IMG/VR virus record: IMGVR_UViG_3300030372_002956
Location: 1 to 42,894 of that record
DNA from: a virus
Taxonomy: Duplodnaviria > Caudoviricetes
DNA: 42,894 nt
Reading direction: 5' to 3' (one strand)
Made by a program: the position numbers and the translations under genes. The notes beneath the pieces were generated by a model, which was not told where the DNA came from, did not search any database, and saw only the letters and a program-made list of their open reading frames with translations. Positions 1-42,894 of this stretch are shown one piece after another; position 1 is the stretch's first letter; each line of letters begins with the position of its first letter.

Positions 1-465
1 CATCCTGAACTTGTTCAAGATGAATATTTTAGACCACACGATACTGCTGTTATAGAAATACCACAATCAGCACCTAAGGGTTCTATATTAAGAACCGAAT
101 CCGCTTTTGACTTATTAAAACGTGTTAAGCGTGTAGCAGAAGAATGGGTTAAGTCAGGCCACAGAGCTGGCTCTAATACTCATAACGTTTCAGCGACAAT
201 AAGTTTAAAAGAAAAAGACTGGGCTAAAGCTGGTGAGTGGATGTGGGAAAACAGAGATTGTTACAACGGTCTATCTGTCCTACCTTATGATGGTGGGACC
301 TATACTCAAGCTCCTTTTGAAGATATAACTAAAAAGGAATTTGATAAGTTGATTTCAAAATTACAAAATATAAATTTAGAAAATGTAATTGAAGAAGTTG
401 ACAATACAGATCTATCAGGTGAGTTGGCTTGTGCCGGTGGGTCTTGTGAAATAGCAAGCCTATAA
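1..465 (+). CDS. nrdJ: Class II (B12-dependent, monomeric RTPR-type) ribonucleotide reductase, C-terminal part; 5' end outside window
   Basis: Frame is open from base 1 (HPELVQDEYFRPHDTAVIEIP...HNVSATI...GLSVLPY...YTQAPFEDI) and ends in the C-terminal redox Cys pair ELACAGGSCEI. The ORF-track start at 241 is internal. Confidence 0.88.
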   Translation, partial: HPELVQDEYFRPHDTAVIEIPQSAPKGSILRTESAFDLLKRVKRVAEEWVKSGHRAGSNTHNVSATISLKEKDWAKAGEWMWENRDCYNGLSVLPYDGGTYTQAPFEDITKKEFDKLISKLQNINLENVIEEVDNTDLSGELACAGGSCEIASL

Positions 466-479
466 CTAAAACAATTATT

Positions 480-899
480 ATGAACAAATTATTTTTAACA
501 ATGATGTTAGCTTTAATTACTACTTTTGCATCAGCGCAATTTGTAGCGTTAACAACTGTTACTGAAGTTGAAGAAGAATATAACTTTACCGATAAAATCG
601 GTATGGGCTATATGTTAAATGATTGTATTACCGTTGGTGTTACAATGGATGGTGAAGATAAATATGAAATTTTCGGCCGTTACGTAATGCATAGCTCTGG
701 GGTTTGGGCTACAGGTATATATGATTATGAAAAAGATTCTGACACTGAAATGACAGATAAGTTAAGTTTAGGAATTGGATATTCTTATAATGTATGGAAA
801 AATCTATATATTGACCCTTACTATACAATGCCTTTAAAAGAGGATAGTAATGGTAAAAGAGAAGGTTCTATAAACCTAGGTTTATCTTACAAATTTTAA
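480..899 (+). CDS. Small outer-membrane beta-barrel protein (probably 8-stranded)
   Basis: Sec signal peptide MNKLFLTMMLALITTFASA|Q, alternating amphipathic strands (IGMGYML, LSLGIGYSY, LYIDPYYT) and a C-terminal beta-signal NLGLSYKF. Confidence 0.8.
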   Translation: MNKLFLTMMLALITTFASAQFVALTTVTEVEEEYNFTDKIGMGYMLNDCITVGVTMDGEDKYEIFGRYVMHSSGVWATGIYDYEKDSDTEMTDKLSLGIGYSYNVWKNLYIDPYYTMPLKEDSNGKREGSINLGLSYKF

Positions 900-924
900 A
901 AAGTATTAATTAAAAACTAAAAAA

Positions 925-1149
925 ATGGAAAAAGTAATAAATTATTTAACAGGATTCTTTGGTGGATTGATGGCAGTAATGATGTCAATTTTACCAGTGA
1001 CAATATTATGGTACGTATTAACAGGTGGAGATGTTTGGGGAATGGATGTGATTACAAACTTAACAGCTCTAATCAACATGTTTGGAACTGGCGGATTTAC
1101 CGGGTTAGTAGTATTAGTAATGTTAGCGGGATTTTTTGTTAAGAAGTAA
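925..1149 (+). CDS. Small Gly-rich inner-membrane protein (about 2 TM helices)
   Basis: 74 aa, two long hydrophobic stretches, basic KK end, A-rich leader before ATG. Confidence 0.8.
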   Translation: MEKVINYLTGFFGGLMAVMMSILPVTILWYVLTGGDVWGMDVITNLTALINMFGTGGFTGLVVLVMLAGFFVKK

Positions 1150-1181
1150 ATCAAATTGTATAACTTAAATTAAATTAAATT

Positions 1182-1376
1182 ATGAGTTTTAATCCAATAG
1201 ACAGTTTATTCGATAGACTACAAGACGCGATTAACGATTGTCAAACTGATGTTACTAAATTTGTAGATGGGAATAACTCTGCAGGAACGCGAGTTAGGAA
1301 AGCTATGCAGGCGGTAAAATCATTAGCACAAGAAGTTAGAGTTGAAGTTCAAGATCAAAAGAATAAACAATTTTAA
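1182..1376 (+). CDS. Histone H1-like (Hc1 family) small helical protein
   Basis: DVTKFVDGNNSAGTRVRKAMQAVKSLAQEVRVEVQDQKN matches the KF-x2-GN-x-AGTR-x-RK-x-MQ pattern of Bacteroidota 'histone H1' proteins. Confidence 0.8.
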   Translation: MSFNPIDSLFDRLQDAINDCQTDVTKFVDGNNSAGTRVRKAMQAVKSLAQEVRVEVQDQKNKQF

Positions 1377-1404
1377 TAGTACAATTACTAGTATACAAGT
1401 AATT

Positions 1405-1435
1405 AAAAAAGGGAGCTTAACGGCTCCCTTTTTTT
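1405..1435. terminator. Bidirectional intrinsic terminator
   Basis: AAAAAA-GGGAGCT-taac-GGCTCCC-TTTTTTT, located where the + and - strand operons converge. Confidence 0.92.
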
Positions 1436-1511
1436 ATACTGCTATCGTGAAGATAGTGATCATTAGTACTATATATATGATAGGACTAATATCTATTTTT
1501 TTTGTTTCCAT
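1434..1511 (-). CDS. 25-aa single-pass membrane peptide (not in ORF track)
   Basis: Manual translation METKKIDISPIIYIVLMITIFTIAV*; A/T-rich leader; stop codon abuts the terminator. Confidence 0.55.
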   Translation of the reverse strand: METKKIDISPIIYIVLMITIFTIAV

Positions 1512-1567
1512 ATATTTATTATCACTAACAAATATATTATATTAATAACTAGCGTGTTAAGTAATTG

Positions 1568-2023
1568 TTAAATTACCATGTATTTAGTTTTACCATTTTC
1601 ACGATAAGCTTTTAAACATCTATTTCTATTATCATCTTCAGATATGTAACTAACATGAACCCAATCAGGATTATCATCATCTCCAAACTCCCATATCATT
1701 TGATCAAAGTTTAAATTTTCTTTTATCCAATGATACATTTCAGCGTTAGTAGCTTTTCCAAAAGTGTCATCAAGGTCTATGGCTTGCCCATGACAATGTT
1801 GAGATCTACCACTACCACCTATAGCTTTGTTAAGTTCTGGACATCTAAAAAAACTATTTATTTTTATAGGTCCACCAACCCACTCTCTAAGTGGTTCAAA
1901 TACTTTTTCTGCAATTAATTCCATATTATCTAATTGCTCATCATTAGGAGTATTATTAATGCCTCTTCTTATTGCAGTGTTGCTATACACACCTTCTTTA
2001 TATGAAATATGTTTACTTATCAT
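1568..2023 (-). CDS. Endolysin, peptidase M15A (Zn D-Ala-D-Ala carboxypeptidase-like)
   Basis: INSFFRCPELNKAIGGSGRSQHCHGQAID...WVHVSY carries the M15 R / SxH-x6-D / H Zn-site motifs. Confidence 0.92.
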   Translation of the reverse strand: MISKHISYKEGVYSNTAIRRGINNTPNDEQLDNMELIAEKVFEPLREWVGGPIKINSFFRCPELNKAIGGSGRSQHCHGQAIDLDDTFGKATNAEMYHWIKENLNFDQMIWEFGDDDNPDWVHVSYISEDDNRNRCLKAYRENGKTKYMVI

Positions 2024-2034
2024 CTTATTAAAAA

Positions 2035-2460
2035 TTAATTAGTATATGCCGCCGTCACTGATATTGTACCACATGCTGATATTCCAGAACCTGACAAATA
2101 TTCGGTTCCACCAGAATCATCATTAGCCACTACTATAACAGACGGAAGATTAGGATTATTTATAGCATCTATTATAGCTCTCATAGCTGCCAAATGGGTG
2201 TTTGCAGATATAGTTACTATAACGCTATCATTATTATCTAAATTAGCCAACGAGTCAGCCGCTCCTTCATTTCCAGATCCCCTAAGCATACTTTTAAAAT
2301 ACAACGTTAAAGCAGTATCAGAAGTTGGTTGCATACCCATTAAGGATGAAGCTGGGAATAAAGCAGAATCACCACTAGCGTCATCATTAGCGTCAGTAGC
2401 TTCTGTTCTAAAATATAAATATTTTTGCTCGTTATTATTTATTTGTCCTATCCAAGTCAT
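2035..2460 (-). CDS. Hypothetical, probable virion structural protein
   Basis: 141 aa, Ala/Ser/Asp-rich beta-type sequence in the late operon. Confidence 0.55.
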   Translation of the reverse strand: MTWIGQINNNEQKYLYFRTEATDANDDASGDSALFPASSLMGMQPTSDTALTLYFKSMLRGSGNEGAADSLANLDNNDSVIVTISANTHLAAMRAIIDAINNPNLPSVIVVANDDSGGTEYLSGSGISACGTISVTAAYTN

Positions 2461-2461
2461 A

Positions 2462-2767
2462 TTACATTATATTTACATCTACAGCTGGTGTTTCAGATGC
2501 AGATTTAGTTAATTTAATATATAATCCAAAACTATTTTCACCATCATTTTCAAAAGACAAATTATTATGTACTAATGTTGATCCAATAGGTAAATTTACA
2601 CCTTTTAAAAAGTAAAACGTACCACTGCAAGAGTAGATAAATAAATCTACAGTACATGCATTTGTACTATGTACATTAGTTAATGATATTGATGAAACTA
2701 TATTTTTACTATTAGATGGAACTAGCTCTTGAGATGTTTCACCAGTTATATTATAGTGTAAAGCCAT
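2462..2767 (-). CDS. Small beta-sandwich virion protein
   Basis: SISLTNVHSTNACTVDLFI...LKGVNLPIGSTL pattern resembles small tail/collar proteins of aquatic phages. Confidence 0.55.
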   Translation of the reverse strand: MALHYNITGETSQELVPSNSKNIVSSISLTNVHSTNACTVDLFIYSCSGTFYFLKGVNLPIGSTLVHNNLSFENDGENSFGLYIKLTKSASETPAVDVNIM

Positions 2768-2768
2768 T

Positions 2769-3191
2769 TTATCCCTCGTAGAACATCACCCATTCTAATA
2801 CCACAGCGTTGTCATCTTGGGCTTGAACTTCTATATCTTCACCATCAGACGCCACTATAGGCATCATTAACCAATCTCCACCATATAAAAGACCTATTTC
2901 TACAGAATTAACAAAAACCTTAACATATTTAGTTTTGTCTATTTCACCGTTATGTCCTATATTTTTAATAAAGATTTTATGTGATAAATTTGTTGTATCT
3001 TCACCTACTATTAAATTAGCCATAGTAACTAAATCTACCTTACTAGCTGTTGCTAATTTTCTCCTTGAGTAACCTGTAGTTTCTTTTACATCAATAGTTG
3101 TTCCAGCTTCTGTTAACGTCATAGTTTTACTATAACTACCATATCCAGGTATTATATCAGAAGATATTGTTATTGCTGCTGTTGTTGCCAT
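2769..3191 (-). CDS. Structural protein, MATT/GDW paralog 3
   Basis: MATTAAITISSD start and IGLLYGGDWLMMP motif shared with the two upstream genes. Confidence 0.65.
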   Translation of the reverse strand: MATTAAITISSDIIPGYGSYSKTMTLTEAGTTIDVKETTGYSRRKLATASKVDLVTMANLIVGEDTTNLSHKIFIKNIGHNGEIDKTKYVKVFVNSVEIGLLYGGDWLMMPIVASDGEDIEVQAQDDNAVVLEWVMFYEG

Positions 3192-3216
3192 ATTATTATT
3201 ATTTATTCGTTAATTA

Positions 3217-3639
3217 TTAATCAGCTTGTGTTGTTAATGTTTCTCCTTCATGGAAGCACATCCAAGTGATAGTATTTGTTCCATTAGTCGCGGTTATTTC
3301 TAAATCATGAGTAGCGTCATCTTGATTCCAAGGAATGAACATCCAATCTCCTGCGTATAATCTACCAATAGTCTTTGCGTCTATAACGATAGTTACATAA
3401 TATGTTTCATCAGTTGAATCGTTTGCTATCATAACTTTAGCTGCTTTATCTGCCCCTGCAGCTGTAGCGTCTAAAAGATCAAAACTTGTTCCGGTGGGTA
3501 TTAAATTATACCCCATTCTTGCTTGATCCAAACCATCAGCTGTTGTACCTGCCTTCATACAAGTAGTATTAGCTGTAGCGGATAAAGCTCCTGTCAATAA
3601 ATCGCTAGAAAGCGTCATTGATGCTGTTGTTGTTGCCAT
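3217..3639 (-). CDS. Structural protein, MATT/GDW paralog 2
   Basis: MATTTASMTLSSD start; IGRLYAGDWMFIPW. Confidence 0.65.
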   Translation of the reverse strand: MATTTASMTLSSDLLTGALSATANTTCMKAGTTADGLDQARMGYNLIPTGTSFDLLDATAAGADKAAKVMIANDSTDETYYVTIVIDAKTIGRLYAGDWMFIPWNQDDATHDLEITATNGTNTITWMCFHEGETLTTQAD

Positions 3640-3663
3640 AGTTTATTATTTATTTATTATTGT

Positions 3664-4422
3664 TTATTCATAAAATAACATAGACTCTAATGTCATTTCT
3701 GTATGAACACTAGGTTTTATGTATATGTCTGATACAGATCTTGTTCCCTCTACTGTTGTTGATATAGTTAAATCACCATCACCAGTTGTATTATATTGTA
3801 TTTCACCAGATGCTTCACCAGCGTCTACTTCTATATAATCACCAGCATATCTAGCTACAAATGTAACTGTTGCTGAAGAAACAGATGTTACCCAATTAGG
3901 AAACTGAGCGTTATCTATTTGAGCTGCTATATTAGCTACTGTTGAATTAGCAGCTACAACTGTAACACCATCAAATACTATTGTATCTCCAGCCGCCCAA
4001 GTATTACCAACCACACAAGTAAATGTTTCTTTAGTACCACCTGTAGCGTTCCAAGGAAAAAAAGCCCAATCACCAGCATATATTCTACCCATCTCTGTTA
4101 AACTAGTATCCCCAGAGCCATGAGCACCAGTAGCCCTATCACCAGTTAAATAAACTGTAAAATATTCTGCTGCTGTTGTTGATGTGTTTTTTAAGTATAA
4201 TTTATTAGCTCCGTTTGTAGTATAATCATCTCCTCTGTAAAGAACAACCGTGTCTATTTCACCAGAACCACCAAATGTTGTTGATTTTCTAGCTAAACCA
4301 GTTGTTTGCGTAACACCAGTAGACCCACCAGCTTTAGTTAGCGTAGCTGAAGTTGATAAGGCTAAAACATCTGTAAGTAGATCAGAACTTTCTAACGTTA
4401 TTGTTGCTGTAGTTGTTGCCAT
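3664..4422 (-). CDS. Structural protein, MATT/GDW paralog 1, with an inserted domain
   Basis: MATTTATITLESSD start; MGRIYAGDWAFFPW; about 100 extra aa before the shared C-terminal strands. Confidence 0.65.
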   Translation of the reverse strand: MATTTATITLESSDLLTDVLALSTSATLTKAGGSTGVTQTTGLARKSTTFGGSGEIDTVVLYRGDDYTTNGANKLYLKNTSTTAAEYFTVYLTGDRATGAHGSGDTSLTEMGRIYAGDWAFFPWNATGGTKETFTCVVGNTWAAGDTIVFDGVTVVAANSTVANIAAQIDNAQFPNWVTSVSSATVTFVARYAGDYIEVDAGEASGEIQYNTTGDGDLTISTTVEGTRSVSDIYIKPSVHTEMTLESMLFYE

Positions 4423-4426
4423 GTTA

Positions 4427-7303
4427 TTATTTTTTTATTATTCTTTTATTTATTGTTTTATTTTTATATGTTATTTGTAACATATACATCCCAGAACGCA
4501 ATTTCGTTACATCTAAGACGTTTATATTTTGTTTGGATATAATCATATCCCCGATATAATTAAATACGTTTATATCAACGGTTTGATTTATATTAATTTT
4601 ATCACTAGTTGGGTTTGGATATAAAACCAAAGCTTCTTCTAATGTTATTCTAGCTGGTATTGGACCGCTCCAAGAGCTATCACAATAATTATAAGTTAAT
4701 TGACATATACTGTCCCATTCTGTTGTACAACAATATTCATCAATATCTATAACCCAAGCATAGCAAGGATCATTTAACCAATAAGGTGTTCCTGACCCAG
4801 TAATACAACCAGCATCATATAAGCAAGAACTACTATCATTAACATTAGCAAGTCCCGAATAGTTGAACGCTGATGGGTCCATACATCCTGTAACCACTTC
4901 AATACACGAACCGTTGTCAGTATTAGCTGTTGAATCATAGTTAAGAGCAGTACTATCCATACAGCCATAAATATAAGGAATGCAACTAAAATCTTCTGTA
5001 TTAGCTTGTGAGTTATAGTTAAGCATAGAAGGATCAGTGCAGCCGTAAATATAAGGTATACAATTTCCATTATCTGTGTTTGCTAGTGGGTCGTAATTAA
5101 ACATTACACTATCTGTACATCCGTATACAAAAGGAATACAGGACCCGTTATCTGTATTCGCACTAGGGTTATAATTCCACATTGAAGCATCCATACAACC
5201 AAATATATAAGGAACACAAGAACTATCATCTACATTTGCGCTAGGCATGTAATTCCACATTGTAGAATCCGTACACCCATACATCACGCCTTCACAAGTA
5301 CCATCGTCTGTATTAGCTAAACTATCATAATTAAAAGCTATTGGTGTAGTACAACCATATATTACTGGTATACAAGTATCAGGTGTATTAGCGTTTACAT
5401 TATAATTAAAAGCTAAAGAATTCATACAACCTAATATAATAGGTATACAGCCACCGTTGTCTACATTTGCTAATGGATCATAATTAAAAGCTGTAGAATC
5501 CGTACAGCCAAATACAGCTAAATCAACACAGGAACCATTGTCAATATCAGCAACAAAACCTTGTGTATAATATTGTAAGTAACCAGGGTTTGTGCAACCA
5601 GGACTATAATAACATGTATCTGCTGTATTTGCAGTATCACTGTAATTATAAGCTAAAGAATCTAAACAACCATAAACAACGTCTATACATTCATTACCAC
5701 AATATGGTAAAGCAGAATAAATATCTTCTGGATTTCTAAAGTTTCTTAATTTATTTTCATTTGGACCAGGCCAAGGATTATTACCTTCATAAAGTATTTC
5801 ACCGTAAGCATTTTCTAGTTTAAATGAATTTTGTATTGTTTGTATATCTAACTGTTGTGCGTTTTGTTGTGGGGTTGGTACTTCAAAATAATATATATAA
5901 ACTTCTTCGTGGGGATCTAATGATAAATTAAATGTATCAGAATAAACTCCATTTGAATCTATTTTAAATTGCCATAAATAACCACCTTGTCTTACACCTA
6001 ACCAACAATTACCCCAAGAATCTCCACCAGCATCATATAATATTAAATCATATATACAAGGTGAAGTTAATTCCATTCTATGAGCAGCTGGATCATAGTT
6101 AAAAGCATTTGAATCAGTACATCCATATAAAGCTATAACATTACAACTACCATCATCGATAGTAGCTAACTCATTATATTCTATATAATCATCATCAGTA
6201 CACCCATATACAGGTGTATTACTATCACAAGTGTCAGCAACATAAGGATTTGAAGAAGCGCTATAACCAAAGTTAGGTGGATTTAAATTAAAGATAGTAT
6301 CAAAGCAATCTAAGTTAGTTACTAAACAACTACCAACTACAGAACCACCACCAATACCATCTCCATAAGTGTCATTAATAGTAAACATTATTGTATCACC
6401 AATTGGTACACATACTTCAGTAAATACAGTTTGTCCAACTTGAGTATAATCATATGTACCAGCTGAAACAGTTCTTATTATAGTTCCATTAGCTTTAATC
6501 TCCCAAGAAGTTTCACTTGGCCAATTATCTAATAATATTGCAACCTCTATTAATGATTGACCTGGATTACAATTAACTTCCATTACGCAACTACCATCAT
6601 CAACATTTGCCCATGGATTATAGTTTTCTGCTAGTGGGTTCATGCAGCCATTAATATAAATACAACCTATGTTAATCGTTGCTAAAGAATCATAATTAGG
6701 AGATATAGAGTCCATACAACCAGGTACTATAGCGTATGGATCACTTATCATTATATCATCAATACATATATCACTAGTAAAACTAGTACCTGTATTACCT
6801 ACAAAAGCTATTTTAAAATCGTGTTGTAAGTTTAAGCTATCTAATGAATAATAACCAAGTTTCCAATCCATGCCTTGATCTCCATTGTAAGCGTCTATAA
6901 ATATATAATTACCCATTACATCTATAGCGGCTATTTCTAATTCACCCATTGCTGGTCCAAACATATGGTACCAGAAAGATAACACTTTACCATACGTGGC
7001 TGAAACATCAAATGTTGGTGTATATGTTATAAGTTGTTTACTAGGATAATTAGGATGTGATGATTCTACATAAAAATAAACACCGTTACCCGTGGTATGA
7101 TCTCCTTGAGGACCAGTGTTAAACGAAGGTGTACCACCTGTTCTTAATAACCAATCCCCATCATCGTTTAAATCCTGTTCTAACGGAATGTTATTATCAA
7201 AATTATGTATCCAAGGAAAATTATTTATTTGTGAGCAACATTTTTTAGGAGCAGCACAAGAAACTATTATTAATAAAACTAATATATATAATATTTTTTT
7301 CAT
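4427..7303 (-). CDS. Secreted MAM-domain / GCxD-repeat protein with T9SS type-A C-terminal sorting domain
   Basis: ATG at 7303 (TAATG overlap) gives signal peptide MKKILYILVLLIIVSC. MAM motifs TPSFNTGPQGDHTTGNG, LSFWYHMFG, DICIDDI; about 15 GCxD repeats; C-terminus LYPNPT...GMYMLQI...KRIIKK. Confidence 0.85.
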   Translation of the reverse strand: MKKILYILVLLIIVSCAAPKKCCSQINNFPWIHNFDNNIPLEQDLNDDGDWLLRTGGTPSFNTGPQGDHTTGNGVYFYVESSHPNYPSKQLITYTPTFDVSATYGKVLSFWYHMFGPAMGELEIAAIDVMGNYIFIDAYNGDQGMDWKLGYYSLDSLNLQHDFKIAFVGNTGTSFTSDICIDDIMISDPYAIVPGCMDSISPNYDSLATINIGCIYINGCMNPLAENYNPWANVDDGSCVMEVNCNPGQSLIEVAILLDNWPSETSWEIKANGTIIRTVSAGTYDYTQVGQTVFTEVCVPIGDTIMFTINDTYGDGIGGGSVVGSCLVTNLDCFDTIFNLNPPNFGYSASSNPYVADTCDSNTPVYGCTDDDYIEYNELATIDDGSCNVIALYGCTDSNAFNYDPAAHRMELTSPCIYDLILYDAGGDSWGNCWLGVRQGGYLWQFKIDSNGVYSDTFNLSLDPHEEVYIYYFEVPTPQQNAQQLDIQTIQNSFKLENAYGEILYEGNNPWPGPNENKLRNFRNPEDIYSALPYCGNECIDVVYGCLDSLAYNYSDTANTADTCYYSPGCTNPGYLQYYTQGFVADIDNGSCVDLAVFGCTDSTAFNYDPLANVDNGGCIPIILGCMNSLAFNYNVNANTPDTCIPVIYGCTTPIAFNYDSLANTDDGTCEGVMYGCTDSTMWNYMPSANVDDSSCVPYIFGCMDASMWNYNPSANTDNGSCIPFVYGCTDSVMFNYDPLANTDNGNCIPYIYGCTDPSMLNYNSQANTEDFSCIPYIYGCMDSTALNYDSTANTDNGSCIEVVTGCMDPSAFNYSGLANVNDSSSCLYDAGCITGSGTPYWLNDPCYAWVIDIDEYCCTTEWDSICQLTYNYCDSSWSGPIPARITLEEALVLYPNPTSDKININQTVDINVFNYIGDMIISKQNINVLDVTKLRSGMYMLQITYKNKTINKRIIKK
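4820..5680 (-). repeat. Tandem ~26-aa GC(T/M)D-x2-A-x-NY-x3-AN-x-DDGSC protein repeats
   Basis: Eleven consecutive units read in the translation, plus four more further N-terminal. Confidence 0.9.
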
Positions 7304-7416
7304 TACGCTTTGCAACAATTATCTCCTGCTTCACATACATCAGGTTTTATACACCATTCAAAACAAACTAATCCAAAAGATATAGCTTTTATCCATTTAC
7401 ATATTTTTTCTTTCAT
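7303..7416 (-). CDS. 37-aa Cys-rich peptide (not in ORF track)
   Basis: MKEKICKWIKAISFGLVCFEWCIKPDVCEAGDNCCKA*; fills the gap exactly; its TAA overlaps the next ATG. Confidence 0.7.
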   Translation of the reverse strand: MKEKICKWIKAISFGLVCFEWCIKPDVCEAGDNCCKA

Positions 7417-7420
7417 ATTT

Positions 7421-7789
7421 TTATCTTTTACCACCATGATACTCTACAGCATGGCCTTCTTTTATTAATAATTCATTTATATTTTCCATCGTCAATTTTT
7501 CCTGCCCATCAACAACGTCGATGTGTAGTTCACCTAAGCATCTTCCGTATTTTCCAACACCATGAGATTTTAATTGTATTTCGTTAGCGCCTTCTAATAA
7601 TTGTTTAAGTCTATCTTTAGCAGCTAAACCTCTAGCTTTTTCTTCTAAATCTCTTGTTCTTGATTCTGGAGTATTAATCCCCATAAATCTAATTCTTTTT
7701 TTAATAGATACATCAAAACCTAAATCAATATGAGCATCAATAGTGTCACCATCAATAACTCTATCTAGTTTTATTTTATAAGTGTACAT
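7421..7789 (-). CDS. Thermonuclease (SNase-like) family nuclease
   Basis: RVIDGDTID, IRFMGINTPES and GKYGRCLG SNase motifs; no signal peptide. Confidence 0.9.
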   Translation of the reverse strand: MYTYKIKLDRVIDGDTIDAHIDLGFDVSIKKRIRFMGINTPESRTRDLEEKARGLAAKDRLKQLLEGANEIQLKSHGVGKYGRCLGELHIDVVDGQEKLTMENINELLIKEGHAVEYHGGKR

Positions 7790-8004
7790 TATTTTTTAGG
7801 CACACAATTAGGTACTTGTCTTCCACCTTTGTCTTTCATACCAATCATTTCATAACCTTCCCAACAAGGTCCTTTTTTTTGTAATGGTGAGGCTTCTATT
7901 TTTTGCTTTAAATGCTCTGGTAATTTATGTTGATTACCTATAAGTTTTTTCATTAATGGTGATTTACCATACATTTTAAACCCACTTGATTTTTTATATC
8001 CCAT
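7789..8004 (-). CDS. Small basic protein with CWxGY...VPNCVP motif
   Basis: 71 aa, Lys-rich, TAATG coupling at both ends. Confidence 0.75.
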   Translation of the reverse strand: MGYKKSSGFKMYGKSPLMKKLIGNQHKLPEHLKQKIEASPLQKKGPCWEGYEMIGMKDKGGRQVPNCVPKK

Positions 8005-8129
8005 TATTTTTTATTTTTATTTTTAGAAACTTTTTTTATTATTTTTTCAATTTTAGCAGCTTGTTGCGCGTGCATCTTTGAAGCGCCTTTAAGTTGTTTT
8101 ACAACTTCTTTCATTTGTTTTATATCCAT
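8004..8129 (-). CDS. 41-aa basic helical peptide (not in ORF track)
   Basis: MDIKQMKEVVKQLKGASKMHAQQAAKIEKIIKKVSKNKNKK*; TAATG overlap with the next gene. Confidence 0.7.
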   Translation of the reverse strand: MDIKQMKEVVKQLKGASKMHAQQAAKIEKIIKKVSKNKNKK

Positions 8130-8140
8130 GTTTATATGTT

Positions 8141-8512
8141 TTAACATTTCCATCTACGTCTAGCAGCTCGACCTCTTTCACCGGTCCAACCTTTTGATCT
8201 AGCGCAGAATGATTTTCTACGTTTAGCGTCTTTACTACCTGGTTTAACTTTACCAGTTACTGCTGTTTTTAATTTACTACCAGGGTTTTTACGTTTATAA
8301 GTTTCAACTCCCTTAGAAGTCATCCCAGCACCTTCTTCAACTGTTCTAAAGTTACGACCTTTACCTTTTGTGGTTTTTCTGGGTTCATTGCTATGTAGTG
8401 GTGAGCCTAAATTTCTACGCCTACCACAACTAGTAACAGGAAAAGGATTTTTCTTTTGAACATATCCTTTAGTTTTTCCAAACATACTATTTTGTTTTTC
8501 TGATCCTGGCAT
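8141..8512 (-). CDS. Highly basic phage protein (DUF6321-like)
   Basis: NPGSKLKTAVTG...AKRRKSFCARS...RRWKC pattern; family name recalled, not searched. Confidence 0.7.
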   Translation of the reverse strand: MPGSEKQNSMFGKTKGYVQKKNPFPVTSCGRRRNLGSPLHSNEPRKTTKGKGRNFRTVEEGAGMTSKGVETYKRKNPGSKLKTAVTGKVKPGSKDAKRRKSFCARSKGWTGERGRAARRRWKC

Positions 8513-8514
8513 AA

Positions 8515-8850
8515 TTAAAAATCACTCATTAATTGATTATCTATTTCCTCTTGTACCTCTTTCCTTGTTGCTAACATTTTGAAACTAAGATCAGCTTGAA
8601 ATCTAGCAACTTCTTCATCATCTTTAAATATTATAATAGTAGGTACTACAGCTATTTTATATTCTTTTTGGTCTTCTGTATTTTTAGCTACATCTATATA
8701 ACCTATAGTTTTGCAATCTGCTAAATCCATAACCCAAGGAATATCATTAGCACTATTCCAACCAGCATTAAATTGTATTACTTTAATTTGCCCAAAAACT
8801 GAGTTAGACAATAGTATAAAGAAAATAACAAGTATATTTAATTTTTTCAT
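8515..8850 (-). CDS. Exported thioredoxin-fold protein lacking CxxC
   Basis: Signal peptide ...SVFG|Q; VIQFNAGWNSAN occupies the FxAxWCxxC position; cis-Pro loop VVPTIIIFKDDEEVARF. Confidence 0.8.
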   Translation of the reverse strand: MKKLNILVIFFILLSNSVFGQIKVIQFNAGWNSANDIPWVMDLADCKTIGYIDVAKNTEDQKEYKIAVVPTIIIFKDDEEVARFQADLSFKMLATRKEVQEEIDNQLMSDF

Positions 8851-8854
8851 TTAA

Positions 8855-9133
8855 TTATTGATAAAGTTTGTCTTCTATTTTTTCTATAGACTCTTTAATT
8901 TCTTCTACATCTTTTTTAGTGTCCATAATAGTTTGACGTATCATTTGATCTTTCATGTCAAATTCCATTCTTGTAATCTCTGGATCTGGGGCAGCTGGTA
9001 ATTCTTTAGCCTCAGCTATATCTGCTTGAAGCATAAACCACATACTAATAATAGTTGCCATTGCAAACCCTATACCTATTAACGTTTTAATACTTACATT
9101 AAAACCTGTATCTTCATTTAATTCTTTTGCCAT
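8855..9133 (-). CDS. Membrane-anchored coiled-coil protein
   Basis: One TM (TLIGIGFAMATIISMWFML), Pro linker LPAAPDPE, heptad-like C-terminus. Confidence 0.75.
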   Translation of the reverse strand: MAKELNEDTGFNVSIKTLIGIGFAMATIISMWFMLQADIAEAKELPAAPDPEITRMEFDMKDQMIRQTIMDTKKDVEEIKESIEKIEDKLYQ

Positions 9134-9135
9134 TT

Positions 9136-10218
9136 TTAAAATATAACGTAATTTAATCCTAATTTAAAATCGTACCATTCTCTGTTCCAATACTTATTGT
9201 ATTTTCCTTCTAAAAAATATCCTAAACTTTTATTTTGTTTTATACCATATATAAAACCAAAAGAGTAATCATACCATTGGTCATCTGTAATATAGTTATG
9301 ATAACTAAATTCACTACCGTCGTTATAATGGTAAGGTAATAAATTACCCCAAGCATGCAACCATGTTTTCTTAGAATATTTATAATAATCAAAACCCATA
9401 ATCATAGAGTGTTGTATTACTTTAGATAATTCATTTCTTTTTCTTTCGGTGTAATCAGATAACACTTTTGGTATAACTACAGCTTCCCAAACCTCTGAGC
9501 TAGTAGCAACTACATCACCAGTCGGGTCATAGTACTCGTTGCTATACACATCAACCGTATAACCTTCTTGTAAAGCTAAGTAAGTATAATGAATATTTCC
9601 ATTTGATAATAACCATTCAGAAAGTGGATCATAACCATAAGGCTCTGCCAATCTATGAGCAGCCCCTATATTAAAAGATAAATTTTTACCTTTTCTATAC
9701 CTATACCTTTCTGATGCTTCAAAATATTCTACATCAGCAAATCCATCTTGTAAATATTCTACTTTTAAAGCAAAAAAGTTTACACATAAACCACTAGGAC
9801 AACCGTCATCAGAACTAAATCTAATAAAGTGGTGTTGATCCATATAATCTACACCTTCTTGTCTTTTATAATCTACTTCAAAAAGATATTCAACTCCTTT
9901 AACTTTACCTACAGTAGCCGCATCACTGTAATTTGATTCAGTTCCATCATAGAATGTTTGTGCTTTATTCTCGTATCCAAATCTTGCTATCTTACGTAAA
10001 CCAATGGTAAAATTATAATCATAAGGAGTTGAAATAGTTTGTGTAGATAAACCATTACCTACAGAAAATACTTCAACATCAGACAATGATGTCCCACCAT
10101 TTACAGCAGCATAAAATGTAGAAAACTTTAATAGTTTCTTAACATCTTCTATTCCATATGTTTGCGCTGTTACTATATTTGACATTAGTAATAGCAAGAT
10201 TATCAGTTTCTTCACCAT
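9136..10218 (-). CDS. Outer-membrane beta-barrel protein, 360 aa
   Basis: Signal peptide ...IVTA|Q; Tyr/Trp/Phe-rich alternating strands; C-terminus DFKLGLNYVIF. Confidence 0.7.
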   Translation of the reverse strand: MVKKLIILLLLMSNIVTAQTYGIEDVKKLLKFSTFYAAVNGGTSLSDVEVFSVGNGLSTQTISTPYDYNFTIGLRKIARFGYENKAQTFYDGTESNYSDAATVGKVKGVEYLFEVDYKRQEGVDYMDQHHFIRFSSDDGCPSGLCVNFFALKVEYLQDGFADVEYFEASERYRYRKGKNLSFNIGAAHRLAEPYGYDPLSEWLLSNGNIHYTYLALQEGYTVDVYSNEYYDPTGDVVATSSEVWEAVVIPKVLSDYTERKRNELSKVIQHSMIMGFDYYKYSKKTWLHAWGNLLPYHYNDGSEFSYHNYITDDQWYDYSFGFIYGIKQNKSLGYFLEGKYNKYWNREWYDFKLGLNYVIF

Positions 10219-10220
10219 TA

Positions 10221-10249
10221 TTTATTTTGTTATATAATCACTTGTTTTT
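10221..10249 (-). promoter_or_regulatory. Candidate phage-specific promoter, copy 2
   Basis: AAAAACAAGTGATTATATAACAAAATAA, near-identical to the intergenic element at 21143-21167. Confidence 0.55.
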
Positions 10250-10257
10250 AAAATTAT

Positions 10258-13200
10258 TTAGTCATGATAGTAACACAATCCGCTTTTGTTACTTGTTTGC
10301 ATTTTACATCTTTTACCATCATCCTTTACTTTTTTACATTGAGATTTTTTACCATCAACTCTTTGTTCTACTTTTTCATGTATTGTACATCTCATTCCAG
10401 CCTTAGGAACAACTATACTACATCTTTTACCTTTAGAGTTTACATTGGCACAAGTATATTCTTTCTTTTTTTCACCTTTTTTCTCAGTTTCTTTTTCTTC
10501 TTTAATCTCTTCTTTTATAGTATTATCTATTTCTAATTGTTTAAGAGCTTCTTCTTCTTTTTTCTTTTCTTCTCTTTTTTCTTTAGCTTTTTGTTTCTTT
10601 TCTTCTTTAACAATTGTCTTTACTAATTCTATTTTATCACTTTTAACATTTAAATCCCAACGGTTCCAACCTAACATTAGAGCTATTCTTTGCCAAGTAG
10701 CATTATCATCATTTAAGGCTTCTCTAATATTTTTAGTTTTATTAACGATTCTATCCATAGGGGCGTTTGTTAAAGCAGATACAACGTTGCCTACAGCATC
10801 CCAAACTGGGTTATCAAGATCAAATGTATCCATTTTTTTGATAACATCTCTATTGTAACTCCAAGATTTTCCAGCACCTCTAAGTTTTCTAACTTTAGAT
10901 CCTATTGGTGGAGATAATTGAAGTCCTTCAATAACAACATTATCAAAGTCTTGGTTCCAACCCTTGCCTTCTTCTTCACCGATTTTTACTATCATGTTTT
11001 TTATAGTTGAAACTACAGCTCCTCCAACACCTGTACCTCTTAGTATACTATCAAGTATACCATGGTACAATCTTTGCATCTTCTTTTCTTCTGTTTTAGC
11101 TCTTTTTTCATCGTCTTCATCATCGTCAAATGCCAACGCAAACAGTGCTGATTGTAGACTAAAGAAGATTACATTTTGTACAGCTCCATAATATAATATT
11201 CTTGATATATTTGTTTTAGCATCACCTCTACCATTAACTAAATCTGATATTGCCTTCTTAGTTAATCTCATATACTGCATAGGAGTATTTTGGAATGCTA
11301 ATATTAATCTACCAAGAGTAGACGCTTGTTGTTGTGATATTAAATCAGGTCTAGAAGACTGTTGTGTTTCTTCTGCAATCTCCTGGAAATCTTCAAAAGC
11401 TTTTGTTTCAGCTTCTTTTTGACTTAAACCCTCTTTTAAATATGTATTAACTCTATTTCTATAAAAAGTAGCACCACCAGATGATATAGCGAAACTATCT
11501 GCTATTTGTGTTGGTAAGAAACCTTTTTGTAATAAATAGTTTAACGCAGCCATAACTGGATTTTTTGATCTACCAACAGCTTCTGTTAACTCAGCGGTGT
11601 TAACATCTGTCTTTAATCCTTTACGTCTCTGTTTTAACATATCTGAATTAAATAAGAATGTAAAGTCTTTCCAGAATTGTTTTTGATTAGCAAAAGCCAT
11701 AGCAGCTTTAGCTATATTATTATCACCCCAATTTATAAAGTTAACAGTAGATAAAGTCTGTAATACAGCTGATCTAGCGTTAAAGAACATGATAGCACCA
11801 ACTGAATTGTTTATCCAGTTTTGAAAAGCATTAACAAGTCTATTACTACCTGTAATTCTATTTGTACCTTTTTCCATACGGTACAACATATCTTCTAAAG
11901 CCTCTCTGAAATTAGCTCCATATATAGCTTCAATTTTATTTAAATTCTTTTCAGAAAATATTATATCTTTATTTTCTATCCATTCAGCTAAAAACTCTGC
12001 TCTATTAACTTTATTAGCTCCTTCTAAATCTGACATTATATTTCCAACTAACCACTCTCTACTTGGTTCAACATATCCTTCTGGTCTTTTAGATATTAAA
12101 CCTAAAACACCAGCATAATCTTTTAATCTTTGATCATTGTTAACTACCTCTAAAAGCATTGCTTTATCAGATTTAGACAAACCAGGTATTTCAAAACCAG
12201 CTTTATCCCATAAGTAAACTCTTACAGCATCTGAATAACGGAAATCTTTTTGTCCTTCTATTTTTTTAGTTAACTTTTTACGAACGTCAGGCATAGCTTT
12301 TCGCAAAGCATTATAATCATTCCACATTCTTTGTTTAGCCTCATTAAGTTCTCTATATCCTCTAGCAAAAGGATCTAATAAAGCTTTTTTAAACCAATCC
12401 ATTTGTAGATCACCTTTTTTACCTTTAGCTAAAAACCTATATAATAAACCTTTAAAATCTTCAGCAGACGGTGGAATAAAAAAGTCAAATCTACCTTTAC
12501 CTTTACCTCTTAATTTCGCTTTAGCAGCAGAGAATTCTTTTTCAGATTGCATACCAGTTGTTTCTTCTAATATGCTATTAAACTCTCCATCCATTGTTTC
12601 ACTAAATTTAACTTTAGCTTGCTGAACTTTTGATTTAACATCAAATTGATCAAGCATATTTTGTACAGCTTGGACATTCTGTAAAGCGTCGTCAGCAAAA
12701 TAGAAATCGTTATAACCTTCACCAACTTTTTCAGCTATCCATAACGCTTTGGCTTCTGATGTAGAGTTACCTAAACCAGTTATATTTTTTAATGGTATAT
12801 TTAAACCATTAGCTTTTAAGAAATCAAATATAGCTTTTTGAGCAGCCGGCGGTCTAGCCGTTAACACAAACATGTTTTTAGGACCAAATTTCTTTTGTAA
12901 TTTTAAAGCTTTATTAAATAGAGGTGCTAGTTTACCTTTAACAACTTTATTAAATTCAGAGAAATCAAACTTATAGCCCTTACCTAATAAATCTTGATAT
13001 GTAGCAGCGTATTCCTCAGCATTTAAAGTTCCTGTTGTCCCGTCTGGAGCTGTAAATCTAACTAATGATTCAGTTGTAGCTAAAGTATCATCAAAATCTA
13101 AAACAGTAATACCTTTTGGTGTTTCTGAAAAACTAACTGTTCTTGCTTTTTTAACAGCATTACTTATTATTTTTGCTTCAATTAACCGTTGTTCATTAGG

Positions 13201-16200
13201 TATCATTAAATCCTTCATGGATTCTTTTACGCTTTGTATAACACTTATATCAGCATATACACGTTTTATATAACCTGTTATTTGTATAGCCGCGTTGTCT
13301 GAAGTTTTAAAACTATTTATATTGGCATCTTTTTCAATTGATAATATTCTCATATCTCCAAGCTCACTAGTTGTGCCAAGTTTTATGTCTTGTAATCTTG
13401 AATATGCTTCAACACCTAAAGATTGATTAAAGTTTGCTGTTATAATATCGTATTCAGTATCAAAATTTAAATTTTCACCAGATTTTATTTTTAAAGACAA
13501 CAAAGCTATCTCTCTCATTACATTAGCGCTTGGATCTATATGTTCTCCCTTAAACCTTAAATGCTCACCAACAATTAACTTAACCTCTTGCTCTATCCAA
13601 GCTTTGTTATATCCTTTCTTTTTTGCTGTTTTGTTAGCTCTATTTCTAGCTATAGCTTCAGCAATACTATAATCTGGATGTTCTTTATTAACCTCAACGA
13701 CTACTACATCTTTTCCCTTAGTTTTTTTTGTAGGTTTTTTAGCATAATATTTTATAATATCACCATCTTTATTTTTACCCACATAAGGGGCTTGCGACTT
13801 AGCGTGATATTGTATTATTGGTAAAGCGGTATAGGCTCTTTGTGCTAAAACATTACTAGTTGCTGCCTCATACCATCTTAATATACCAACTCCACCAGGT
13901 TTGTTCATAAAAATATTATGAGCAGTTTTGGCTAAATGTTTTAATAATTTAGGATTATTATTGTTAGCTTCATCTATCTGCTTACCATACTTTCTTCTTA
14001 CTTCGTCTTTTTTAGCTTGCCAAGTTTTAAATGGCTGAGCTAATATATTTTGTATTTTAAGCATTAAACCTTGATTAGCGTTTAATGGATGTGTTTTTGC
14101 TGGATCAAAATCTAGATTTTTACCTGATGACTTTTGTTTTATTTTTTCATCATATTTTTTTCTAAGCTCTGGAAATTTAAAGTTTTTACCACCTAATAAC
14201 CTATCACTACCAGTTAAACCAAACATTTGGGGTTTTAAAGCAGCAACAACTTCAGGTTCTAAAGCATCTATTAATTCCATCATAGAATCAACTAATTGTT
14301 GCTTAGCTTCGGCGCTGGTTTTATTCATTACATCAGCAAAATAAATATCTAGCATGTCAGTAACATCTTCATTAAATTCTCCTTTTCTTAAAAGATTTTG
14401 TAATGGTTTTTTGAATCCACTAACATCAGCTTCAAAATATTCTTCAAAATTTTGAGTATCTAAATATACTATAGTAGATTGATCTATTCCCTCGTCTTGT
14501 AAAGCTTGATAAAAACTTGGGGTTTTATAACCATGCGTGAGTGCTAATCTTAAAACACTCATAACATCATTACTTATTGTTTCTACTTCTGTATTGGCTA
14601 AAGCCTGTATTTCAGGTTCTATTGTTTCACTAAATCTTACACTAGGATTTCTTTTAATAGCCTCAGTTAACTTAGCGCTTTCTTTAGTTGCCCCTTCTGG
14701 TAATATACCTGGGTGGAAAACAGCATCTAAACCTAATTCATTAATAATAGCATTTACTAATGATTTATATTGAGTTTCTCTACCTTTTATAAATATATCT
14801 TGAAACTGTTGAGGTGTCATCTCTTTTAACGCCCAAGTCTCATTACCACCTTTTTCATTCATAACAAATGAACCCTCTAAAGATGTTTGTGTTTCTGCTG
14901 ATTCCTGAACACCTAGTCTACCTAAACTTTCAACTAAAGCATTTTCACCTTTAAACCTAGTAGCATATTTCACACCAACTAAAGCTTGTATTTCGTTTTG
15001 TTTAGTTTCTAATAACTTTTTAAATTTATCAGATTTTTGTGTACCTATAAGTTTTTTAACTTTCTTAGCAAACTCTGTTTTTAAGAATGCTTTTTCTAAA
15101 GCTTGTCTAAACTTTTTCTCTGTTTTCTTGTTTGTTAAAACTTCATCAAAGTTTATAGGGCCTAATATATTTCTAACTTCTTCTAATATCTCATTGTATA
15201 AAGTACTATTTTCTTTTATATCTAATATTCTTCTTGTTTTACCAGTTTCAACTTCTTGGCCAGCTTTATCATTTTCAATTTCTTTTAATTGAGCTAATAA
15301 ATCATCTGCTCTACGTTGAGTAATTTGACCAGTATCAAGCATACTTTGAACTTTTTCTCTAGCTGCCTCAAAGTTAATACCAACATCTTCACCTGCTTCA
15401 TAAGCATTGTCAAGAGCGTCACTTCTTTTCATTATACCTTTACCACCGTATTCTTTTGTAGACTCTATACCAAGTCTTCTAGCTAAGCTTTGTGCTCTTT
15501 TCCAACCTCTGTTTATTATAAACTTTTCTACACCTTGATCTCCGTTATACTCTTGTATAACCATGTTATTTAATTCTGATTTAAGAGATGCTCTGTAATC
15601 ACTTCTACTTATACCTCCCCTAGCATCTATAGCAATTGGGTCGTATAACGCTTTAGTTAAAGTTTCTGCTATTTTATTTACTGGTGTTTTTATAGCATCA
15701 ATTACATTAGCCTCTAACCTTATAGATCTTTGATCTTTTATAGGCTTAACTCCTCTTTCTTTAGCTATTCTGTCCATCTCAGCCTGACGAGCGTTTATAG
15801 TGTTGACATCTTCAAGAACAGCTTGATCATTAATCTCTGTTTCAGAGAATTTTAATTCACCAATTTTAGCTCCACCTGGTCCAGCAATAGCTAATATAGA
15901 TTCTCTAACTTCACCAGCTTTAACATCTGCAGCGTAATCTATAATAAAGTTTCTTACACTATTACCATCTTTAAATTCTATATTATCATAACCTCTTAAT
16001 TTAAACAAGTTTATAAATGGTTCTTTAATTCTATTAAGAACATCTTTCTTTGGATTTATTTGTTTTAATCTTATAGCATCACTATAATAAGTTAGATATT
16101 CTTGAGCGTATTGTTCAAAAGCTTTTTCACCAATTATATTTTTGTCTTTATCTCTTATGTATCTTTCGGTACCACTGTCCATTCTCTTATCTAAAACAGC

Positions 16201-19200
16201 TCTTTCTTTTGACGAAAGTTTACCAAGAAAATCTTTTATTAGTTTAACACCTTCTTCAGTTATAGTAACCTCTACGTCGTTACCCTGTTTGTCTTTAACT
16301 ATTCTGGCATCACCGTTAAACGTACTTTCAGTAATAGAGTGTAATACCTCGTGTGAAGCTACACTTATAGCCCCTGTTTCTTTAGCTCTAGTACGATTAG
16401 AAACCCACATACCACCTGGCGTGAAAAATCCATCTTTACTTCTAATAACATGAGAAGGAGTTTGTGTATCACCAGTTTCACGTACGTATATTTCATAGAA
16501 TTCTTGAGGTGTTTGTGCGATATTAAAACCAGTTTTTACACCTCTTTCTTGTAATTTTTCAGTAGTCTTTTTTGAAACCTCCTCATCTTGACGCATGTTT
16601 ATTTCGTCAAGCATATCATTCTTTTGTTTTTCTAATTTATAGTATTCGTCAGTAATTTCTTTTATAAGATTTTGTTTGGCTTCAGTAGATATAGATCCGT
16701 CTTCTTTGATATTTCTTATAAGCTCTAGTGTTTCAACAAATTTAATATCAGTATCAAACACCAATCTTCTTTGTTCAGGTGTCATTTCATCAATTCTATC
16801 TATGGCTTTAGTTAATACCTTTGTATTATCAGCTACAATACGAGCAATTCTTTCTTTTAATATTTTTCTAGTTTCTGGCGCTAAATTAGGATTTTTAAGT
16901 TGACTTTCTATTTCGCGTATTTTTTTAGCACTATCAGTTAATTTAGAAAGTTCACTTTTTGGTAAAAACGGATATACAACTTGTTTAAATACTCTAGGTG
17001 CTTTTATAATACGTTCCATTAACAACCCATTAAACGCAGCTTCATCTATACCTTTGTATATACTTATTTTATCTCCAGCTAATTTCATACCAAAGTTTTC
17101 ACCCATAGTAGCTAAAACCTCACTGCCTGACTCTAAAGCCGCACCTCCAACACCTGTTAATATATTTTTAGGATTAAGAAGATTACGCATACCTGCTCTA
17201 AAACCATTTCTTAATATATCTTTTCCTCCAGCCGCTTCAATTAAAGGTAAAGTAACAAATCTTTCTGTTAAATATTCTGAACCAAAAGTAACTCCACTAG
17301 CAATATACATATCCCACATAGAGTAACTACCTCCATGTTTGTTTTTTTCTAGCATTTCTTCAAATTTCATACCAGCGGCAGAACTAGATAAAGCAACTAA
17401 TCCCACCTGCGGTGCTGTTACTAAAGCTGCTAATTGAGGTATAAAATCAGCTGAAGCACCAACTATATATTCTCCCCAATCATAAAGACTACCTCCTTTA
17501 GCATCATCCCAAGTTGTTCTTTCTTGAACACCTTTTAACCTTTGTTCTTGGAAGTTGTTAATAGCAGTACGCACTTCGTTTCTATCTACCGGTATCACAC
17601 CAAATAGTGGAGATGCATTTTCCATTGTTTCAAAAACAGCTTGGGTTACTTCATTGATATTACCATTCTCATCAATATATCCATTTTCAACAAGAAAATT
17701 ATTCCATATCGGTTCAAGTATTAAACGTCTAGGGGCCTTGGTAACATGAAAAGCAGCAGACTCAACACCCATAGCTAAATCAACTGCTTTTGTTTTAAGA
17801 TATGTTGTAAATTGAGCAACCTCACTATGATCTCTACTTAAACTATTTATAAAAATATCTAAATCTCCAGAATCTTCTATTTGATCTAACAAATCATCGT
17901 TTAATAATTGATAAGACCTAACCATAGTATTGGTTTTATCTAAAATAGAATTATAATTACTATAATCATATTCAAGTTCGTTTTTCCATTCCTTACCATC
18001 AGTATCGATATATGGCGTGTTATACTGCTCTATTAATTGATTATGATTTGTTACAGCGTTTTGATATGATGTAATATTTCCTTTATTTTCATTTAATAAT
18101 AACTGGTACTCATCATAAATAACTTTATATTTATTATAGTTTTCTTCATCTAATCTTCCTTCTTCATCTGTTAATTCAGAAAAAGACTGCATTTGATTTT
18201 GTAGATCTTCTAAATCATTTAAAACACTAGGAATATCTTTATATTTTTCAAGTTCTTCATTAGAATTATCAAGTTTATTTTTCCAATCTAATTCTTTTGC
18301 TTTAATTTCGTCTCCTTTTAAAATTAAATCCTCTTTATTTAAATTGATAAAATCTTCTTGTATTTGTAAAGTTTGTTTAGTTTTAACTATTTTTGGTGGT
18401 TCAACCCTCTTACCATCTACAGTTGTTTTATAACCTATCTCATCATAATAATCTTTTAATTTATCTAAGAATATTCTTTGTTCTTCTGGTAAAGCGCTGA
18501 TATTAGCCTTGTCTAATATCCATTTAAAATCTCGAAATGTTTTAGCTCCAGATACAAACGTGTCTCCCCAATCTATATTATCTTCTATCCATTGTGTTAG
18601 TCCATGTTTTATAAACTTAGCTTTTTCATCTCTTAAATATAGTTCTTTAGCAAATTCAATTCTTCCTTCTTCAGAAGGTGATTGAAAATTTTGTTCAAAA
18701 GCTTCATCTGCTTTTCTTAAATAACTAGCAAAAACTGAATTTTGATTATCTTCTCGTAACTTTTTATAATTAGTTATTTCCTGGTCATAAGCGTTTCTAG
18801 AGTCTGTTGCTGTATATTCACGTATATTACCCTCGGCATCCATAACGTTTTTAGGTAAAACTGTGGAACTTGGAGTAGTAGGCATATCCATGTTTTCAAT
18901 ATCTAGATAATCATTAACCTCTTTGTTTATTTGTTCTTCAATTTTACCAACATCATCTTTGTCAGTTTGAAACAAATCCATAAATTCTTTAGCACTTACA
19001 CTATTTATATCTTTGTCAATTCTAGATTTTATATCTTTTTTTACTTTTTTAACAAAACTAGTAGGAACATCTTTACTATTAACTACAGCTTTAGTTGTTT
19101 CACCTGTTGTCTTGTTAACGGTATTTTTAATATAATGACTTTTTGGATCGTAAACTTTTTCTTTTGTTCCGTCAGTTTTTTCAACAGTATAATATGGTTC

Positions 19201-19428
19201 TGGATCATATTCGTAAGAAACATCTTCTGCTAAAGGAGATGTGCCTTCAAGTGGAGGTTTAACTACTTGCTTAACAACTTTATTGTTGTTAATTTTGTTC
19301 ATTAAATCGTTTACCGGATCAAATTTTTTCTCCTCTTCTTCTTTTTTTCGTAGAACCTCAGCTATAGCCTCTGGTGATTCACCATTAGCCTCCATTTGAT
19401 CGATAAGTAAAATAGATTCTTCAGACAT
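10258..19428 (-). CDS. 3056-aa putative ejection/internal virion polyvalent protein (zincin, HAD phosphatase, C-terminal Zn fingers)
   Basis: Third of three genes after the tail block; mostly helical; HEVLH at aa 1026; HAD motifs DFDDT / LTAR / K / FADD; two terminal CCCH units. Confidence 0.75.
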   Translation of the reverse strand: MSEESILLIDQMEANGESPEAIAEVLRKKEEEEKKFDPVNDLMNKINNNKVVKQVVKPPLEGTSPLAEDVSYEYDPEPYYTVEKTDGTKEKVYDPKSHYIKNTVNKTTGETTKAVVNSKDVPTSFVKKVKKDIKSRIDKDINSVSAKEFMDLFQTDKDDVGKIEEQINKEVNDYLDIENMDMPTTPSSTVLPKNVMDAEGNIREYTATDSRNAYDQEITNYKKLREDNQNSVFASYLRKADEAFEQNFQSPSEEGRIEFAKELYLRDEKAKFIKHGLTQWIEDNIDWGDTFVSGAKTFRDFKWILDKANISALPEEQRIFLDKLKDYYDEIGYKTTVDGKRVEPPKIVKTKQTLQIQEDFINLNKEDLILKGDEIKAKELDWKNKLDNSNEELEKYKDIPSVLNDLEDLQNQMQSFSELTDEEGRLDEENYNKYKVIYDEYQLLLNENKGNITSYQNAVTNHNQLIEQYNTPYIDTDGKEWKNELEYDYSNYNSILDKTNTMVRSYQLLNDDLLDQIEDSGDLDIFINSLSRDHSEVAQFTTYLKTKAVDLAMGVESAAFHVTKAPRRLILEPIWNNFLVENGYIDENGNINEVTQAVFETMENASPLFGVIPVDRNEVRTAINNFQEQRLKGVQERTTWDDAKGGSLYDWGEYIVGASADFIPQLAALVTAPQVGLVALSSSAAGMKFEEMLEKNKHGGSYSMWDMYIASGVTFGSEYLTERFVTLPLIEAAGGKDILRNGFRAGMRNLLNPKNILTGVGGAALESGSEVLATMGENFGMKLAGDKISIYKGIDEAAFNGLLMERIIKAPRVFKQVVYPFLPKSELSKLTDSAKKIREIESQLKNPNLAPETRKILKERIARIVADNTKVLTKAIDRIDEMTPEQRRLVFDTDIKFVETLELIRNIKEDGSISTEAKQNLIKEITDEYYKLEKQKNDMLDEINMRQDEEVSKKTTEKLQERGVKTGFNIAQTPQEFYEIYVRETGDTQTPSHVIRSKDGFFTPGGMWVSNRTRAKETGAISVASHEVLHSITESTFNGDARIVKDKQGNDVEVTITEEGVKLIKDFLGKLSSKERAVLDKRMDSGTERYIRDKDKNIIGEKAFEQYAQEYLTYYSDAIRLKQINPKKDVLNRIKEPFINLFKLRGYDNIEFKDGNSVRNFIIDYAADVKAGEVRESILAIAGPGGAKIGELKFSETEINDQAVLEDVNTINARQAEMDRIAKERGVKPIKDQRSIRLEANVIDAIKTPVNKIAETLTKALYDPIAIDARGGISRSDYRASLKSELNNMVIQEYNGDQGVEKFIINRGWKRAQSLARRLGIESTKEYGGKGIMKRSDALDNAYEAGEDVGINFEAAREKVQSMLDTGQITQRRADDLLAQLKEIENDKAGQEVETGKTRRILDIKENSTLYNEILEEVRNILGPINFDEVLTNKKTEKKFRQALEKAFLKTEFAKKVKKLIGTQKSDKFKKLLETKQNEIQALVGVKYATRFKGENALVESLGRLGVQESAETQTSLEGSFVMNEKGGNETWALKEMTPQQFQDIFIKGRETQYKSLVNAIINELGLDAVFHPGILPEGATKESAKLTEAIKRNPSVRFSETIEPEIQALANTEVETISNDVMSVLRLALTHGYKTPSFYQALQDEGIDQSTIVYLDTQNFEEYFEADVSGFKKPLQNLLRKGEFNEDVTDMLDIYFADVMNKTSAEAKQQLVDSMMELIDALEPEVVAALKPQMFGLTGSDRLLGGKNFKFPELRKKYDEKIKQKSSGKNLDFDPAKTHPLNANQGLMLKIQNILAQPFKTWQAKKDEVRRKYGKQIDEANNNNPKLLKHLAKTAHNIFMNKPGGVGILRWYEAATSNVLAQRAYTALPIIQYHAKSQAPYVGKNKDGDIIKYYAKKPTKKTKGKDVVVVEVNKEHPDYSIAEAIARNRANKTAKKKGYNKAWIEQEVKLIVGEHLRFKGEHIDPSANVMREIALLSLKIKSGENLNFDTEYDIITANFNQSLGVEAYSRLQDIKLGTTSELGDMRILSIEKDANINSFKTSDNAAIQITGYIKRVYADISVIQSVKESMKDLMIPNEQRLIEAKIISNAVKKARTVSFSETPKGITVLDFDDTLATTESLVRFTAPDGTTGTLNAEEYAATYQDLLGKGYKFDFSEFNKVVKGKLAPLFNKALKLQKKFGPKNMFVLTARPPAAQKAIFDFLKANGLNIPLKNITGLGNSTSEAKALWIAEKVGEGYNDFYFADDALQNVQAVQNMLDQFDVKSKVQQAKVKFSETMDGEFNSILEETTGMQSEKEFSAAKAKLRGKGKGRFDFFIPPSAEDFKGLLYRFLAKGKKGDLQMDWFKKALLDPFARGYRELNEAKQRMWNDYNALRKAMPDVRKKLTKKIEGQKDFRYSDAVRVYLWDKAGFEIPGLSKSDKAMLLEVVNNDQRLKDYAGVLGLISKRPEGYVEPSREWLVGNIMSDLEGANKVNRAEFLAEWIENKDIIFSEKNLNKIEAIYGANFREALEDMLYRMEKGTNRITGSNRLVNAFQNWINNSVGAIMFFNARSAVLQTLSTVNFINWGDNNIAKAAMAFANQKQFWKDFTFLFNSDMLKQRRKGLKTDVNTAELTEAVGRSKNPVMAALNYLLQKGFLPTQIADSFAISSGGATFYRNRVNTYLKEGLSQKEAETKAFEDFQEIAEETQQSSRPDLISQQQASTLGRLILAFQNTPMQYMRLTKKAISDLVNGRGDAKTNISRILYYGAVQNVIFFSLQSALFALAFDDDEDDEKRAKTEEKKMQRLYHGILDSILRGTGVGGAVVSTIKNMIVKIGEEEGKGWNQDFDNVVIEGLQLSPPIGSKVRKLRGAGKSWSYNRDVIKKMDTFDLDNPVWDAVGNVVSALTNAPMDRIVNKTKNIREALNDDNATWQRIALMLGWNRWDLNVKSDKIELVKTIVKEEKKQKAKEKREEKKKEEEALKQLEIDNTIKEEIKEEKETEKKGEKKKEYTCANVNSKGKRCSIVVPKAGMRCTIHEKVEQRVDGKKSQCKKVKDDGKRCKMQTSNKSGLCYYHD

Positions 19429-19429
19429 A

Positions 19430-20431
19430 TTATTTAGGTAAATTTCTGTAATATTCTAGTTTTTCTTCAGCAGACATACCAGTTGTAGGAGTGTCTATTT
19501 GTGGTTTTGTTTCTTCTGCGTTATCATAAGCCTCTGCTGTCATAAAAACATAAAAATCTTCTAATAATTTTTCCATTTGATTACTATTATGATGATTCCA
19601 CATACTAGGTAATAATGTATTTTTAATATTATTAGGGTCTTGTCCTGGGTTTTCAGCCATCCAGTTTTTAATATTATCAACTATATCTGGTTGCTCAAAA
19701 TAGTGATCCATAAAAGATCCATTAAAATCACCAACATTAATCATAGCATCGTAACCTACTGATTTTATAGCTTTAATACCACCGCTCTCTTTTAAAGAAT
19801 TTAACATTTGTTTAACCGTAGATCTAACAGATTGTGAATTAAATTCATTACCTTTTTCTTTTTGATTAATTCCTTCTTGCTGTACTATTTCGTTTAATCC
19901 TTCCTCAAGAGCTTTACCAACATTAGCCGGTGTTAACTTTGGTAAATTGTTAATAGCTATAAGATTTCCTCTAGGTCCCATTATAGTACTACCTTCAGGA
20001 TGAAGAGAAACAGATCTATCTAATTGTTCTGGTGAAAGAACTAAATCTTGAAGGAATTCAATATCATCAATATCTTCTTGTCTAGATATACCATCTACAT
20101 TGTCCCAATTTTTCGTTTTATAATCAGCTAAAAAATATAAATCATTTTTTATTTTTTCAAAACTTTGTTTTATAGTGTTCATGTTTTTAACACTAAGTTT
20201 ATACTCTGGTGAATTTATTTCTTTTTTAGCTTCTATAGCAGCCATGTTTTTAAACAATGTGCTACCTTCTATAAAAACACCCATATTGTCATCAGTTTGC
20301 ATTACTTGCGGAAATTCTTCCACATCAATCTTTTCTTGTGTACTTCTAACTTCTTTAGATAGTTCATTTTTTAAATTAAACTTTTTACCTCTTGCGTTTA
20401 ATACATTTAACACTGAATTAATTTTTTCCAT
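19430..20431 (-). CDS. Putative ejection/internal virion protein 2
   Basis: 333 aa, helical; position between the Gln-rich and the giant protein as in podovirus ejection gene trios. Confidence 0.5.
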   Translation of the reverse strand: MEKINSVLNVLNARGKKFNLKNELSKEVRSTQEKIDVEEFPQVMQTDDNMGVFIEGSTLFKNMAAIEAKKEINSPEYKLSVKNMNTIKQSFEKIKNDLYFLADYKTKNWDNVDGISRQEDIDDIEFLQDLVLSPEQLDRSVSLHPEGSTIMGPRGNLIAINNLPKLTPANVGKALEEGLNEIVQQEGINQKEKGNEFNSQSVRSTVKQMLNSLKESGGIKAIKSVGYDAMINVGDFNGSFMDHYFEQPDIVDNIKNWMAENPGQDPNNIKNTLLPSMWNHHNSNQMEKLLEDFYVFMTAEAYDNAEETKPQIDTPTTGMSAEEKLEYYRNLPK

Positions 20432-20435
20432 AATT

Positions 20436-21122
20436 TTAACTTATTATATTAGACCACGTTTGCGCTAAACGTTCTTTTCTATCAGCCTCTGTTTGTATTC
20501 TTGTTCCAAGTTCTTCTTGCGATATACCCATTAATGTTGCTTGTTGATCAAGTCCAAATTGTTGTTTATCAGCTTCACCTTGTAATCTCATTGCTTGAGC
20601 TTGAGCCGCTCCACCTAATATTTTTTCTTGTGCTGCGGCTTCCATTTGTTGAACACCAGCTGCTCCTTGAGCCGCGAGTTTTTGATTAGCAGCCTCTTGT
20701 TGGCCTATAGAAGCTGATGCTCTTGCAGAAGCTTGAGTAGCTTGATTAGCTAAAGCCTGTATATTACCAGCATTAAACCCTCCGCCTTGCGACATAGCAT
20801 CCAAAACATTAGCTTGTTGTTGTTGGGCCATTTGTTTTTCAAACTGAGCTTGTTGTTGATTAACCGTTAAATCTTCATAAGTATTTTCAAATTCAGTTTG
20901 CAAACCAGCCATTGGATTAGTAACATCTTGATAAACGTTAGTAAACTCTTGTTTTTTAAATGCATCTAATTGTTGATCATAATCTTTTTGTGCATCTTCA
21001 ATAGCTTGTTCATTTTCTTTTCTAGCCCTAGAGTGCCACCATTTTCTTACTGGACTTTTCTTTTGATTATCTCTACCTTTACTAGAGTGAACATGTCTTT
21101 CTTTTATTAAACCTACAGCCAT
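20436..21122 (-). CDS. Putative ejection (pilot) protein 1, Gln/Ala-rich
   Basis: EDLTVNQQQAQFEKQMAQQQQAN...IQALANQ...ASASIGQQEAANQ; composition typical of DNA-pilot proteins. Confidence 0.6.
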   Translation of the reverse strand: MAVGLIKERHVHSSKGRDNQKKSPVRKWWHSRARKENEQAIEDAQKDYDQQLDAFKKQEFTNVYQDVTNPMAGLQTEFENTYEDLTVNQQQAQFEKQMAQQQQANVLDAMSQGGGFNAGNIQALANQATQASARASASIGQQEAANQKLAAQGAAGVQQMEAAAQEKILGGAAQAQAMRLQGEADKQQFGLDQQATLMGISQEELGTRIQTEADRKERLAQTWSNIIS

Positions 21123-21142
21123 ATTTTTTGTTTTATTATTCT

Positions 21143-21167
21143 TATTTTGTTTATAATTACAGTTTTT
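21143..21167 (-). promoter_or_regulatory. Candidate phage-specific promoter, copy 1
   Basis: AAAAACTGTAATTATAAACAAAATAA in one of the few sizeable intergenic gaps, ahead of the ejection genes. Confidence 0.55.
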
Positions 21168-21183
21168 ACGCTTTTTTTACTTT

Positions 21184-22539
21184 TTAACTCTGAGTTAAGA
21201 AGTTATCTAAATCAAGCGTTAATGTTGTATTGCTAGTACCTATGTCTGTAATTGTACCAACAATTTTAATTTTAGCAACTCTACTACTACCTTTTATTGT
21301 TAGAGATGTATTATCTGGTAATGTCTGAGCATCGCTTAGAGTCATTACATTAGTACTCGTGTTAATAGCATCTACGTGTGGTCTACGTGTTGTAGTTGTA
21401 CATCCTGAACCAACAACACCTATACCGCTAACATAAGTTGTGCTACTAGCTATTATACCATCTGAACTATCAACCGTTACGTTAGCACTACCTGATACAG
21501 CCCCGTTAACAGCAGTTGTTACATCGTTTAACTCAACAGAAGCACTTTCAATAGTATATTTAGCACCAGTAGTAGTGCTTGAAGCATCTGATCCACCAAA
21601 CGTAAATGTTAACGTTCTTCCAGCTACAACGGTTTGTGTATTAGATAAAACAATCATTTGTTCTCCACTAACCGTTTTTATACTAGCAACTGCTGACGTG
21701 GCACTTTGTCCATCAGTACCTATATCAGTACCCGTGACAGCTGACCCAATTGGTATTTTTTCATTACTTGCAACCTTTATATCGGTGGAAGCATCAGCGT
21801 TTGTTTCTGATACCGTTGTTGTTTTTTGAATTTCAAAATCACTTTCAACTGGTTGTCTAGAAATTACCATTCCATTACCAGAACTCATAGTAACTGTCCA
21901 ATCAATTGAAAATCTTCCAGATTTATCTATTCTTCCACTATTAATAAAGTCACGCGGTTTAGTAACAGTAACATTACTAGGAAATGTAGCCCAATGACCA
22001 TTAGCTGATTTTAAAGAAAATGTCATTGTTAAATCTACCCATTGATATATTTTTTTACCAAAAATAGTTTGGGTTTTTGAGTTAACACCATCTAATCTAG
22101 CTTCTTCAGTTATCTTTTCAACATTGTTTATAGTATCACCTAATTTATCAATAGATACAACATAATTACAACTTGCTGATTGAGATGGAAAGCTTATAAA
22201 ACCAGTATCAACACCACTACTACCTATAGTTTTTTCTACAATTCCAGTTTCTGTTACAAAAGTATTAGTGTTAAAATTATAACGTTTATTATCAGTATTT
22301 CTTATTACGTTAATAAAATACCTAGCTCCTTCAGTCCCTCTAACAGTAAAATGTCTAGTGGTACCTTTAATAGGTATGTTTTCTGTTGATATACCGAAAC
22401 TATTTATAAATTTTGAACTAGAAATAACACCAGTATTATTTTTTAAAGTATCTACTAACACACGGGACGGACGTAAATCCATTATATCTACTTGTCTTTC
22501 TTGATCAAATTTAGGATTTTTAGATTTATATATTGACAT
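21184..22539 (-). CDS. Tail-associated structural protein
   Basis: 451 aa, Thr/Ser/Gly-rich beta sequence with two internal beta modules. Confidence 0.6.
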   Translation of the reverse strand: MSIYKSKNPKFDQERQVDIMDLRPSRVLVDTLKNNTGVISSSKFINSFGISTENIPIKGTTRHFTVRGTEGARYFINVIRNTDNKRYNFNTNTFVTETGIVEKTIGSSGVDTGFISFPSQSASCNYVVSIDKLGDTINNVEKITEEARLDGVNSKTQTIFGKKIYQWVDLTMTFSLKSANGHWATFPSNVTVTKPRDFINSGRIDKSGRFSIDWTVTMSSGNGMVISRQPVESDFEIQKTTTVSETNADASTDIKVASNEKIPIGSAVTGTDIGTDGQSATSAVASIKTVSGEQMIVLSNTQTVVAGRTLTFTFGGSDASSTTTGAKYTIESASVELNDVTTAVNGAVSGSANVTVDSSDGIIASSTTYVSGIGVVGSGCTTTTRRPHVDAINTSTNVMTLSDAQTLPDNTSLTIKGSSRVAKIKIVGTITDIGTSNTTLTLDLDNFLTQS

Positions 22540-22540
22540 A

Positions 22541-23146
22541 TTATTTACTGCTTTCTATTACGCCAGATGATATAGCAAACATCTCAGCTTTATTAGTAGA
22601 ATTATTAATTAATTTTATATCTGCATAATATCCTATTATACCAGATGTATTTGCAACCCTATCTTTAGCGAACATTATGAAATCACCAGGGTTTGGAGTC
22701 GGTATTGGGTTAACAGCGTTAAACACATGTATTTCAGTTGGAGTGGAGAAGTTAAAAGCAGTACCAAGTGGCGCTGGTATTGTTGTGGGTGGTGAAAGAG
22801 AAACAGTACCAATCTGTGAATTCCAAGCGGTTACTATTGTATTAGGTGCTAAAACTACCGAAGAAACTGACATACCAATTTGAATATCACTAGGTGATGG
22901 TAAAGGATTGTTAAACGTTAACACACTAATATTAGGAGAAACATAATTATTTGGTAATGTAGTAGAATATGTAATCGCTGGACCTCCAGGATTTATAATA
23001 TTTGTAACTTGTCCAATTTCAATCATATTAGGTTGCTGTGCTGTGTCAAAATTACCTATAGAGTTTGTTGGTACATAATAAACCGTATCACCTATTTGTA
23101 AAGATGTGTTTAATGGATTGTTAAACGTTATTGATATTGTTGGCAT
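22541..23146 (-). CDS. Tail-associated structural protein
   Basis: LNTSLQIGDTVYY...GDFIMFAKD...SGIIGYYADIKLIN; directly follows the nozzle gene. Confidence 0.6.
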   Translation of the reverse strand: MPTISITFNNPLNTSLQIGDTVYYVPTNSIGNFDTAQQPNMIEIGQVTNIINPGGPAITYSTTLPNNYVSPNISVLTFNNPLPSPSDIQIGMSVSSVVLAPNTIVTAWNSQIGTVSLSPPTTIPAPLGTAFNFSTPTEIHVFNAVNPIPTPNPGDFIMFAKDRVANTSGIIGYYADIKLINNSTNKAEMFAISSGVIESSK

Positions 23147-23174
23147 ATTTATTTATTTTAAATTAACTAAACAA

Positions 23175-26100
23175 CTAATAGGTACATGAACCATCATCAT
23201 AGTCTGCATCTGGATTATAGTTAGTAGCTGTGTTATCTGTACATCCATGAACTGGCACAAGAATATGTGAAGCACCAATTGTAGAGCCAGATCCAAACGC
23301 AGGATTTGGCTGGAAATTACCAGTTATAATACCATTCCAATTAGCTGGATAATTAGCGCTAGTCTGAACAGCCGCGTCAAAGAAAGCGTCTGCAAACATA
23401 TTACCACTTGTATTTGCGTTAGCTGAAGACACACATTTATATCTAACGCTTGGTCGATAAATACCCCAGCCTCCATTACATCCTTGCGCAGCGCTTGTTC
23501 CATTACTATCAACCATCGCGTGTGTGGAACTAATGTGACCTTGTTTTCTAGCAGTTATTCTAAAGTAACAATCATTAACATCACAGCTAAATATACCAGA
23601 TAAACCACCACTAAATTGTGTATTAAACGATGCGTCACTTAATTCTGCTGTTGTTTGTTGAGGCGTGTGCGATGGAGACTGATGTTTAGGTGGTGATGGG
23701 TATGGTGAAATACTTCCATAGCTAGTTCCCTGAAGATTAAAACTATCACCATACGCTGGTTGTGTTTTCCATTTAACCACCACTCTATTTATAGTAGAGT
23801 GATTACCTGCACCAGTACCATTAATTGAATCAGTAAACACCTGTCTATTCGCACCTACATGTGGATCATATACCTGATTAGAAAACTTTATAATATAATC
23901 AGCAGCAATACGAGCTGGTCCACTACCTTGACCACTTGGAGTCACAGTGTTACAATCAACTTGTAAATTTAAAGCGTACTGCGCTGGATCATTAGCGTCA
24001 CCAACATAACTTCTATAACCAGCAGCATTAACGCTGTAAGTTCCTGGAGTTTCAGCATAAGCAACGTGAGTACCTCCTGTTTGTGAGTTTTGCGCTTGGG
24101 TGTGATCCGGACAAGAAGGTGTTGAACAATTATTTTGACAATCAAGTAAAGTAGAGTACGCGCCTAAACCAGTACCTGGATCATTACAATTACCCATACC
24201 ATCACAATCAAAACTAGCTGGAGGTGGTGGTGGTTGTTGCGTAGAAACAGGGTTTGCAGAACCAGGGGTACTTGTATTAGTAGGACAAATTGTTCTATAT
24301 TCAAAATCATATGTTTTACCTGAAATAAAAACATGATTAATAACAGCGTTAGGCTGTAAAGGACCTTGCCATGCACTCCATGGAAGAGTAGTGTTTTGTT
24401 CTTTCCATCTTACCTCAATATAAACAGAAGCGCCAGCGTATGTACCAGGTGTATAACCAGTTACATGTATTGTGTTATGCATGTTTATATTTGGAGTAGC
24501 GCCAGTACCAGCTCCAAATTCTACTCCACTAGCAACAGGACAACTAAAATCACATGGAGTACAACCTGTCTGCGATGGATAAGTAGTTCCTGTAGGGTCT
24601 ATACAAGAAGCGGTTGCTGAACCATTATAATTATTAGCAAGATTATCCATACAACCATATAGTTGGGTGTCACAAAGATTAAGCATGTGAATCCAAGTAC
24701 CGCTATTTGTAACAGTAGGGTGTGGTGTGTTAGGTACTCCTTGATTTGGACCACCAAGTATCACACCGTTCCAAATATATTGATTATTAGCAGTTGATAA
24801 AGTACATGTTTCATATTCACAACTACCATCCTCGTAATCAGCAACTAAAGGTAATGCTACTGTAGGGTAGTTACTAGCATTTGGATCTGTACATCCAGGA
24901 ATAAGAGCTGTAGCATTTTGTAACTCACCACCAGTATACCATTGGTCATAAACAGAATCTGGTTGGCCCGTACCCCAAAATGATCTAGCACATCTTAATC
25001 TTAAAGCAAAATCATAAGTTGCTCCAGGAGCAAGATTATTAGCCCCAACTAAAACTGATTGTGGTAACGGTAGATCAACTAATGTATTTATTGTTGTTGT
25101 CCCATAATGTGTAACACAAGAATCAAGGAAAGTTTGATTTACCGAATCAAAAGCCCAAGCGGAGTGATTTCCAGTTGAAACACACGATTGTTCTCTATAA
25201 GCCCATTCAAGTTGGAAAGGAGCGTTAGAACTAGAACCAGTTGTTTGTGCAGTATGATTGTCGAATGTTAAATTTATACTTAAAACACCAGTGGTTGGGT
25301 TAACATTAGGTGTAAGAGAAACTTGATTAACATCAAATCCACCACCACCTGTATTGTCTAATGGTCCGCACATTACACAAGAACCATCATCTACAACAAC
25401 ATTTGGATCAGAGTTAGGAGCAAAACCAGGATGATGAGAATAACCACTAACACTCTCAGGACACCCACCATAATCACAACATAAATCATTAAGATTTGAA
25501 CCTGTACAAGCCGTACCATCAACCCAATTACCGCTCAACGTTGCGTTATAACTAGTTGTACAGTCGTTAGGATTAGTACATGCAACTGCTTGCTGTATTG
25601 GAGATAAGTATGTAGGATCTACCGTGTTAGTAGCTAATGGATCTATACAAGCAAAAAATGGATATACACAACTACCATCATCATTATTAGCGTTAGAATT
25701 ATAATTTAATGCATTTGGATCTGTACAACCATCAACAGGTGATTCACAACAACCACCAGTACCAGTACCAGGGCCAGTACAATTTACAATAATATTATCA
25801 CAGCCAACATTATTATTATCACATGGCGTATTAGCATTTGAATCGTAATTAATTGCATTTGAATCTGTACATCCATAAATATAAGGAATACATAAACCAT
25901 TATTTGTGTTAGCTGAAGCATCATAATTATACATTGTTGGATCAGTGCACCCTAATATTACAGGCATACAAGAACCATCATCAAAATCAGCATTTGGATC
26001 ATAGTTAAAAGCATTTGGATTAGTACAGCCTAAATAATAATAGCACGAACCGTCGTCTGATATAGCTTGCGCATCATAATTTATTGCTGCAATACAATCA

Positions 26101-29100
26101 ATACCTGGTGTACAACCAGAAGGAGTATTACTATCATAACCACACGTACTTGTGCTACAATTACCATCATCCATACATCCAGAGGCCGCTATCACAGTAA
26201 CTGTAGAAGCATCTGCAATTCCTTGAAAAGAAAATTGTGATGGATCTATATCGCTTATTGTGTTTGTTTGACTACCTTTTATATAGTTAAACCATTTACA
26301 TTCTTTATCTATAAATTCATTAACAGTACCATCTTCACAGTTAGTTTTTATTTTTTCAACATACCAACCTTTCTTTTGTTCTAAGTTATAGTATTGATTA
26401 TCAGTATATGTAACTCCATCAACAACACCGCTTACAAATGCATCTATTTTAGCTTGACTACCTTCATAATTTAATGTTTGGAAATTTTTAACTATTTCAG
26501 GATTAGAATTTAATAAAACATTTACTGTAGAAGGTGTAAATATTCCATAAAAAGTATTTCTTTCTACATTGTTTTCTATATGATGTTGATATAATAAACC
26601 GGTTTTTATAGTAAAATATTCTCCACTTAAACTTAAAGCGCTTTCTGGTATAAACGACTTAAAACTAGTCCAACCTTTTACTTTTTCATTAAAAGATACA
26701 GTATGATGTTTATCTCCTTCAACCCACATAGTTAAATTATAACTACCTCTTTTTATATCATAACTACCATATAACGTTGTTCTTATTTTTAGATTGTCAT
26801 TAAACCAATCATTCATACCATAATCAGATATAGGCGTTATACCATCTCTTGATAATCTAATAACTTTACCTCTTTGTCTATCTGTAAAATAAGCTCTATA
26901 AGCTTCAGAAGCAAAAGATTCTGGATCTTTTGATATACCGTATTCACCACTAAAAGGAATACTTTGTCCTAAAACTCTGTTAGTAGCAAGTAGTTGAGGA
27001 TTTTCATCAGCATTAAATACAGCATCTTTATTTGATAATACTTTTATAATTTTATCTTCACATAATGTTACCAAATCAGTATCTCTAGCATGTAATTTCT
27101 GTATGCTACCATATGAAGGATTTAAATCTTTAGTTATACCTTCGGCGGTTATAAATTGATTTAAATTATTTATACCTGTTTTAGCGTTGTATAAACCAGA
27201 AAATATTAAACTACTTTTTAAATGTTGTTCTTTATATTGATCTTCTCCAGGTCTAGAAACTTTAACACCATTACTTAATTGAAGAGCGTTAAAATCATCT
27301 CTTATTCTATCAGATTCAACGCCGTTTCCAAAAGAAATACAATTATACCAAGATAATCCTATTTTATTATTCCACACGACAGGTGAGAAAAAATAAATTA
27401 AACCTGCTAGTCCTGGCGCTTCATCATCCCAATATGCTCTTGTTTTTGTCCAATCTAATTCTAATTCAAAAGAAGAACCGTCAGGTAAATCTACAATATA
27501 TGTATCACCATTTAACAGTGGTTCAACTAAAATAGCTGATGTCGTTGATTCTCCAAGATGCCAACATCCCGGGGTGTAGTTTGGGTGACTAGCTATATAC
27601 ATAGAACCAATACACATTCCTTGGAACGCGAATTGCGCTGGTACTATATTAGCTGATTGACCACCAGCATTATAAGGTGCAGCTAGTTGTATTCTTACCC
27701 AACTTTCAGGATCAACTCCATCCCATTTCGTTAGGTAATCCGCTTTAAGTATTTTATGATAAGGATTTATAGGCGGAAGCATAATTGGACTATTTATTCT
27801 TCTTGTAAGTGTTGAGAGTACGTCAGGAGAGTTTGGATTTACAGGAAACGGTATTAATTCACTAACATTTTCATCCCCAAATATTACTCCTTTAAACTTT
27901 CTAGTCGCTTCATAATAAAGATCTAAACCTTCTTTTTGTTTAGGTTCTGTTTCCCATATAGTTGGATTGTCACTCATTTCTGAATCAAAACTTGCTGAAT
28001 CTATATAATCTTCTATAAAATCAATAACAAAATTACGACTTGTATTAATAGGTCCCATGTTACCAAGATTTTGACCTGATATATATGTGTAAAAATCACT
28101 ACCACCAACATCTACAGGTTCAATTTCAAGGGTAAAAGTTAATCTTCTATTATGATTTTTTCCAAAAGCGTTGCTTTGATTAGCAGATGTAAGTGCGCCA
28201 TCTACATTGCTATTTCCAAAATGTGTTTGAATAAGTGGATCTGTTGTAGTTGTATTTGTTGGGTTGTTCCAAGAAGCATTTGCTTCGTTTAAAGAAGTGT
28301 GATTATATCTTCTTTGTATACTCCAACTAACTATTTTATATTGTGTCTCATCACCATTAATAACAAATTTTTGATCTTGCTTTCTTAAAGCACTTATCAT
28401 TACCTGATGATCATCTAAGTTTTCTGCTTCTTCCCAAGCTTCTAACGTGTCTAAGTCATTAAAAAGTCTATCTATACCTAAAACAGAAAAAGATAATTCC
28501 ATGTATACTTTACTACCATCTGTATATATACCTCTACCGTAATTTTCTGGATAATTAGGATTACCAAAAGTTGTAGCATCATATTGAGTAAAACTAAACG
28601 CAGATGAAGGATTTGTATCGTTACCAGGTTGTGTGCCCGCGTAATAAGCATTATCAATAAACCATTCTCCTTCGTTGTTAGAACCAATAACACCTTCAGA
28701 ATTAGATGAAGATGCCCAATCTTGTATGTGTTGACTTGAACTACTAGTGTTACCAGTATAATGATTTACTAAACTCACTGTATTGTCAGGATTACCATCA
28801 CTATCAGCGTCAAGTGTTGCTGTGTTAGTTACCCAAGCTGGTTTGCTAGTTGAAATTCTTGTTCCTTGAAAATCAGAACTATTAGGAGCATCACCATCAG
28901 CAACCCAGTGGAGTTGAGCACTTTTATTAACTATATAGTTTGATAAAGTAGGTTTTATCAATGTTGTTATGTGCGTATCGATTATACTATCTCTAATTAT
29001 TTTAACAAAGAACCTACCATCAAACTCTGGTTTGTTATCTACTTTTTTAACATATATTTTTATACCAGCATCTGGATCGTTAACACCAGCTGATGTTTCT

Positions 29101-32100
29101 AACCAACTACCATCTTCATCTGTAATAGGTTTTTCGAGAACAAAATAATAAACACCTTGATTAAATACTGGGGGTGTTGCTGCTTGTGTTGCGGTTCCTT
29201 GCGCATCACTATCAACAGTGAATTTAGCAACTTTATATTTTTCAGTTTCTTTTCCTGAAATTGGTTGATAAAAACTAACCGCATATGGTTCAGCACCATC
29301 TAAAGAAGCACTAGTATAAAAGTCAAAATGAGTTTTATCTATATTAAAAGCTATAACGCCTTGTTGTAAAATATTACCTCCACCAACTGGTATCATAGAT
29401 ATTATATTACCCGAAGTACTACTAATAGCATTAACACAATCTTGACCAGCTACTTCACCTAGTTTTTTCCAAGATGTTTTAATATATTCTGGAGCTTCGT
29501 TTTCTATTGCTACAATTTTATACTTTCCAACATCTTTCATCGCAATGTTAGTATCAGTTGCTTTTTTAAGTATTAAATAAGTTTCTTCATCAACTTTATT
29601 TCTTTCAGCAGAAGGGAAAGACATCCATATACCACCGTCTTTAGCTCTATAAACCCTATCCATTGCTAAATTATAATATTCACTAGTTGTTTCTTTTACA
29701 AATATTTTAAAGTGAGTTGCCCATTTTGGTGGTGGGTTTTCTACTTTAGCAAATATTTGATTGTAACTATCAGATCTTTGTTTAGTAATAGTAAATACAC
29801 TTCCTTGACTAGATAATACAGATGATTCTCTACCAAATTCATCAGAATAAACAACACCTAGTTGATATTCTCTTTCAGATTTAACAGATTTACCACCAAA
29901 ACCTATTTCAGTTGGAATCTCTCTTGTTCTTACATTACCAACAACTAAAGGTGTTATTTTGTTTTCAGTGGCATCTAACAAATTATAATCTTGTACATAG
30001 TTACCATAAACAATTCTATTACCAACAACTTCTTGTGCTAAAGCTTTTCTTGGTACATTATCAAAAGGTCTTAACAATTGATTTGATGGTAAAGCCGTGA
30101 ATATACTTTCTGATTCTATAGTATAAGAACCTTGTGCAAATAAACCAGGTGAATTCCAAGCGTTTATAGTTGCTGGTGGATAAACAGCATCTTCAGGTTT
30201 TACATTATCAACTAAATATATATTTGCAGAATCTTCATCTTTGTAAACAATATCAACTTGTACAACATCATCTGGTGTTTCGCTATTAATTAAATCTTTA
30301 ACCTCTATGCTTTTTAGATTATTGATCATAGCTTTATTAACAGCATCTTTTGAATCATAATCAAAATTACCGGGAGAAAAAACAGCATCAGTAAAAGGTC
30401 CAAAAGAAGAATATTCACCATCTTCATACCTATATCTTAATGCTAATCTTGGAAATTTACGTTCAAATAGATTAGATTCTTTATCCTCCATTCTAACATC
30501 CCAATATTGCCATCCTTTAGGAGTATCTTGAGATATACTTATTATTTCAACTCTAAACATTCTTTGATGTACAAAATGATATGCATTATCGTTACGCGAT
30601 ATTGTACCAGTAGGTACACCATTAGAATCTACAGAAAAAGGTGGTAGCCATACAGCGTAAGGAACGTTCATAGGTTGTAGTTCAGGCCATCCAGATTGTT
30701 CAGGTTGAAACTCTTCTGTAATTTCAGCTCTAATATAATCTTGCCCGTCGTCTCTATGTGAAAATATAACTACATCACCTATCGCTGAAGCACCATTTTT
30801 CCACGGTATATTACCTTTTGCTCCTAGTGTTGGACCAATTGTTATTGCTTGACCAGGATTGGTAGGATCTTCTATCGTATACGGTGTAGTATTTTCTTCT
30901 TCCTCATCAATAGGTTGGAATGTCAAAACTTTGTTTACGCCTGGAGAAGGTAAAACACCCTCACCTTCCCAAGACCAATCCCAGAATATATTACCGTTAC
31001 CCAACACAGTATCTCTAGTTCCGTCCGCAATAGTAGTTGTTGGTAATCCAGAGGTATTATTAACAGTATGGTATTGAGCGTGATCCATTATAGTACCATT
31101 AGTAAATGGAGCGGCTGTAGCTTGAAACTCTATAGCTGGAGGTGTTGTAGGTGCTTTTTTAATTACAGTTGCATTTTCTAATTTTATAGCTATTTGTGTA
31201 TCTACACCATTTGTAACTAAAGTGGTATGCATCATACCATTTGCATTAGTACCTTGTTTACTACGTGGTATACTTATTTTTTTAGGTTCTGAAATATTAT
31301 CAGTCCAAAATAACATGTCATCAACTATATTTATACCTGTTATGAGTTGTTCTTTTCTAAAATTTAAAATTCTAGGATTTTCTATTTCTACAAACCAATA
31401 TTGAGTGTAAAGAGGATCTCCCTCTATAATTAGTTTTTCTGTAGGATTTAAAGGTGGTTCTATTTTAAAAACGTCTTTAATAACACCACTATGAAAATTA
31501 CTACTCATAGGTAAGTCACCTAAATCTTGTTGAATCCTAACCTCTGTAATAGTGTGTTCATGTTTTACTAAATAGCTGTTTGTTGTTATTGGTGTTACAG
31601 CGTAATAAAAGTTTAATTTAGCTCCTTTTTGTATACCATTTATACCTGTTGTTTGACCGTTGGCTAGTGTTAAATTATCTGGTGCTACTAAATAATCACC
31701 TCTTATAAGTTGTTGACTACCTCCAAATCTTGTATAAGCGGGTTTAAACCATTTAGTATGTACATCAACAAATATAGGATTTGTAGTATTGTCTTTATAT
31801 TCAAGTATTGTATCTTTAAACTCTATACCATCACCTGTAGTGTAAAAAGCACCATCTGCTCCACCTGTTAAACCATTTGGATATGCACTTGTCCAATAAG
31901 ATTGCCAAGGACCAAAAGTAGCTGTATTATCACCACCACTATCTTGCGTGGCTGTTTCCAATAAATTTGTTTTAGGAGGACCGGCATTTAGCCAGTATAA
32001 GGAATCTGATTTTTCATCAGGAATACTACCAACACAGAAATCCGTTGCGTTAGCAACACTTGGTACAATTGTATTACCAAGTAGATTTTGTACGGCCCCA

Positions 32101-32228
32101 ACATCAGAACCATCTGAAGTTGAAACTTGCACGTTCATAGCATCTCTATATTCACCGTTGGGAACAAGTCTCTCATCGAGATCTTTGTTCATTTTACCAC
32201 CGGTAAAAGTATTTTTAATCTCTGACAT
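23175..32228 (-). CDS. Tail nozzle/'stabilization' protein (P22 gp10 / crAss muzzle-like) with a ~1000-aa Cys-rich C-terminal extension
   Basis: N-terminus F-x2-GKMNKDLDERLVPNGEYRDAMN; ITGINIVDDMLFWTDN; beta-propeller-like YGISKDPESFA...YFTD...GWTSFKSF; then GCxD repeats. Confidence 0.75.
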   Translation of the reverse strand: MSEIKNTFTGGKMNKDLDERLVPNGEYRDAMNVQVSTSDGSDVGAVQNLLGNTIVPSVANATDFCVGSIPDEKSDSLYWLNAGPPKTNLLETATQDSGGDNTATFGPWQSYWTSAYPNGLTGGADGAFYTTGDGIEFKDTILEYKDNTTNPIFVDVHTKWFKPAYTRFGGSQQLIRGDYLVAPDNLTLANGQTTGINGIQKGAKLNFYYAVTPITTNSYLVKHEHTITEVRIQQDLGDLPMSSNFHSGVIKDVFKIEPPLNPTEKLIIEGDPLYTQYWFVEIENPRILNFRKEQLITGINIVDDMLFWTDNISEPKKISIPRSKQGTNANGMMHTTLVTNGVDTQIAIKLENATVIKKAPTTPPAIEFQATAAPFTNGTIMDHAQYHTVNNTSGLPTTTIADGTRDTVLGNGNIFWDWSWEGEGVLPSPGVNKVLTFQPIDEEEENTTPYTIEDPTNPGQAITIGPTLGAKGNIPWKNGASAIGDVVIFSHRDDGQDYIRAEITEEFQPEQSGWPELQPMNVPYAVWLPPFSVDSNGVPTGTISRNDNAYHFVHQRMFRVEIISISQDTPKGWQYWDVRMEDKESNLFERKFPRLALRYRYEDGEYSSFGPFTDAVFSPGNFDYDSKDAVNKAMINNLKSIEVKDLINSETPDDVVQVDIVYKDEDSANIYLVDNVKPEDAVYPPATINAWNSPGLFAQGSYTIESESIFTALPSNQLLRPFDNVPRKALAQEVVGNRIVYGNYVQDYNLLDATENKITPLVVGNVRTREIPTEIGFGGKSVKSEREYQLGVVYSDEFGRESSVLSSQGSVFTITKQRSDSYNQIFAKVENPPPKWATHFKIFVKETTSEYYNLAMDRVYRAKDGGIWMSFPSAERNKVDEETYLILKKATDTNIAMKDVGKYKIVAIENEAPEYIKTSWKKLGEVAGQDCVNAISSTSGNIISMIPVGGGNILQQGVIAFNIDKTHFDFYTSASLDGAEPYAVSFYQPISGKETEKYKVAKFTVDSDAQGTATQAATPPVFNQGVYYFVLEKPITDEDGSWLETSAGVNDPDAGIKIYVKKVDNKPEFDGRFFVKIIRDSIIDTHITTLIKPTLSNYIVNKSAQLHWVADGDAPNSSDFQGTRISTSKPAWVTNTATLDADSDGNPDNTVSLVNHYTGNTSSSSQHIQDWASSSNSEGVIGSNNEGEWFIDNAYYAGTQPGNDTNPSSAFSFTQYDATTFGNPNYPENYGRGIYTDGSKVYMELSFSVLGIDRLFNDLDTLEAWEEAENLDDHQVMISALRKQDQKFVINGDETQYKIVSWSIQRRYNHTSLNEANASWNNPTNTTTTDPLIQTHFGNSNVDGALTSANQSNAFGKNHNRRLTFTLEIEPVDVGGSDFYTYISGQNLGNMGPINTSRNFVIDFIEDYIDSASFDSEMSDNPTIWETEPKQKEGLDLYYEATRKFKGVIFGDENVSELIPFPVNPNSPDVLSTLTRRINSPIMLPPINPYHKILKADYLTKWDGVDPESWVRIQLAAPYNAGGQSANIVPAQFAFQGMCIGSMYIASHPNYTPGCWHLGESTTSAILVEPLLNGDTYIVDLPDGSSFELELDWTKTRAYWDDEAPGLAGLIYFFSPVVWNNKIGLSWYNCISFGNGVESDRIRDDFNALQLSNGVKVSRPGEDQYKEQHLKSSLIFSGLYNAKTGINNLNQFITAEGITKDLNPSYGSIQKLHARDTDLVTLCEDKIIKVLSNKDAVFNADENPQLLATNRVLGQSIPFSGEYGISKDPESFASEAYRAYFTDRQRGKVIRLSRDGITPISDYGMNDWFNDNLKIRTTLYGSYDIKRGSYNLTMWVEGDKHHTVSFNEKVKGWTSFKSFIPESALSLSGEYFTIKTGLLYQHHIENNVERNTFYGIFTPSTVNVLLNSNPEIVKNFQTLNYEGSQAKIDAFVSGVVDGVTYTDNQYYNLEQKKGWYVEKIKTNCEDGTVNEFIDKECKWFNYIKGSQTNTISDIDPSQFSFQGIADASTVTVIAASGCMDDGNCSTSTCGYDSNTPSGCTPGIDCIAAINYDAQAISDDGSCYYYLGCTNPNAFNYDPNADFDDGSCMPVILGCTDPTMYNYDASANTNNGLCIPYIYGCTDSNAINYDSNANTPCDNNNVGCDNIIVNCTGPGTGTGGCCESPVDGCTDPNALNYNSNANNDDGSCVYPFFACIDPLATNTVDPTYLSPIQQAVACTNPNDCTTSYNATLSGNWVDGTACTGSNLNDLCCDYGGCPESVSGYSHHPGFAPNSDPNVVVDDGSCVMCGPLDNTGGGGFDVNQVSLTPNVNPTTGVLSINLTFDNHTAQTTGSSSNAPFQLEWAYREQSCVSTGNHSAWAFDSVNQTFLDSCVTHYGTTTINTLVDLPLPQSVLVGANNLAPGATYDFALRLRCARSFWGTGQPDSVYDQWYTGGELQNATALIPGCTDPNASNYPTVALPLVADYEDGSCEYETCTLSTANNQYIWNGVILGGPNQGVPNTPHPTVTNSGTWIHMLNLCDTQLYGCMDNLANNYNGSATASCIDPTGTTYPSQTGCTPCDFSCPVASGVEFGAGTGATPNINMHNTIHVTGYTPGTYAGASVYIEVRWKEQNTTLPWSAWQGPLQPNAVINHVFISGKTYDFEYRTICPTNTSTPGSANPVSTQQPPPPPASFDCDGMGNCNDPGTGLGAYSTLLDCQNNCSTPSCPDHTQAQNSQTGGTHVAYAETPGTYSVNAAGYRSYVGDANDPAQYALNLQVDCNTVTPSGQGSGPARIAADYIIKFSNQVYDPHVGANRQVFTDSINGTGAGNHSTINRVVVKWKTQPAYGDSFNLQGTSYGSISPYPSPPKHQSPSHTPQQTTAELSDASFNTQFSGGLSGIFSCDVNDCYFRITARKQGHISSTHAMVDSNGTSAAQGCNGGWGIYRPSVRYKCVSSANANTSGNMFADAFFDAAVQTSANYPANWNGIITGNFQPNPAFGSGSTIGASHILVPVHGCTDNTATNYNPDADYDDGSCTY
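25670..26190 (-). repeat. GCxD...DDGSC protein repeats in the nozzle extension
   Basis: Five clustered units; further copies near 24640, 24890 and at the extreme C-terminus (about 23180-23250). Confidence 0.85.
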
Positions 32229-32231
32229 TTA

Positions 32232-33656
32232 TTAATGTTTTATCCATTTAGATTTACCTCTAAATACTTGAGTAATTTCTTCTAATTTAATATTTGATAA
32301 TCTTAATTTTGCTTTTCTAATCTCAGCAAATCTTTCTTTTTTAAATCTAGCTATAACATATTCTGGAGTATTTATACGTGTAGATAATACAGCGTAAGCT
32401 ATATGTTTATACATGGCTTCTTCAGCAAATTTGTGAACTTTCATTTCTTCGTTAGTACCTAATCCATCACTTAAATAATCTAATACAATTGTTTTACCAG
32501 ATAAGTTTGAACTAAAATGTATTTTTCCAGAATCACAATCAACATAAAACGAACCATTAGACTGTGCATGTTGAGGGTCTAAACCATATCTTTCCCCATT
32601 TAGTTTCCAATAAGTTTCGTCTTCATAATCATCGTTATTTTCTGATGGTGTTGTTGAACTATAATTACCCCATGTTGTGGATTCATCTCCCCATCCAACT
32701 CTAATTAATTCAATATTATCTATAGTAACATTACCAGCAGTGCTGCCGTTTTGTCTAAAACCAATACTTCTAGCTGGAAACGTATTAGTACGTGTTATAC
32801 CTGTAGACAAATCAATTTCTTGAGTATAAGTACCATCAGCACTAACTTGAGTTCCATATTTATAGTTTCGATTTTCATCAACAATTATCCACTCATAAGT
32901 ACCAGAACTATAACCACTCAAAGTAAAAGTAATTTGATATTTTTCACCACTTAATATTGGTAAGTTTCGCATTTGAAATCCATGTTTATCTGGTAAATTA
33001 TAACCTATTATTTTATTTTGCCCAGAATGTTGATTAGCCTGTGGAGGATGTGTGGTGTGAAACCAACCAACTGAATTTGTTATTGGGTCTGCCGCTGTGT
33101 CAGCAGCCGTAACTACAGCTGAGAATTGCGAAGCGTTGTTTTCTATATTGAAATTTAAATACCAACCTGATGATATTGGAGTAGCGTTTTGGGAAGCTTG
33201 TAAAGTAGAATTTGTTAATAAATTACCAGATTCTATAAAACTACCATCAGTATCAAAAACAAAATCACCATCATCATCTTGTTGTGGTCTAAACGGGTTA
33301 CTAGTTTTACAATTTGTAGGATAAAGCCTGTGTTTTATACCTGAATCATCTGACCAACTTATTTTAGTCCAATTAACGTAATCTTGAGGTATAGTCATTT
33401 GTAAACTAGCTGGTAAATCTATTTCCATAGACTTACAAGACTTAAAAGTATCAAATGATAATTCTTGCATAGCTCTTTGAGCAAAAAAACCAACATCAGA
33501 TCTTTTTACTTTAGATATTATTTTATCTTCTCCAACATAACCAATCATAAATTGATTTATAATATCAATTAAAGATATAAATTGATAATTTTGTAATTGA
33601 GAATTATTACCTGTATAATAATTTTGAGAAGTAATACTTGGGTCTATTAATGCCAT
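32232..33656 (-). CDS. Head-tail connector/ring protein with inserted jelly-roll domain
   Basis: Helical N- and C-terminal core (QRAMQELSFD...IPQDYVN; YLSDGL...VHKFAEEAMY) interrupted by about 190 aa of beta sequence. Confidence 0.65.
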   Translation of the reverse strand: MALIDPSITSQNYYTGNNSQLQNYQFISLIDIINQFMIGYVGEDKIISKVKRSDVGFFAQRAMQELSFDTFKSCKSMEIDLPASLQMTIPQDYVNWTKISWSDDSGIKHRLYPTNCKTSNPFRPQQDDDGDFVFDTDGSFIESGNLLTNSTLQASQNATPISSGWYLNFNIENNASQFSAVVTAADTAADPITNSVGWFHTTHPPQANQHSGQNKIIGYNLPDKHGFQMRNLPILSGEKYQITFTLSGYSSGTYEWIIVDENRNYKYGTQVSADGTYTQEIDLSTGITRTNTFPARSIGFRQNGSTAGNVTIDNIELIRVGWGDESTTWGNYSSTTPSENNDDYEDETYWKLNGERYGLDPQHAQSNGSFYVDCDSGKIHFSSNLSGKTIVLDYLSDGLGTNEEMKVHKFAEEAMYKHIAYAVLSTRINTPEYVIARFKKERFAEIRKAKLRLSNIKLEEITQVFRGKSKWIKH

Positions 33657-33659
33657 ATA

Positions 33660-34361
33660 TTATGCTTGTTTTTCTTGTTGAACTTTTGCTATTTCTAAAG
33701 AGTTGGAAGATTGTATAACATCTGGTTTTTTAAGTGTTATTCCTGCGTAACCTAATATTTTGTAAACTAATTCGTTTTCTTCAGCATGATGCAATTCAAA
33801 GTCTGTAGATGATCCAGCGTTATATAATGCTTTTTCGTTTAATACAACGTATCCCCAAATAACTTTGTTAGGTATTTTTATATAACTAATTTCTATACTA
33901 CTACCTATTGGTGGTTGTATATAGATATTATTGTTTTGAACGTAATACATATAATTCTCCATAGAAGCACCTGTATTAGAAGGATCTGTTAATTTTGATT
34001 TTCTTCTGAGTTTATATTCGTTATAATTAATTTCTTCTATTTCATTAAAACCTGAATAAAGAGATCCTATTTTATACATGTTTGTAATAGCAGTCATGTT
34101 AATAATACCATTTGTAGCAGCAACCGAAGTTGTGACACGTAGAATATTTAATTTTTCATCTATTAAACCAACCATATCTGAATATTCAGTGCTATTACCA
34201 TGTAGATTATGGAATTGATTTATGTCATAAAAATACTGTTCTAGTATTTCCATTTGAGCTTGGTTAGCATATAGATTAAACTCTTGTGGAGTTATGTAAC
34301 CTCTTTGTTCTTTGTTTGCTAAAGCTAAAACTCTTTGATATACTGTATCTACGCTTACCAT
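33660..34361 (-). CDS. Head-tail adaptor/ring protein
   Basis: VYQRVLALANKEQRGYITPQEFNLYANQAQ...SYIKIP...DFELH; located between capsid and nozzle genes. Confidence 0.65.
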   Translation of the reverse strand: MVSVDTVYQRVLALANKEQRGYITPQEFNLYANQAQMEILEQYFYDINQFHNLHGNSTEYSDMVGLIDEKLNILRVTTSVAATNGIINMTAITNMYKIGSLYSGFNEIEEINYNEYKLRRKSKLTDPSNTGASMENYMYYVQNNNIYIQPPIGSSIEISYIKIPNKVIWGYVVLNEKALYNAGSSTDFELHHAEENELVYKILGYAGITLKKPDVIQSSNSLEIAKVQQEKQA

Positions 34362-34367
34362 ATTTTT

Positions 34368-34538
34368 TTATTTATTATAATTGTACGGAAACAATTCGTT
34401 TAATTTATCTTGTCTTTTAGCACAGCCACAATCTTTACCTGTAGCTTCACTAATTTTTTCAACAACTTTTTTAATTCCAGTTGCTTTTGTAATTTTTTCT
34501 ATTGTATCACCTAATCCTTTTGATTTATTTTTTTCCAT
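34368..34538 (-). CDS. 56-aa GLGD/DCGC small protein (not in ORF track)
   Basis: MEKNKSKGLGDTIEKITKATGIKKVVEKISEATGKDCGCAKRQDKLNELFPYNYNK*; fills the gap between 34361 and the hairpin. Confidence 0.8.
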   Translation of the reverse strand: MEKNKSKGLGDTIEKITKATGIKKVVEKISEATGKDCGCAKRQDKLNELFPYNYNK

Positions 34539-34550
34539 ATAATTAAATTT

Positions 34551-34587
34551 TGTAGTTACGATCGCCCCGTAGGGCGACCGCTCTACA
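34551..34587 (-). other. Stable RNA hairpin with cUACGg tetraloop and no U-tract
   Basis: TGTAG-ag-CGGTCGCCC-TACG-GGGCGATCG-taa-CTACA on the - strand. Confidence 0.8.
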
Positions 34588-34593
34588 GTTTGA

Positions 34594-35460
34594 TTAAGAA
34601 TTTAATCTTTTTTCAATATTGGAGTAAATCTCCATTCCTTCATCAGTTTTAAACCAAGCGGCTAAAGCTGAGTATGGATGTTCATCAAACGGAACATTCA
34701 TTAGTTTTCTATTGTTAGAACCCCATGAAAAAGTTCTTTGATCAGAAGATAGTTTAATAATATTAAGTTCAGTTGCTTTAATACCAAAATTTCTAAGAAC
34801 AACATTTTCATCGTTAACTAAATCTAAAAACAATTTAGGATCTCTTCTAGCATATAGTAACAAATCACGCTTAAGTTCTTTAGAACTCATCTTAGATACC
34901 TCAGAACCAATCTCTACACGCATGATAGCTTCTGCCATATCAATATCAATGTTTTTGGCAGCGTTTAAAGCTTCTATTTCCATTTCTAACCAAGCTATTT
35001 CATTTGTTGCTTTTACAGCTGGTTTTTCTTCATAAAACATAATGTCTCTATCAGGATGATATAATGAAAGTAGTTTTTGTAAAACTGTCTTTTCTTTTTC
35101 AACTATTAACATACCATTTCTAAAAACAATATGTTCCATTCTTTGATCACCTTTCATTTCATCTACAAAACAAGTTTTTTGATTTTGACAATACTTAAGT
35201 TCTCTTTCGTATCCTTTCTCTTCATCAAACCAATGTATGTTTGCTGCTCTAATAGATCTTGATAAAGGTTTTTTATCACCTTTTAATCTGTATATTCTGT
35301 GTTTTATTTCCCAACCATCATTAGTCATTTTACCTTTAGGTTCAACTCTTTTTGGTTTGTCAGTAATTACAGTTTCAACTGTTTCTTTAATTTCTGGTTG
35401 TTCTACAACCATTGTAGTATCTTCAACTACTATATTTTCTTTTTTTGTTTTCTTTGCCAT
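34594..35460 (-). CDS. Conserved hypothetical protein downstream of the major capsid gene
   Basis: 288 aa; disordered charged N-terminus, then a globular region; late operon position. Confidence 0.6.
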   Translation of the reverse strand: MAKKTKKENIVVEDTTMVVEQPEIKETVETVITDKPKRVEPKGKMTNDGWEIKHRIYRLKGDKKPLSRSIRAANIHWFDEEKGYERELKYCQNQKTCFVDEMKGDQRMEHIVFRNGMLIVEKEKTVLQKLLSLYHPDRDIMFYEEKPAVKATNEIAWLEMEIEALNAAKNIDIDMAEAIMRVEIGSEVSKMSSKELKRDLLLYARRDPKLFLDLVNDENVVLRNFGIKATELNIIKLSSDQRTFSWGSNNRKLMNVPFDEHPYSALAAWFKTDEGMEIYSNIEKRLNS

Positions 35461-35484
35461 AATATAATATATAATAAAATTAAT

Positions 35485-35522
35485 AAAAATAAAGGGAGTG
35501 GAGACTAAGCTCCACCCTCTTT
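35485..35522 (-). terminator. Intrinsic terminator after the major capsid gene
   Basis: AAAGAGGGTGGAG-cttagt-CTCCACTCCCTTT-ATTTTT on the - strand. Confidence 0.8.
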
Positions 35523-35534
35523 AAAATAATGTGC

Positions 35535-37025
35535 TTATTTTAATAACATAAAGTTATTAGCACCTTGTGTAACTAAACATCTTTCAGATAAGTAGTGTAC
35601 TTGCATTGCGTCTAAAGCAGATGTAGCAGCACCAACAGAACCAGTAACCCAAGTTTTCATTCTTCGGTCATCAGTTTGTGAAGCTCTATATCTAACATGT
35701 AAGAAAGGACGCTTAAGGTTTCTTCCTAATTGTTGATCATAAACTGAAGATACACCAGCTGGAATCATAACTCCTCTGATAGCAGCAGAACCAGCAGTAT
35801 CATTAATACCACCTCTTGTTGCTTTATCATTTAAGTATCTCATATCAGATTTATAGAAATCATAAGAACCTCTACGGAATCCAGAGAAACCTAAGTTTAA
35901 CGCCATGTCTTCAGAGTTATCAAATACTCCGTAAGAAGTACCACCTGATCCATATGAATTCATTGAAGCTAACATATCATCCATTGCTAACGATACACTT
36001 CTATTAACAAACATCATGTTTTCTTCAATAGCACCTTGATTATCAAACTCAGCTAAGATAGCATCGAATTCAGCTAAATCAGTAGCTGCATTAACACCAG
36101 TAATACCAGAAGTTAAATTACCTCTAGATTCGATAGCCGCGAATAAACCTTCAGTACCTCTTGTTCCAATAGTATCAGCTGAACCTAAATTTCTAATTGA
36201 TTTATCAGCAAAACCAATAGGTGAACCAGTACTAGTTTTTTCAGCTTCTAACATTGCCATCTCTAAGTAATCAGTAAAACGCATTCTAGTTTCACCTTCA
36301 GCTTTTAAGTACCATAAGTAACCAGCCGTACCATCTTCACCAGAAACTTCAACCCAACCTATTTGCGAAGCGTCAGATCCAGAGATTTCATAGTAATCTT
36401 TCATGATAATTGGTTTGTTGCTAAAAGACTTGAAAGTAGGTGTTAAAGCTGTTCTTCTTTCATCGCTCCATGTACCAGTGTTATCAATATAAGATTGTCC
36501 TTTACCATACTCAGAACCAATAACTAGTAAAGTAACTGATTTAGTTGTTGTGCTATGACCAGCCATAGTAGCAGCATCATAAGCCTCAAGTGAAACAACA
36601 GCTGTAGCATCAGTTTCTACTACTAAAGCTCTAGTAACCTTACCAGCGCTAGCTACAAGTACGATATCATTAGTTCTAATACCATGAGTAGTAGTTAGTG
36701 TGTTACCATCTATGTCTGCTTCTACTTCAAAAGTACCTGTAGTATCACCAGCTACAACTACCTTACCTTTGTAAGATAAATGTAATCTTGATTGTTCAGA
36801 CCATACAACTTGATCAGATGTCATAGCCTCTTCAGCTCCTACTTGTGAAAGAAATCCTGAAATAGTTCTGTTACCGAATACTTCAGCTTCTTTCTCCATA
36901 AGATCTGGTAAATATTGTTGAGACCAGTCATTAGTCCCACTTGTAAAATCGATGTAATTTGAAGCTAGTGTTTGTTGCTGTGGAGCAGGCACACTATTCA
37001 AACTACCTCCTGCAGTAATTGCCAT
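35535..37025 (-). CDS. Major capsid protein
   Basis: 496 aa; order portal-scaffold-this gene-terminator; NKPIIMKDYYEISGSD...EGLFAAIESRG resembles HK97-fold capsids of Bacteroidota podoviruses. Confidence 0.8.
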   Translation of the reverse strand: MAITAGGSLNSVPAPQQQTLASNYIDFTSGTNDWSQQYLPDLMEKEAEVFGNRTISGFLSQVGAEEAMTSDQVVWSEQSRLHLSYKGKVVVAGDTTGTFEVEADIDGNTLTTTHGIRTNDIVLVASAGKVTRALVVETDATAVVSLEAYDAATMAGHSTTTKSVTLLVIGSEYGKGQSYIDNTGTWSDERRTALTPTFKSFSNKPIIMKDYYEISGSDASQIGWVEVSGEDGTAGYLWYLKAEGETRMRFTDYLEMAMLEAEKTSTGSPIGFADKSIRNLGSADTIGTRGTEGLFAAIESRGNLTSGITGVNAATDLAEFDAILAEFDNQGAIEENMMFVNRSVSLAMDDMLASMNSYGSGGTSYGVFDNSEDMALNLGFSGFRRGSYDFYKSDMRYLNDKATRGGINDTAGSAAIRGVMIPAGVSSVYDQQLGRNLKRPFLHVRYRASQTDDRRMKTWVTGSVGAATSALDAMQVHYLSERCLVTQGANNFMLLK

Positions 37026-37045
37026 AATTTTTATTTTTTAATTTG

Positions 37046-38275
37046 TTATTTATTTTTGTTTTTAATTTTAAACTTAAAATCATTAGAATTATCACCTAAC
37101 ACTCTGAACTTTAAACCACCTGTTTCTATTTTACCATGACTTTGTCTTGGATCCATATTAACGTTTTTGGCTTTAGCAACACTATTTTTCATAGCATCAG
37201 CTTTTCCTTGTTCATAAAAATGTTTTGCGACAGCATCAGCGTTCATAGCTGTATAAAGAGATTTATGATAACCCTCAATATCTTTAATATAATTATTTTT
37301 ATCTAAAAACTTTTTAGTAAAATTATTTAAATCAACTTGAGTATCTTTAATCTCTTCAGCATTGTTAACATTAAATCTGTATCTTTTATCACCAACGTTA
37401 TATTCAAAACCTTTGAACTTGTTGTTGAAAACATTATCTGTTTTCTTTAAAAAATCAGAGTTAATCGCCTTTGTCTCTTCTTGATTTTTGTTATATCTAT
37501 TAAAGAAATCCATAGCTTTTTGTTGCTCATTAGTGAGTTTACTTCCAGCTTTGATGTCTTCATAGTATTTGGACTTTTGCCCGTCCAAGTGGGCTCTAGC
37601 GCTGGCAACTTGCTCTTTTAACGCTAATTTTTTTCTTCTTATCTCTTTTTCGTCGTCACCTTCTTCGTCGTAAGAGAAAGAATCTTCCATAAGGAAGTTA
37701 ATTTCTTCTGCATTTAAATGCGGTTTTGTTTTTCTATAGTATTCGTATAATAAATCTTGATTATCTAATTTACTATAATCCGTATTTAAAGCTACGTAAT
37801 CATTTATATCACCACCAGTTTCTTCCATGAAGTCAACTAACTTTTGGATATTTTCAGGAAGAGGTTGACCTGTTGCTTCAGCTTCTGCTACTGCTTCAAC
37901 AACTTGCTCTTGCACTTCTTCAACTTTTTCATTTACTTTTTCATCAGTAATTTCTTCTAGCGTTGGAGTTTGTTGTGCTTCTGTTTCCGGTTGTACTTCT
38001 TCTTGTTTTTGTGGGGCGTCGGCATCTTTAGACTCTGGAGCCACTCCCTCGTTGTTAGTGTTATTTTCTTTAACTTCATCTTCTACTGGTTTTGGTGGTT
38101 TATTTAAATCAACCTTAGTTATAGATTCTTCTTCTATAATAGGTTTCATTTTCATTTTTTCTTTAACCTTAGTAACATTTCCTTTTGTTTCGTTACCGGT
38201 TGGTTGTTCTTTTTTTGCTTTTACTTTTAATTTACCAACCTCGTTATCTACGATTGGTTCTTCTTTTTTTGCCAT
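37046..38275 (-). CDS. Capsid scaffolding-like protein
   Basis: Acidic disordered N-half and helical C-half; sits between portal and capsid genes. Confidence 0.65.
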   Translation of the reverse strand: MAKKEEPIVDNEVGKLKVKAKKEQPTGNETKGNVTKVKEKMKMKPIIEEESITKVDLNKPPKPVEDEVKENNTNNEGVAPESKDADAPQKQEEVQPETEAQQTPTLEEITDEKVNEKVEEVQEQVVEAVAEAEATGQPLPENIQKLVDFMEETGGDINDYVALNTDYSKLDNQDLLYEYYRKTKPHLNAEEINFLMEDSFSYDEEGDDEKEIRRKKLALKEQVASARAHLDGQKSKYYEDIKAGSKLTNEQQKAMDFFNRYNKNQEETKAINSDFLKKTDNVFNNKFKGFEYNVGDKRYRFNVNNAEEIKDTQVDLNNFTKKFLDKNNYIKDIEGYHKSLYTAMNADAVAKHFYEQGKADAMKNSVAKAKNVNMDPRQSHGKIETGGLKFRVLGDNSNDFKFKIKNKNK

Positions 38276-38301
38276 AATATAATATAATAATAGTTAATAA
38301 T

Positions 38302-40725
38302 TTATCTAGGATCAAAAACGCCTAAATCAAAACCTCCAGTTAACGTGTCATTACCTGATGACTCAAAGTTTTTAGGTGGTTTTTGATTAGTTCTTTGATC
38401 GATCAACTCGCTTTGTTGTGTTGCTTGAATCTTTGTTCTTTTATCTTTTCTATCTTCTTTTTCAGATTCTTTGCTTTTTAAAGCCTCTACTTCCACTTGC
38501 TTTAATTGCATGTTTAATTGGAATTCAAAAGCCATAAGTTCTTTTTTAACTCTAGCTTCTTCCATCATTTTTCTAAGTTCTAATTGAGATTTAATTTCTT
38601 CTAATTGAGCTTGACTTTGAGATATAGCTTGATTTTTCATCATTTCAGTTTGAGCAGCATCTCGTTGAGTTTTTGATTGAGCTTCTGCTTGAGCTTGTAT
38701 ATTTTGTTGTTGCATCAATTGATCTTTCTCCTGTTTCTTTTTTCTACGTACTTTAAGAAGTTGATTTGCTAATTTAACATTTTTAATTTCTCTAAGATCA
38801 ATAGCGTCTTCTAACTCTATATTTTGTTGTTGAATAGCCTGTTGTATATTATTTTCTAATAATTGTTTTTCTTCTTCGTCAGGGGCTAGTTCAATAAATA
38901 TACCAAAATCATATAAATGTAAACTAGATATTTCTTCTAACGTAGCAACATTGTGTACGCCTATTTGTTGTATAAAAGCATCTTTAGTAGGAGAGTATTC
39001 TATAATATCAGATATTCTAAGAGCTAAACATTCTGCAACATTAGATGTTAAATATAATCCAGAATTTAATATATGTCTAGTTGCAACATTAGAATTAGCA
39101 GCTGCCATTTTTTGTATACCAACCAACGACTTTGGATCAGGCATACTAGCGTCTCTAGCTTCGTTTAATCCGGTCACATCTCTTATCATTTGTAAGTAAT
39201 AATTATAATTAGCAATTAAAGCTTGCATTTTATTACCTGCACCCATTCCATTTGATATTTCTTGAATAGGTATTTTACCTGGATTCATGTCACCCTCTTG
39301 TGTCATAGATCTACCAATAACAGAACCAGTTTGAAAAAACATGTTTAATGCTTCTTGGGGGTTGTAGTTTGTTCCATTACCTAAATCAATTTCAGCTAAA
39401 CCATCTGCATCTAAATAAACACCATCTGGAGTCATTCTAGACATTACTTGTTGTAGTTTAAGATGTGTTAACTGAATCATATCTGCAAATCCAGTTATAC
39501 GTTTTACTAAAGAATCTATTTTACCATTGTAAGTTCTAGGTGCTACGATAGAGTAATTCATTTTAACTTTAGTATAATCACTTTTAGGACGCATCATATT
39601 TCTTGCCATTTCCCATTTAAGTAATTTATCTGTACCTAAAACAAGAGCACCTTCATAAAGACATTCTATAGATTTTAATAATTTAGAATAACCACCTTCC
39701 ATGTTTTCTGGTGGATTAAATTGATCATCTTTAGGTATAATTTTTTCAGCTCCTGTTCCTGTTTCTTTTACTTTATAAACCTCATTCATATAGGTTTTAT
39801 AATTAAAGTATAAGATTTGTATTTTATTATTATCCTCTTTATCTGTAGTGTATTTATTATGATTGTTATTTCTATGATAAGATTTATTTTTCATTATATC
39901 TTCTAAATCAGACTGAGATAAATGAGGAAATTGTTTAGCCAACTCGTTTACTGGTATAGATTTAACTTCACCAACATAATATATATCATCAAAATATGGA
40001 GAGTCAGTATAAGAATAAACTAAATCTGCTGGATCAACGTAATCTATTACAACACCTTCTGATGTATTAAATGAGGTTTTTACAGCGCCTATACCTAATA
40101 CAGCTAAATCATAGTAAAATCTTTTCTTTATTAATTCATAGTTACTACCTTCCATTAAAACGTTTATAGCTTGTTCTTCGGCTATTTCTACAGCTTGTTT
40201 ATAATTTAACTGCATATGTAAACCTAGTTCTTCTTCTGTGTCAGGTAATTCTTCTATTTTATTTTCATATAAATCTATTCCAAAATTTTCTAAAACATAT
40301 TCATTTAAATCTTTACTACGCATGTCTCCTAGTATAGATTCCATATATTGCGTTCGTTTACTAACACCATATGGATCTTGAGAATAAGCTTTTATATCAT
40401 ATGTTCTCTCAGCAATACCGTTAACTACAATATCTACAAATTTAGGTATAATTGGAACAGGCGTCCAATCTAAATTAAGATAGGACAAATCACCGTTTAT
40501 AGATAACTCATCCTTATATTTTTGTATAGATTGCTCGCCCCTAGCGTACAATCTAAGATTATGAAAATTATTTAAATTATTTTTGTATCTATTGTTATTT
40601 CTATCATTATTAAACCATTCAGTTTCTATAGCTTTTGCTACTCTTAAACCGTAATCATAACTTAGTTTTTCTACGTCACTTACAACTTGACTCGGGAAAT
40701 AACTTTTCATGCCAGACTCTGCCAT
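38302..40725 (-). CDS. Portal protein
   Basis: 807 aa following terminase; PIIPKFVDIVV, TGLNEARD motifs; Gln-rich coiled-coil C-terminus like the P22 portal barrel. Confidence 0.85.
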   Translation of the reverse strand: MAESGMKSYFPSQVVSDVEKLSYDYGLRVAKAIETEWFNNDRNNNRYKNNLNNFHNLRLYARGEQSIQKYKDELSINGDLSYLNLDWTPVPIIPKFVDIVVNGIAERTYDIKAYSQDPYGVSKRTQYMESILGDMRSKDLNEYVLENFGIDLYENKIEELPDTEEELGLHMQLNYKQAVEIAEEQAINVLMEGSNYELIKKRFYYDLAVLGIGAVKTSFNTSEGVVIDYVDPADLVYSYTDSPYFDDIYYVGEVKSIPVNELAKQFPHLSQSDLEDIMKNKSYHRNNNHNKYTTDKEDNNKIQILYFNYKTYMNEVYKVKETGTGAEKIIPKDDQFNPPENMEGGYSKLLKSIECLYEGALVLGTDKLLKWEMARNMMRPKSDYTKVKMNYSIVAPRTYNGKIDSLVKRITGFADMIQLTHLKLQQVMSRMTPDGVYLDADGLAEIDLGNGTNYNPQEALNMFFQTGSVIGRSMTQEGDMNPGKIPIQEISNGMGAGNKMQALIANYNYYLQMIRDVTGLNEARDASMPDPKSLVGIQKMAAANSNVATRHILNSGLYLTSNVAECLALRISDIIEYSPTKDAFIQQIGVHNVATLEEISSLHLYDFGIFIELAPDEEEKQLLENNIQQAIQQQNIELEDAIDLREIKNVKLANQLLKVRRKKKQEKDQLMQQQNIQAQAEAQSKTQRDAAQTEMMKNQAISQSQAQLEEIKSQLELRKMMEEARVKKELMAFEFQLNMQLKQVEVEALKSKESEKEDRKDKRTKIQATQQSELIDQRTNQKPPKNFESSGNDTLTGGFDLGVFDPR

Positions 40726-40727
40726 AT

Positions 40728-42884
40728 TTATTCTTTAATTATTTGTGACATACTACCAGTATTTTTATACTTTGATATGTTTATGTTTAAACTAGGTTTT
40801 TCTATTTTCGCATTTGGTGCGTATAAATGTCTATTGTTAGCCATTACCGCTAAACCGCTACTTATTGTAGCGTCAAACTTTGTTCTTTTAGTTATATCAA
40901 ATCTAGCCCAATCGTTTAATGTTCTATTAAAATATAAATCTCCAAATGTTCCATCTTGTTTCATGCCTACGTGATCTTGTATATACATCTCAATCGCTGC
41001 TGCATGAGCTTGTTTTATATCTTCACTTGAGTTTGGTATTCCACCAACTTCTTTTTCTGCTACGGATAATTTATTCCAAATTTTATCCGGTCTATTCATA
41101 CTAAATCCTCTATAACCTCTTCTTCTAAGATAATAAAGTAATCTAGGTTTATTGTTTTCTGCAAGTATTGGCATTCCATAAAAAACTATCGCCATTAATA
41201 CATCTTCAAAAAATATTTCTGCCGTAGGTGGTCTTGATAAGTATTCTAAAAAGAAACTATTCGCAGGAGCGTCCTCCATACTAAACCTGGTTAAGCCGTG
41301 TAATGCTCCTTTAGATCCTTCTCCATCTACGGTACCTGATATATCATAAGAGTCGCAACCAAACGCTCCCATGTGTTCATTACCAGGATATCTCACACCA
41401 TTTTTTAATATAACTTTGTTTTGTATTTCGGATTTTGGAACCCAACTTACTTTGAAACGTCCTTTTGGATCTGGATAAAAAATTACTTGTGAATCTTTAA
41501 TTCCGTTAACCCATTGAAAATTACCAGTCGTAACTCCTAGTGTTCTGGACATTTCTTCGTTATAATCTATTTGTTCGTATATTTTTACAAGATTAAATAT
41601 ACTGCCTTTTGCTTCGTCTCTAAAAGCATGTTCTTCTGTTCTGGGAAACTGACGATAAAACTCATTTAAAGCATCTTGATCATCTTTTAAACCATCAGCC
41701 TCGTTTTGCCAATTGTCTATTACACCTACATCTATTAATTCACCGTCTGGTGCGAACACATCGATATCAGGAGTATTAAAGACTGGAACTCCATACTCGT
41801 CAATAAATCCTTCGTAGTTCCATTCCATTGGGATAAACAAAGAGTAGAGACCAGACTTCGTCTGACCGTTTCTATTTCTTCTTGTGACATCTGATGCGTT
41901 GTATAATTTTTTGAAGTTTTCTCCACCTTTATCTAATGCGTTTGAAGTAGAGCCCATCATACATTTACCAACTATTCTACTACCTAATCTTAAGCAAGTT
42001 TTTGTGACTCTCCAGTTATTTAAAATATTATCAGGTCTTTCCCATTTACCACTTTCATCGTGTACTAGTAGATTTAGTTTTTCACCATCATAACTATTAT
42101 CACCAGTGTTTTTCCAATCTATAGTAGTGTCTAATCCTTGTAAATCTTCTAACTGTTCGTTAGTTGTGATTTTCTTTCGAGTAAACTTACTCGCTGGCAC
42201 TCTATATGCTAATTCTGTTTTTGGCCGATCCATACCATCTTGTATCGGTTTAAAAAAGAAAGGATAATTTATACTTATTGGAACTACTTTGTCTGTAAAC
42301 ATTTTTTTAGCATCTGCACCTGTTTTAGATAGTATCCCATATCTACTATCACTTGCAAGAGTGGCTAAATTAACCGTTTCAGCAGATGACATGAACGAAA
42401 ACCCTGACCTTCTGTTCTTTAGGTAGCACATTCCATAACATCTTTTATCAGCTTTACAAGCTTCCCAGAATATATAAAACAATCTATTTGCTTCTCTAAA
42501 ATCAGGAGCACCAATATCTATTTTACTCCATTGAAGATACATATAATGAGTTCCTACTAAATAAGTTGGTTTACTATTATTCATAAACCAAAAACCTTCA
42601 TCTCTTCTTTTAAACTCTTCGTCTATATAATCGTACCATTGTTCTTTATTTTCGTCTGGATAACTTCTCCAGTCAAATATATTTTTAAGACGACTTAATT
42701 CTTTAGGTGGTTCTATTTTTGACCATTTGTTCCCTTGCAATTTATGTACTTGCACGGGCACAGATGGTAAAGCAATTTTAAGATTTTGGATTTCATATAT
42801 TTCTCCTATTTTACCTGTTTTAGATATAACTATAATATCGTGCTCTTTATTATATCCATATTTCCATTTTTTACCACGATTCAT
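40728..42884 (-). CDS. terL: Terminase large subunit; true start probably outside the window
   Basis: Walker A LKNRRSGFS, Walker B LLVHDESGK, coupling motif GST, nuclease GCDSYD...FD; frame is open to the window edge. Confidence 0.9.
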   Translation of the reverse strand: MNRGKKWKYGYNKEHDIIVISKTGKIGEIYEIQNLKIALPSVPVQVHKLQGNKWSKIEPPKELSRLKNIFDWRSYPDENKEQWYDYIDEEFKRRDEGFWFMNNSKPTYLVGTHYMYLQWSKIDIGAPDFREANRLFYIFWEACKADKRCYGMCYLKNRRSGFSFMSSAETVNLATLASDSRYGILSKTGADAKKMFTDKVVPISINYPFFFKPIQDGMDRPKTELAYRVPASKFTRKKITTNEQLEDLQGLDTTIDWKNTGDNSYDGEKLNLLVHDESGKWERPDNILNNWRVTKTCLRLGSRIVGKCMMGSTSNALDKGGENFKKLYNASDVTRRNRNGQTKSGLYSLFIPMEWNYEGFIDEYGVPVFNTPDIDVFAPDGELIDVGVIDNWQNEADGLKDDQDALNEFYRQFPRTEEHAFRDEAKGSIFNLVKIYEQIDYNEEMSRTLGVTTGNFQWVNGIKDSQVIFYPDPKGRFKVSWVPKSEIQNKVILKNGVRYPGNEHMGAFGCDSYDISGTVDGEGSKGALHGLTRFSMEDAPANSFFLEYLSRPPTAEIFFEDVLMAIVFYGMPILAENNKPRLLYYLRRRGYRGFSMNRPDKIWNKLSVAEKEVGGIPNSSEDIKQAHAAAIEMYIQDHVGMKQDGTFGDLYFNRTLNDWARFDITKRTKFDATISSGLAVMANNRHLYAPNAKIEKPSLNINISKYKNTGSMSQIIKE

Positions 42885-42894
42885 TCTAGTAATT

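Follow-up and report, generated by a model that had tools for sequence, protein, structure and literature searches.

In two-component spanins, the i-spanin is a type II inner-membrane protein with a periplasmic coiled coil, and the o-spanin is an outer-membrane lipoprotein whose gene adjoins, or is nested in, that of the i-spanin; unimolecular spanins combine an N-terminal lipobox and a C-terminal membrane helix in a single protein. According to the sections of Kongari et al. (2018, PMC6139136) drawn on here, about 13% of surveyed Gram-negative phage genomes have no identifiable spanin, and an OMP acting as o-spanin is named there as an unexamined possibility. Phages are also known to encode cargo of the T9SS, as the passages on the ‘Cryophage’ type A cargo describe (Bellas et al. 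2020, PMC7468147).

Here we describe a set of three genes, encoding a predicted outer-membrane barrel (BAR), an inner-membrane coiled-coil protein (CC) and an exported thioredoxin fold (TRX), which together form a real, conserved, phage-borne module. With a probability of roughly 45%, we propose that CC-TRX-BAR is a lipoprotein-free, spanin-like chain that helps to break the host outer membrane at lysis.

Genome setting and layout of the locus

The stretch analyzed here (the window) comprises all 42,894 nt of IMG/VR record IMGVR_UViG_3300030372_002956, a linear virus record of 79% completeness from an uncultured marine phage, and has a GC content of 32%. Pfam and PHROG searches placed genes for the terminase, portal and virion proteins, along with a crassvirus muzzle domain, on the minus strand, identifying the window as the late arm of a crAss-related podophage. 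The host is probably a member of the Bacteroidota, judging from the T9SS tail of a 963-aa gene product and from signal peptides that end before Gln, which is the rule used for this assignment. Along the minus strand, a 3056-aa gene is followed by BAR-CC-TRX, small variable genes, the T9SS-tailed gene and an M15 endolysin; the features are as follows.

9136..10218, minus strand: BAR, predicted 12-stranded outer-membrane beta-barrel, 360 aa (AF2 and structural matches)
8855..9133, minus strand: CC, single-pass membrane protein with coiled-coil tail, 92 aa (sequence reading, alignment)
8515..8850, minus strand: TRX, exported thioredoxin fold with WNSAN for WCGPC, 111 aa (Pfam, alignment, AF2)
10230..10243, minus strand: non-coding motif upstream of BAR, putative late promoter of the phage (conservation in close relatives)
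4427..7318, minus strand: optional neighbour with MAM domain, Cys-rich repeats and T9SS type A sorting tail, probably translated from the ATG at 7303 (PF00629, PF18962, TIGR04183)
1568..2023, minus strand: M15 peptidase endolysin, 6.5 kb downstream of the trio and on the same strand (PF08291, phrog_894 endolysin)
925..1149, plus strand: 74-aa membrane protein with a homologue in the lysis cassette of record G451 (35% identity, E 8e-9)
480..899, plus strand: second, small outer-membrane barrel (PF13505, weak)

An earlier, sequence-only reading of the window had described three tightly packed genes, and the minus-strand ORFs of 360, 92 and 111 aa are indeed separated by gaps of only 2 and 4 nt. 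The next downstream gene is also just 2 nt away, so that tight packing alone sets no downstream boundary for the trio. Signal peptides and topology of the three products were assigned by eye. The plus-strand barrel (480-899) and membrane protein (925-1149) converge on the endolysin, and homologues occur in lysis cassettes of L236, L248 and G451. No 3TM holin was found in the window, the record being 79% complete; in relatives, the 3TM holin lies near the terminase, which is where the window record ends.

The same reading had given the cassette its own promoter-like element, a proposal that survives in part. In 61 of 86 ORFs from close relatives, a motif core occurs no more than 90 nt from the BAR start (background, 2.4%); the core pattern was chosen after the motif had been seen. 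The core is rare in the other sets (8/79, 0/6, 2/78 and 0/22). Within the window, the 14-mer is repeated at chance level (4 vs. 2.5 expected), and there is no surplus of sigma-70 sites (57 vs. 65.7). Two further intergenic look-alikes lie on the minus strand of the window, at 21152 and 1517, and in L066 the motif remains behind the giant gene where BAR has moved away. The motif is lineage-specific and no feature of the module; it is a plausible candidate for a late promoter of the window phage's lineage.

Distribution and linkage of the three genes

BAR homologues numbered 3520 among 5269 candidates (clustered at 90%), with 305 representatives at 50%, and one barrel pattern set is estimated to occur in about 1700 viral stretches. 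Four sets of loci were compared: 85 close relatives (clade 1), 80 loci at about 35% identity (clade 2), 6 from large phages (clade 3) and a broad set of 79 (clade 4). Counting only loci with 3 kb on both sides, CC and TRX lie within 3 kb of BAR in 47/49, 44/58, 4/4 and 44/44 cases in clades 1-4, respectively, in agreement with the co-conservation for which a synteny check had been suggested. The exceptions comprise nine loci with CC and TRX farther off and seven without one or both in the stretch, one of these being an ORF-filter artefact.

CC directly precedes TRX in 197 of the 215 loci with all three genes, in the orders BAR-CC-TRX (165), CC-TRX-BAR (46) and other (4). The trio occurs across podo-, sipho- and large-phage architectures with its gene order shuffled, beside neighbours such as crAss-like giant genes, tail genes of large phages, and portal, neck and tape-measure genes of siphoviruses. 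The large-phage clade also shows an MscS-like gene before BAR (L167:6573-6989) and a 186-aa barrel-looking gene after the module (L167:10366-10926).

Five queries found no match among 50,697 records of deposited phages. All five GTDB matches (L081-L085) lie in phage-like contigs inside MAGs, and in a sample of 401 Bacteroidota genomes the BAR and CC profiles matched a single one, a MAG contig already known as phage-like, and none of the other 400. A cellular origin was rejected, since neither GTDB nor the 401 Bacteroidota genomes yielded a copy outside phage-like contigs. The labels of GTDB MAGs carrying the module (Sphingobacteriales, Parvibaculum, Maricaulis, Rickettsiales) are likely to reflect binning contamination and not the host. 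Titles and abstract starts in the literature held no description of the gene set, although names for the genes may exist in the annotation tables that supplement marine virome papers.

The predicted barrel

The 360-aa protein had been claimed as an outer-membrane barrel, and its AF2 model (pLDDT 79, pTM 0.74) has 12 long strands, as read by eye from the DSSP string. BAR thus combines a signal peptide (Sec-type, read by eye), an even number of long antiparallel strands and a terminal aromatic residue, Phe. Its top structural matches are all outer-membrane barrels, among them the 12-stranded secretion barrel FapF, with the 12-stranded sugar porin NanC as closest Foldseek match (E 1.9e-5, TM 0.34); structural scores are tied within one Z unit among unrelated barrels and single out no porin family. 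BAR has no family in Pfam, PHROG or NCBIfam and no HMM match to NanC/KdgM porins, FapF or PorV/PorP T9SS barrels, and a PDB sequence search with the barrel profile returned no match up to E 5; BFVD holds a single nameless homologue (TM 0.71).

Counting strands from a periplasmic N-terminus, mature residues 59-89 of the model would form a long periplasmic loop, which is conserved, and residues 174-248 a 75-aa helical insertion on the outer side. Many of the invariant or near-invariant columns of a 103-row alignment fall within residues 55-76, in the putative periplasmic loop, which is the least confident part of the lone AF2 model, and Arg residues are conserved along the barrel. The outer insertion of distant BARs (P0127, P0150, P0151, P0153, P0208, P0228) carries DxDxDG-like, possibly calcium-binding motifs. 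A Cys-x-K-x-Cys-Cys-x-Gln run at the signal-peptide end, present in the window cargo (4427-7318), in 50 BAR proteins of close relatives and in 1 TRX, appears to pass from one gene of the module to another.

The coiled-coil protein and its MshEN-like fusion

As expected of the inner-membrane-anchored coiled coil that had been read into it, the 92-aa CC has one hydrophobic stretch, located after a conserved Lys16, and then a heptad-like tail. Its sequence suggests an N-in/C-out topology, which is supported by the fusion of an MshEN-like domain to the CC N-terminus in one clade. The predicted periplasmic part, only about 57 residues long, contains an E57-x3-K61-D62-x3-R66 motif in which E57 and K61 are invariant, and D62 and R66 near-invariant. 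This motif is present in 247/261 CCs with TRX and BAR, 41/45 with TRX only and 0/14 without TRX (50/52, 6/9 and 0/6 when dereplicated), with 34 edge or mixed cases set aside, among which 2 of 11 without a near TRX keep it. For the dereplicated TRX-only vs. TRX-free comparison, Fisher P is 0.028, kinship ignored. The members used to build the CC profile bear the motif, and lone CCs have on the whole diverged further; motif loss in the latter may be general drift. Six of 74 CC members weakly match a holin PHROG (best E 7e-5), at coiled-coil noise level. Lysis cassettes also contain paralogues of CC, a family marked by a KWPRGE motif (phrog_20984; L209:8134-8448, L323:1195-1500, L436:6068-6382).

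In clade 3 (L167:8099-8776, L169, L171 and L172, on large phage contigs of 66-169 kb), CC begins with a tandem MshEN-like domain followed by a Pro-rich linker. This fusion family comprises 1707 matches among 1970 candidates, the best 120 of which all keep the CC motif. Pfam made no call for the domain; its PDB matches are MshE/PilF/PilB pilus ATPases in 11 of 11 cases (best whole-chain E 1.9e-7; 5HTL E 0.009), and several of these entries carry c-di-GMP binding domain in their title; the tandem 24-residue motifs of MshEN are present. Two lead positions of these motifs hold Lys/Gln in 103 of the 120 and Lys/Leu in the matched PilF stretch, Arg being the typical MshEN residue where the clade-3 CC mostly has Lys and Gln. 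By these similarities, the clade-3 CC appears to join a c-di-GMP-receptor-like domain to a membrane anchor in a single phage protein.

A thioredoxin fold without catalytic cysteines

The description of the 111-aa protein as a redox-dead thioredoxin is well founded: WNSAN aligns to WCGPC, Pfam matches Thioredoxin (E 1.7e-4), and the AF2 model (pLDDT 92) matches thioredoxins at a TM of about 0.7. The conserved Pro loop of thioredoxins is kept, its Pro-Thr being invariant, the one Cys left is non-catalytic, and the C-terminal residue is Phe. WNxxN occupies the active-site position in 75/75 close relatives; as a universal TRX motif it was rejected, being lost in clade 4. Among 219 TRX-profile matches, CxxC is found at this position only in an ordinary cytoplasmic thioredoxin in L251. 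The signal peptides of TRX and BAR end before Gln; those of barrel-free TRX do so too, and for this reason the idea that it might itself be a lipoprotein was rejected.

TRX ends in Phe or Tyr in 219/222 copies with BAR vs. 0/59 barrel-free copies, and in 18/18 barrel-side copies vs. 0/18 second copies. Barrel-free TRX forms a single clade (SH-aLRT 99, quick tree), so that the correlation between terminal Phe and BAR represents one evolutionary event.

Lysis-gene context and nested presence

The trio has a lysin within 1.5 kb in 1/57 loci of clade 1 (the window phage's own), 49/51 of clade 2 (with DUF5675 and phrog_3000/33083-like proteins included as presumptive wall enzymes), 0/4 of clade 3 and 32/53 of clade 4, and a 3TM holin is near the trio at 1, 28, 0 and 22 loci, respectively. 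As these loci are related and the counts therefore not independent, the link to lysis rests more on the finding that the lysins beside the trio include M15 peptidases and amidases, non-homologous enzymes that both fill the slot.

A scan with the N-terminal half of CC returned mostly CC-TRX-endolysin-holin cassettes without BAR, with a lysin within 1.5 kb in 35/45; where CC had neither TRX nor BAR, the figure was 14/14, and 18 loci carried CC-TRX-BAR plus a second CC-TRX. BAR was found in 0 of 32 barrel-free records searched whole (16 at least 90% complete, 3 with terminal repeats), using the same profile that detected BAR in records picked by their holin. Several of the 80 holin-picked loci have CC alone inside the cassette; when the records of 50 of these loci were searched whole, BAR was found in 10, CC in 20 (one marginal) and TRX in 11, and the near-complete records had CC in 6/6, BAR in 4/6 and TRX in 4/6. 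CC stands alone in four records that are 95-100% complete (G448, G451, G486, G487), and CC and TRX occur without barrel or lipoprotein in G459 (terminal repeats) and G473. The trio is thus a unit in that its genes travel together, but not an obligate one, as CC+TRX and lone CC exist in near-complete barrel-free genomes. Because scans that do not select on BAR reveal these smaller sets, the core of the module can be taken as CC, in most cases accompanied by TRX, to which BAR adds a third layer.

Between endolysin and holin, 32/58 barrel-free loci vs. 16/245 barrel loci contain a hydrophobic, beta-looking ORF of 45-53 aa (L365:6134-6289, L404:4718-4879 and others), possibly a membrane-disrupting peptide.

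Searches for spanins and lipoproteins

That the window holds no canonical spanin pair, as first noted from its sequence, agrees with the absence of a spanin-like lipoprotein in any frame of this 79% complete record; the lipoprotein detector recovered 11 of 12 controls. On its predicted topology, CC is a type II inner-membrane protein with a periplasmic coiled coil, like an i-spanin; no lipobox ORF in the window could provide an o-spanin, and none of BAR, CC and TRX has the unimolecular layout. Spanin families in Pfam and PHROGs gave no convincing sequence match. Neither three near-complete trio records (for credible spanin-type lipoproteins) nor G459, G473, G486 and G448 (for any lipoprotein) yielded a candidate. 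Genes for u-spanin-like lipoproteins, with a lipobox and a C-terminal membrane stretch, adjoin complete trios at 2 of the 332 loci scanned (L207:8104-8520, L180:8596-9009). The 80 holin-picked loci include no spanin-bearing, trio-free relatives, and strict mutual exclusion with spanins was not demonstrated there.

A small lipoprotein family with a short conserved hairpin and a Tyr/Asn-rich tail often abuts CC or TRX (L413:5629-5973, L371:4314-4694 and 23 more loci), at 15/58 barrel-free vs. 10/245 barrel loci. It is a candidate o-spanin stand-in; the notion that a lipoprotein always replaces the barrel was not upheld, since only those 15 of 58 barrel-free loci have one.

The secreted Cys-rich neighbour

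The sorting tail of the 963-aa neighbour exceeds the cut-offs of both T9SS families (TIGR04183, 34.9 bits vs. 23; PF18962, 43.2 vs. 27). Across three clades the Cys-rich gene takes the form of a MAM domain with repeats, an LDLa-like module with Asp-Thr repeats, or a lipoprotein, the last of these encoded after TRX in at least 5 clade-3 loci. Of the trio loci, 34/57 in clade 1, 51/51 in clade 2 and just 1/53 in the broad set (clade 4) have a secreted Cys-rich gene within 1.5 kb, which makes the neighbour optional; a four-gene T9SS cargo display module was rejected because clade 4 has the trio without cargo. A YPNP-type tail is found in 8/45 clade-1 cargo proteins, and hhalign gives cargo tails vs. 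type A a probability under 15%. The clade-2 cargo tail, similar by eye to a T9SS signal, was rejected as one, with support from neither HMMs nor hhalign.

Discussion

Three roles had been offered for the cassette from sequence alone: spanin-like disruption of the outer membrane, uptake and superinfection exclusion. The first is the best supported, by the lysis-cassette position of the genes in unrelated phages; the other two gained no positive support. Of the outcomes named beforehand as refuting a trans-envelope complex, two did not materialize: the genes are co-conserved, and the 360-aa protein has a predicted barrel fold. In the spanin-like chain, CC would sit in the inner membrane and bind TRX, a periplasmic adaptor, via the helix bearing E-x3-K-D-x3-R, and TRX would dock via its C-terminal Phe on the conserved periplasmic loop of BAR, the outer-membrane anchor. 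Once the holin has triggered and the wall has been digested, this chain would draw the two membranes together or open the outer one. In relatives without a barrel, contact with the outer membrane would be made differently, perhaps through the small lipoprotein in some and a host protein or lipid in others. The correlations of the CC motif and the TRX terminal Phe fit the order CC-TRX-BAR, without proving contact.

We liken the CC set to a two-component spanin because a type II coiled coil and an exported partner lie among lysis genes with no spanin lipoprotein; for want of that lipoprotein, the trio itself is no member of the class. Several observations weaken the spanin-like reading. A lysin is near the trio in only one clade-1 locus, the endolysin of the window being 6.5 kb away, and in none of clade 3. 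Lone CC and anchorless CC+TRX exist, and a spanin needs an outer-membrane anchor. Two trios (L180, L207) adjoin u-spanin-like genes, the periplasmic reach of CC is short, and both the 75-aa outer domain of BAR and the MshEN-like domain of CC exceed what an anchor needs.

The main alternative, which we think rather unlikely at about one chance in four, is that the set instead regulates lysis timing. In that account, modelled on T4 lysis inhibition, CC would act at the holin as antiholin or cofactor, TRX would modulate it from the periplasm, and BAR, where present, would relay an outside cue, e.g. a second phage adsorbing. CC alone adjoins a 3TM holin in near-complete genomes, the nesting of CC within CC+TRX within CC+TRX+BAR fits added regulatory layers, and in an abundant clade CC is fused to an MshEN-like domain that resembles c-di-GMP receptors; the six holin PHROG matches point the same way but stay at coiled-coil noise level, and the MshEN-like motifs mostly lack the typical Arg. 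A regulator would, moreover, leave G459, G473, G486, G448 and the window with no candidate for outer-membrane disruption. LambdaSo offers a precedent in a 65-aa membrane factor that acts at the holin level, according to the relevant part of its description (bioRxiv 2024.01.23.576932).

It is improbable that the trio is a miniature export or display device, in which BAR would pass a Cys-rich phage product or hold it on the infected cell, TRX would be its chaperone and CC an inner-membrane tether. The secreted Cys-rich genes of clades 1 and 2, the lipoprotein form in clade 3 and the match of BAR to FapF would suit such a device, as would the T9SS tail of the window's neighbour, given the phage T9SS cargo described in the passages cited above (PMC7468147). 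Cargo is, however, nearly absent beside clade-4 trios, a T9SS tail uses a host machine, most cargo tails are unlike type A, and FapF is tied with unrelated barrels. Least probable of all is superinfection exclusion or a solute channel, with BAR and its outer domain blocking or decoying an incoming phage or importing a nutrient: the NanC match, the Arg residues along the barrel and the large outer insertion with its DxDxDG-like motifs in distant members agree with it, but the structural matches single out no porin family, the trio belongs to the late structural arm, and the barrel-free CC+TRX pair in lysis cassettes is left unexplained. Both of these accounts fit the barrel only.

A broader and more doubtful proposal is a third architecture for the last step of lysis, in which an inner-membrane coiled coil is combined with a thioredoxin repurposed as adaptor and, in place of a lipoprotein, an integral barrel. 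It would have been layered as CC, TRX and BAR, with one clade linking it to host c-di-GMP via the MshEN-like domain. Signals from inside and from outside the envelope would then govern lysis in thousands of ocean phages. The trio is a concrete, cheaply testable candidate for spanin-free opening of the outer membrane in very abundant marine phages; the barrel-free pair and lone CC provide natural deletion controls, and the motif correlations name residues to mutate.

Comparison with known systems

BAR has the barrel fold in common with NanC/KdgM, FapF, Tsx and autotransporter barrels (VIA Z 9-10.7, rmsd 4.6-6.3), but at 4-11% identity and with matches tied with the 16-stranded TamA/BamA; unlike these barrels, it has a predicted long, conserved periplasmic loop and a helical outer insertion, and is phage-borne. 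The CC set resembles T4 T/RI in pairing a small single-pass membrane protein tied to the holin with a periplasmic partner; to our knowledge, neither a barrel nor a thioredoxin fold is part of the T4 T/RI or LambdaSo Lcc6 systems. LambdaSo Lcc6, a holin-level accessory protein (bioRxiv 2024.01.23.576932), belongs to the same comparison, without evident homology of the CC set to either system. The ‘Cryophage’ cargo and the window's 963-aa neighbour both carry a type A sorting tail; for the trio such cargo is optional, and the ‘Cryophage’ passages concerned (PMC7468147) name no barrel, CC or TRX.

The closest likeness is to two-component spanins such as lambda Rz/Rz1 and T4 PseT.3/PseT.2, which, in the sections of the spanin survey used here (PMC6139136), share with the CC set a type II coiled-coil protein and an adjacent exported partner, located beside holin and endolysin in many relatives. 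The trio differs from them in having no lipoprotein: its exported partner is a soluble thioredoxin fold, and its outer-membrane part is an optional integral barrel.
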